Shown: piece after piece, positions 1-64,000 of the stretch | Layout: every line of letters begins with the position of its first letter | Numbering within the stretch: position 1 is the stretch's first letter | Assembly (NCBI RefSeq): GCF_963921235.1 | Contig: NC_086097.1 | Coordinates: 22,384,001 to 22,448,000 of the forward strand | From: Mobula hypostoma | Taxonomy: Eukaryota | DNA length: 64,000 nt | Direction of reading: 5' to 3' | Made by a program: the position numbers and the translations under genes | Notes under the pieces: generated by a model | What the model was told of the DNA's origin: nothing | The model's input: only the letters and a program-made list of their open reading frames with translations | Database searches by the model: none

Positions 1-130
1 GCATCTCGCTCCAGCACCAAGGCAATATGCATCACCGTCTTGGTGTGCCGTGTAGCAAGTTTGACTTGTGCCAGGTAAGACTCCAGGCAGCTGGTACTGT
101 CGTATCTGGGAAGCTTCAGGGTGGACTTTA
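1..130 (-). mobile_element. Gypsy-type gag fragment, runs off the window edge
   Basis: Minus strand translates KSTLKLPRYDSTSCLESYLAQVKLATRHTKTVMHIALVLERDA, resembling the P-x-YDG...E-x-YLAQF...HLALAL N-terminus of Gypsy gag proteins. Confidence 0.45.
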
Positions 131-294
131 TGATGTGAATTGCTGAGTTGTTGTGTGAATTGTTTTAAGTTGTTGGCCTGGGGTAAATTTAGTAACACTG
201 ATATTTATGCACAGACAATAAAGTGCAAGCTTCGATTAATTCAGAGCTGTGAAGTGAATTGTCTAACCTAGATTAACTGATGATAGATCAACAG

Positions 295-553
295 TTCAAA
301 GTTCCAAAAAATTATCAAAGTACATCTACGTAACCATATGGTACCTTAAGATTCATTTTATAGAATCACGTTCACAGTGGAACAAAGAAATACAATGGAA
401 TAAACGAGAAACTACACACAATGACTGACAAACAACCAATGTGCAAAAGAAGACTACCTGTGCAAATATAAATAACAATAATAACAATAATGATGAAGTA
501 AATAAATAAAACTGAGAACATAAGATGAAGAGTCCTTGAAGATGAATCCACAG
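295..553 (-). mobile_element. 3' UTR/tail of a Rex1/Babar-like LINE, split from 4404-4800 by the Gypsy insertion
   Basis: Minus strand ends in a TTTGAAC-type tail. The sequence reads on at 4404 once 554-4403 is removed. Confidence 0.55.
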
Positions 554-1502
554 TGTTATGTTTTGTAACTTCAAAACATTAAACTAATTGAAAAGAAAAG
601 ATAGGAGTCTGAAATGTGAGGCTAGCTTTGTTTTGTTTACTGTAGTTCGAGACACGCATGAATGATGATGTAAGGTATTCACTTATTTTTACATATAACC
701 CATAATGAATAACTTAAATGAACAAGAATGCTTAATCAACCAATAAATTTACAATATTACTCAAATATTGAGTACTGAGTGCCTCCCTGGAGGGGGCAGA
801 AGATGGTGGTGCGACAGCAGTGCGCGCGGACACTTGGATGATGATATCTGTTATCTGTCAAGTAGGGGACTGTGCACAATCCTGATTTGATGGAGATAGA
901 TGTGAGAGCACGGAGAAGCATCTGGAAAATTTCTGAAATGCCTGCTTCGCTGCCGCTGCTCCTGTGTGGTAACCGGAATCTCCGGAGCTGAAGGCCTCGA
1001 AATTCTCAGCTTTGCGTGTTTCAGCGGCCGGGGAGAGGTCAAAAGCGCTCAGCAGCGGAAGGCGCTCGGGAGGCTGTATCGGAGAGGCTGGTCGGAAGCT
1101 TGGATTTTTCGGACAGATGGACTCAGTGTCGGCTGTGGTCGACTGCTTTCAAGGCATCGGCAAGTTGTCGGTGCCTGGAGGTTTATGGCAGGGAGTTTCT
1201 CCCTTTTGCTGCCTGCTATCGGGACTCGGGAGTCAATCGACTTGGGACTTTGAGACTTTCTTTTGACTGTGCCTATGATCTGTTCTTCATCAAATTATGG
1301 TATTGTTTTGCACTGCTGCAACTATATGTTATAATTATGTGGTTCTGTCAGTGCTAGTCTTTGGTCTAACCTGTTTTCTGTGATATCATTCCGGAGAAAC
1401 GTTGTATCATTTCTTAATGCATGTATGCATTTCTAAATGACAATAAAAGAGGACTGGGTGTTCTCATAATCTAAATACTACTGAAATATTAAATATACAA
1501 CA
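554..1502 (-). repeat. 3' LTR, interrupted by an insertion at about 770-1472
   Basis: Begins TGTTATG on + at 554 and ends ...ATACAACA at 1502. Shares ATTCACTTATTTT...CAAGAATGCTTAATCAA...TTTACAATATTACTCAAATA with 4295-4403. Confidence 0.75.
770..1472 (+). mobile_element. Non-autonomous non-LTR retroelement, family A (about 0.7 kb)
   Basis: AAGATGG near the 5' end and an AATAAAAGAGGACTG...CATAATCT 3' end. Homologous to 9545-10205 and 27490-27724. Interrupts the LTR. Confidence 0.7.
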
Positions 1503-1513
1503 CTCCTCCCTGC
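1503..1513 (-). other. Polypurine tract (PPT) of the Gypsy element
   Basis: Minus strand reads GCAGGGAGGAG immediately before the TG that starts the 3' LTR. Confidence 0.65.
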
Positions 1514-2245
1514 CTAGCAATAAACTCTAACTGAAGTTAGAATGCATCTCAACTACATACGCAGTATACTATATAATGCAACTACTATACAGATGTCCAC
1601 AGCACAGTAAATTTTTAAGTTGCACTATTCGGGCCTAAAGATTCAGTAGCTGTGAGGCTTTCTTACTCTTGTCGGATAATGTTTTTCCTGACAAGGGCAA
1701 TCACTCTGCTTGGCTGGTGAGACTTGTGGCCGTGAAACAATGTCAGTTTCTGTGGAGGCTGTAGGAGCTGACTCAGAGACTGCAGGAAATGGTTCCGACA
1801 GCTTTGGATACCTTAATTCTGTTTTTCTCACCTTTTCTCTCTGGATTTACTTGCTTCTCTCCCAGTCCTGTCTTCATTCTCTCCCTCTATCCTGCTCTCA
1901 ATCCCTGTCATGGTCTATCTCTATCTCTTCACTCTTTTCCAACTGGTCTCCTCACTTTTTCTCACCTTCCTTTTTCTTTTTCCTCAGATGCGCACCTTGG
2001 TCTTCGGAAGGTGCATTTAGTTCACAGGGGTATTCCCTTATTAAACCTTCTGCTGTTGCCTTTATGATCATATCTCTCCTCTTGGTTTTCTCTTCCACAT
2101 CATCATCTGACAAATCCTCTGTTTTCGTATGTCCATTGACTCCTTTTTTTTTGGCCTTCCATTCATCCAGCTGGGCTTTGGTCTTTTGCACCTACTTTTA
2201 CAAGCAGCTTTTTGTCTCCCACTTGATGTTCATCTAATAGTCTTA

Positions 2246-2826
2246 ATCAAATCAAATCAAATCGAGTTTAATTATCATTCAAACATGTGTGGTTACAGCT
2301 GAAGGAGGCAGCATTTCTCTGAGGCCAAGGTGCAAAAAATACATGAGCATTCAAAACAGTGAGAAAGAAAAGAAATACGTGGTCATGCAAGGAAACACAT
2401 TTTTAGTCCAAGACAACAGATTTTTAGTCCAAGACCGTGAGTGACAAGTCCTGCAAGTCCAGCCTGGAATTCCACTGATCCACCACTGGAGGGTAGTACC
2501 GACGGGAGAGACCACCCCCGACTGAGTATGAAAACTATATGGCTTGAGGCCTAGACGCGTTACAACGGAGGCTACGCTGCAGCCTCACTGCCTGCTCACC
2601 ACCAAACAAGGGAAACAGGCCTTGCTTTTGTAAGAGAAACGTCGAAGACAGTCACTCAGTGTTTCTCTGTATGCTCGCTGATGCAGTAGACCTGCTGTGC
2701 TTGCAGTTATTGGAGTCCAGTATAGTCTTATGATCATAAAAAAACACATTTAACAAAGAAAAGAGCACTTATGTTTGGCCCCTGAGAGGCTGCTGCATCT
2801 GTATGCACCGCCATCTTACCAGAAGT
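2246..2826 (-). mobile_element. Non-autonomous non-LTR retroelement inserted in the RBM25 retrocopy
   Basis: 5' ACTTCTGGTAAGATGGCGG and 3' (GATTT)n tail. It splits RBM25 between STLCA and LRLL. Confidence 0.7.
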
Positions 2827-3007
2827 GAGGCACACAGAGTAGATTCTGATTCTTTTTGTTCACAAAAGCTGAATGCTTGTAACTTTCCTGAAGCTCCTTG
2901 AACTCTCTTCCAGCACAAAACCAAGCCACATTTTGCAAGTACTGCCTGATTAACATATCAGAAGCTTTCTCAGATATGTTGCCTACAAAAACTGTTGTTT
3001 GTTGGAA

Positions 3008-3235
3008 GCAACACACATAAAAATTGCTGGTGAACACAGCAGGCCAGGCAGCATCTCTAGGAAGAGGTACCATCGACGTTTCAGGCCGAGACCTTCGTGA
3101 GTCCTGACCAAGGGTCTCGGCCTGAAACGTCAACTGTACCTCTTCCTAGAGATGCTGCCTGGCCTGCTGCATTCACCAGCAATTTTTATATGTGTTGCCT
3201 GAAATTCCAGCATCTGCAGATTTCCTCGTGTTTGC
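3008..3235. mobile_element. Penelope-like pseudo-LTR remnant, two inverted halves, 14-bp TSD
   Basis: GTTGTTTGTTGGAA at 2994-3007 and 3236-3249. Inverted arms centred near 3100. Same family as 48594-49379 and 55403-56031. Confidence 0.8.
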
Positions 3236-4269
3236 GTTGTTTGTTGGAACTCTGTTTTCATCACTTTCACAATTCCTCTGAGCAACATAGGCTTTCTTGG
3301 TCCAAGAAGCTTTTCAACCAGAGGCACAGGGGTTGGTACCAACACCTGTTTGCTCTCTGTTGGGCAATGGTTCATGGTGGTCAGCATGGACACAGTTGTG
3401 GCATCAACCAGTACCTTTTGTAATTTTCTTTCTGTTGACTCTATTGAAAGGGATGTGGCATGCAAATGGTGGGTGGATCTCCAATCAAGTTGTAGTTGTC
3501 TCTGACAATCATGGTCCCACAATGCTGTCCCTCCTGATTTTATCACATACAAGACCAATGTAGCTTGTTAGATGTTCTATTTCACTGTTACAAATGTCAT
3601 TCCCATAGGAATCATCTTTTCTCCAGAATAATTTCTGAGCTGGATATCTGCAGGCTTCAGTTCAGTATCTTTGAAATGTTATTCAAACACATTTTGTGGA
3701 ATGACTGAAACAGCCCAGCCAGTGTCCAATTCCAATTTGTTGTTCACTTCTAGTGTAAACCATCTTGCTTGTCTGTTATTAGTTTTCACATTGTGAATCT
3801 CAAGGCTATTGCAGTCTTGTGACACTCCCATCACCAGATTTTTTATCAACCTTCATGTATGCAAACTGTATGCCTTTAAATCCAATGCACAGAGCAAAAT
3901 TGGCACTTGCTTCTCATTGGCTATTCCATTTGCTTAAAGTACTCCTCGATAACTCAGTGTACATGATCCAGTTATCCACTGTTCAATGATCTCTCCAATT
4001 TAGCCAGCCATCTCTGCTCTTTTTTTATTTATTAACGTTATTATCCGGTACTCACTGTTTATGGTGGACCCGTGAATTTTTCCATTTTCTACCTTTTTTT
4101 TAACTCAATCGTCTTTGTTTTTGCGAAGAAAATATGCTGCACCGTAGAAAAAAAATGGGCTGTGGTTTTTTTTATTAAACTTGACCATTTCTCTCTGCAT
4201 TTTTTTAAAAACTCAGGCATTTTGCTGTGCATCAAAAGGCAGGTTGCCGTCTGGAGTGCGTTTAAAATA

Positions 4270-4403
4270 CGTGGACACGTATCAGGTGATAGTGCCATTC
4301 ACTTATTTTCACATAAGGAATTATTTAAATGAGCAAGAATGCTTAATCAATCAATATATTTACAATATTACTCAAATACTACTGAAACATTAAATGCACA
4401 ACA
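4270..4403 (-). repeat. 5' LTR, partly deleted; PBS not visible
   Basis: Direct similarity to the 3' LTR; ends ...ATGCACAACA at 4403 on +. Confidence 0.7.
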
Positions 4404-4800
4404 CATTGATTGTGGAAGCAGTTCAGAATTGAATTGAGTGAAGTTATCCTGGCTGGTTGAGGAGCCTGATGGTTGAAGGGTAATAACTGTTCCTGAACCT
4501 GGTGATTTGGGACCTAAGGCTCCTGTACCTCCTTCCCAATGGCAGCTGTGAGAGGAGAGCGTGTACGAGATGGTGGGGTCCTTGACGATAGATGCTGTTT
4601 TCTCCTGGCAATGCTCTTGGTGCATGTGCTCTGTGGTGGAGAGGGCTTTGTTTGTGATAGACTGCGGTTTTGGCGGGCTTTTCCATTCTCGGGCCATAAT
4701 GCCGCCAGCCAGGATACTCTCCACTGAGTATCTATAGATGTTTGTCAATGTTTTAGATGGTGTGCTGAATCCGCACAAACTTCTACGAAACATGCTCTCA
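4404..4800 (-). mobile_element. Rex1/Babar-like LINE, RT C-terminal fragment
   Basis: YRYSVESILAGGI and HALLSQLPLGRRYRSLRSQITRFRNSYYPSTIRLLN are the characteristic Rex1/Babar C-terminus. Confidence 0.75.
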
Positions 4801-5229
4801 TGATTTCAAGGGGCTCTTACACAGAATCCTAATCATTTTCTCAAATGCATTTATACAGCACGAACTGCGCTTTATCTATGCACATAAAATTAGTCAAGCA
4901 TATCATGAATTATTTTTCCGCAGGTTTTGATTGATGACATATTAAACCCACAGCTCTTGACCTCCCATTCCCATTTAGGATAATTAGACTTAACATGCTC
5001 TGAGAGTCAGAGATATATGAGGTCAGAAGCCAGGTATGTAATTTTACAAGGTCAACAGCCAATGAAGTATTGACAAACTATCGTAAGCACACTGGGTCTA
5101 GTTGTTCAATGACATTTCAGAAGACTGAGGGAACACTTTTATAGATAAAATGCTGAGAATTATAAACAGTACAAAATCAGAAAGCTCAAACTAAGTAAAT
5201 CTGTCTTTAAATCTGACATAATTTTAAGA

Positions 5230-5500
5230 TGCTTGGAAGGAAGTATAAGCGGGGTGGAATGTCAGAGGTAGGTTTTCTACACAGAGAGTAGCGGGTGTGT
5301 GGAAAGTACAGCCGGGGCTGGTGGTGGCAGCAGATACATCAGGGATGTTTAAGAGACTTTTGGATAGGCACATGGATGAGAGATAAATTGGAGGGCTGTT
5401 TGGGAGGGAAGGGTTAGACTGACTTTAGAGTACGTTAAAGGGATGACACATCATGGGCTGAAAGGCCTGTACTGTGCTGTACTGCTCTATGTTCAATATT
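5230..5500 (+). mobile_element. CR1 LINE 3' end
   Basis: TTTCTACACAGAGAGT (FFTQRV-like), GGGCTGAAAGGCCTG and a CTATGTT tail. Confidence 0.7.
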
Positions 5501-5522
5501 GTGGACAAATTAAAATGAAATA

Positions 5523-7105
5523 CAGGTGCCCCCGCTTTTCGAATGTTTGCTTTACGAAACCTCACTGTTACGAAAGACCTACATTAGTACCCTGTTTTCA
5601 CTTTCAGAAGGTGTTTCCACTGTTACGGAAAAAAAGCAGCGCGCGATAAAAAATCAGCGCGCGAAAAGTCAGCGTGCAATAAAAGGCAGCGCGTGCCCCG
5701 AGCAGCCGCTCCCCCCCCCCCAGATTCTCGCCGGCATTGCTTAAACACGAGCCTGTGACCAGCCGTTTGCAAGATGAGTTCTATGGTATCGGAAAAGCCT
5801 AAAAGGACTCGTAAGGGTGTTACACTTAGCGTAAAACTAGACATAATTAAGCGTTTCAATCATGGTGAATGAAGTAAGGACAAAGTGAGTTTGGCTTGTG
5901 GAAGCTGACCAACATGATGTTGAAGAGGTTTTGGCATCCCATGATTAAGAACTGACAGATGAAGAGCTGATGCAATTGGAAGAGGAAAGGATAACAATCG
6001 AAACCGAATGACTAATGATAAAGTACGACTTTAATTTTGAAAGGGTATGTCGGTTTAGGGGATATTTGCAGGATGGTTTGAGTCCTTACAAAGAACTGTG
6101 TGATAGAAAAATATGCGAGGCTAGCAGTCAAGCAAGCCTTCCACATCAGCCACAGCAGACGACAAACCTCGACCTTCGACATCGAGGCGGCCAGAGATAG
6201 AAGATGACCTGCCTGCCCTAATGGAAACAGACGATGACGAGATGACACCCCAGTGTCCCACCACCCCAACCCCCAGGCCGCGGACAGATACAGATTCACG
6301 GAGAATGCAGCAGTAGCCGGGAGGCACACAGCACATCTTTAAGAAAAAGGCCGAAATAAGCATACTAATTAATTAGGTGCCGCCGACACGTAATTGTCGG
6401 CCCAGATCAGAGACGACGCAATCAGAAATCGGCACTGATCTGGGCCGACAATTATGTGCCGGGCGGCACCTAATTAATTAGCATGTTTGTTTCGGCTTTT
6501 TTCTTAAAGATGTGCTGTGTACCTCCCGGCTACTGCTGTACCCCTGCATGCTTCGCGCAATGTATCAATCGGCAGCCCAGAGGGTGGGGGCCACTGCACC
6601 ACCCAACCTGTGATGACTCAGCCTAACACACCATCATCAGTGTGCTCGGTGCTGTCTTCCCGACTCCGGTAAGTGATACTACACTGTACATACATTATTT
6701 ATACTTTATATCGGCTGTGTATTTTCATGTGTTACTTGGTATGATTTGGCAGCTTCGTAGCTTACTGGAGAGCGCTTGCGCAGTGTTTTTGCCAACAGCG
6801 CTTGCGTGAGATTTTCTGCCGACGGCGCTTGCGTGAGGTTTTCGCTACGGAGAACAGTGCAGTAATGATTGTGGAAAAGTATTTCTACTTTATATAGGCT
6901 GTGTATTTATCATATCATTCATGTTACTGTTATTTTAGGTTTTATGTGTTATTTGGCATGATTTGGTAGGTTATTTTTTGAGTCTGCGAACGCTCACAAA
7001 ATTTTCCCATATAAATAAACGGTAATTGCTTCTTCGCTTTACGATGTTTCGGCTTACGAACCGTTTCATAGGAACGCTCTACCGTCGGATGGCGGAGGAA
7101 ACCTG
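5523..7105 (+). mobile_element. Tigger/pogo-like DNA transposon, internally deleted
   Basis: TA flanks at 5521-5522 and 7106-7107. Imperfect TIRs CAGGTGCCCCCGC / GCGGAGGAAACCTG. At 5774 MSSMVSEKPKRTRKGVTLSVKLDIIKRFNHGE (CENP-B-type N-terminal HTH) joins directly to the acidic tail DVEEVLASHD*ELTDEELMQLEEE; the DDE core is absent. Confidence 0.8.
6306..6540. repeat. Long inverted repeat (about 105-bp arms, 24-nt spacer) inside the Tigger-like element
   Basis: Left arm 6306-6410 (TGCAGCAGTAGCCGGGAGG...CCCAGATCAG) pairs with 6435-6540 (CTGATCTGGG...CCTCCCGGCTACTGCTGTA). Confidence 0.9.
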
Positions 7106-7249
7106 TAATGAAGCAAAATGACGCTCACAGGTACAGGCAGAAAAGAAAGGGTATTCACAAAAATGAATACTTAAATTTAAGACAAAGATAATCCAGAAGT
7201 TGCTTTGAATCCTGGGAATTAAAGTGTCAACAAATAACAAATGAGCTTT

Positions 7250-7650
7250 TGCACTCATTGGAGTTGAGAAGAATGAAGGAGCTTCTCTTTGAAACCCACT
7301 GCATATTGAAAGGCCTGGAAAGAGTGGATATGGAGAGAATGTTTCCTACAGTGGAGGAGTCTAGGACCAGGGGGCACAATCTCAGACTAGAAGGATGTTC
7401 CTTTAGAACAGAGATGAGGGGGAATTTCTTTAGCCAGAGGGTGGTAAATCTGTGGAATTCATTAGTAGAGATGGCCGTGGAAGCCAAGTCATTGGGTATA
7501 TTTAAAGCGGAGTTTGATAGGTTCTTGATTTGTAAGGTCATCGAAGGTCATGGGAAGAATGCAGGAGAGTGGGGTTGAGAAGGATAAAAATTGGGTGTAA
7601 TTCAATGGGCTGAATGGCCTAATTCTTCTCCTATGTATAATGGTCTTATG
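7250..7650 (+). mobile_element. CR1 LINE 3' end
   Basis: SLELRR...ILKGLERVD...TRGHNLRL...NFFSQRVVNLWNSL followed by 3' UTR. Confidence 0.85.
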
Positions 7651-8571
7651 AATCTAGTTCCCTTCCAGGGAAAATCGTGCAAATTCATGTTCCATTTAAT
7701 GAAACTACCTGGTGGCCAGCCAAGTCTACCACGTGAAGCTCCTTCTATCTCTATACATTTCAGTTGTCTTATTTTCAAAGTGGGAGGCTTAAGTTTTGTC
7801 AAGATATTTTCACACCCCTGGCACTAAGAATTCACTCCATAGCTCTCTGCTGTACTGCCTCAGGGTTTCGAAGTCTTCTGTATTACTTGGCAACCAGAAT
7901 TGGATGCAGTATTTATGGAGCTATATCACTGCAACATTATAAAGTTAGTTCACAAATTGTTATGAGTACAAGAGCCTGAATTTTTCATAACTCATTTTTT
8001 GTTAGACGAGTTAGAGCAGAAGAAAAAAGAACTGTTTTCACAGAAAACAATTAAGAAGATTGCTTGCTTCTCTGGCTAAATGCCAGAGACATTGGTATTT
8101 GCTTTGATTCTTTGGCCAACTAAATTAACAGATTGTCCAATATGAAAGAGTAATATCACTCAATAAAGTGCCATTGGGTATTAGCATAACAGCAGCTTAA
8201 GCCATCTAGAAGAACGCAAATTGATTTAAAAACATGAATTAAACCGTAAGAAATTCAAAGTAGAGCTTGAAAAGAGACAACATCTATTGAACTATTTCTT
8301 TAAGAGGAGATGTTGCCCTTTACAATCTCCAGTTAAACAACACAACTTGGGAATTCATTGCTGAATTAAAATTTGAACAACATCAACATAGGTTGATCTT
8401 GTCAATTATATTGACTGGTGGTTTCCTTAATCCATTAAAAATAATCTCACATAATCACTATTGTTCAGAACACTAATCAGGCATCACCATACCTGCCTTA
8501 ACCTTGGAATGGATGCTGTAGAGATGATGATAATGTCTGGACTAAAAGAGTTAAATTAAAAAGACAATATA

Positions 8572-9128
8572 CCCTCAGTGGCCATTTTATTAGGTACACC
8601 TGTACACCTGCTCATTTTGATAGACCAATCATGTGGCCACAACTCAATACATAAAAGCATCCGGACATGATTAAGAGGTTCAGTTGTTGTTCAGACCAAA
8701 CATCAGAATGCGATCTAAGTAACTCTGTGACCGCGGAATGATTGTTGGTACCAGACGGGTTGGCTCGAGTATCTCCGAAACTGCTGATCTCCTGGGATTT
8801 TTATGTACAACAGTCTCTGGAGTTTATAGAGAATGGTTAAAAAAAAAAATGAAAAAAAAATCATCCAGTGAGCAGCAGTACTGTGGGCAAAAATGCCTTC
8901 TTAATAAGAGAGGTCAGAGGAGGATGGCCAGACTGGTTTTAGCTGACTGGAAGTTGACAGTAACTCAAATAGCCATGTGTTACAACAGTGGTGTGCAGAA
9001 GGTCATTTCTGGACACACAGCACATCGAACCTTGAAGTGGAAGGGCTACAGCAGCAGAAGGCAAGAAACGTACACTCAGTGGCCACTTTATTAGGTACCG
9101 GAGGTACCTATAACGTGGACACTAAGTG
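8572..9128 (+). mobile_element. Tc1-like non-autonomous transposon (N-terminal HTH only) with an extra terminal TIR pair
   Basis: TA flanks. TIR CACTCAGTGGCCACTTTATTAGGTAC. ORF 8738-9094 MIVGTRRVGSSISETADLLGF..TTVSGVYREW...RGQRRMARLV is a Tc1 DNA-binding region with no DDE domain. Confidence 0.8.
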
Positions 9129-9544
9129 TACATAGACTAGATTTAGAGTTGAATTTGATAGACTGAGGGGTGAGCTAACCTGGATGCTTGTGAGGGAACG
9201 TGGTGACCTTAAAATTAGAATCGGATGATATTAGAAAGTACTTTACACTAAGTAGGAGAAATCTGGAACTCTATCCCCCAAATAGATGTTGACTTTATGT
9301 TTTGGACAAATGGATCCACTGAAAATGTCTAAACTCAGAGAATGGATAGTTATTGCACAAGTGAATAAGTGGTCATGGAATTAAGGTGTTTAATTAGAGC
9401 TAATCTGATATTTTTTATCATTTAATGTTCAAAGAAGGGTAAATGGATTACCTTATTTTCCTCATTCCTATAAATGACCATTTGTCTAGAAATTAAATGA
9501 CCCTGCTTTTAGTGTACTAAATTAATCCTGTGTATTGCTAACAC

Positions 9545-10205
9545 TAGATTAGATTAGATTAGATTAGATTATGAGGACACACAGTCCTCTTTTATTGTCA
9601 CTTAGTAATGCATGCATTAAGAAATGATACAATTTGTTCCTCCAGAATGATATCACAGAAACACAAGACAAACCAAGACTGAAAAAACGGACAAAAACCA
9701 CAAAATTATAACATATAGTTACAACAGTGCAAAGCAATACCGTAATTTGATGAAGAACAGACCATGGGCATGTAAAAAATAATCTCAAAGTCTCTCAAAA
9801 GTCCCATCATCTCACGCAGACAGTTGAAGGGGGAAACTCTCTTCCTTCCATGAGCTTCCAGCCAGCGCCACAAACTTGCTGATGCAGCACCCTGGAAGCA
9901 CCTAACCACAGACCGACTCTGAGTCCATCCGAAAACTTCGAGCCTCTGACCAGCTCTCCGACACCGAGCACCGAGCACCATCTCTGCTGAGTGCTTCAAC
10001 CCCGGCCCCGGCAACAGGCAATAGGCAAAGCTGAGGATTTAGGGCCTTCCCCTCCGGAGATTCTCGATCTCACAGTAGCAGCAGCAGTGAAGCGGGCATT
10101 TCAGAAGTTTCTCCGGATGTTCCTCTGTGCTTCTCACGGCTGTCTCCATCAAATCAGGATTGTGCACGGCATCCTACTTCACAAATACGATATCATTCGG
10201 AGCAG
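9545..10205 (-). mobile_element. Non-autonomous retroelement, family A
   Basis: Reverse-complement homolog of 770-1472 with a (TAATC)n tail at 9545-9571. Confidence 0.75.
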
Positions 10206-10844
10206 CCCCTCACTGTAAACAGTCACAAAATTAGTCCATGCTTTAAAAAGTGTTATTGTCAGCAGATATTAGAACCTGACATCAGGATTTACAGACTTCA
10301 TATTTTGCTCAGCAGATAGAGGTACTTTAATGCCATTCACAGCTCATCAGTAACACTCTGAAAATGGGTCAGCACTCTCAAGGCGAACCCTCCATTGTAG
10401 ATTCAAAAGACAGGATCAAACGGGTAAGGGGCCAATACCAAATACTAGGAGTGGGAGGGGAGAAGATGGGATAACAGCATGTTGGTCTCCCAAAGGAGAA
10501 ACAAACAGAATTATCACACCCCATTACCTAACAATTAAAAGCAGCCTTCAGGACCACACATTAGAATTCAGTGAACTCCAGTGAACTCCCAACTGCAGAT
10601 CACAAAAGCCTTAAACTGCACTGAGAGCTTCCATGCCCAAATCTGAATACAAGACAAAATTACAGGATGATTTTTAACACATATGTAATGCTGAGGCAAT
10701 GCTTAAAACCATGTGAACTTCACTTCATTCAGTGTGAATGATCTTTGTTAAACTGTGAGTTTATTACAAAGGTCTTAAGCTGGATCCCTCTGATCTGATT
10801 TCCATTGGTAAGTAATGAGTGCTACACCCAACAATGATGTCGTC

Positions 10845-11085
10845 AGCAACACGTGCAATGCTGGAGGAACTCACCAGGCCAGGCAGCATTCAATGTTTGA
10901 GGCTGAGACCCTTCTTCAGTGCCGGAAAGGAAGGGAGAAGAAGCCAGAAGCTCCGCTTCTTCCTTTCCAGTCCTAATGAAACGTCGACTGTTTATTCCTC
11001 TCCGTAGATGCTGCTTGACCTGCTGAGTTACTCCTGCATTTTGTGAGTGTTGCTCGGATTTCCAGCATCTGCAGCATCTGTGTTG
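10845..11085. mobile_element. Degenerate Penelope pseudo-LTR remnant with inverted halves
   Basis: GCTGGAGGAACTC...GGCAGCAT followed by its inverse GATGCTGC...CCAGCATCTGCAG. Broken hammerhead motif at about 10968-10990. Confidence 0.6.
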
Positions 11086-11576
11086 ATGATGATGACGGGT
11101 TAACCAAACATGGAAAAGGTTTGCAGAAAAGCAAATGGGGAGCAGACACCTCAAACTGTGCCCAAATCATATATTATGCACTGTATATGAATAAAAAAAA
11201 CATGGGTGTAAATACTTACTTTGATAATCTAGTATCTTAGCTCAAAATTTCATTCTTTTGACCTATCCTGTTCAAAATTACGGACGTTGAACCCACACAC
11301 TGTACCAACCTTGAGTTGTTCCGGTACTAATGGAACTTGACAAACAGGAGATAGATTTAACTTCAGATGTCAGTGTTACCGTGCTGGTAAAAGCAGATGG
11401 AGATACATGAGCCGTGTTTCATTTTAAGTATTCCTTTCTGGTCAAAGAACATAGGACAGTCCAGCACTGGACAGGCCATTTTGTCTATAATGCTCTGCTG
11501 ATTTTGATGCCAATTTATACTAAATGTCCCCCTCCTGTGTATCATCCATACCCCTCTATTCCCTTCATATTCATGA

Positions 11577-14500
11577 GTGACCAAGGGCTGGACTGGAACC
11601 AATGTCCGAGGGGGAGCGTTTGCTCCTGTTGTTCAGGAGGATTTAAACTAATGTGGCAGGGGGATGGGAACAAGTGCAGAGAGACAGAGGGGTGTAAAAT
11701 GAGGGTAGAAGCAAAAAGTAGTAAGGTGAAAAGTAAAAGTGGCAGGCCGGTAAATCCAGGGCAAAAATCAAAAAGGGCCACTTTTCAACATAATTGTATA
11801 AGGGCTAAGAGAGTTGTAAAAGCGAGCCTGAAGGCTTTGTGTGCCAATGCAAAGAGCATTTGTAACAAGGTGGATGAAATGAATGTGCAGAAAGTTATTA
11901 ATGAATATGATATAGTTGAGATCACAGAGACATGGCTCCAGGGTGACCAAGGATGGGAGCTCAACATTCAGGGATATTCAATATTCAGGAGGGATGGACA
12001 TGAAAGAAAAGGAGGTGGGGTGGCATTGCTGGTTAGAGAGGAGATTAACACAATGGAAAGGAAGGACATTAGCCGGGAGGATGTGGAATCGATATGGGTA
12101 GAACTGCATAACACTAAGGGGCAGAAAACGCTGGTGTGAGTTGTGTACAGGCCACCTAACAGTAGTAGTGAGGTTGGGGATGGCATTAAACAGGAAATTA
12201 GAAATGCGTGCAATAAAGGAACAGCAGTTATAATGGGTGACTTCAATCTACATATAGATTGGGTGAACCAAATTGGTAAGGGTGCAGAGGAAGAGGATTT
12301 CTTGGAATGTGTGCGGGATAGTTTTCTGAACCAACATGTCGAGGAACCAACTGGAGAGCAGGCCATTGTAGACTGGGTATTGAGCAATGAGGAAGGGTTA
12401 GTTAGCAACCTTGTCGTAAGAGTGACCATAATATGGTGGAATTCTTCATAAAGATGAAGAGTGATATAGTTAATTTAGTAACAAAGGTTCTGAACTTAAA
12501 GAAGGGTAACTTTGAAGGTATGAGACATGAATTAGCTAAGATAGACTGGCAAATGATATTTAAAGGGTTGACGGTGGATATGCAATGACAAGCATTTAAA
12601 GATCGCATGGATGAACTACAACAATTGTTCATCCCAGTTTCTCAAAAGAATAAACCAGGGAAGGTAGTGCACCCGTGGCTGACAAGGGAAATTAGGGATA
12701 GTATCAATTCCAAAGAAGAAGCATACAAATTAGCCAGAAAAAGTAGCACACCTGAGGACTGGGAGAAATTCAGAGTTCAGCAGAGGAGGACAAAGGGCTT
12801 AATTAGAAAAGGGAAAAAAGATTATGTGAGAAAGCTGGCAGGGAACATAACAACTGACTATAAAAGCTTTTATAGATATGTGAAAAGAAAAAGATTGGTT
12901 AGGACAAATATAGGTCCCTTACAGTCAGAACAGGTGAATTGATCTTGGGGAACAAGGACATGGCAGACCAATTGAATAACTACTTTGGTTCTGCCTTCAC
13001 TAAGGAGGACATAAATAATCTTCCAGAAATAGTAGGGGACCAAGGATCTAGTGAGATGGAGGAACTGAGGGAATTACATGTTAGTAGGGAAGTGGTGTTA
13101 GGTAAATTGAAGGGATTAAAGGCAGATAGATCCCCAGGGCCAGATGGTCTGCATCCCAGAGTGCTTAAGGAAGTAGCCCAAGAAATCGTGGATGCATTAG
13201 TGATAATTTTTCAAAACTCTTTAGATTCTGGACTAGTTCCTGAGGATTGGAGGGTGGCTAATGTAACCCCACTTTTTAAAAAAGGAGGGAGAGAGAAACC
13301 GGGGAATTACAGACTGGTTAGCCTAATATCGGTGGTGGGGAAAATGCTAGAGTCAGTTATCAAAGATGTGATAACAGCACACTTGGAAAGCAGTGAAATC
13401 ATCGGACAACGTCAGCAGGGATTTGTGAAAGGAAAATCATGTCTGACTCATGTCATAGAATTTTTTGAGGATGTAACTAGTAGAGTGGATAGGGGAGAAC
13501 CAGTGGATGTGATATATTTGGATTTTCAAAAGACTTTTGACAAGGTCCCACACAGGAGATTAGTGTGCAAACTTAAAGCACACGGTATTGGGGGTAAGGT
13601 ATTGATGCGGATAGAGAATTGGTTGGCAGACAGGAAGCAAAGAGTGGGAATAAACGGGACCTTTTCAGAATGGCAGGCGGTGACTAGTGGGGTACCGCAA
13701 GGCTCAGTGCTGGGACCCCAGTTGTTCACAATATATATTAATAACTTAGACGAGGGAATTAAATGCAGCATCTCCAAGTTTGCAGATGACACGAAGCTGG
13801 GCGGCAGTGTTAGCTGTGAGGAGGATGCTAAGAGGATGCAGCGTGACTTGGATAGGTTGGGTGAGTGGGCAAATTCATGACGGATGCAATTTAATGTGGA
13901 TAAATGTGAGGTTATCAACTTTGGTGGCAAGAACAGGAAAACAGATTATTATCTGAATGGTGGCCAATTAGGAAAAGGGGAGGTGCAACGAGACCTGGGT
14001 GTAATTGTACAGCAGTCACTGAAAGTGGGCATGCAGGTACAGCAGGTGGTGAAAAAGGCGAATGGTATGCTGATATTCCTAGCAAGAGGATTCGAGTACA
14101 GGAGCAGGGAGGTACTACTGCAGTTGTACAAGGCCTTGGTGAGACCACACCTGGAGTATTGTGTGCAGTTTTGGTCCCCTAATCTGAGGAAAGGCATTCT
14201 TGCCATAGAGGGAGTACAAAGAAGGTTCACCAGATTGATTCCTGGGATGGCAAGACTTCCATATGATGAAAGACTGGATCGACTAGGCTTATACTCTCTG
14301 GAATTTAGAAGATTGAGGGGAGATCTTATTGAAACGTATAAAATCCTAAAGGGATTGGACAGGCTAGATGTAGGAAGATTGTTCCCGGCGTTGAGGAAGT
14401 CCAGAATGAGGGGTCACAGTTTGAGGATAAAGGGGAAGCCTTTTAGGACCGAGATTAGGAAAAACTTCTTCACACAGAGAGTGGTGAATCTGTGGCATCT

Positions 14501-14711
14501 CTGCCACAGGAAACAGTTGAGGCCAGTTCATTGGCTATATTTAAGAGGAAGTTAGATATGGCCCTTGCGGCTTAAGGGATCACGCGGTATGGAGGGAAGG
14601 CAGGTACAGGGTTCTGAGATGGATGATTAGCCGTGATCATACTGAATGGCGGTGCAGGCTCGAAGGGCCAAATGGCCTAATCCTGCACCTATTTTCAATG
14701 TTTCTATGTTC
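11577..14711 (+). mobile_element. CR1 LINE, 5'-truncated, near-complete ORF2 (APE + RT) with stops and frameshifts
   Basis: APE motifs NAKSICNK, ITETWL, YRPP, MGDFN. RT motifs [36 protein letters not shown]-terminal LVRPHLEY, FFTQRVVNLW and a TTCTATGT tail. ORF2 is broken across several frames. Confidence 0.95.
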
Positions 14712-15079
14712 ATAATTAGTGAGGATATCAAAAGTTTTGGGGAGAAGGAAGGGAAATATGACTAAGAGGAGTAATAATTCAGCCACGATGGAATAGCAGA
14801 GCAGAATCAATGGGCTGAATGGCTTAATTCTGCTCCTGTGTCTTATGTCTGATAGGAAACTTCCTATCCACATCCATTCTAACTAGACCTTTCAATATTT
14901 GGAAGATTTCAATGACACACCCCTCAATCTTCTAAACTTCAGATGGCTTTGGGTTCAGGCCCGAAGCCGTCAAACAGTCTTTATATGTTAACCCTTTTAT
15001 TCTCAGGATCATTCTCGTGAACTTCCTCTAAGACTCAGTAAAAACATTTAATTCTATTACTCCATTGTTGTTCTTGCTC

Positions 15080-17865
15080 CATGGCCATTGTGTGTTCTTC
15101 ATGCCAGACGTTGGAGTCCTGGGAGACCCAGAGGTTCCCAGGACACTACATCTCTCTAAAGTGCATTCAGCTGCCCCTCTTTGAAGTTCATGTTAGGGAT
15201 CTGGAGCAGCAGCTGGATGACCTTCGGCTTGTACGGGAGAGAGAGGAGATAATCGATGAGAGTTACAGGGAAGTAGTCACCCGAAGTCGCAGGAGGTGGG
15301 TAGCTGGGTGACTGTCGGTAGAAGGAATAGGAAGGTGAACAGGCAGTTAGCGCAGAGCACCCCTGTGCTCATTCCCCTCAATAATAAGTACATTGTTTTG
15401 GATACTGTTGTGGGGATGACCTCCGTTGGGAATGCCATGGAGACTGGGTTACTGGCACTAAGCATGGGTTGGTGGTGCAGAAAGGAAAGAGGGAGAAGGC
15501 AGAAGTGGTAGTGATAGGCAGATCAGGTATATTAGATTGGGTGTTATGTAATGAACCAGAGGCGATTAGGGAACAAGGTAACAGAACCCTTAGGAGGCTT
15601 TGATCACAATATGATTCAACTTGAAATTTGATAGGGAGAAAGTAAAGACTGACATAGCAGTATTTCAGTGGAGTATAGGAAATTACAGGGGTATGAGAGA
15701 GGAGCTGAACAAAGTAAATTGGAAGGAGATGCTGGAAGGAATGACAGCAGAGCAGCAATGGTGTGAGTTTCTGGAAAAAATGAGGAAGGTGCAGGATAGA
15801 TGTATTTCAAAAACAAAGAACTACTCAAATGGCAAAATAGTACAACTGTGGCTGACAAGGGAAGTCAAAGCTAACGTAAAAGCAAACAAAAGGGCATACA
15901 ACAACGCAAAAATTAACAGGAAGGTAGAGGATCGGGAAGCTTTTAAAAACCTACACAAAATAACTAAAAAAAATTAGAAAGGAAAGGATAAAATATGAAA
16001 GGAAGCCAGCAAACAATATCAAAGTGGACAGTAGAAGCTTTTTCAAGTACGTAAAGAATAAAAGACAGATGAAAGTCGATATAGGACTGCTAGAAAATGA
16101 GACCAGAGAAATAATAATGGGGGACAAGGAAATGGCAGATGAACTAAAGGGGTATTTTGCATCGGTCTTCACTGTGGAAGACACTAGCAGTGTATCAGTT
16201 ATTGAAGAGTGTGAAGGAAGAGAAGTAAGTGCAGTTAATATTACAGTGGAGAAGATCCTCAAAAAGCTGAAAGACCGAAGGGTACGTAAATCATTCGGAC
16301 CAGATGAACTGCACCCTAGGGTTCTGAAAGAGGTAGTAGTAGAGATTACGGAGGCATTAGTAATGATCCTTCAAAAATCATTGGACTCTGGCATAGTGCC
16401 AGAGGACTGAAGAACTCCAAATGTCACTCCACTCTTTAAGAAAGAAGGGAGGCAGCAGAAAGGAAATTATACACTAGTTAGCCTGACTTCAGTCATTGGG
16501 AAGATGTTGGTGTCAGTTGTTAGGATGAGGTTATAGAGTACTTGGTGACACAGGACAAGATAAGACAAAGTCAGTATGGTTTTCCTTGGGGAAATCTTGC
16601 CTGACAAACCTGTTGGAATTCTTTGAGGAGACTACAAATGGGATAGATAAAAGGGATTCAATGGATGCTGTATAATTGGACTTTCAGAAGGCTTTGACAA
16701 GATGTCAATCATGAGGCTACTTAACAAGTTAAGAGCCCATGGCATTACAGGAAAGTTACTGGCATGGTTAGAGCATTGGCTGATTGGTAGGAGAGTGTGA
16801 GTGGAAATAAAAGGATCCTTTTCTGGTTGGTTGCCTGTGAGTAGTGGTGTTCTGCAGGGGCAGTTTTGGGATTGCTTCTTTTTATGCTGTGTATCAGTGA
16901 TTTAGATGATGGAATAGAGGCGTTTGTTGCCATATTTGCAGATGGTATGAAGATTGGTGGAGGGGAAGGTAGTGTTGAGTAAACAGGTAGGCTGCAGGAG
17001 GACTTAAACAGATTAGGAGAGTGGGCAAGAAAGTGGCAAATGAAATACAATGTTGGAAAACACATGGCATGCACTTTGGTAGTAGAAATAAATGTGCAGA
17101 CTATTTTCTAACTGGGAGAAAATCCAAAAATATGAGATACAAAGCGACTTGGGAGTCCTTGTGCAGAACACCCTAAAGGTTAACTTGCAGGTAGAGTTGG
17201 TGGTGAGGAAGGCAAGTGCAATGTTGGCATTCATTTCAAGAAGTCTAGAATACAAGAGCAGGGATGAGATGCTGAGGCTTTATAAGGCACTGGTGAGGCT
17301 TCACCTTGAGTATTGTGAACAGTTTAGGGCTCCTCATCTCAGAAAAGATGTGTTGGCTTTGGAGGGGGTTCAGAGGAGGTTCACAAGGATGATTCCAGGA
17401 ATTGAAAGGGTTATCATACGATGAACGATTGATGGCTTTTGGTCTGTACTCGTTGAAATTTAGAAGGATGAGGGAGGATTTCATTGAAATCTTTTGAATG
17501 TTGAAAGCCATAGACATGGTAGATGTGGAAATGATGCTTCCTATGGTGTGGGAGTCTAGGACAAGAGGGCACAGATTCGGGATAGAAGGGAGTTCATTTA
17601 AAACAGAGATGCGGAGAAATTTCTTTAGCCATAGGGTCGTGAATTTGTGGAATTTGTTACCACAGGCAGCTCTGGAGGCCAGGTTATTGAGTGTATTTAA
17701 GGCAGAGAGTTCTTGATTATATACAGCATCAAAGGTTACAGAAAGAAGACTGGAGAGTTGGGCTGAGGAGAGGAAAAAAGGATCAGCCATGATTAAATGG
17801 TGGAGCAGACTCGATGGGACAAATGGTTTAATTCTGCCCCTCTGTTTTATGGTCTTATGGTCTTA
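15080..17865 (+). mobile_element. Older CR1 LINE: ORF1 5' fragment plus decayed ORF2 and 3' UTR
   Basis: ORF1-like VCSSCQ...KCIQL...VRDLEQQLDDL. ORF2 [36 protein letters not shown]. (TATGGTCT)n tail. Confidence 0.85.
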
Positions 17866-18034
17866 TAATACATAACTCAGAGCTGTGCCATCTACTGCAA
17901 CAGACCTGCAGCTAACATGAAGCACAGGTTTTCTGAAATGCAGAAAAATTGATTCATGCAGATGGTGGTGTATCTTTGGAATTCTCTACCTCAGATGACT
18001 GAGGGGATTCAATTAGTGAGTTCATACATAACGG

Positions 18035-19165
18035 TGTGGCGCGTGGCCAAGTGTCTTCTTTCTTTACGGATCGTGGTTTCCCTTCTGCTGTCATCAATGA
18101 TGCCCTCACCCGCATCTCCTCCATTTCCCTCACTTCGGCTCTCACCCCATCCTCCCGCCACCACAACAGGGACAGAGTTCCCCTTGTCCTCACCTACCAC
18201 CCCACCAGCCTCCGGATCCAGCACATTATCCTCTGCAACTTCCGCCACCTTCAATAGGACCCCACCACTAAGCACATCTTTCCCTCTCCACCCCTCTCCG
18301 CTTTCCGCAGGGATCAGTCCCTCCGCAACTCTCTGGTCCACACGTCCCTCCCCACCTGGCACTTATCCCTGTAAGCGTAAGTGCTACACCTGTCCCTACA
18401 CCTCCTCTCTTGTCACCATTCAGGGCCCCAAACAGTCCTTCCAAGTGAGGCAACACTTCACTTGTGAGTCTGTTGGGGTCATTTATTGCATCCGGTGCTC
18501 CCGGTACGGCCTCCTCTACATCGGTGAAACCCGATGCAGATTGGAGGACCGCTTCGTCGAGCACCTCCGCTCCGTCCACCACAACAGACAGGATCTCCCG
18601 GTTGCCACCCACTTCAACTCTGCTTCCCACTCCCATTCAGATATGTCCATACATGGCCTCCTCTACTGCCATGATGAGGCTAAACTCAGGTTGGAGAAGC
18701 AACACCTCATATACCGTCTAGGTAGTCTCCAGCCCCTTGGTATGAACATCGAATTCTCCAACTTCTGGTAATTCCCTCCCCGTCCCTTCCTCTATCCCTA
18801 TGTCACTCTGCCCCCTCCTCCAGCTGCCTATCACCTCCCTCATGGTTCTGCCTCCTTCTACCACCCATTGTGTTTTCCCCTATTCCTTCTTCACCTTTCC
18901 TGCCTATCACCTCCCTGCTTCCCTCCCCCACCCCTTTATCTTTCCCCCTACTGGTTTTTCACCTGGAACCTACCAGCCTTCTCCTTCTCACCCTCCCCCA
19001 CCTTCTTTATAGGGCCTCTGCCCCTTCCCTCTACAGTCCTGATGAAGGGTTCTGGCCCGAAACGTCGACCTATCTTTTCCACGGATGCTGCCCGACCTGC
19101 TGAGTTCCTCCAGCATGTTGTGAGTGTTGCTTTGACCCCAGCATCTGCAGAGTATTTTGTGTTTA
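18035..19165 (+). mobile_element. Penelope-like element, 5'-truncated: GIY-YIG endonuclease plus pseudo-LTR
   Basis: CKRKCYTCP...FTCESVGVIYCIRC...LYIGET...RFVEHLRS...PVATHFN...RLEKQHLIYRLGSLQPLGMNIEFSNF*, then a pyrimidine-rich UTR and hammerhead motif. Confidence 0.9.
19035..19070 (+). ncRNA. Minimal type I hammerhead ribozyme motif
   Basis: AGTC-CTGATGA-AGGGTTCTGGCCC-GAAAC-GTC-GAC: conserved core, stem II GGG/CCC, GUC triplet, short stem I. Confidence 0.65.
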
Positions 19166-20032
19166 CTGAAAAAAAGTGTCTGGCTATCCACTCAGTCTAT
19201 GCCTCTCGTACACCTCTATCAAGTCACCATTCAGCTGTCCTTCACTCCAAAGAGAAAAGCCCTCACTTGCTTCATACATTTGGAGGACTAATGAGATATG
19301 ATGTGTTACAGAAGCAAATTCATATCAGTAAATAGACAGTCTGATACTTGCCCTCCTTCCTACCCCCTCTTATGCATTACTCCATCCAGTACTCTGGTTG
19401 TGAACTGATAAAATTCATCTGATTAATCCAGCCCAGTTCATGTAATGAGCTGCCTTTTACAGCTATCTTTTGAAAAAAAAATCCTGACAGTTGAAAAAGA
19501 ATCTTGTTGAAACAGCTTCTATTTCTGCAACATCATTCGCATCCTGAATGTGGAAGAGTGTTCCCATTAGATTATGATAACACAGTCTAATAGGGACATT
19601 TGATGTCCAGTAGTGCCCTTGACAATATCTTTGAGCTTATCAAAGCTGACAGCCATTAGGATCCAAAATGATTCTTATTTATTATTAATATTATTATTAC
19701 TATAATTACTTTTGTATTTGCACAGTTTATTGAGTTTTGCACATAAGTTGTTTGTCCTTTGGGGGTAGTCTTTAATTGAATCTATTCTGTTTCTTGCAGT
19801 TATTGTGAATGCCCACAAGAAAATGAATCTCAGGGCTGTATATGGTGACATATATGTACTTCCATAATAAATTTACTTTGAACTTTTGAACTTTGACTAT
19901 AGCAGTGAGAGAATGAAGGTGTCTCACCATTGGTTGGCACAGGACTTTGCGAAAGGTGCTATAATCATTCTTAAACTTTTTTTTTACAATTGCATGACCC
20001 TGCTGGACATTAAAACTTTAAGTACTGCAGGT

Positions 20033-20475
20033 AGAAACATAGAAACATAGAAACATAGAAACATAGAAAATAGGTGCAGGAGTAGGCCATTCGGCCGTTC
20101 GAGCCTGCACCACCATCCATTATGATCATGGCTGATCATCCAACTCAGAACCCTGTACCTGCCTTCTCTCCATACCCCCTGATCCCTTTAGCCACAAGGG
20201 CCATATCTAACTGCCTCTTAAATATAGCCAAAGAACTGGCCTCAACTGTTTCCTGTGGCAGAGAATTCCACTGATTCACCACTCTCTGTGTGAAGTTGTT
20301 TTTCCTCATCTCGGTCCTAAAAGGCTTCCCCTTTATCCTCAAACTGTGACCCCTCGTTCTGGACTTCCCCAACATCGGGAACAATCTTCCTGAATCTAGC
20401 CTGTCCAATCCCTTTAGAATTTTATAAGTTTCAATAAGATCCCTCCTCAATCTTCTAAATTCCAGCGAGTATAAG
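20033..20475 (-). mobile_element. CR1 LINE 3' end, same family as 11577-14711
   Basis: DLIETYKILKGLDRLD...TRGHSLRIKGKPFRTE and a (TTTCTATG)n tail. Confidence 0.9.
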
Positions 20476-20479
20476 GTCT

Positions 20480-21090
20480 ACCCCATCAGCGAGTTGCATG
20501 TTGGCAGAGAAACTGAAGGAGCTAGACATAGTGTAGATCATGCTGCTACCTGTTACTGAGAGGTGACGGAGCATGAAGGTGGTATGCAGTCTACAGTGAG
20601 TGATTGTCTTAGTTACCTTTCTTGCAACTGCAAGACCTTGTTGGACATTGGTAATGTGGAATGCTGCAGGTCACTGGTTTATTGGTGAGACAGATGGTAG
20701 GGAGCTGTGTGGCCTTATCGTAGCAAGGACTAAGCGTCAAGCCATGGTATTGGCTGTTTGCAGCCTTTCAGAAGAGTTGGTGCCAGAGGTGGTGTGGTGT
20801 GCCATCCCGGCTGGTGTCAATGCTGCCCTCTAGTGTTTACTTGATGGAAGGCAAGCTATATAGTGTTCAGTTGCAGACTGCTGCAACGTTCATGGGCTCA
20901 GGGACTTGGACTAATTTTTGTGTGATTGTATGTTTATTGCTATCTTATACAGTGTTCTATATGTACCTTGAATTGTGCGTGACTGTTAGTACTGTGTTTC
21001 ACACCTTGGCCCCAGAGTAACACTGTTCAGTTTGGCTATATTCATGGGTGTTCATGTATCATTGAATGACAATTAAACTTGAACTTGCTT
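20480..21090 (+). mobile_element. Non-autonomous retroelement or LINE 3' UTR with a (TTGAAC)n tail
   Basis: Ends TGAATGACAATTAAACTTGAACTTG; the same tail recurs at about 22430-22475. Confidence 0.5.
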
Positions 21091-21819
21091 TTGGAGCCCT
21101 ACTGGGTACACCATCGGGGCCCCGACACTTTGCAATGCTTTACCCTTTTGAAACATGTTCTGATTTCGGCCTTCGAGACAGAGACCACAGGATCACCAGA
21201 CTGATTAATTGTTGTACATCCCAGCCAGTGGATTGGTGGCTTGTTGCAGAACACATCCAAAATTAAATGAAAATGAAGACCAGATAATATCATTCAATGT
21301 CTTGTTCTCTAACTATTCAAACCAATAGTTACATATTTTGCTCAATATTCAAAAGATCTGATGACTGGGTGGAATTCATAACAGCTATCAAGTCCCTATT
21401 TAGTATATTTAGTATATTCTAGTTTCCAAATCCACTGAAAATAAAAATATTCCCATAATATTTAAAAAGCTGTATTCTATCCTACAATAAAATAAATTGA
21501 TAGTTTAGTTGGTCATTGTTAATTGTTCTGTGATTAGCTAGGATTAACTCGGGGGATTGCTGGGTGCTGTGGGACCCAGGGACAAAAGGGCCTATTCTGT
21601 GCTGTATCTCAATAAAACAAAAATAAAATATAAAAAATAATGACAATTCTAACTTTCAGATAGATCAATCTAAATTTGTCTCTGATATATTAGTAAAGAT
21701 AATGTTAGAACATAACCCTAACCTAACATAACGCATAACACAGGCCTTTTGGCCTGTGATGTTTTTATCACCTTAACAGAGGTGTATGAGAGGCTGACAA
21801 GGTATAGGAAGGAAAGTAC

Positions 21820-22075
21820 GTCATATCCAGAGTTTCTCCGGTGAGCGGATGATTTCCCTCCACGCCTCTCTGACGTAGACATAGTGGGAAACTGCGTACG
21901 AGGCAAGTTACAGCAGTGGTTTGCCATTGCCTTCTGCCGGGTGAGTTTCCAAAGAGATCACCAGCTCGTAACCCAGCACGGACAGAAAGCGTGCAGGGGA
22001 GCCAGCTGGATTCAATCTCGGGACCTTTTGTCCCAAAGTCCGACGCTGATGCCACTATGCCACCAACCGGGTCTG
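21820..22075 (-). mobile_element. tRNA-derived SINE
   Basis: A-box TGGCATAGTGG at 22062-22052, B-box-like GAGATTGAATCC, then a GGCAATGGCAAACCAC body. Confidence 0.6.
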
Positions 22076-22079
22076 ACAA

Positions 22080-22420
22080 AGTATAGATTGAGTGGTAAAA
22101 CAGAGATTTTCCCCCAGGGCAGAAATAGCTAACACAAGGGGGCACCATTTTAAAGTGACTGGAAGAAAGCATAAGGTGGGATGTCAGAGTTAATTTTTTT
22201 TACACAGAGAGTGGTGGTTGCATGGAGTGTGCTGCCAAGGTTGGTGGTACGGGCAGATACATTAGGGGCATTTAAAAGACTCTTATAATAGGCACATGGA
22301 TGAAAGAAAAATGGAGGGCTGTGTGGGAGGGACAGGTTAGATTGGTCTTAGAGTGGGTTAAAGGATCAGCACAACATTGTGGGCTGAAGGGCCTGAATTG
22401 TGCTGCTTTCAATTTAATGT
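22080..22420 (+). mobile_element. CR1 LINE 3' end
   Basis: TTTTACACAGAGAGTGGTG and GGGCTGAAGGGCCTG 3' UTR motifs. Confidence 0.7.
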
Positions 22421-23448
22421 ATTCGTGAGTATTCATGTATGGTTGAATGACAATTAAACTTGAACTTGAGCTTGAGGTATTGTTCTGCAGTAAGTTCTAT
22501 ATTGTGCCAAATCAATTAAGCTGATGATGCCTAATTAAACAAATCTCTTCTGTTTGCACATGGTCCATAACTTTCTATTCCTCGCATATTGATGTGCCTA
22601 TCTCAGAGCCTCTTAAATTCTCTAACATCTCTACCTGTACCATCACCCCAGGCATCTCCTACTCTCTGGATAAAAATCTTGTCCCGCAGATGCTGCCTGA
22701 CCTGCTGAGTTCCTTCAGCATTTTGTGGTGTGCTGCCTGTGCATCTCCTTTGAACTTTGCCCTTCTCATCTTAAATGCATACTTTCTGGCATTAGGTATT
22801 CTTACCTTCAGAAAAACATACCATATCTATGTCTCTTATACTTTTTTTTATATAAATTTCTTTCAGTTTTTGCCCAGCATAAAAATTGTGCCAAGTTGGC
22901 TTATCCGAACTTGGAAACAATGAAAGCAATTGAGCCATTTGACTGGGAGAATGACTCTGTCGGTAAATGGTGAAACTGGTAAAGTAATTGCATCTAATGT
23001 AACTGTGACATCTGCTAATTATTGGCTCTGCTCTCCTAAGTTACAGAATACAGTAATGTGCAGCATGTAAAGAAAAATTCCAAAACAATATCTTTTTTGT
23101 TTGATGACTCCAGTCCCATTAAAAAATTAACAGGACTTGGTCTGACTGAAAGATTTAACCATTTGGAATCATATCAAACTATATTTCTGTGTGTTCCCTG
23201 CCAGATGAAGCAGTAAAGCAACATGAGACATTCCTTGTCCTGGAAAATCTCTTCAGGGACATGTCAGCTTAATTTCCAAGATCAGCTCACTGTCATGTTG
23301 TGTCCCTAGAGTTTTACCCACTTGACTCTCCAGGAGATGCTGAAGTGTTGCTTTATTTTAATAGTCCATATCAATCGATCCCTCAAAGTTGCCATGCAAG
23401 TTAGGAAGACATATAATATGTTGTCTGCCATTATTCAGCAGATTTTTT

Positions 23449-24030
23449 ACTTAAATCTTTTTATTAATTATTATTGAAAATCAACAACAGCAAAAAATAC
23501 ATCAAAATAATCAAGATAACATATCCACATGTAGAATAAGAGTTAAACTATCAACCAAACTGAACAGTATATCAATAATAATAAAAAAAACAAAATGTTA
23601 AAGCTTTTTTTAAAAAAAAGAAAGAAAAAAGAACCTCTAATAACTAAAACAAAAAAAACCCCAATAACAAAAAAAACGGGAAAAAAACCCATTTGGAGCA
23701 CAAACCCGGAGCTATACGCCATACAAGCTTCCATAAAAAAAGACATCAATCCGCCAATCAAATCCATATACCCAAGCATCAGAAAAGGACCATCTTTATT
23801 AACTCAAATCAAATGATAATAATGGGCAAAAGAACCCCACCTTTTCTCGAAGTCAAATCTAGGATCAAAAGTTCGACTTCTAATTTTTTCCAAACTAAGA
23901 CACAACATCACCTGAGAGAACCATTGTATCAAAGTGGGAGCAGAGGCATCTTTCCATCTTAATAAAATAGCCCCTCTAGCCAATAATGTGACAAATGCAA
24001 TTACGTGTTGGTCTGATATCAAAATAGCAG
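23449..24030 (-). mobile_element. L1/Tx1-like LINE 3' fragment inserted in a CR1
   Basis: AFVTLLARGAILLRWKDASAPTLIQW...LSLEKIR...RWGSF resembles the fish L1 ORF2 C-terminus. T-rich UTR and AATAAA near 23465. Confidence 0.7.
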
Positions 24031-24610
24031 ATTGAGTTCAAGAGCCAGAAGGTAACGTTGCAACTCTATAAAAACGGGGTTAGACCACACTTGGAGTATT
24101 GTGTTCAATTCTGGTCGACTCATGTGGAAGATTTCGAGAGGGTGCAGAGAAGGTTTGCCAGGATGCTGCTTGGATTAGAAAGCATGTCTTATGAAGATAG
24201 GTTGAGCGAGCTAGGGCTTTTCTCCTTGGAGTGAAGGAGGATGAGAGGGGACTTGATAGAGGTGTACAAGATGATAAGATAAGAGGCATGGATTGAGCGG
24301 AGAGCTGGAGGCTTTTTCCCAGAGCAGAAATGACTAATACAAAGGGGCATAATTGTAAGGTTATTGAAGGAAAGTATACTGGGGATGTCAGAGGTAAGCT
24401 CTTTACATAGAGAGTGGTGGGTATGTGGGTGCCAGTGGTGGTGGTAGAGGCAGTTAAGAAATTCCTAGATAGGTACATGGATGATAAATAAATGGGGAGC
24501 TACGTAGGAGGGAAAGGAAGCTATGTAGGTTGATCTTAAGTAAACTAATGGGTCTGGACACTATTATGGGCTGAAAGGCCTGTCCAGTGCTGTAATATTC
24601 TATGTTCTAA
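24031..24610 (+). mobile_element. CR1 LINE 3' region; its upstream part lies at about 23375-23440
   Basis: RPHLEYCVQFWS and a CTATGTTCTA tail. Confidence 0.8.
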
Positions 24611-25583
24611 TTTTCCAAGAGCTGCCCCAGCTGCCTTCTGGTACTTGTTCAAAGTGGTAGCCCTTCATGGGCGTCCACTTCCTACATTCAATCATAAAGA
24701 TCCTGAGCTGATTCTTTACAAATCACCCCACAGGGAATGGAAGTTACTTTACTGAGAACATTTCTGCACTGATTTTAATCACCTGAGAACCTGGAGAGGA
24801 ATTTTCCAATGCAGCTTTCCCTTGTGGTCATGGGTTTTTCCACTTCTCCTACGAAAGTGGAGGGTAACAACTTGTCCTAGCTTTATCTGTTAAATGCACG
24901 ATATAACTGTGACTACATATAGCATTAGCCTTTAGAAATTCAGACCTGCTTTTATAATTCATTTAAAGATGTGGGTATTGGTGGTAAGTGGCAAGGTTGG
25001 TGCTTCTCATCTATCCCTTAAGAAGTAAGGGTGAGTCACCATCTTGAACCTCTGTTTTCTTTCTGGGGGGAGACTGTTGTTGGGGGGTGGAGGAGTTCCA
25101 GAACCTAGACATAATAATAGTAAAGCATTTAGTGATTTATTTCCATGATATTTTGGAAGGATTTATTAGGATATTCAGACAAATCTTTGGTCAAAGAGAA
25201 AGTATTGGAGAGGATCACGAGAAGGAGCGAGGAGGTAGTTGTAGTGGATGGTTGCAGTATGTGGGAGGGGCAGGAAGCAGTAGGGAAAATGAAGTCTAGC
25301 TTTCTTACCTCCACTGAGGATGAAGCACCTCTTGCCATGGCTGATATCCACCACAGCACCAGGGAGCTAAAGAGGGGTTTCACAGTTCTCCAACCTTCAT
25401 CATATTCTTCAGCTCCTGCCATCATGCAGACTCATTATGGGTAATTTTGAAGTACCTTCTATGGAAGCAGTAGATGTTCTGAACTTCAAACTTTCAGCAT
25501 TTCATCAGGATCTCCTTCGGCAGGTTCTGTTGAAGGAGATGCTCTCACTAGGATCCTTCATGGTCACCCTGACAGAGTTGCAG

Positions 25584-26040
25584 TATACCGTCTAGATAGT
25601 CTCCAGCCCCTTGGTATGAAGATACAATTCTCCAACTTCCGATAATTCCCTCCTCCTCCCTTCCTCTATCCCTATTTCACTCTGCCCCCTCCCCCAGCTG
25701 CCTATCACCTCCCTCATGGTTCCGCCTCCTTCTACTACCCATTGTGTTTTCCCCTATTCCTTCTTCACCTTTCCTGCCTATCACCTCCATGCTTCCCTTT
25801 CCCCACCCCTTTGTCTTTCTCCTTACTGGTTTTTCACCTGGGACCTACCAGCCTTCTCCTTCCCACCCTCCCCCCACCTTCTTTATAGGGCCTCTGCCCT
25901 TTCCCTCTACAGTCCTGACGAAGGGTTCCGGCCCGAAATGTCGACTCATCTTTTCCACAGATGCTGCCCAACCTGCTGAGTTCTTCCAGCGTGTTGTGAG
26001 TGTTGCTTTGATCCCAGCATCTGCAGATTATTTCGTGTTT
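25584..26040 (+). mobile_element. Penelope-like 3' end/pseudo-LTR, same family as 18035-19165
   Basis: YRLDSLQPLGMKIQFSNFR*, then UTR. Hammerhead motif at 25911-25946 with a GAAAC>GAAAT change. Confidence 0.85.
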
Positions 26041-26424
26041 GCAAATCCCTTGTCCTTCTCCTGAGGGGCTTGTCAGTGTGTGAGGTACTGGGTATATGCT
26101 GGTGTAGCCCCCCTGGCCAGCCTCAGGGTCGCTCGGCTCGCTGTCGTCTAGAAGCCATTTTAATTAGACTACACAGTGACATAAAAAAAAGAAACCCCTT
26201 ACACTGGAAAGAGATATTAGACTTGTGGAAGACACTAAGTTAGAACAGGTATATATCTCGCTAAAACAGGACTGGCAGATTCCCAGTCCCAGCCTGACTG
26301 GCAGGTCCCTTTCAAGTCACAAGGAATCTGACTTTCATATCTGGAATCTGTAATTAATGTAATTATGAAGAAAGCATGCCAGTGGCTATATTTCATGATT
26401 GAGAAGATTTGATTTGTCTCCAAA

Positions 26425-26610
26425 GACTCCAGCAAATTTCTACAGATGTACATGGAGAACTTGGCCAGCCCCATCATCGGCACTGGTCTCCCCACTACAA
26501 TAGACGATGCCTCAAGTAGGTGGCATCCATTATTAAAGATCCTCATCATCTAGGGCATACCCTCTTCTCCTTGCCACCAACAGGGAGGTTGTCCAGGAGC
26601 CTGAAGACAC
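26425..26610 (+). mobile_element. Rex1/Babar-like fragment
   Basis: ASIIKDPHHLGHTLFSLPPTGR motif. Confidence 0.6.
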
Positions 26611-27104
26611 CCACTTAATGCCTGCTTGATTCTGATTCTGACTTCATTAGCACCATGATCGTGCATGGGCTGTTCTCATGGGGTTATGCCACTGGTGTAG
26701 AGGTGCCATTGGTCACCACTCCACATGTCCGAGCTTCTCTGTCCATTAGGTTCACAGAGATCCCCAAAAATATCCTTGGACTTTGTCCAATTCCGGGAAG
26801 TACCTGATTTTCGATTACTCTTCACTTTTATTTGATGAAGGTTGGATTATGAGGGATACAAAACATGTCACAGCAGGACACAGTATCTAAACATATAAAT
26901 TCATTGCAAACTCATTGTATTCCTTCAACAATAAATTCATTATTTTGCTGACTAATTCTTAGCAACTCCAAACATCTATGAATTCTGCTTGTGGTGGTGG
27001 GAGGAGTAATTTATTCCAAATTCTTGAGCAGTTTAGTTGCATATTTATTCGGATTCTGTATAACTTGTGGATGGAAATGAGCAGCAAATAATTTGGAAGA
27101 TGAG

Positions 27105-27987
27105 TTGCTCAGATGGTTGATGGTTGGGTTGAGTTGTTCTCCGATCTCGGCAGTTTACCCGTAAACATTTCCTCTCTATGTGAGGAGATCTCATCAGTGC
27201 GCTGTTGACTGTGGTGTGTCCTCCCAATATTTGGCTTTTATATACTTATCAATCATGACCAATTTTCCCTATCAATCAGCTGATTGGTCATCATTTTGGA
27301 AACTCAATTGTGATGTGTAGAGGGAATCTCATCGCTGATTGGTTGTGTCCCTCTGTCCGAGAAGATCAAGAGGGACACAAATTGGACAGGGCATCAGTGA
27401 AAACCTTGATGCAAGCAAACATGCATGCAAGGGAATTCCTAGAAGCATGATTTTCCACAAACAATTCTGTAAACAAATACGTAGACCTTGAAGAGACTTT
27501 GAGATTTTTTACCGTGCCCATGGTCTGTTCTTATCAAATTACGGTATTGCTTTGCACTGTTGTAACTATATGTTATAATTATGTGTTTTTTGTCAGTTTT
27601 TCAGTCGGTTTGTCATGTGTTTTTGTGATATCATTCTGGAAAAACATTGTATCATTTCTTAATGCATGCATTACTAAATGACAATAAAAGAGGATTGTGT
27701 GTCCTCATAATCTAATCTAATCTAACCTATTTATGAGCCGATGCAGGTAAAATTCCAGACCATAACACATGAAATTCCCTGCACAACCAACCAGCGATGA
27801 GATTGCCTCTATACATCACAACTGAGTTTCCGAAATGATGGCAAAGCAGCTGATTGATAAGTACAAGGCCAAACATTCGGAGGAAACACCACCATCAACA
27901 TCCCATTGATGATGTCTCCTCGTCAGTGACAAAATGCTTGCAAGTAAATTGCCTGATCAGAGAACAACTCAACCCAGCCATGAGCAG
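27105..27987 (+). mobile_element. Second Penelope lineage (Poseidon-like): endonuclease C-terminus flanked by inverted pseudo-LTRs
   Basis: HAREFLEA*FSTNNSVNKYVDL continues as PIYEPM after an insertion at 27490-27724. 27105-27345 is an inverted copy of about 27785-27987. Confidence 0.65.
27490..27724 (+). mobile_element. Family A retroelement, 5'-truncated
   Basis: Matches the 3' end of 770-1472 and 9545-10205, with a (TAATC)n tail. Confidence 0.8.
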
Positions 27988-28009
27988 CAAACTTTGAAAG
28001 ATTAAGTGA

Positions 28010-28275
28010 AGTGAAGTGATGCGTCATTCTGCATCAATAAACAACACAGACTGAGGACGTGCAAGGGACAGCCTGCAAGTGTCACCCTGTTTCCGGCGCC
28101 AGTGTAGAATGCCCACAATCTCTTGACTAATCCGTCGGTGTTTGGAAGGAAACTGGAACATCCGGAGGAAATTCTGTAGTCATGAGGAGAGTGTACAAAC
28201 TTCTTACCGATAATGGCATGAATTGAATTGAACCCTGATCACAGGCGCTGTGAGTGTTATGCGGGTCACTATGGT
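28010..28275 (-). mobile_element. V-SINE-like element
   Basis: Reverse complement of the GTTTGTAC.TTCTCC...TTTCCTCCGG.TG.TCC.GTTTCC V-domain core. Confidence 0.6.
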
Positions 28276-28354
28276 ATACTACATTACAACTCCTTGGAAA
28301 ATGCAGGAAGCAGCATCAATCACCATACGTGGCCTTATTTGGTTTCAGAAGAAC

Positions 28355-29035
28355 ATTTGATCCTGAGAATGAAAGGGTTAATTTATGAGGAACTTTTGAT
28401 TACTCTGAGCCTGTACTTGCTAGAGTTTAGAAGAATGGTGGGGATGGAGGGAGGATTCTCATTGAAATCTATCGAATTTTGAAAGGCCTAGATAGAGTAT
28501 ACGTGCAGAGGATGTTTCCTATAGTGGGGGATTCTACAGTGGTATCTGATTCTCTTTAGAACAGAGATGAGGAGGAGTTTATTTAGCCAGAGGGTGGTGA
28601 ATCTGTGGAATTTATTGCCACAGATCGCTATGGAGCTCAAGCCATTGGGCACATGGCCAAGTGGTTAAGGCGTTCGTCTAGTTATCTCGTCACTAGTTCG
28701 AGCCTCAGCTGTGGCAAGGCACTTAATCACACATTGCTTTAGTCTGTGTGAGGAGTGGCGCCCCACACAGACTTCCAATCTGCGCCTTGTAAGGCATGAA
28801 AATGCCCAACGCAGGCCTCTCTTGGTCTGTATCGACGTTCCCTCCCCTCCATTGGCTATGTTTAAACTGAAGATTGATAGGTTCTTGATTAGTAAGGGTG
28901 TTAAAAGTTTCGGGGAGGAGGTAGGAAATTCGGGTTGAGGGGGATAATGAATCAGATATGATTGAATGGTGGATCAGACTCGATGGGTTGAATGGCCTGA
29001 TTCTACTCCAATGCCTTAGTCTTCTGGTCTTATAC
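28355..29035 (+). mobile_element. CR1 3' end containing a SINE
   Basis: TTTAGCCAGAGGGTGGTGAATCTGTGGAAT and CR1 3' UTR. Confidence 0.8.
28649..28848 (+). mobile_element. tRNA-derived SINE with 7-bp TSD
   Basis: A-box TGGCCAAGTGG and B-box GTTCGAGCC. CCATTGG at 28642-28648 and 28849-28855. Confidence 0.7.
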
Positions 29036-29199
29036 TGAGACAAACATAGGGATATCCTCTCAAATACAACTAGTCGGAGATCTGTTTTCAACCTATGTCT
29101 GCTACTTGATGCAAGCCAGATACCATCTTAGTTTAGATTCCGGATAAGCAATACAACATCTTCACCCTGTCTCTTTTCTTCATTTTACTCACTGCAATA

Positions 29200-29650
29200 T
29201 TGCACTTTACATCCAACAATCTTAAATTGATAAATAGACTGGTAAATTGATTTATTATTGATACTAGTACAAAGTAAAGTACAAAACTTGCATTGCATTC
29301 TATCCATACAGATGAAATCATTACAACAGTGCTTTGAAGTAGTACAAAATAAACCCATAACAGAATGCAGAATCTTAGAAGGAGGAAGTGTGGTGCGAGT
29401 AGGCAACAGGCTGAAGTTCTCAAAATCAGGTAGAATATGAGTTCAATAGTGCATCTTATTGTACTAGGGAAATATTCAATTGCCTTGTAACAGTGGGATA
29501 GAAGTTCTCTTTGAGCCTGGTGGTTCATGGTTTCAGGATTATCTCCTGCTTAATGGAAGGGGGAGAGAATATCTGGGCTGTGTGTGATCTTTGATTATAC
29601 TAGCTGCTTTACTGAGGTACCCAGTAGTGTAGAGAGTGTCCATAGAGGGC
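29200..29650 (-). mobile_element. Rex1/Babar-like 3' end, continuing at about 30190-30305
   Basis: CITAWYGNCS...KKLQRVV.TA..IT and KAASIIKD.T.P motifs either side of a PLE remnant. Confidence 0.65.
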
Positions 29651-29689
29651 TCTACCTCTACTTCCTTGGTAAGGCTATTCTCACATTGG

Positions 29690-30190
29690 AAAAGCAGCAC
29701 CATCCAGGTAGCCTCCAAGCTGACAGCACAGACATTGATTTCTCTAACTGCTGGTAATTTCTCTCCCACTCTCTCCCTTTCTTCATTCCCCATTTTGGCT
29801 CCCTTTTTACCCCTAATCTTCTCCTCAATTGCCCATCACCTCCCTCTGGTGCCTTTCTCCTATGGTCCACTCTCTTCTCCTATCAGATTCCTCCTTTCTC
29901 AGCCCTTTGCATCTTCCACCAATCACCTCCTAACTTCTTACTTCATTTCCACCCCACCTACCTTCCCACTCACCTGACCTCACTTATCATCTTCTAGCTT
30001 GAACCCCTTCCTGTCCCTCTACTTTCTTATTCTGGCTTCTTCCCCCTTTTCTTCCAGTCCTGATGCAGGGTCTCGGCCCAACACATTGACTCTTTATTCC
30101 TCTCCATAGCTGCTGCCTGACCTGCTGAGTTCCTCCAGCACTTTGTGTGTGTTGCTCTGGATTTCCAGCACCTGCAGAATCTCTCGTGCC
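29690..30190 (+). mobile_element. Older Penelope-like 3' end/pseudo-LTR
   Basis: Pyrimidine-rich UTR, degenerate hammerhead at about 30055-30090 and a GCTGCCTGACCTGCTGAGTTCCTCCAGCA terminus. Confidence 0.65.
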
Positions 30191-30654
30191 CATAGAGGGG
30201 AGGCTGGTTTTTGTGATGTGCTCGGCTGTGTCCACTACTCTCTGCAGTTTCTTGCAGTCATGTGCAGAGCAGTTGCCATACCAAGCTGTGATGCATTCTC
30301 CCACTGGAGTACAGCTAATTTTTATACTAACGGAAAGCCGTTCAACCTTCACTCCAGAACCAAGGTTACTGCAAATCAGTCATTGAGCTACCAGTACTTG
30401 TGTGTGAGTACAATCAGAAGCCAGGCTCCAAGTTACCATCAACACTTTAACAGAATTGTGACCAAGAATGGTCCTTATACATCCTAATCTAAAAAAAAAA
30501 CAAAGGTCCTTTACCAACGTGCCCTGCTTCACTAACCCTGGTCATAGATGAAGACTTTACTCTGATATTGGTTGTCCATTTCTCTTCACAGAAGGAAATA
30601 CAATAGACTATGGATGCTGGAATCCAGAGCAAAAGTCAAAGATGCTGGAGTGGA

Positions 30655-30955
30655 AATGGTGGCACAGTACCAAAGTGACTGGCATAACACTCTATAGTGC
30701 CAGCAATCCGAGTCCAACTCCCACTGCTATCTGTAAGAAGTTGATACGTTTTCCTTATGACCATGCGGATTTCTGCCAGGTACTCTGGTTTCCTCCCATA
30801 TTCCATAGGCATCTGGATTAGTAAGGGTTAGTAGATTGTGGGCACGCTTTGTTGGTGCCGGAAGCTTGGTGATGCTTGTGGGCCGTCCCCAACACATCCT
30901 CACTTGTGTTTATGTTCTGATGATTTAATGTATGTACGACAAATAAAAGCTATTC
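30655..30955 (+). mobile_element. V-SINE-like element
   Basis: tRNA-like head, GGTTTCCTCCCATATTCCA core and ACAAATAAAAGCTA tail. Confidence 0.65.
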
Positions 30956-31902
30956 TTTAACTCAGTGGGTCAGATGCTGCCTACTGAGGCTGCCTAACCC
31001 AATGAGTTCCTCCACTATACTGTTGTAAACACAAGAGATTCTGCAGATGCTGGAAATCTAGTCAAGACATAATGCTGGAGGAACTCAGTAGGTCAGGCAG
31101 CATCTATGGAGAGGGATAAAGAGTTGACATTTCAGCTTGAGGCCCTTCATGAGGTCTCATCAGATGAATCCTTCATCAGGATTGCCTTGTTGCTCCAGAT
31201 TCCAGCATTTGCAGTCTCCTGTATCTCCTATCTGAACAGAGATGTCTATGGTAAGACCTGGAAGATATTGACTACTTCCCATACCTGTAGAACCACCTCT
31301 CAACAAAGAAATACACTGACGATATAATTCATCACCACCTTTAGTGCATCAGCTCAACCCTCAACCATCTGAGATGAAGTGTGGTAGAAGATCAAGGCCT
31401 CAAACGTGGTACAAAGCTCAACGTGTACTAGGCAGGACAAGAATCAGCTGCAGAGGTGAGAACAAGGTTAAATGCTTCAGGTCAATGACAAGAACGAGAA
31501 CAAAATGGGCCAAATTTTGCACACCCAGCCCACCCACCTGGAACTTGCACTCCCTCCAACATCCATGTTAATCTGGCCTGGATCCTAAGAGTCCATCTCG
31601 CTGACTCAATGGTTCCTAAGGTCCAGTATCAGGTCCTCTGGTAGCTTAATTTTCTAACAAACACAGTACTGTTGCTCACATGGCTACTCTATAACAATTG
31701 TATTAATTGCATCAGCAACTTTCCACGCCTTGCTCTCTTTTTGCTGCTGCCATCTGGGAGGAGGTACAGGAGCCTTAGGTCGGTTCAGGAACAGTAATTA
31801 CCCTTCAACCATCAGGCTCCTGAACCAGCAAGGATAACTTCACTCACTTTGACCCTAATCTGATTCCACAGCCTATGGACTCTCTTTCAAGTAATGTACA
31901 AC

Positions 31903-32305
31903 TGATAGAAGTTCAGGGATGGCCCAAGTGCAGAGGGAGAGAGACAAGGACTCGATATGAATAGTTTTTTCTGTTTTAATTAGAACTTGTACAGAACAAA
32001 GGAAAATAATAAAAGCTAGGCCAACAGGGAAGCTAAGTAAAAACTCTCAAAATAATTAAAAATTCTCACCGACACCTTGGCTTGAAAGCAGTAAACTTGA
32101 ACAAATATTAATAGCACTCCTTTAACAGCATCTATCTAAAGCACGAGCCTTCTTTCCCAGAACTTGGGCAAAGGTTAACAAGGAGAGTTGTCGTTGTTGT
32201 GCTTCAGTCAAGACTTGACAAGACTGAAACAAAAGGAAGTGAGTTAAATACTATGGCAGAAAAATCCTGTTTGGCCGGAAAATTTGTGATAGTTAAATTC
32301 TTTCA
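31903..32305. mobile_element. Possible solo LTR
   Basis: TGATAGAA...TTCTTTCA imperfect inverted ends. CAACTG is repeated across both junctions. Lies within a Rex1-like 3' UTR. Confidence 0.35.
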
Positions 32306-32409
32306 ACTGCCCACCACCCAGGGCACCCAGACTCCACGGCAGAGTCCTTGTTTGTGACAACAACTCGTGTTTGTAGTATTATTTACTTACTGATTTACTT
32401 ATTACTATT

Positions 32410-32820
32410 ATTATTTTTTTTCTCTCAGCTCAAGCTAATAACACCTGAGGTATAAGCATAGCCAAGCACACTCATTTGTCAATTGCTAGAAACTTTTGGA
32501 CAATTCTGGTGGTGTTTAATATTGTGACTTTCTGAAGATTAACATAGATATTATTTTGTAGCTCTAATTGTTTAATGCTATTGTCTAGTGCCTTTGGGAT
32601 GACACCAGTTGTAGATATTACTATTGGGACAATATATACCCTGTTCATGTTCCAAAATCTTCCAATTTCCTCTTTTAATTCAGCATATTTCTGGTGTTTT
32701 TCACTTATTGATTTTGGCATGTTACAGTCTATGTTCTTGGAATAGCTTTACCTATTAAATAAGATTAACTTGCTTGTTTGTCCTGTAATATTATACTCAG
32801 ACAGTTATTATAGATTGTCC
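32410..32820 (-). mobile_element. R4/Dong-clade non-LTR retrotransposon 3' fragment (restriction-like endonuclease C-terminus)
   Basis: IILQDKQA..YLI.KAIP and EKHQKYAELKEEI..FWNMNRVYIVPIVISTTGVIPKAL...LQKVTILNTTRIVQKFL*. Flanked by (TAA)n on the minus strand. Confidence 0.75.
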
Positions 32821-33164
32821 TATTATTATTATTAGTATTATTATTATTAACTTTTTGTATTTTCAATGTCATTCTACAGGTGGCAGTAGAGAGCAATCTG
32901 ACGAGCTGCATCACTGCTTGGTATGGAAACTGCACTGCTGCAGTCAGGAAGTCTCTACTACCGATAGACAAAACTGCCCAACACATCACTGATATAAGCC
33001 TACCAGCCATCAAAGACATATAGAGTCATAGAACATTACAGCACAGAATGTTGTATGACTTTCAACATTTGAATGTTGTATGGACCTTCGGCCCATTTAC
33101 TCAGTGCCAAACCATTAATTTACCTAGTCCTATTGACCTGCACCTGGACAATAGCGCTCCATTC

Positions 33165-33558
33165 CACCTGGCCAGTGATGTTGTGGGGATGGAACTGGAC
33201 TCTCTGACGGTGGTGTCTGAAAAGAGGATGCTGTCCAAGTTGCATGCCATCTTGGACAATGTCTCCCATCCACTACATAATGTACTGGGTGGGCACAGGA
33301 GTACATTCAGCCAGAGACTCATTCCACCGAGATGCAACGCAGAGCGTCATAGGAAGGCATTCCTGCCTGTGGCCATCAAACTTTACAACTCCTCCCTTGG
33401 AGGGTCAGACACCCTGAGCCGATAGGCTGGTCCTGGACTTATTTCCTGGCATAATTTACATATTACTATTTATGGTTTTATTACTATTTATTATTTATGG
33501 TGCAACTGTAACGAAAACCAATTTCCCCCAGGATCAATAAAGTATGACTATGACTATA
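33165..33558 (+). mobile_element. Rex1/Babar-like LINE 3' end, second family
   Basis: VVGMELDSL...ILDNVSHPLH...RLIPPRCNAERHRKAFLPVAIKLYN, then AATAAA and a (TATGAC)n tail. Confidence 0.75.
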
Positions 33559-33731
33559 GCATTCACTTCTCATCTATGTACCTATCCAAATTTCTCTTAA
33601 ACATTGAAATCGAACTCGCATCTACCATATGCATTGGCATCTCATTCCACAATCTCACCACCCTCCGACTGACACCACTTTCAAGGAATTATGGATCTGT
33701 ATTCTGATGTCCTTCTGTTATACCACACTCA

Positions 33732-36240
33732 TAGAAACATAGAAAACCTACAGCACATTACAGGCCCTTCAGCCCACAATGCTGTGCTGAACATGTGCTT
33801 ACTTTAGAAATTACCTGGGGTTACCCATAGCCCTCTATTTTTCTAAGCTCCATGTACCTGTCCAGGAGTCTCTTAAAAGACCCTGTCGTATCCGCCCCCA
33901 CCACCATCCCCAGCAGCCCATTCCATGCACTCACCACTCTTTGCGTAAAAACTTACCCCCGACATCTCCTCTGTACCTACTTCCTTAAAACTATGTCCTC
34001 TTGTGGCAACCGTTTCAGCCTTGGGAAAAAGCTTCCGACTATCCACACGATCAATGCCTCTCAACTTATACACCTCTATCAGGTCACCTCTCATCCTCCA
34101 TTGCTCCAAGGAGAAAAGGCCAAGTTCATTCAACCTATTCTCATAAGGCATGCTCCCCAATCCAGGCAAAATCCTTGTAAATCTCCTCTGCACCCTTTCT
34201 ATAGCTTCCACATCCTTCCTGTAGTGAGGTGACCAGAACTGAGCACAGTACTCCAAGTGGAGTCTGACCAGGGTAACATTACCTCTCGGCTCTTAAACTC
34301 AATCCCACAATTGATGAAGGCCAATACACCGTATGCCTTCTTAGCCACACAGTCAACCTGTGCAGCAGTTTTGAGTGTCTTATGGACTCAGACCCCAAGA
34401 TCCCTCTGATCCTCCACACTGCCATGAGTCTTATAATTAATACTATATTCTGCCATCATATTTGACCTACCAAAATGAACCACCTCACACTTATCTGGGT
34501 TGAACACCATCTGCCACTTCTCAGCACTGTTTTGCATCCTATCGATATCCTGCTGTAATCTCTGACAGCCCTCCACACTACCCACAATACCCCCAAACTT
34601 TGTGTCATCAGCAAATTTACTAACCAATCTTTCCAATTCCTCATCCAGGCCATTTATAAAAATCATGAAGAGAAGGGATCCCAGAACAGATCCCTGAGGC
34701 ACACCACTGGTCAGCGAATTCCATGCAGAATATGACCCGTCTACAACCACCCTTTGCCTTCTGTGGGCAAGCTAGTTCTGGATCCACAAAGCAAGGTCCT
34801 CTTGGATTCCATGCCTCCTTACTTTCTCAATAAGCCTTGCCTGGGGTAGCTTATCAAATGCCTCGTTGAAATCCATGTACACTACATCTACTGCTCTTCC
34901 TTCATCAATGTGTTTAGTCACATCCTCAAAAAATTCAATCAGGCTCGTAAGGCACGACCTGCCTTTGATAAAGCCATGCCGACTATTCCTAATCATATTA
35001 TGCCTCTCCAAATGTTCATAAATCCTGCCTCTCAGGATCTTCTCCATCAATTTACCAACCACTGAATTAAGACTCACTGGTCTATAATTTCCTGGGCTAT
35101 CTCTACTCCCTTTCTTGAATAAGAAAACAACATCTGCAACCCTCCAATCATCCGGAACCTCTCCTGTCCCCATTGATGATGCAAAGATCATTGCCAGAGG
35201 CTTAGCAATCTCCTCTTTCGCCTCCCACAATAGCCTGGGGTGTATCTTGTCCGGTCCTGGTGACTTGATGCTTTCCAAAAGCTCCAGCACATCCTCTTTC
35301 TTAATATCTACATGCTCAAGCTTTTCAGTCACTGTAAGTCATCCCTACAATTGCCAAAGTCATTTTCCGTAGTGAATACTGGAGCAAAGTATTCATTAAG
35401 TACCTCCACTACCTCCTCCGGTTCCATACACACTTTTCCACTGTCACACTTGATTGGTCCAATTCTCTCACGTATTATCCTTTTGCTCTTCACATATTGT
35501 AGAATGCCTTGGCGTTTTCCTTAATCCTACTCGCCATGGCCTTCTCGTGGCCCCTTCTGGCTCTCCTAATTTCATTCTTAAGCTTCTTCCTGCTAGCCTT
35601 ATAATTTTCTAGATCCGTATCATTACCTAGTTTTTTAAACCTTTTGTAAATTTTTCTTTTCTTCTTGACTAGACAGCCTTTGTACACCATGGTTCCTGTA
35701 CTCTACCATCCTTTCCCTGTCTCAATGGAATGTACCTATACAGAACTCCACGCAAATATCTCCTGAACATTTGCCACATTTCTGCCGTACATTTCCCTGA
35801 GAACATCTGCTCCCAATTTATGCTTCCAAGTTCCTGCCTGATAGCTTCATATTTCCCCTTACTCCTAAACATTTTCCTAATTTGTCTGCTCCTATCCCTC
35901 TCCAATGCTATGGCAAAGGAGATAAGAATTGTGATAACTATCTCCAAAATGTTCTCCCACTGAGAGACCTGCCACCTGACCAGGTTCATTTCCCAATACC
36001 AGATCAACTACAGCCTCTCCTCTTGTAGGCTTATCTACATATCGTGTCAGAAACACACCCAACAAACTCCACCTGATCTAAACCCCTTGCTCTAGGGAGA
36101 TGCCAATCAATACTGGGGAAATTAAAATCTCCCATATCGACAAACCTGTTATTATAACACCTTTCCAGGAACTTGTCTCCCTATCTGCTCCTTGATACCC
36201 CTGTTACTATTGGGTGGTCTATAAAAGCCACCCAGTAAAG
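33732..36240 (-). mobile_element. CR1 LINE ORF2 (APE to RT) plus 3' UTR, decayed
   Basis: [55 protein letters not shown] and a TTTCTATG tail. Confidence 0.92.
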
Positions 36241-39200
36241 TTCCAAAGACACTCCTCAGTGCCCTAGCACTCACTGTGTAAGACCTACCCTGACTGGTCC
36301 TCCCAAAGCACAGCACGTCACAGTTGTCTGCATTAATTACCATCTGCCATTTTTCAGTCCACTTTTCCATTTTGTCCAGACCCCACTACAAGCTTTGATA
36401 GTTTTCCTCGCTCTCCACTACACCCCCATTCTTGGTGCCATTCGCAAAGTTACTGATTCAGTTAACCATCTCATCAGCCAGAATGTTGATATAGATGACA
36501 AAAAACAACAACAGACTGGGCACTGATCCCTGCAGCACTTCACTAGTCACAGGCCTCCAGTCAGAGAGGAAACCATCTACTACCACCGTCTGCCTTCTCT
36601 CACAAAGCCAATGTCCAATCCAATTTATTACCTCATCTTGAATGGCAAACGACCAAAACTTTTTGACCAACACCCCCACGCAGGATCTCGTCAAAGTCCA
36701 TGTAGACAACATCCACTACCTTGCCTCCATTAGCTTCCCTGATAATTTCCTCAAACTTTCTAAGATTGGTTAGACATAACTTAGCACAGTCAAAGCCATG
36801 TTGACAATCCCAAATCAGGTACTCATCTATCTAATCTCTTAGAATGCCTTCCAATAACTTTCCACTGCAGATGTCAGGCTTACCAGCCTATAATTTCCTG
36901 GCTTATTCTTAGAGTCTTTCTTCAACATTGTAAGAACATAAGCTATTCTCCAATCCTCTGGTACCTCACCCATGGAAAAGGAAGCTTTAACTACCTCTGC
37001 TAGGCTGCTGCAATTTCTGCATTTGCCTCCCACACAGTCCAAGGGAACACCTTCTCAAACCCTGGGGATTTATCCATCCTGATTTGTGTCAAGACAGCTA
37101 ACACCTCCTCCTCTGTAATCTGTATAGGGTCACTGCTGCATTTCTTCACATCTATAGACTCGGCATCTGTCTCCCAAGTAAATACAGATGAAAAGCTTCT
37201 ATTTAAGGTCTCCCCTAATCTCTTTCAGCTCCTTGCATAGATTACCACTCTGATCTTCCACAGGACCAATTTTTTCCCTTCCTATCCTTTTGCTCATGGT
37301 ATATCTGTAGTAGCTCTTAGGATTCTCCTTCACCTTGTCTGCTAGAACAATCTCATGTCTTCTTTTAGCCCTTCTGATTTCTTTCTTAAGTGTTCTGTTG
37401 CATTTCTTATACTCCTCAAGTACCTCATTTGTTCCTGTCTGCCTAGACATGCTATGCACCTCTTTCTTTTTCTTAACGAGGGCCTCAATATCTCTTGAAA
37501 AGGAAGGTTCCATCCTTGCCTTTTATTTTGACAAGAACATACAAACTCTAAACTCTCAGAATTTCAATTTAAAGACCTTCCATTTACCAAGTATACCTTT
37601 GCCAACCTATCTCAATCTATACTTGCCAGATCTTTTCTGACACCATCAAAATTGGCCTTTCTCCAAATTAGAATCTTAACCTGAGGACCAGACCTATCCT
37701 TTTCCATAATTACCTCGAAACTAATGGCATTAATATCTCAAGATACAACATGTTCCCTTACTCAAAACTTCTGTCACCTGCCTTGTCTCATTCCCTAATA
37801 GGAGATGCAGTATCTCTCTCTCTTTCTCTCTCTAGTAGGGACTTCTATGTACTGATTAAGAAAACTTACTTGAACACATTGGAGGAGGAGGAGGAGGAGC
37901 TTAAGAGAATCAATGGCACCTAATGGCAACTTCTTTGTTTGCATCTTCGGAAACAGCTCTATTTCTACCTTTAATATCTCTGTTTTTCCCTTTCAGGGTT
38001 CTTTTGAAGACCCTGGCCTGGAGTTACATGCTGACTATGGTTCTTTGCAGGAATTGGATCCGCTGTCAGGGTTTCACGACTGGCCGTTATTCGGCACCCT
38101 GAGGGCGCAGCCTAGGAGCTTCACTGGCCTTCAGAGGGCCGTAATCTCGTGGCTCTGGAGACGGGTGGATCAAAGGTCAGTGTCACAGCAGGAGATCGGT
38201 GTGTCATGGGAGTCAGAAGATCGAAGGCCATGTGCCCGGAGACTTGAGATCTTTGGGCACAGAGCTCGGAAAAAGTGACGCAATAGACTTTTAACATCGT
38301 AAAGCAGCAAGTTATTTATTACGTCTCCCCTCTCACTGTGAAACAGAGACATCTCTTTCTCCCTTATTAGGGAGTGAGAGAGAGCCTGTGGTATGTCGAA
38401 TACTGGGTGAATGAGTGGTCTTTGGGGTACTGCAAGTCTGTGTCTTTGCTGTTGCTTTGCTGCATGCTTGAGCACTCAGTGCTGATGCTTCTTTTTGTTG
38501 GTGGGGACAGGGGGGATCGTTGCTTGCTGCTGCTTATGCACAGGAGGGAGGGAAGCTGGGGGGGGACTTTGGGGTTCTAACATTTAACTGTCATTCACTC
38601 TTTTGGGGTAGTCTTCTGTTTTTGTGGATGGTTGCAAAGAAAAAGCATCTCAGGATGTATATTGTATACATTTCTCTGACGTTAAATGTGCCTTTGAAAC
38701 CTTTGAAACCTTGAACAATCTCTTTCCCATCCAGCCCTTTTACAACATGGGAGTCCCAGTCAATATGTAGAAAGCTAAAATCACCTTCATATAATCACAA
38801 CCTTATGTTTCTTGCAACCTTCTGCGATCTGTACAAATTTGCTCCTCTAAACCCCGTAGACTGCAGGGTGGTCTGTGAAATAATCCCTTTAACTTGGTTA
38901 TAACTTTCTTATTCCTCAGATAAAGCCTCACTGGATGAGTTCCCCTGTCTGTCCTGACTTAAGGGCTCCTGTGACTATTTACCAGACTAGTAATGCCACC
39001 TTTCCCACCCTATCATGTATAAAGCAACTGAACCCCAAAACACTGAGCTGCCAGCCCCACCCCTCCTGCATCTAAGTCTCACTAATGTCTCCAATGTCGT
39101 AATTCCACGTGCTGATCCAATGCCCAAAGCTCGTCTGTCTTCCCTACAGTACTCCGTGCATTGAAATGTAGGCAGCTCAGAACTTCAGCTCACGATGCTC

Positions 39201-39530
39201 AGTCATTCAATTCCTAGCTTACTATGTTCTGGTGTACTGGTTCTCATCCCTCTGCAACTCTACTTTAAACATCCCACTCCACCCCTGGCAAACCTTCCTG
39301 CTAGGATATTAATCTCCATCCAGTTCAAGTGCAAACCCTCTCTTCTGTACAGGTCCCACCTTCCCTGGAAGAGAGCCCAATGATAAAAAATCTGAAGCCC
39401 TCCCTCCTGCATCAACTCCTTAGACACATGTTAAACTCTATAACCTTCCTATTTCTGGCCTCACTAGAATATGGCACGGGTAGCAATCCTGAGATCACAA
39501 CCCTGGAAGTAATATCCTTTAACTTAGTAC
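36241..39530 (-). mobile_element. CR1 LINE (ORF1 esterase end, APE, RT), decayed and interrupted at 37881-38710
   Basis: SGLLPVP and RWDLYRR.GLHLN (ORF1); ADKVKENPKSYYRY, VPEDWRIA, WRPVTS.V.QGSV (ORF2). Confidence 0.85.
37881..38710 (+). mobile_element. Non-autonomous retroelement with a (CTTTGAAAC)n tail
   Basis: Interrupts the CR1. Possible TSD TTGAACA at 37870-37876 and 38711-38717. A related tail occurs at about 56240-56580. Confidence 0.6.
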
Positions 39531-39533
39531 CTA

Positions 39534-41150
39534 CAGCACCTCTAGAAAATATTCACCATCATTGTTTTACTGTTTTACAGCACTGAATCACAGTCGACTT
39601 ATTTTGTTTTTTTTTGATACTGATCAACAGAAAAAGACTTTTCGTGTCAAAGTGAAAACATCTCTGCAGTGAGATCTAAATTAATTACAAATACAAACAG
39701 AAAATAATTCTTTGCATAAGTAATCACCCACTTGAGTATGACACACCAAATCATCACTGGTGCAGCCAATGGGTTTTAGAAGTCATGTAATTAGTTAAAT
39801 GGAGATCACCAGTGTGCAGTCATTGTGTTTCCTTTGATTGTAGTAAAATTACACCTGTATCTGGAAGTTCCAACTGCTGGTGAGTCAGTATTCTGGCTAA
39901 AACTACACTACGAAGACAAAAGAGCAATGGCAGGCAACTCCGCAAGAAGGTTATTGAAAAGCACAAGTCAGGAGATGGATACATGAAAATTTCCAAGTCA
40001 GTTAATATCCATTGGAGTATAATTAAGTCAGTCATCAAGAAATTGAAAGAATATGGCTCAGCTGTAAATCTGCCTAGAGCAGGTCATCCTCAAAAACTGA
40101 GTGACTGTGCAAGAAGGGACGAGTGAGGGAGGCCACTAAAGAATCTATGGTAACTCTGGAGGAGTTACAAGCTTCAGTGGCTGAGATGGGAGAGACTGTG
40201 CGTACAACAACTGTTGCTCGGGTGCTTCACCAGTCACAGCTTTACAGAAGAGTGATAAAGAGAAAGCTACTGTTGGAAAAAAAACTCACATGAAATCTCA
40301 GCTAGGGTTTGCCAGAAGACATTTGAGAGACTCTGAAGTAATCTAGAAGAAGGTTCTATGGTCTGATGAAACCAAAACTGAGCTTTTTGACCATCAGACT
40401 AAATACTATGTTTGGCACAAGCCAAGCACTGCACAAAAACACACCATCCCTACTGTGAAGCATGGTGGTGGCTGCATCATGCTGTGGGGATGCTTCACTG
40501 CAGCAGGCCCTGGAAGGCTTGTGAAGGTAAGGGGTAAAATGAATGCAACAAAATGCAGGAAAATCCTGGAGGAAAACCTGATGCAGTCTGCAAGAGAACT
40601 GCGACTTGGGAGAACATTTGTTTTCCAGCAAGACCACGACCCCAAGCATAAAGCCAAAGCTACACAGGAATGGCTTAAAAACAACAAAGTTGATGTCCCA
40701 TAGTGGTCGTCAGAGTGCAGAGCTCAATCCAATTGTGAATTTGTTGCTGGACTTGAGAAGGGCTGTTCACTCACAATCCCCATGCAACCTGACAGAGCTT
40801 GAGCAGTCTTGTGAAGAAGAATGGGGGGGGGGGGCGGGGGGAAATTGCAGTGTCCTAGCCAAGCTGATAGAGACTTAGCCACACAGACTCAAGGCTGTAA
40901 TTGCTGCTAAAGGTGCATCTACTAAATACTGACTTGAAGCAGGTGAATACTTATGCAATCAATTATTTAGTGTTTTATATTTGTAATTGATTTAGATCAC
41001 TTTGTAGAGATTTGTTTTCAGTTTGACACGAATGAGTCTTTTTCTGTTGACCAGTGTCAATAAAGCCAAATTAAATCCACTGTGATTCAATGTTGCAAAA
41101 CAATAAAACATGAGAACTTCCAAGGGGGAAAATACTTTTTATAAGCACTT
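39534..41150 (+). mobile_element. Full-length but defective Tc1-like transposon with long TIRs
   Basis: TA flanks and about 200-bp inverted ends. Transposase remnants from about 39910 to 40931: KISK, LPRAGHPQKL, WSDETK, KHGGGCIMLWGCF, FQQDHDPKH, ELNPIVN, with frameshifts and stops. Confidence 0.9.
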
Positions 41151-41319
41151 TAGATGAGTTGGGCTGAAGGGCCTGATTTTCATGCTAGATAACTCTCTGA
41201 TTCTTTGACTCTGTCTGCTTTGGAGACTCCACTTGTTAATATTCACCGACGGACTTTGACAAATGGCAAAGCCCCACCAGAGCCATGAGCATTATTTAGT
41301 CATCTAAATTCATTTGCAG

Positions 41320-41690
41320 TTTTAAGGCCTCAATAGAGTGCATGTGGAGAGGAGAGAATGTTCCTTATGGTGAAGGAGCCTAAGACCAGAGGACACAGCC
41401 TCAGTATAGATAGACATCTATTTAGATTCCTCATCCATCTCTGATGAGGAGGAATTTCTTTAGCCAGAGAGTGGTGAATCTGTGGATTTCATTGACACGG
41501 ACGACTGTGGGTGCCAAGAGACTGTGGATATTTAAGGCAGAGGTTGATACGTACTTGATTAGTCACGATACGAGGGGATAAGGGATGAAGCTAGGGGACT
41601 GAGGCTGAGAAGGAAATGGGGGAGCAGACTCGATGGACCAAATGGCCAGATTCTGCTTCTATACCACATGGTCTTGTGGTCTTAACATCT
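41320..41690 (+). mobile_element. CR1 LINE 3' end
   Basis: TRGHSL and TTCTTTAGCCAGAGAGTGGTGAATCTGTGG, then 3' UTR. Confidence 0.75.
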
Positions 41691-42081
41691 CTGATTCTTA
41701 GAGATATTTAAAAGCTTTTAAATTTTAAAATAATTTTAAAATTATGAAAAAAAGCTAATTAAAATTACCTAAAACACCTACAAATAATTAATAAGTAATT
41801 CACATTAGTCTTTTTTCTTCTAATTATCAACTAATTGATACCCAGTGAGATCAATCTGATTCTGTACCAGCTCTAACCGAACACAGGATTGGGAAGGGGG
41901 TTACCCATTGGAACGGATTGCCAATCTCAGCAAGTCTAGTCTCTGCTTCTGGATACCTCCTGGACTGAAATAGCACACTCAGTGCGTCCAATCTGTGCTA
42001 ACAGGATACGTTTGACAAACTTGGATATGGGGGATCCCAGGCTTTCTGTCATTTAATTGATAAAGCACTAGAACGTCCACG

Positions 42082-42400
42082 TTGGCACAGTAGCATAGTT
42101 GTTAATGCATCACCACCCGGCACGAGTTGTAAGATCAGAGTTTGATTCACACTGTTGTCTGTACGGAGTTTATACATTCTCCTGGTGACCATGGGGGATT
42201 TCTCTGGGTACTTCAGTTTCCTCCCATATTCTAAAGATGAACGGGTTAGTGTTAGTGAGTTGTGAGCATGCTTTGTTAGCACGGGAACTGTGATGACACT
42301 TGTAGGGTGCTCAGCACAATCCTCACTGATTTGATTTGATGTAAATGACACTTTTCATTATATGTTTTGATGTACATGTGACAAATAAAGCTAAACTCTT
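42082..42400 (+). mobile_element. V-SINE-like element
   Basis: TGGCACAGTAGCATAG head, GGAGTTTATACATTCTCC...GTTTCCTCCCATATTC core and ACAAATAAAGCTAA tail. Confidence 0.7.
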
Positions 42401-44022
42401 TATTGGCCAGTGAGATCCAATCATTTAACTCTGTTTCTTCCATCACAGATGCTGCCTGACCTGCTGAGTATTTCCAGCTGCCTATGTTTTTCTTATCAGG
42501 CTATCATCACAGTTTGTGGGATCTTTTCATGAGGCAATATGGCTCCATTTCTGCTTCATTACATCAATGATGCCATTATTGGATGCCCTTCTGGTTACCA
42601 CCCTATAAGAGGGAATTGGAAGCCTTGGACAAGGTGCAAAAAAGGTTCACTAGGATGGTAGCTAAACTAATAATAATAACTTATTTATAGAGCACTTTTC
42701 AATGGGATAAAGTGCAAACACAAAAATAAAAGACAAAAAGATGTTACTTAAAAGCAAGGTAAAATAAATAGGTTTTGAGCTGGTGTTTAAAAGTATCAAC
42801 TGAGTCTGCAACCCTTACAATTTAAGGTATTGATTCCACAGTTTAGGAGCATAGTTCTTGAAAGCTGACCTGCCAATTACCTTTTGAGGTAGGGTGCTTA
42901 AATTTAAGAGACAGGCAGAAGAAAACCTGAAAGCTGGAACAGGATTATAAGACGAAAGTGATTTGGTGCTGTTGGCCAGTCCCAAACCACTAAGAGTTTA
43001 AAAAAACATGAAGGAGAACATTAAAATCAATTCTCAAAGATACAGGATGCTAACGCAGAGTAGCAAAGATGGCAGTGATATGCTCCCTCATCCTGGTTTT
43101 AGTTAAAAGTCTAGCAATTATATTCTGAATGAGTTGAAGTTTGTCAATAGATTGCTTTGGAAGGCCAGTAAAAATGCATTGCAGTAATCTGGTCTATTTG
43201 ATATAAGGGTGTGAATTAGACTTTCAGCACCATTACTTGAGAGAAACGGATGTTACTTTGCAATATTTCTTAACTGTAGAAATGTTACTCCGGTCATTTT
43301 ATTTATGTAGGATTTAAAATCTGAAACAAGGTTAACATCCAGGCTTGTTACTTCTGAATTTACAAGAGGAGCCAAGTTCCTAAGTTTATCAAGAGGTTAT
43401 CTGTTTTGGCTTTGGGACCAACAAAAAGTATTTCAGTTTTATCTTTATTTAGTTTTAGGAAATTATTGCTCCTCCATTTGTTTATTACAGAATCTAGAAA
43501 TCAGAGAAGACTGGATGTTATCATCATCAGGCTCAACTGAGATATACAATTGTGTGTCATCTCTATAACTGTGGATATAAAGTTTAGGCTCTGTAAAGAT
43601 GTCTCCTAAGGGGAGCATATATAAGGAGAAGAGTAGGGGATCAAGACAGCTTATCTGAAGGTACATCATATCTCTTAGAAAAAATGGTCTCCAATACAAG
43701 ACAAAACATTTTCTCTCTAAGATGTACTGCATGAGCAAAACCAATTAAGTGTACTACCAGAGAGGCCAACCCATTTCTCAAGGTGATCTAGGAGAGTGTT
43801 GTGATCCAATGTGTTGAAGGCAGCAGTTAGATCTATGAGAATTAGAACTGAGACCTTGTTGGCATCAATGTTGAATCTAAGGTCGCTGACAATCTTGTTA
43901 AGAGCTGTCTCTGTGACTGAAACTTTTCTAGGATATTGTTCTCATTCAGAAAGTTGTTGAGTTAGTTGAAGATGACTTTCTCAAGAATCTTTCCCAGGAA
44001 GGGAAGATTTGATATTGGTCTT

Positions 44023-46870
44023 AAACACAAAATACTCTGCAGATGCTGGGGTCAAAGCAACACTAACAACACACTGGAGGAAATCAACAGGTCGGGCAGC
44101 ATCCGTGGAAACGATCAGTCAACGTTTCGGGCCGGAACCCTTCATCAGGACTGAAGAGGGAAGGGGCAGAGGCCCTATAAAGAAGGTGGGGGGAGGGTGG
44201 GAAGGAGAAGGCTGGTAGTTTCCAGGTGAAAAACCCTTAGGGGGAGAGATAAAGGGGTGGGGGAGGGGAAGCAAGGAGGTGATAGGCAGGAAAGGTGAAG
44301 AAGGAATAGGGGAAAGCACAATGGGTAGTAGAAGGAGGCGGAACCATGAGGGAGATGATAGGCATTTGGGGGAGGGGGCAGAGTGAAATAGGGATAGGGG
44401 AAGGGAGGGGGAGTGAATTACCGGAAGTTGGAGAATTCTATGTTCATACCAAGGGGCTGGAGACTACCTAGACGCTTATATGAGGTATTGCTCCTCCAAC
44501 CTGAGTTTAGCCTCATCATGGCAGTAGAGGAGGCCATGTATGGACATATCCAAATGGGAATGTGAAGCAGAGTTGAAGTGGGTGGCAACTGGGAGATCCT
44601 GTCTGTTGTGGCGGACGGAGTGGAGGTGCTCAACGAAGCGGTCCCCAAATCTGCGTCGGGTTTCACCGATGTAGAGGAGGCCGCACCGGGAGCACCGGAT
44701 GCAATAGATGACCCCAACAGACTCACAAGTGAAGTGTTGCCTCACCTGGAAGGACTGTTTGGGGCCCTGAATGATGGCAAGAGAGGAGGTGTAGGGACAG
44801 GTGTAGCACTTACGCTTACAGGGATAAGTGTCGGGTGGGAGATCCATGGGGAGGGACATGTGGATCAGGGAGTCGCGGAGGGACCGATTTCTGCGGAAAG
44901 CAGAGAGGGGTGGAGAGGGAAGGACGTGCTTAGTGGTGGGGTCCTGTTGGAGGTGGCGGAAGTTGCGGAGGATAATGTGCTGGATTCGGAGGCTGGTGGG
45001 GTGGCAGGTGAGGGCAAAGAGAACTCTGTACCTGTTTGGTGGTGGGAGGGTGGGGTGAGGGCCGAAGTGCGGGAAATGGAGGAAATGCGGGTGAGGGCAT
45101 CATTGATGACGGCAGAAGGGAAACCACGATTCTTAAGAAAGAGGACATTTGAGATGTCCTGGAACGGAAAGCCTCATCCTGGGAGCAGATGCGACGGAGA
45201 CGGAGGAACTGGGAATAGGGAATGGCATTTTTGCATGTGGCAGGGTGGGAAGAGGTATAGTTGAGGTAGTTATGAGAGTCAGTTGGATTGTAGAAGATGT
45301 CAGTGGACAGTCTGTCTCCAGAGATGGAGACCGAGACATTGAGAAAGGGGAGAGAAGTGTCCGTATACACCAAGTGAATTTGAGGGCTGAGTGGAAGTTT
45401 GAAGTAAAGTCGATGAAATTGACGAGGTCAGCATGGGTTCAGGAAGCAGCACCAATGTAGTCGTCAATGTAGCGAAGGAAAAGTTGGGGAGCAGTACCAA
45501 AATAGGTTTGGAGCACAGACTGTTCCACATAACCAACGAAGAGGCAGGCATAGCTGGGGCCCATGCGAGTGCCCATAGCTACACCCTTGGTCTGAAGAAA
45601 GTGGAAAGAGCCAAAAGAGAAGTTATTAAATGTGAGTACCAGTTCCGCCAACTGGAGGAGAGTAGTGGTGGTGGGGAACTGGTGAGGTCTATCGTCCAGA
45701 AAGTAGCGGAGGGCTTTGAGGCCTTCTTGATGTGGAATGGAGGTGTAAAGGATTGGACATCCATTGTGAAAATGAAGCGGTCGGGACTGGGGAACTGGAA
45801 GTTATTGAAGAGGTGGAGGGCATGGGATGTATCCCGGATGTAGGTGGGGAGGGACTGAACTATGGGTGACAAAATGGAGTCCAGGTAGGCAGATACAAGT
45901 TCGGTGGGACAGGAGCAGGCAGAAACTATGGGTCTACTGGGACAGTCAGGCTTGTGGATCTTGGGGAGGAGGTAAAACCAAGCGGTACGGGGTGTGGGAA
46001 TTATGAGTTTAGCGGAGGATGGAAGGTCTCCAGAGTTGATAAGGGCAGTGATGGTACGGGAGACAATGGTTTGATGTTTTCTGATGGGGTCCTGTTCCAG
46101 GGGTAAGTAAGAGGAGGTGTCAGAGAGCTGCCGTTTGGCCTCAGTGAGGTAGAGGTTCGTCCGCCAGAATACTACGGCACCACCTTTGTCTACGGGTTTG
46201 ATGGTGAGGTTGGGATTAGTGTGTAGAGAGTGGAGGGCAGTGCGTTCAGAGGGAGTGAGGTTGGAACATGGGAGAGGAGTGGTGAAGTTGAGACGGTTGA
46301 TGTCTCGGCGACAGTTGGAGATGAAACAATCGAGTGCAGGTAGAAGGCCCAGGTGGGGTGTCCAGGAGGAGGAGGGGGGTTGAAGACGGGAGAAGGGGTC
46401 ATCAGTAGGGGGAGGGGAACCCTTGCCAAAGAAGTAGGCTTGGAGACATAGGCGACGGAAGAAGAGTTCAGCGTCATGGCGGGCACGGAACTCACTGAGT
46501 TGTGGACGGAGGGGGACAAACGTGAGGCCCTTGCTAAGGACAGAACATTATGCCTCAGGGAAGGGGATGGTGAAGACACTGCAAGGGTTGGGGCTAGGGT
46601 CAGAGGAGGGTAAAGAGTGGGAGGTCTCAGGATGGAGAGGGGGGCTGGGATATTCGGGGAGAGCGAGGTTAGGGGTGGATGAGGGATCAGAGGAATGGAG
46701 GGGCAATGAGGGTAGAGGGAAGGTTGGGAATCGTGGGGAGGAAAGAGGGTGGTGGGGGAATAAGACGGGCGGTAGGACCCAGCGGCAGTAAGAGCGGTCC
46801 CGGTCTGGAGAGGGTCAAGACTTCGGTCCGAGCTCGATCTGGAGCTGGGTTGATATTGTTCTGGAGCTAG
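44023..46870 (-). mobile_element. Penelope-like element, about 2.85 kb: RT + GIY-YIG + pseudo-LTR, frameshifted
   Basis: YIRDTSH, FTMDVQS, QTKGVAMGTRMGPSYACLFVG, LRYIDD, AIPYSQFLRLRRICS, VIYCIRCSRCGLLYIGET, MNIEFSNFR*. Confidence 0.93.
44115..44154 (-). ncRNA. Minimal type I hammerhead ribozyme motif, best-preserved copy
   Basis: UCAGUC-CUGAUGA-AGGGUUCCGGCCC-GAAAC-GUU-GACUGA: 6-bp stem I, intact core, palindromic AACGUU in place of stem III. Confidence 0.75.
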
Positions 46871-47359
46871 CTAGTACCTCACTATCAAGCCTGGCTTTTT
46901 AAGTAGGGTTTGACAGTTGTAATTTTGAGAGCATATGGAAAAAAGCTCCAGTTTCAAGGGATGTGTTAATAATTTTCCTAACAAACTTGAACACACTATT
47001 AAAAGAGTCCTTAAAAGGTGTGCAACCTTGTAGAGTGCAGACTCAGAAATTCTGACAATTTCTATCTTTTTTACAAGGTTGGCTACAGATGTTACCAGAA
47101 TCTGTAGCAATACTGTCCCTATTGGAAGTAATTTTGTTGATAAAAATGATTGCAAGTTCTTCACATTTTGTGGCAGATGCTTGACTGAGGACATTCTAGG
47201 TAGGGGCAGTGTACAATAGTCAACTTATAGATGAGAACAATATTCTTTAATCATTGTAATTCTCTGTAATAATCTTAGAAAATTGGGCTCTTCTTGCAGA
47301 GCATATAACAACTGGAGTATTTACAAGGTTGGAAAAACTTGGATTGTTTTAAACAATTA

Positions 47360-47680
47360 AATGATTAGTTTTATTGGTTACATGTACATCAAATCAACAA
47401 AACATACTGTGAAATAAGTCGTCTAGGCCAATGACCAACAAAACCTGAAGATGTGCTATGGGCAGCTTGCAAGTGTCACCATACTTCTGGCGCCAACATC
47501 ACATGCTCACAACTTATTAACTCGAACCCGTACATCTTTTAGAATGTGGGAGGAAACCAGAGCATCTGGAGGAAACCCATGCAGTCATGGGGAAAACATA
47601 CAAACTCTTTACAGAGGTAGCAGGAATTGAACCCCGACCTTCTGATTGTAGATACTGTAGAGTGACATTAACCATGACAC
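47360..47680 (-). mobile_element. V-SINE-like element
   Basis: TGTGGGAGGAAACCAGAGCATCTGGAGGAAACCCATGC is the reverse complement of the V-domain core. Confidence 0.7.
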
Positions 47681-48593
47681 TGCTGTGTATTTCTCTGAAG
47701 CATTAGAGGCTGCCGAGCAACTTGATGGATGTATACAAAATTCTGAGAAACATTGCTAGGTTAGATGCACAGAATTTTTTTACCAGGGTGGTTGCGTCAA
47801 ATGTTTTTAAGAAGGAAGTGGAGAAGTTTAAAGGAGATTTGCAAGGCATTTTTCTACATAGAGAGTGGTTGGTATCTGAAATGCATTGTTGGACACGATG
47901 GTGTGATTAGGCACAGCGCAAACACCATATATTAATTGGCCAATCACGTAACTATTGTCAGCAAAATCTCAGATGGCAATGAGAAGGTGTACAGGAGTGA
48001 GATACTGTAGATTGTCTGGTTGAGTGGTGTTACAATAACCTCAGAAGTCAGGATCTAGTGGCACGAACAAGTGTCACAAACTGGGTTCTTCCTTGGTTGC
48101 AGTGGATGACCATGACGTCTTGTATGCCTTCTAATGCCTCTTGCTCTCCACCGAGCTTCCTGGCCGTTGAATCTCATCCGCCCTGCCCGCAGGAGCTGAC
48201 TTCGTCTGCTGGGACAGGCATGTCCCTATCTCATGGGGTAGGAGCTGCCTGGTTTCACCCGCATATCGAAGCAGGGTACCAGGGTGTGGTCAATGTCACA
48301 TACAAACAGCTATTTGGAGCCAGAGGTGAGAGCTGAGTGTCCGGTGGGGACCAAAGGTGAGGGAGCTGCCCCGGAATATTTATATATAAATATAAAATCG
48401 TAATTGATAGTATATTTTATGTAATGCACTGCACTGCAGTTGCAAAAAAAGCAAAGTACACAGCATATTTCTGGAATAACAAACCTGATTGTGATTCAGG
48501 TGTGGTGGTGCAGTAGATTTGATAACAATGTTTAAAGGACATTAGGACAGCCACATGAATAGACAGATACAAACTATGTGCCGGCAGATAGGA

Positions 48594-49379
48594 CAAACAT
48601 GAGGAAATCTGCAGATGCTGGAATTTCAAGCAACACACATAAAAGTTGCTGGTGAACACAGCAGGCCAGACAGCATCTATAGGAATAGGTACAGTTGACA
48701 TTTCGGGCCGAGACCCTTCGTCAGGACTAACTGAAAGAAGAGATAGTATTTGAAAGTGGGAGGGGGAGGGGAAGATCCGAAATGATAGGAGAAGAGAGGA
48801 GGGGGGAGGGGGGATGGAGCCAAGAGCTGGACAGTTGATAGGCAAAAGGGAATACGAGAGGATCATGGGACAGGAGGCCCAGGGAGAAGGAAAGCGGGAG
48901 GGGGAATCCCAGAGGATGGGCAAGGAGTATAGTGAGAGGGACAGAGGGAGAAAAAGAGAGAAAAATATATAATAATAATAATAATAAATAAATATGGGGG
49001 TTCGTACCCCATCTGTTATTTATTTATTATTATATATATTTTTTCTCTCTCTTTTTCTCCCTCTGTCCCTCTCACTATACCCCTTGCCCATCCTCTGGGT
49101 TTTCCCCCCTCCCCCTTTTCTTTCTCCCTGGGCCTCCTGTCCCATGATCCTCTCGTATCACTTTTGCCAATCAACTGCCCAGCTCTTGGCTCCATCCCTC
49201 CCCCTCCTGTCTTCTCCTATCATTTTGGATCTCCCCCTCCCCCTCCCACTTTCAAATCTCTTACTAGCTCTTCTTTCAGTTAGTCCTGACGAAGGGTCTC
49301 GGCCAGAAACGTCAACTGTACTTCTTCCTAGAGATGCTGCCTGGCCTGCTGCGTTCACCAGCAACTTTTATGTGTGTTA
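48594..49379. mobile_element. Penelope pseudo-LTR insertion arranged as an inverted repeat, 13-bp TSD
   Basis: Minus copy about 48594-49000 and plus copy about 49005-49379. CCGGCAGATAGGA at 48581-48593 versus CCAGCAGATAGGA at 49380-49392. Hammerhead motifs near 48692-48728 (-) and 49281-49318 (+). Confidence 0.85.
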
Positions 49380-49914
49380 CCAGCAGATAGGATTAGTCTG
49401 GCATTATGATTGGTGTAGACATTATGGGCTGAAGGGCCTGTTTCAGTGCTCTTCTATCAGGCAGGTCCTAAGGCTGGGAAATGTACTATACAAAGGCATT
49501 AACTTCCTCTTAAAATAAAACCATGGCTCTTATTCGTTTCAATCCCATCATTGTATCAATCTGCTTTAGATCTTCTTTTCTATATGCTGCTTGCTCTCAC
49601 TCTCTGCCACTCATACAAAGTTGAGGTACCACAGTTAAGGAGGTGACCACAAAGGCAAAGAGAGGAGAGATAAAGTCCATGGCCGTACACTTCCCTACAC
49701 TATATTCCATCTTCCACTTCTTTGCCCAGTTTCCTAATTGGTCTAAATCCTTCTGCAGACTCCCTGCTTCCTCAACACTACCTGCCCTTCAACCTATCAT
49801 TGAATTGTCCACGAACGTGGCCAAAATCCACCAATTCCATCGTCTACAAACAAGAGAAAATCTATAGATGCTGGAAATCCAAGCAATACACACAAAATGC
49901 TGGGGGAACTCCAG

Positions 49915-51730
49915 CATGAGAGAGGAGCTGGCCAAAGTTGATTAGAAGGGGTTACCAGCAGGGATGACAGCAGAACATCAAAGGCAGGAGTTTCTGGGAA
50001 CAATTCGGAAGGCTCAAGGTAGATACATTTCAAAGATGAAGAAGTATTCTAAAGGGAAGATGAGGCTATCATGGCTGACAAGGGAAGTCAAAGACGGCAT
50101 AAAAGCAAAAGAGAGGATTATATAATAGAGCTAAAATTAGTTTGAAGTTAAAGGAATTGGAAGCTTTTAAAAAACAGCAGAAGGCAACTTAAAAAAAAAA
50201 GCCATAAAGAGAGAAGAGATGAAATATGAAGGTAAGCAAGCCAATAGTATAAAAGAGGATACCAAAAGCATTTTTTTCAGCTATATAATGACAAAAAGAG
50301 AGACGAGTAGATAACAGACGGTTGGAAAATTACACTAGAGAGGTAGCAATGCAGAATAAAGAAATGGCAAATGAACATAGTAAGAATTTTGTATCAGTCT
50401 TCACTGTGGAAGCAATATGCCAGAAATCTGAGCTTGTTAGGGGGCAGGAGTGAGTACACTGTATTTACTGTTAATAAGTTGGGAAGCTGAAAAGTTTTTT
50501 AGGTAGATAACTTACTTGGGCCAGAGGAACTACATCCCAGGGTACTGAAAGAGGTAGCAGAAGAGATTGTGGAGGCATTGGTTCAAGAATCTTTCAAGAA
50601 TCACTAGATTTTAGAATGGTTCTGGAGGTCTGGAAAATTGCAAATTTTACAACATTCTTTACAAGGGGAGGGAGGAAGAAGAAAGGAAGTTATAGGCCAG
50701 TTAGCCTGACTTCAGTGGTTGACAAGATACTGGAGCCCATTACTAAGGATAAGGTTTCAGGGTGCTTGGAGGAACATGATAAAAATAGGCCAAAGTCAGT
50801 AAAGGTGCCTTGAGCGGAAATCTTGCCTGACAAATCTGTTGATATTCTTTATGGAAATAGCGGGCAGGATAGACAAAAGAAAATCTGTAAATGCTGTTTA
50901 TCTGGATTTTCAGAAGGCCAGTGACAAGTTACCACACGTGAGGCTGCCTTACAAGATAGACTCTGCAGATCGGGCAGCATCCATGGAAACGATCAGTCGA
51001 CGTTTCCACGGATGCTGCCCAACCTGCTGAGTTCCCCCAGCGTGTTGTGAGTGTTGCTTTGACCCCAGCATCTGCAGATTATTTTGTGTTTATGCCTTAC
51101 AAGATAAGAGCCCATGGTTTTACAGGAAATATACTAGCATGAGTTACTAGCAGATGACTGGCAGGACGCAAAGAATGAGAATAAGGGGAGCCTTTTCCGG
51201 TTAGCTATGGTGACTAGTGGTTTTCCTCAAAGGTCAGTATTGGGAGTGCTTCTTTTCACAGAATATGTCAATGATTTCGGTAATGGAATTGATGGCTTTG
51301 CCTACAGACGATACAAAGATAGGTGGAGGGGTACGAAGTGTTGAGGAAGCAAGGAGTCTACAGAAGGATTTAGACAGGTTGAAAGAATGGACAAAGAAGT
51401 GGCAGATACAATACAGTGTGGGAAGTACATGGTCATGCACTTTGGTAGAAGGAATAAAGCCATGGACTATTTCCTACAGTGAGAAAATTTGAAAATCAGA
51501 GGTGCAAAGGGACTTGGGAGTCCTCGTGTAAGTTTGCCTAATGGTTAATTTGCAGGCTGAGTTGGTAATAAGGAATGCAAATGCAATATTAGTATTGATT
51601 TCAAGAGGACTAGAATATAAAAGCAAGGATGTAATGGTGAGGTCTTATAAGGCATTGGTCAGACTGCGCTAGAACTATAATGAATAGTTTTGGGCCCCTT
51701 TTCTAAGAAAAGATTTGCTGGCATTCTAGA
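49915..51730 (+). mobile_element. Decayed CR1 ORF2
   Basis: YRPVSLTSVV, YLDFQKASDKLPH, DDTKIGG, LQKDLDRL. Confidence 0.85.
50959..51092. mobile_element. Short inverted Penelope terminal remnant with 14-bp TSD
   Basis: TGCCTTACAAGATA at 50945-50958 and 51093-51106. The sequence matches the PLE terminus at about 19075-19165. Confidence 0.8.
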
Positions 51731-51759
51731 GGTTTGTTTGTGTAGATGAAAAGATAATA

Positions 51760-51970
51760 AGAAATAGAAGCAGAATCAGGCCATTCAGCCCATCAAGTCT
51801 ACTCCACTATTCCATCATGACTGACTTATTATCCCTTTTAACTGCATTCTCCTGTCTTCTCTCCATAATCTTAGACTCCCTTACTAATTAAGAACCGATC
51901 AACCTCTGCTTTAAATATACCCAGTGACTTGGCCTCCGCAGCCATCTGTGCCAGTGAGTTGCCCAGATTT
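51760..51970 (-). mobile_element. CR1 LINE 3' end
   Basis: GGCCATTCAGCCCATCAAGTC and TTAAATATACCCAGTGACTTGGCCTCC are the reverse of the CR1 3' UTR. Confidence 0.7.
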
Positions 51971-52799
51971 AGCCTGATAGAGGGTGGAGAGAATTAGAAG
52001 AATGTTTCCAGCATATGAACTGTAGCCAGGCCAGCAGGATGCTGTTGCTGAGTGAAAGCAGTGTTTCTAAATGCACTTGGCAGAGGAGCTGGTGCATCAG
52101 CTGATTTCCTGGTTCTGATGCTGTTGCATCGCTGTAGTAAATGGGACAGGCGGCAACATTACCAACTGCAGATCAATTAACCTGGCGGTCCCCGCATTGG
52201 CTAGTACCGCGGCACTCTCTGATGCAGAAATCAGGCCGAGGTCAGAGCCCAAGCACTGAGACCATTGGCTGAAGATCATGCTGTTCGCTATGTTCTGGCA
52301 GTGTTTTATTGTTCTATTGCTCCATGTAATCTCACTTTAAATTACGTGAACAGCTTCCAAGTATTAGGAATATGTTTTCTTGAGTGTGGAAAATTAAATG
52401 TTGAGGTTTTTAATGCATACAGAGCAGGAAACAGACAGCAGGTCCATCAGCCCTCCTCTGCGTATCAGGGGCTGAACTGTTACCAAACCCTTACTGGAAG
52501 CATCCCACTAGTTCCTGCACCTCTCCATTACGAGCATCAGCACATCTTTACCTGAACTTACAGCTACCTACACCTGCAATCAACTGGAAGCAAACAAAAC
52601 CATAGAACACAGCACAGTACAGGCCCTTCAGCCCATCATGTTGTGCTGACCCTTTATCCCACTTGAAGATCAATCTGATCTTTTCCTCCTATGTGGCCTT
52701 CCATTTTTCTATCATCGTTGTGTGTCAAATGGTTGTTGTGTCACATTACGCTACAGTGGTAGCGTAATGGGTAGCACTCGTCACTCTCACTCACAGCTT

Positions 52800-53300
52800 C
52801 CACTGCTGACTAGCAGTCTCATAAAGAGGAGAGCTGAATGTGGAACTCTCCCTGCCAGTACATAGCCTCTCCAACGGCAAGTCTGTGGTGCCTCCTTGCT
52901 AGCGACGCACGGAAACTGAACACCTTTCAGACTCGAGCTGAACTACAAAGAATGGGGAGGAGGTCTGGCCCCCACACACGTATCACGCAGGCCTACTGGC
53001 GCGTGGACAGGCCCTGCTGCTCCTGAACCAGATTCCCAGGTATGGGTAAATAGCCCTGCTGCCTTGCGGGCAGCCTCGTGAAAGACAAAGCCTACGGGAG
53101 TAAACCCAGACAGCAAATCCGGAGCGGAGCCCCTAAGGCAGCTGGACATCATTGAACATCCTCCCAGCAGCTCCTGCAGCCAAGTTGGTGCCAAGCAATA
53201 TTGCTTCACTTTCCTTTGAAGAGAGGGATCTTGACGTCTGGGCATCCCAGGATCTCCATACCTTCCACCCAGGCTTGACTCCATTGTCCTTCAAGACAGA
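52800..53300 (+). mobile_element. Probable RTE-related 5' UTR or non-autonomous fragment
   Basis: GC-rich segment with GGGTAAATAGCCC...GGGCAGCC...GTAAACCCAGAC, similar to RTE-type 5' regions from memory. No ORF support. Confidence 0.3.
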
Positions 53301-55498
53301 TGGATGCCATCATTATCGTCATTTTCTACCATCCATGTGTCCATCTAGGAGTTTCTAAAATGCCCCTAATGTATCTGCCTCCACCACCGCTTTTGTCAGC
53401 ACGTTCCACGTACCTATCACTCACCTCTGATGTGTCCCCTATACTTTCCTTTAATCACCTTAATGTGATGCCCCCTTGTATTAGACACTTATGCCCTGGG
53501 AAGAAGATCTCTGCCTCTCAGTCTTGTATCATCATGTACACCTCTGACAAACAAAAGCAAAAATAAAAACTCAAAAATGGGTGAGGGAAATATTTTGTGT
53601 GATCCTTCTCTTCTGCTGCCACCTCCCCACCGCCCAGCAAGTAAAACCAGTTCCGATAGTCACGTTGACCTTTTAGGTATCATATCTTCAAATTATTAGG
53701 GTAGCGACAAAGACATATTAGTTCCTCTGGTGCTGGAATCAGGAACAAGGGGAAATTCTTTAAAATCTGAGCCAACCTGTACAAGGTGTTGTCAGGAAAC
53801 ACTCCATCAGAGAAAGGAAAGAGCAAATTTGGAATTCCCTTTACCAAAGACCTGACTGAAAAATCAAATACAATAGCGTGAGCAGTATGATCTTAGAGCT
53901 GGTTAAAAGGTCGGCACAATGTTGTGGGCCTGTACTGTGTTGTGATGTTCTACGTTCTATGACCAGAGTGGATCTGAAGACAACGGGATGAATCTACAAC
54001 TAGGAGTTATTTTCAATAATGTGAAGTTAACTATATAAGACATAGATTGAGGAATTTTTTTTCACCCAAAGGGTCATTAGTTTTTGGAACTTTCTTCCTC
54101 TAAGGGTGAAGAAAACAGATTTGTTAAATATTTTATTGCAGAGGTAGATTATTTCTTAACAACCAAAGGGTTAAAGGTTACTGGGGATAGGCAAGAATGC
54201 AGAGGGGATTTCTTATTCAGCTAAACCATGATCGTATTGAATAGCAGAAAGGGTACAGGGGTCCAAGAGAAAGATTTGTGCTTCTAATTCTTATTGTTTT
54301 ACATGGATATGTTGAGGCTGTGTAGTATGGGTTGGGGTGAGTCAGCTAAAAATGTCACCATTATGATTGATAACTTTTGATTCTACCAGGGTATTAAGGA
54401 ACATCAAACCAAGACTGGTACATGAATTTGAAATCCATTACAATCAGCTGATATACATGAAATGAACCGTAGAGTGATTTGGGAGGTTGAATGCCTTTGT
54501 TGTTTCTCAGTCAGGAGGGTGAAGCTGTAGTTGATAGAAGCTACCATGTCATTGCTGAATTCATTTTTGAGGAGTGTAGGTTTATTTTCAAATTTGATTG
54601 GTTTAAAATTAGCCAGTCAGGAGATGAGAAACTGAGTCTTCATTAAACCAATACCACCACTTTCTTAGAAAACTTGGGAGGGATATGAATGTTAAAATAA
54701 AAACTGAATTGATTTATTGAGACACTCTGACATGGGATGCCAAGGGAGCCTATTTTTAATATAAACATCAGATCAGCAGTTTTGGTTTTTTCTTATTCAA
54801 TCTTGCAACCTATTGCAATCTTTCTGAAGAAATGATGTATTTTTAAGCCCATGATGACTTCAATAACATTAGAAAGTGCAGGGAAATTGAATGCTTTCAT
54901 ACTCTGGATGTCTTTTGTTAGAACCAAGCTCTTTAAGATTATGTGCAGCACATGCTGCATCTGAAAAATAAATCTGTTTTTTTCAGTAATTGTTGAGATA
55001 TCTGGCACAAGAACGAAAAGCCTCAAAGTGCAAGATGTCATCAAGGTTGTTAAAAAGCAGGGAAGAAAAATATGGAGACCCAAAGTAGTTATTAGGGCAA
55101 AGTTTTTGTTACACAGATAGTGAGAACTGAAACTTACTGCTGGAGGAGGTGGTGAAGTCAGATAAAATCACTATATTTAAGGAACATTCACACAGGCACT
55201 TAAGTAGGCAAGGAGTAGAAGGATATGGGCCTAATCTGTAGAAATGAGGCTGGCATAGACGGGCAAAAGATCAGCAAGGAGATGTTGAGTTATTTATCCT
55301 GTTTTAGTTCTCCGTGACTCTGAATCTGTGATGAAGCTGAGTTAAGATTGGGCTTAGCAATTCACTCTTTTGTTGGAGACCAAATGAAGAGAAAAGCACT
55401 CAAACAACAGGAATTCTGCAGATGCTGGAAATTCAAGCAACACACATCAAAGTTGCTGGTGAACGCAGCAGGCCAGGCAGCATCTATAGGAAGAGGCG

Positions 55499-55536
55499 CA
55501 GTCGACGTTTCAGGCCGAGACCCTTCGTCAGGACTA
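55499..55536 (-). ncRNA. Minimal type I hammerhead ribozyme motif
   Basis: UAGUC-CUGACGA-AGGGUCUCGGCCU-GAAAC-GUC-GACUG. Confidence 0.7.
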
Positions 55537-55982
55537 ACTGAAGGAAGAGTGAGTAAGGGATTTGAAAGCTGGAGGGGGAGGGGGAGATGCAAAATGATAG
55601 GAGAAGACAGGAGGGGGAGGGATGGAGCCGAGAGCTGGACAGGTGATAGGCAGAAGGGGATACGAGAGGATCATGGGACAGGAGGTCCGGGAAGAAAGAC
55701 GGGGGGGGGGGGACCCAGACGATGGGCAAGAGGTATATTCAGAGGGACAGAGGGAGAAAAAGGAGAGTGAGAGAAAGAATGTGTGCATAAAAAAGAGTAA
55801 CAGATGGGGTACGAGGGGGAGGTGGGGCCTAGCGGAAATTAGAGAAGATCCTCTCGTATCCCCTTCTGCCTATCACCTGTCCAGCTCTCGGCTCCATCCC
55901 TCCCCCTCCTGTCTTCTCCTATCATTTTGCATCTCCCCCTCCCCCTCCAGCTTTCAAATCCCTTACTCACTCTTCCTTCAGT

Positions 55983-56020
55983 TAGTCCTGACGAAGGGTC
56001 TCGGCCTGAAACGTCGACTG
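55983..56020 (+). ncRNA. Minimal type I hammerhead ribozyme motif, inverted twin of 55499-55536
   Basis: TAGTC-CTGACGA-AGGGTCTCGGCCT-GAAAC-GTC-GACTG. Confidence 0.7.
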
Positions 56021-58577
56021 CGCCTCTTCCTAGAAAAGCACTCAGATAGTTTGATAGCTTGAGAAAGATTGAGTTGGGTGTAATGCCATGAAATGAAGGA
56101 AAAAGCGTACATTTGTCTTTGCAACTAGTAAGCTATAGTTTGACAAGCTATACCTAGAGCTCTTCATTGTGGGTGTAAGCTCAAAACTGGATCTAAGTGG
56201 CACCACAATACTGATAGTAGATATTAGAAGCAACAATTATTGTAATATACTCTTTTGTTTCTGCGAGCAGGTGTTTGGGGGATTTGTTATTGTCTTTATT
56301 CTTTATGTGAGGGAGGGAGTTGGGGTTTTGGTTTTTTTAGGTTCCAGCTGCCGTTTTCCATGTGGGCAATCAATTGTTTTTTTTGTGACGGAGGGGATGG
56401 GGATTTCAGGGTTTGCGAGCTTTGTTTCTTTTTCTTTTTAGATCCATGGAGGAGGCATTGATGTCTTTTAACACTGCCCATGGTTTTTTGGCATTTCATA
56501 GCTATCTGGAGAAGACAAATATCAGAGTTGTATTCTACATGCATACTTTGACAATAAAATGATCCTTTGAACCTTTGAATACAGATGAATACATCCAAAA
56601 GTAAATTTCACCACCGTTTCAACGAAATACCATTTTCAATTTTCAGAACAGTTAGATTTCAATGAAAATCTGTAGTTATTTCTATGAGTGCTGTGGTGGC
56701 TGTAGTTGGGGGCTTTCATTAAGAAGGGAGAGCAAGAGGTAAATACTATTCTCAGCCATTGCCCCTCTTCTCAGGTCATGACATGAGGCTAAACCAAACT
56801 GTTTGTAATCTTGGCATCTTGTCTAATGTTGAGAAAGATTACACCTTTGGATGAATGACTGCAGTTTCAGCAAGGCTCAAGAGGATCAATGATACTGAGG
56901 ACGTAGTAGCCCACTAGATAGGCATCTCACTCACTTCACTGCCAAAGAAAGCTGTGGATGCAGGTTTGACTTCAACACTTAATAGAAGTATATGGTTGGG
57001 AGCAATATGGAGGTCTATGGTCCAAGTCCAGGTGCAGGTCAGTAGGAAAAGGCAGAATAACATTTCTGCACAGACTAGATGGGCCAAAGGGTTTGTTTCT
57101 GTGCTGCAGAGCTGTAATCTATGACTCTACCTAAACACAGAGGCGTCCACACCATTCACTGCAGTCACTCTTCAAGACTCCTTAAACAGCTCCTTCTCAA
57201 CCCGTGACATCTAGCAGCTCGAAGGACAAGGGCAGCAAATGCATGGGGAGACCACAGTCTGAAAGTTTCCTCCAAGCCTCATACCATTGGAAATACATCA
57301 CCACTCCATCACCGCTGTTGAGTTAAAATCCTAGAACTCTCTCCCAAACACCACTGTGGGAATACCAAAATCTCAAGAAGGAAGCTCACCAAAGGGCAAC
57401 TAAGGATCACCAATTAAAGGCTGATTTAGCCTATGTAGTCCACATCTCTTGAATGAATAGATGAAACCCTCTACCAAGACTTCCACTTCTGAGCATTCCC
57501 AACTCTACCCTTGGCTCAGCTTTCCTCTATCCGTAGCATTGTTATCAACCTACTTAACTGTTTAAAAGCTCTCCTTCCAGCCACTTGTTGGCATTCATTT
57601 ATTATTATTGTCACATGTACCAAGACAGAGTGGAAAGCTTGTCTTGCATGCTGTTTATACAAATCAAATCATTACACAATGCATTGAAGTAGAACGAGGT
57701 AAAACAATCACAATGCAGAATAAAGTGTAAATGCTACCGAAAAGTGCAGTGCAGGCAAATGATAAAGTGCAAGATCATAACAACGCAGATTGTGAGGATA
57801 GGAGTAAGTTCAGATCTTCCAAAACTCTGTTGCTCCTTTCTGAATTTGCACCATCTTTTTTTTCAAGTATTACTCATGTTTTTGGGATTTGCATTTTGTT
57901 CATATCCAGCAACGCCTTAATTTTACAATCATTAGTGAAAAGTCATAAAAAAAAACTGTAGAAGATAAAAACCTGATATAAAGCAGAAAATGTAGAAATA
58001 CTCAAAAAGTCAGTTTGCATCTGTGGAGAGAGAGAGTAAAAACAGTGGTACACGGAGAAACAGAGTTGAGAATGTTCCATCAAATTGTCGTCCGTCAGAA
58101 ATATTAACTGCTCTCTCATGCTCTCTGTCTCTCTCTCTCTCTCTTTCATTCACTCACTCACACTCACTCCCTCACTCACACACAGATGCTACTTGACCTG
58201 CCGATTATTTCAAACAACTTCGATTTTTATTTGGAATTATTCAAATGCTCTGGATTCACCTCTTCTTTCTATAGCCTAATAACCCTTTGAGAACTGTGCA
58301 GTGTAATTCTGGTTTACTGCACATTCAGGATTTGTAGTAGCCCCAGTATTGTTCACCATGTTTTTAAATGCCCCATTTTCTCAACTTCCATGTCTAAAAT
58401 CTGACCTTGTCTTCATCTATTGAATATTCCTCAAAATTTAACCTATTCACAAAAAAAAAAGAATGATCTCCTTGGTGGGTCAACATCAAATGTTGTTAGA
58501 GACATCTTATTATGTAAAGAGAATTAAATTTAATTTGAGGCAGCCCAGTGGCATAACAAGTAGATTTGTTAAAACAA

Positions 58578-58712
58578 GACCTGAAGAAGGGTCTCAGTCT
58601 GAAATGTCGACTGCTTATTCATCTCCACAGATGCTGCCTGGCCTGCTGAGTTCCTCCAGCATTTTGTGTGTGTTGCTTTGGATTTCCAGCATCCACAGAC
58701 CTTCTCATGTTT
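58578..58712 (+). mobile_element. Penelope terminal remnant
   Basis: CTGAAGAAGGGTCTCAGTCTGAAATGTCGACTG, then GATGCTGCCTGGCCTGCTGAGTTCCTCCAGC. Confidence 0.65.
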
Positions 58713-58927
58713 AGGAAGAGTTATTTACTAACAGGTCCCGGGACACAGTTCAATCATCAGCTCTGATGTAAGGTCTGCATGTTCTCCCAGTGATGCTGTG
58801 TGGTTTCCTCCAGGTAACTGCGGTTTCCTCCCACATTCCAAAAAATGTGTGGATTAGTAAATGCTTCCATGTGTGTGGCAGGATCCGCAGTGGGGAAATA
58901 AATATATAATTAATGCAGGATTAAAGT

Positions 58928-59380
58928 AAGTGAAGGCTGGCACAGAGTTGTTTCGCCAGGAAGCCCATGTTCACACCGTATGGATCCTCCACTCCATTGA
59001 TGTGAAACTAAAGCAGGAAAATGGAAGGTTGCAATTCTGCAGCAAAAAGGAAAACTTCAGAAACCAGAAAGCTGAAAGGCATCCGTTAGTCTTGCGGGAC
59101 CTGCGCCTGGAAAGTCTTCACTCTCCAGGGCGCAGGCCTGGGCAAGGTTGTATGGAAGATCAGCAGTTGCCCATGCTGCAAGTCTCCCCTCTTCACGACA
59201 CCAATGTTGTCCAAGGGAAGGGCATTAGGACCCATACAGCTTGGCACCAGTGTCGGCGCAGAGCAATGTGTGATTAAGTGCCTTGCTCAAGGACACGACA
59301 CATTGCCTCTGCTGGGGCTCGAACTCACGACCTTCAGGTCGCTAGTCCAATGCCTTAACCAGCTGGCCACGTGCCCACCT
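58928..59380 (-). mobile_element. tRNA-derived SINE
   Basis: A-box TGGCCAGCTGG at 59369-59359 and B-box GAGTTCGAGCCC at 59326-59315, then GTGTCCTTGAGCAAGGCACTTAA. The head is related to 28649-28848. Confidence 0.7.
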
Positions 59381-59619
59381 GAAATAAATACAGAAATGCC
59401 AAAACACTCATTGGCCCAGGCAGCATCTGTGAAGAGATGAACCAATTTACCAGTTCCAGTCGGAAACTCAAATTAGTTGTCGAAAATAATTGAGAGTACA
59501 CTTGAATTTCTTATCTCATTTCCCATCTGGTTAGTCTATGAATAGACTTTGGGATTTTTTTTATATTGTCGGGAGCGGTGGATTGACGGGACCGGTTGCT
59601 GAATATCCTTAGATCGGCA

Positions 59620-60155
59620 GGTTTGGCCCCTTTATTTGAGAAAAGATGTGCTGGCATTGGCGAGGGTCCATAGGAAGTTCGAGAAAATGATCCCTGGAAT
59701 AAAAGGGTTAACTATGAAGAGCGTTTGATGGCTCTGTGCCTGTACACGCTGGAGTTTAGGAGAATGAGAGGGGAACCTCGTTGTAACCTGTCGAATATTG
59801 AAAGATCTAGACAGAGTGGACGTGGAGAGGTCGTCTCCTCTGGTGGGGTAGATTAGAATCAGAGGGCACAGCCTCAGAATAGAAGGACGGCCCTTTGGAA
59901 CAGATGAGGAAGAATTTCTTTAGCCAGAGGGTGGTGAATCTGTGGAATTCATTGCCTGGGACGGCTGTGCTGGACAAGTCATTGAGTATACTTAAAGCGG
60001 AGGTCGATCGGTCTTTGATTAGTAAGGGCATCAAAAGTTACGGGAAGAAAGCAGGAGAATGAAGTTGACAGGGACAATAAATCAGTCATGGGGGAACGGC
60101 GGGGCAAAATCGATGAATGGCCTGATTCTGCTCCTTTCTGATGATCTCATGGTCT
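59620..60155 (+). mobile_element. CR1 LINE 3' end
   Basis: RKDVLAL, LEFRRMRG, TTCTTTAGCCAGAGGGTGGTGAATCTGTGG and 3' UTR. Confidence 0.8.
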
Positions 60156-60159
60156 ATCT

Positions 60160-63100
60160 ACCCGCCCCCCCCCCATGTCACGATTTCAGTCGAATGCAAA
60201 CTCCTGAATTACTCTATCGCCATCGGTTCCATTGCGGACGCTCGCTGTCTGTCTCGGTCCTTACAGTCGAAATTAAAAAGGCCGTTTCCTTTTTAAATGG
60301 TGCGGTTGGTGGTGTGAAGGGCGGGGTTTCGGGGCTGTTCCTCTTGAGGTTGGCTCGCCTGATGAGAGGTTTTGCCATTAACCGGAGTACCAGAGAAAGG
60401 GGAGAGAGACAGACAGACGGAGCGCCGTGACGTGCGGAATCCGCAGCAGAAATAGGGATGATTATATTTTTAAGCTGAACTGTTCAGCATCTCTGGTGGC
60501 TGGGGATCAAAGCTACCTACATACCGGTGCATCCATCGCTGCAGCCCTCTTGGGACTCTAATCTCACTGCCGAAAGGATTTAAGCTAAGGGGATCGTATT
60601 GGATTTGTTTGTGTGTGTGTTCGGGACAAGACTTGCAAGGTAGGATTTCTTACGTTTGGCAACGGAAGAAATACTCCTTCACGTGTCTCTTTATGTTTGT
60701 GTTGTCTGATATCTTATAATTCAGAGGCACTGTAAATCAACGCCGGCTTTGACTTACATTGCATGCAGAGTGAATAAGGATGGACGACGCCTAATGGGTC
60801 ATCGAGGAGAGAGGACAGCCCGGCCGTAAAAGTTGTGATATCTACATCTATGTTCGGTTTCCCAAACGTGGTGCATGTTATTGTCAAATGAAAGCAAACA
60901 AGGCTGCGGGTGCTGGAAATTTGAAATTAAAACGGGGGATGCTGGAAGTGAGGAACGTTTGTGGAGAGAGAGAGAGAGAGACGACAGAGTTAGATGTTTC
61001 AGGTCAATGAACTTCCGTCTTATACATTCGTCGGCACGGGCTGTTTGTTAGCATGGAGGAGAGAGTCTTTTGGAAATATAGTGGACAGGGTGTCGGAAAC
61101 CCCATGCTCCCTGTCCACGGGCTCAACTGCTCCTCGCACGGGAGGGTGAAGGGGATGTGGAGACGAGCAAGTGTTTGCAATGAAGTCCGGTGACTTTGAC
61201 ATTTTCAAAATTAAAAGGCAGAGTTTGCAGCTTCTTGTAATGTGTTTTTTAAAATAACGATTATGTGGGTGAAATAAGGCGAAGCGCGATTTAAGAGGCA
61301 TTATTTGACTGAAATAGTGTTGAGGGTGAACCGTCTCTCGCCTCCCCCCCCCCCATCCTCAAACGCGTACTCAATCCTCTCGATTTTTCGCTGTTGGCGC
61401 TGAGGCGTCTTTGCTACCTTAGCGGCTCCAGCCCAAAGATCCGAACTGGCTGAAATCGCGCCTTCATTAGTGATAAACCTCCCTCATATCGATCAGAACC
61501 GCGAGTCGTACAAAAGCGTGTTGAAGGAGGGGTTGGAAACCGCTTTAGTTAGCCCTTTAAAGATGTGAACATTGGCAGGAGGGTAGGATTTTATGTCCGG
61601 GGGAAGAATGGATGAGCTGTAGTGATTTTCCTTCGAGCAGAGGTGGCTGGGAGTTTAGTGTACCGAAATGCGGGAAATTAAGAGAAGACTAAATGAGGGG
61701 GGGGGGGCTATTTCTCTTGGCAGTAATGGGCGTATGTATATGTGAGTGGGGTGGGGTGCAATAGAGCAGGTTTAAAGTATTTGGCATAAGTGTTGGTGTC
61801 ATTTTCTAATCAGGCGGTTGAGTATGGGGGGGGGGAGGTCTGCATCTCATAGTCTGGAACAAGAGCAGCGGCAGAAAACTACATCACATTGAAGAAAGTA
61901 CTTGCTTGAGCACCTGATTTGCGATCACCGACCACGAGCTAAGAATTAGGGCTAATAGCTATTTTCTGCTGTTGGCCTCATCGCGACGGGCCAAATAGTC
62001 TCTTTGTCGGTTTCTTTGTTGGCTATCGCTGGGACTGTAAAGACCCAGAATATGCTGTCGATTTTTATTTTAGGTATAGTGTTCAACGACATATAGTGTT
62101 CAAAATCAATTCTGATGGAGGACTCGATCAGTTTTTGTTTGCACACTCGAAAGTTACAGTTGTTGCTGCAAGGTTGGTACTTGCAGCTCACCGCAACTGT
62201 AATATGCTCTTCATCCCTTATTGTTACTTTTCAATTGCTTGCAAACTTGGGTACTGTAGGGTAAATATGCATTTATGGCTCATTCTCAATCACACACTCG
62301 AATGGTACTTTTTCAATGACCGGCGACTTCTAAAACGCTGTTAAATTAGAACGTACTTGAAATATGTTCAGTATAAGCACGTGTGTGCGAACATTGCGGT
62401 AAGTCGCCCCGATATGAATACTGTACATAAAACTCCAGGTGAAATGCACAGCGTTGGAGAGTTCTGTTTCCATGAATAGTCTTCTTGCCCTCTTCTGCAA
62501 TTTTTTAAAATTATATTTCAACACCACAATTATGCGGAGTCTATGGAAACATAAAAAAAAGATAAGCACCAGCCTCAGGCGAGACACTTTGCGCATTCTC
62601 TCGGCGCAAGGAGCTGTTAACATCTTTAAATGGTCTCCTGCTCCTCTGGGATCTCACCCATTCCGAGGTCCACGCATGCTACGTCTGCTGTGACCACCAA
62701 CCCCGGTGCGACCGAATTTATTCAATACATCCTTGAACAATGGCAATGCAAGCTGGAGCTAATTTGTAAGCTTTAAAAGAATATTTAGTAAATGTATTTA
62801 TAGGAACGATATTGCAGCGCCCTGAGAACGGGGAAACAATGGGAACAGTTATTTGCCCTTGCAAATGTTGTGAGTTTATTACCTGAGTGCATTCTACTTT
62901 TCTGACCCAAGGTTGCTGAAAGGTGGATTTTTAGAATATGGTAAGCAGAAATAGGCATTCCGACTAGACGACAAACTACGAGAATATACGGCTTGTAGTC
63001 TTCAATTGCGAATCTGTGTATTGGCCATGTTCAGTCAAGTGCTCTCGTACCATCTGGAGAGGTTTAAATTCTCCGTATTTATCTTTTTCGTCGTTTTAAA

Positions 63101-64000
63101 TCAGATTGTTTTGCAAATGCCGATTATTAATCGGGGAGGGGAGGAACACGTGGACCGGTTTACCATTGAAATAAATCCAGATTTTAGCGAATATTTGACC
63201 AGTCTTGGCCGGCATGTTACTTCAGCATCGCATTATATGAAAATATTGCGCCTATCTTTTCACTGAGGGGGACATTTCACAATTCGCCCGGTGTTTTATT
63301 TAATGCAACACAACTAACAGAACCCGTTTCCAGAAGATTCGTCAAATCGTTGAAGCATAACTTTTTTTAAAGTGACATAAGTATAAAAGGGGGTTATGCG
63401 CTCAGATACTGGTGAGCTAAATATAAAATATGGTTATTTAACATAAAACATTTTCAGCAAATGTTCGTTTCCACCAGCGAAATATGGACAGTTGTTGATC
63501 TAATTTGATACGCATTTCTCGAATTGCACAAACATTACCAAATGAAGGCGATTGCATTTCAAGAAAAAGAGATGGAGAAAAGCCATCGCCGATTTCCCTC
63601 TAACTACGGGGGGGGAAGGGGAATATCAGGTCAGTCAGTGAGCAATCCCACGTCTTTTCAGACACCTTTTCGCTATTTGAGTGGGTCGAGAAATGTATTT
63701 CTCTGTGAAATACAATAAACGCATACAGTGATTAAGAGAAGTTGGGGGTAGAGGGATGGGTTGGGGTGGCGGGGGTGAAGAAGTTCATTTTTGATCTTAC
63801 CGGAGTGCACTTGCACATTCGTCCTTTGCAAATTGTTAGTCAATAATATTATCGGTGTGCTAATGTGAGGTGCGCATATCTAGTCTGAACACTCGCTATC
63901 GCTGTGTCAGTTCGGAGTTCGAGCGTCAGGCCGAAGAACATAACAACTGGGGTTTAATGTCCCGAGTATAGGAGCTTTAAAGGTGTTTTTTTTTCGTTTA
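60160..64000. promoter_or_regulatory. CpG-retaining, largely non-repetitive region; candidate promoter/CpG island
   Basis: CG dinucleotides are visibly frequent even in AT-rich stretches, unlike upstream non-TE DNA. GGGCGGGG at 60319-60326 and CRE-like GTGACGTG at 60427-60434. Confidence 0.55.
60400..60639 (+). other. Candidate non-coding first exon (5' boundary uncertain)
   Basis: Follows the GC box and CRE-like motif and ends at a donor-like AAG|GTAGGA (GT at 60640-60641). No recognisable ORF. Confidence 0.35.

Follow-up and report, generated by a model that had tools for sequence, protein, structure and literature searches.

A 64,000-nt stretch of Mobula hypostoma DNA (GCF_963921235.1, NC_086097.1, positions 22,384,001-22,448,000, forward strand; hereafter the window) contains at 554..4403 a decayed copy of a Gypsy LTR retrotransposon, lying on the minus strand, with a piece of the splicing regulator RBM25 inside it. 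How does a segment of a host gene come to lie between the LTRs of a retroelement, and did the resulting hybrid transpose?

Layout of the window copy

All of the parts that an earlier note on this DNA had named (LTRs, gag start, protease DTG, RBM25, HYPTRVRKP tail and polypurine tract) were found on the minus strand. In the direction of the element, the features are:

4404..4408, minus strand: 5' copy of the 5-bp target-site duplication, CAATG, a 5-mer present once in uninterrupted copies of the flanking repeat
4270..4403, minus strand: 5' LTR remnant, beginning TGTTG at 4403 and aligning to the 3' LTR (K2P 0.128 over 129 nt)
3861..4267, minus strand: leader and start of gag, followed by a private gag deletion of ~600 bp at 3860/3851
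3404..3850, minus strand: end of gag, aspartic protease (DTG codons 3726-3718) and protease-RT linker; a single reading frame with three in-frame stops runs from DTG to VLVPT
3397..3403, minus strand: putative 5' switch point, the 7-nt microhomology TGCCACA common to host exon 3 and the parent element, with the fusion in frame
3346..3403, minus strand: last 10 nt of RBM25 exon 3, matching the host at 10/10 positions, and the 48-nt cassette exon, matching at 43/48
3236..3345, minus strand: first part of RBM25 exon 4 (VLVPT...)
3008..3235, no strand: later insert whose inverted arms are 86 nt long, bordered by a 14-bp duplication and missing at the same place in sister copies
2830..3007, minus strand: end of RBM25 exon 4, exon 5 and start of exon 6 (RRM), 89% to the spliced host sequence with two junctions spanned
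2247..2829, no strand: later insert within exon 6, missing at the same place in sister copies
1813..2246, minus strand: end of RBM25 exon 6, exon 7, remnants of exon 9 and start of exon 10
1813..1822, minus strand: putative 3' switch zone, where host exon 10 and intact parents share the 10-nt microhomology GGAGAAGAAA, which has degraded in the window copy
1515..1812, minus strand: integrase C-terminal tail with HYPTRVRKP, matching parents downstream of the integrase core; RBM25 is out of frame with it
1503..1514, minus strand: polypurine tract, directly adjoining the 3' LTR
554..1502, minus strand: 3' LTR, split by a later insert of ~700 bp (about 1472-770) into parts 1502-1473 and 769-554, with terminal AACA
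549..553, minus strand: 3' copy of the target-site duplication, CTGTG, partner of CAATG

The flanks of the element are the two halves of a single interrupted repeat, as had been claimed, and these halves are continuous in six uninterrupted copies. The two LTR remnants belong to one family, and all three of the proposed later inserts were confirmed; that in exon 4 is bordered by its 14-bp duplication at 3249-3236 and 3007-2994. The window copy has decayed considerably. Relative to sister and parent copies it has lost the ~600 bp of gag, and the 3' half of its 5' LTR and its primer-binding site were later deleted; sister copies have LTRs of ~250 bp followed by a TGGCGACGAGG-like primer site, which we take to match tRNA-Ser. 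Exon 8 (0/84 nt aligned) and most of exon 9 (75/335 nt aligned) are also deleted here but are retained in other chimeric copies (L034, L038, L044). Pfam searches gave no match for two open reading frames in the left flank and nothing useful for seven fragments of the window copy itself.

The captured RBM25 segment and the element it entered

The host RBM25 gene was found on contig C1 of the genome, on the minus strand. In the longest chimeric copies the cargo covers RBM25 mRNA positions 41 to ~1112: it opens with the final 10 nt of host exon 3, takes in the cassette exon of 48 nt and stops ~28 nt into exon 10. It crosses eight host exon junctions without introns, such that 29 kb of gene is reduced to 1.07 kb, and all nine host exons involved, including the cassette exon, have AG/GT ends. 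The cargo is thus spliced host mRNA. The earlier description of an intron-less RBM25 truncated at both ends was accurate, except that it had the segment starting at VLVPT, which is in fact preceded by the end of exon 3 and the cassette exon. The best protein match of the window RBM25 is a Heptranchias RBM25-like protein (78%). The PWI exons of RBM25 were detected only at the host locus, and a PWI family search returned other PWI genes without RBM25 among them.

At both of its sides the cargo joins the element directly. In the window copy it has neither a poly(A) nor a separate duplication, in agreement with the earlier note, and direct element-cargo joins were observed wherever an anchor was found, at 29/32 further loci for the 5' side and 27/31 for the 3' side. 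None of the three outcomes that the note had set against its own reading (a cargo with its own duplication and poly(A), retained introns, LTRs of mismatched families) was encountered.

RBM25-free copies show what the cargo replaced. The protease region at 3404..3850 has ~80% identity to these parent copies, which run on into RVT_1, RT_RNaseH and rve domains (Pfam matches on L132, L204 and L203). The domain order PR-RT-RH-IN, seen on L203, places the parent in the Ty3/Gypsy superfamily; no env gene was seen in the parent copies examined. Deletions were mapped against parent copy L135, since L203 is unsuitable because of its own gaps. The Gypsy sequence on the two sides of RBM25 is discontinuous, with 2,791 nt of L135 lying between the two switch sites. 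As the earlier note had it, RT, RNase H and the integrase core are missing exactly where RBM25 sits.

A double template switch had been proposed, and the microhomology that it predicts is present at both junctions. The 5' junction has an exact 7-nt microhomology (TGCCACA) with the parent element, and the 3' junction an exact 10-nt microhomology (GGAGAAGAAA) between host exon 10 and intact parents. Random switch pairs reached such microhomology in 1,305 (5', 7 nt) and 41 (3', 10 nt) of 2,000,000 draws, under a null that weights all positions alike though both 3'-switch regions are purine-rich. The 5' site, which the earlier note had placed near 3390, actually lies at 3403-3397. Repair at the DNA level from an RBM25 cDNA would yield identical junctions.

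A dispersed non-autonomous family

The note had also suggested that, should further copies exist, this would be a gene-carrying non-autonomous family. The exact chimeric 5' junction occurs 208 times in the genome (control 0) and the parent-type junction 509 times (control 0), so that chimeras make up 208/717 of the exact junction matches. Copy-number estimates for the chimera are about 1,200-2,200. The second counting 20-mer was the best-kept word in 40 loci, and its overlap of 14/47 is biased upward, the unbiased part being 4/25. The chimera occupies hundreds of counted sites and likely one to a few thousand genome-wide. Among 40 loci picked by their junction, all carry RBM25 and 38 show it from mRNA position 41. 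The junction matches listed are dispersed across all seven contigs shown, and other searches add many more.

These copies transposed as hybrids, because they carry their own 5-bp target duplications. Of 17 copies in which both ends are present, seven are flanked by 5-bp duplications that agree at 4/5 positions or better (p=4e-9); the other ten agree at 3/5 or fewer, as decay and imprecise ends would in part lead one to expect. The flanks differ among copies, each with a separate duplication, and the copies are ~20% divergent. Chimeric copies keep LTR ends, primer site and purine tract and are without RT and integrase. The dispersed chimeras are a non-autonomous LTR retrotransposon family.

The family is as old as its parent. 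LTR pairs of chimeric copies have a mean K2P of 0.211 (range 0.15-0.27, n=15), and those of ten parent copies range over 0.19-0.26. No intact or young copy was seen of the chimera or of the parent, so mobilisation in trans was not observed. Of the genome's 30 top-ranked integrase-core loci, none is related to the RBM25-carrying family at the DNA level, and thus no young autonomous partner was found by that route. The protease tail of the window copy, used as a protein query, had no match, and an RT search in Atlas gave generic RT clusters only. Chimeric and parent copies are hardly separable in the protease region (3 diagnostic columns), so that the case for one origin comes from the junctions held in common and not from a tree. 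The same junction is carried by a predicted protein of Hypanus sabinus; the 73-aa junction peptide of L187, searched with HMMER, had 0 matches. No RNA data set was listed as containing copy L185, and at this copy three runs presumed to be RNA cover the flanks as evenly as the element (contig depth 2-15), a pattern that carries no inference on expression.

Origin of the chimera and its place among known captures

We consider it very probable that spliced RBM25 mRNA was swapped into a Gypsy element, likely once and by jumps of reverse transcriptase, and that the product spread likely by means of the parent's enzymes. RBM25 mRNA would have been co-packaged with Gypsy RNA. During minus-strand synthesis RT would have left the element in the integrase tail at the 10-nt microhomology, copied RBM25 backwards, starting in exon 10 and ending in exon 3, and returned to the element at TGCCACA in the protease-RT linker. 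Both jumps would thus have occurred during reverse transcription, in what was likely a single event, and the hybrid would then likely have been copied in trans by the parent family's enzymes. In later source copies, parts of the purine-rich exons 7-10 were lost, which gave rise to shorter subfamilies.

An unlikely addition, compatible with a template-switch origin, is that the cargo was useful and hence selected, either as an in-frame Gag-protease-RBM25(RRM) protein or as a purine-rich RNA that aided packaging, export or escape from silencing. The 5' fusion keeps the frame with gag-protease, is in frame with stop-free stretches at 15 distinct loci, and at four loci gag knuckle and protease share one frame. 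In addition, the deletion leaves the full-length frame intact in 22/32 short-form copies, and chimeras are 208/717 of the exact junction matches. However, an in-frame joint has a 1/3 chance, GAA-type repeats favour in-frame deletions, and deleted forms that carry no cargo have spread too. Furthermore, the cargo decays neutrally, with no purifying selection on its open reading frame: the synonymous share of post-insertion changes is 0.253 against 0.254 expected, 40 copies contain 51 stops and 176 frameshifting versus 23 in-frame indels, and change is likewise neutral in the four open-frame copies tested (p 0.19-0.87). The two subfamily-marking changes in the cassette exon are both non-synonymous. 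A function for the captured RRM is thus not supported. A first dN/dS of 0.78 proved to be an effect of the mutation spectrum, and the corrected test gave neutrality. We likewise regard as doubtful the broader proposal that a vertebrate retrotransposon spread because of a transduced RRM fusion in the style of oncogene-carrying retroviruses, that more widely the retrocopies topping the lists of cartilaginous fishes stem from cargo-carrying Gypsy families and not from LINEs, and that a thousand RBM25-like copies could feed small RNAs back on the host gene.

Capture at the DNA level would mean that a broken Gypsy copy was mended through microhomology, with an RBM25 cDNA or an older processed copy as template, and that this locus went on to transpose non-autonomously. 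It predicts the same intron-free cargo, microhomologies and later spread, yet seems to us quite improbable. The 3' switch site is reused in 9/15 parent-type loci with a visible tail, where it is the end of a 726-nt integrase deletion. Such reuse by cargo-free deletion derivatives fits a hot spot of RT switching, as in Tan et al. Moreover, cargo and host differ in their shared columns by 19 synonymous and 3 non-synonymous changes, two of the latter at a deletion edge, which does not point to a prolonged existence as a pseudogene before the capture.

Insertion of a LINE-made RBM25 retrocopy into a Gypsy copy that spread afterwards is highly implausible. LINEs are abundant in this genome, and a VGP study, in the portion cited here, ties retrocopy counts to non-LTR content. 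The cargo nevertheless lacks the LINE hallmarks of a kept 3' end, poly(A) and its own duplication; both of its ends are internal to RBM25 coding sequence, the 3' end in exon 10, and both show microhomology, and the 2.8 kb of missing pol contradicts this origin. That the many copies reflect segmental duplication or assembly error is scarcely credible, as no supporting evidence was found and the dispersal of the listed junctions over seven contigs, the distinct 5-bp duplications, the differing flanks and the ~20% divergence all speak against it.

The template-switch origin that we favor is of a known kind, and its scale is unusually large. LTR-mediated retrocopies of animals, and their mechanism, were described by Tan et al. 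2016 (Genome Res 26:1663, PMC5131818). In the cases set out there, as in the RBM25 chimera, an LTR element has its internal ORFs replaced by a partial mRNA that lacks both ends and has no poly(A) or duplication of its own, the switch points show microsimilarity (a median of 6 bp in that study, against 7 and 10 nt in the RBM25 chimera), a switch-back site is reused, and further rounds of non-autonomous transposition follow. Those loci are young, with nine Drosophila retrocopies at 18 insertion sites and two at more than one site, whereas the RBM25 chimera is an old family with an estimated 1,200-2,200 copies, nested subfamilies and a presence in a second species. Maize Bs1 and other gene-capturing plant LTR elements (PMC13317346) likewise carry host gene segments, but Bs1, in the account cited, has three donors and a chimeric gene reported as transcribed and translated, while the RBM25 chimera has one donor, is from a vertebrate and shows no sign of selection. 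In Plutella xylostella, Pxyfem (PMC9674220) is similarly a multi-copy partial host cDNA joined to the gag of an LTR element at a microsimilar switch; its 11 copies are described as clustered and W-linked, with antisense transcription silencing the parent gene, in contrast to the dispersed, sense-oriented RBM25 copies. Across the published animal LTR captures cited here, copy numbers run from a few to about a dozen, and our literature search found no report of an RBM25-carrying Gypsy family or of capture at such scale.

Defective oncogene-transducing retroviruses carry host coding sequence fused in frame to gag, have lost replicative genes and need a helper. The RBM25 chimera differs from these in that the examined parents show no env and the cargo no evidence of selection. 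As regards the lineage of the parent, Mag-lineage Ty3/Gypsy elements are described (PMC3286476, in the part cited) as having short LTRs, mostly 5-bp duplications, often one ORF, the order PR-RT-RH-IN and a tRNA-Ser/-Leu primer. The 5-bp duplications and ~250-bp LTRs of the chimera and the domain order of its parent make this lineage a candidate.

SUDS3, which ranks among the top "retrocopied genes", has 119 matches in this genome. A SUDS3-carrying family sharing the Gypsy parent of the RBM25 chimera was considered and rejected, as at 0/20 loci was any of the chimera's LTR, protease or tail shared within 1.5 kb. Surveys that count retrocopies in cartilaginous fishes can be distorted: families masked as repeats, such as the RBM25 chimera, are filtered out, while others, SUDS3 among them, reach the top ranks.

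Here one capture has given rise to a repeat family of roughly at least 1,000 copies for which donor, parent element and the two switch points can all be recovered. This makes it possible to test the effect of cargo on the success of an LTR element, by comparing chimeric and cargo-free deleted forms of one family, as well as the control of capture by switch-back hot spots and the host's tolerance of many near-copies of an essential splicing factor. Finally, the cassette exon region matches the N-terminus of Heptranchias P0001 at 14/14 positions, and the chimera preserves an old RBM25 isoform that contains this exon.

Structure of the chimera and origin of its cargo

The RBM25 chimera is real and well resolved. 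The minus-strand order claimed in the earlier note, from a 5′ LTR and gag start through protease, RBM25 and the integrase tail to a purine tract and 3′ LTR, is what we found in the window, with these landmarks:

4403, minus strand: LTR start, followed by the leader and gag start
3726-3718, minus strand: protease DTG, upstream of the RBM25 segment
1514-1503, minus strand: purine tract, after the integrase tail and before the 3′ LTR
after the purine tract, minus strand: 3′ LTR, split by an insert

The assignment of the cargo to RBM25 is firm: 29 of 66 candidate proteins score, RBM25 or RRM proteins predominate among the named ones, and at 78% the RBM25-like protein of Heptranchias perlo is the closest of the 66. 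Judging by these homologues, the genome (3.48 Gb, 200 contigs) should be that of a cartilaginous fish, probably a ray. The RBM25 PWI exons match a single place in the genome, on G000:C1 near 99.79-99.80 Mb (3 matches among 8 candidates). From 160 kb around this host locus we cut nine exons, all with AG/GT ends, which are numbered here in our own scheme by comparison with the gar protein. The cargo opens with the final 10 nt of exon 3 and stops ∼28 nt into exon 10. It had been described as intron-less, and eight exon junctions are indeed crossed, so that 29 kb of gene is reduced to 1.07 kb. The whole span was aligned in L034, L038 and L044; the window copy lacks exon 8 and most of exon 9. Part of the cargo is a 48-nt in-frame cassette exon, which is an exact match to residues 1-14 of the Heptranchias protein. 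The chimeric family preserves an old spliced RBM25 isoform containing this exon. In the host gene the cassette exon lies between exons 3 and 4 (G000:C1:99832586-99832633, L053) and matches the N-terminus of the Heptranchias isoform; none of the proteins with which it was compared (gar, paddlefish and P0005) contains it. Another locus, L041, holds two RBM25 segments in tandem (mRNA 41-514 and 41-657).

The repeat interrupted by the window copy of the RBM25 family is continuous in 6 other copies, and the sides of the window copy read CAATG and CTGTG. A short insert at 3008-3235, with 86-nt inverted arms and a 14-bp duplication, belongs to a repeat that recurs many times across the loci compared. 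Elsewhere in the window, 6308-6538 is a MITE-like nested inverted repeat with 77-nt and 34-nt arms, and 12903-14552 (plus strand) and 45582-46547 (minus strand) are decayed reverse-transcriptase-like ORFs that by eye we take to be CR1-type and Penelope-type, respectively.

Parent element and switch points

Searching the genome with the window protease DNA returned 29 other loci, 5 with RBM25 and 24 without. Over the longer stretches compared, the RBM25-free copies have LTR, gag, protease and tail in common with the chimera at about 65-90%, and they hold fragments of RVT_1 (E 3e-12), RT_RNaseH_2 (7e-18) and rve (1e-8) arranged in Gypsy order. No element frame of more than 210 codons was seen in the RBM25-free copies examined. 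In the parent copy L135, 2,791 nt separate the two switch sites.

Microhomology, which the earlier note had proposed looking for at the junctions, is present on both sides (7 nt at the 5′ switch and 10 nt at the 3′ switch). At the 5′ switch TGCCACA is common to host and parent, within a wider stretch matching at 13/17, and the chimera is parent-like upstream and host-like downstream; at the 3′ switch GGAGAAGAAA is common to host exon 10 and intact parents. Among 2,000,000 random switch pairs, 7 nt was reached in 1,305 and 10 nt in 41, under a null that takes no account of how purine-rich the sequence is locally. The 5′ join keeps the reading frame, with a stop-free stretch across it in 15 distinct loci, and gag knuckle and protease share one frame in 4 loci. 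We infer that the founder's product would have been Gag-protease-RBM25 (RRM, RE-rich), lacking the PWI domain and ending in a short off-frame tail.

The 3′ site has been used again. The tail start is visible in 15 of 32 parent-type loci, of which 5 are intact up to the 3′ site, 9 arrive there after a 726-nt integrase deletion and 1 differs. The nine (L127, L128, L130, L133, L142, L131, L144, L195 and L196) form a cargo-free parent subfamily whose deletion ends at the chimera 3′ switch, and four of them carry a second, upstream deletion. A reused switch-back site was reported for BLASTOPIA by Tan et al. 2016.

Copy number, transposition and age

The earlier note had made a gene-carrying family conditional on further copies, and these exist at separate loci: a 20-mer across the 5′ junction has 208 exact occurrences in the genome, compared with 509 for the parent-type 20-mer and 347 for an exon-4 20-mer (host gene included), with controls at 0 in each case. 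Overlap-based estimates of copy number are 1,162 (14/47, biased low), 1,337 (7/45 loci found otherwise; 706-3,204) and 2,162 (4/25; interval 959-7,625), the overlaps having been tallied by eye from match lists and unequal copy ages lowering such estimates. First-look counts of 1,669 to 3,159 unscored candidates are of the same order. Two LTR matches without internal sequence occur in the 160 kb scanned around host RBM25 (L063 region, G000:C1:99876649-99876890 and 99906402-99906635), which suggests that full copies of this Gypsy family are far outnumbered by its solo LTRs.

We studied the first 40 among 100 listed exact junction matches. RBM25 is present in 40/40, from position 41 in 38. In 17 copies the element could be delimited at both ends, and there the 5-bp target match is 4/5 or 5/5 in 7 and 3/5 or less in 10; a match of 4/5 or better has a chance of 0.016 each, giving p 4e-9 for 7/17. 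Chimera LTR pairs differ by a mean K2P of 0.211 (range 0.15-0.27, n=15) and parent pairs by 0.19-0.26 (n=10), with 0.257 between elements. By these divergences, chimera and parent spread together in one old wave. With about 0.105 changes per site in each lineage, this wave is loosely dated to about 60 million years at the white shark rate given in PMC12358869 (1.93e-8 per 11-year generation), and to far earlier at the epaulette shark rate given in PMC10587355 (7e-10 per generation).

An NCBI-predicted protein of Hypanus sabinus, P0102, starts with the same join of Gypsy linker, cassette exon and exon 4. A second species is its likely source, since the best match in the studied genome reaches 70% among the 150 candidates scored out of 3,159. 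In this gene model the Gypsy-RBM25 junction peptide, about 83 residues at the start, is joined to GTF2IRD2-like sequence, likely a nested transposon annotated as one gene.

Subfamilies, selection and known cases

By the distance between exon 7 and the tail, copies can be sorted into a short class (32/60; commonest 31 or 37 nt), a middle one and a long one, and two cassette-exon changes are nested with the derived exon-7 end, all three marks occurring in 11/40. Classes and nested marks together point to several source copies acting in series. Columns in which at least 60% of copies are unlike the host comprise 19 synonymous and 3 non-synonymous; among the latter, the copies agree with Heptranchias at one, and the edge of the deletion accounts for two. 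This pattern fits host drift since capture, the founder having been near the mRNA of its time. Private changes are neutral, with a synonymous share of 0.253 against 0.254 expected (1,641 changes), and the cargo has accumulated 51 stops and 176 frameshifting versus 23 in-frame indels. Synonymous change was not in excess in four copies chosen for open RRM frames (p 0.19-0.87). One locus (L185:2622-3473, on G000:C91) has a 284-codon open frame spanning the junction and RRM (Pfam RRM_1), with no synonymous excess. A full-length frame is kept across the deletion in 22/32 short copies. This retention and the in-frame join are the sole pointers to a useful cargo, both of them weak, and a function is unsupported.

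The chimera has every tested feature of the LTR-mediated retrocopies of Tan et al. 2016; the family differs from them in scale and age. The capture mechanism is already known, and what is unusual is the scale. Literature searches on RBM25 with LTR retrotransposons, with retrocopies or shark, and with stingray and Gypsy listed no report of this family, although preprint supplements, Repbase or Dfam may list it. "RBM25" is absent from the main texts of two VGP preprints and from the papers listed for stingray and Gypsy. For cartilaginous fishes, the leading donors given in the VGP retrocopy preprint are MIPOL1, SUDS3, SDF2L1, SLU7 and ZNF276. The studied genome has 119 dispersed Sds3-family matches with stops. 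They show no tie to the RBM25-carrying Gypsy family, with common sequence at 0/20 loci (L211-L230), and the Sds3 matches therefore likely represent a second, separate cargo family.
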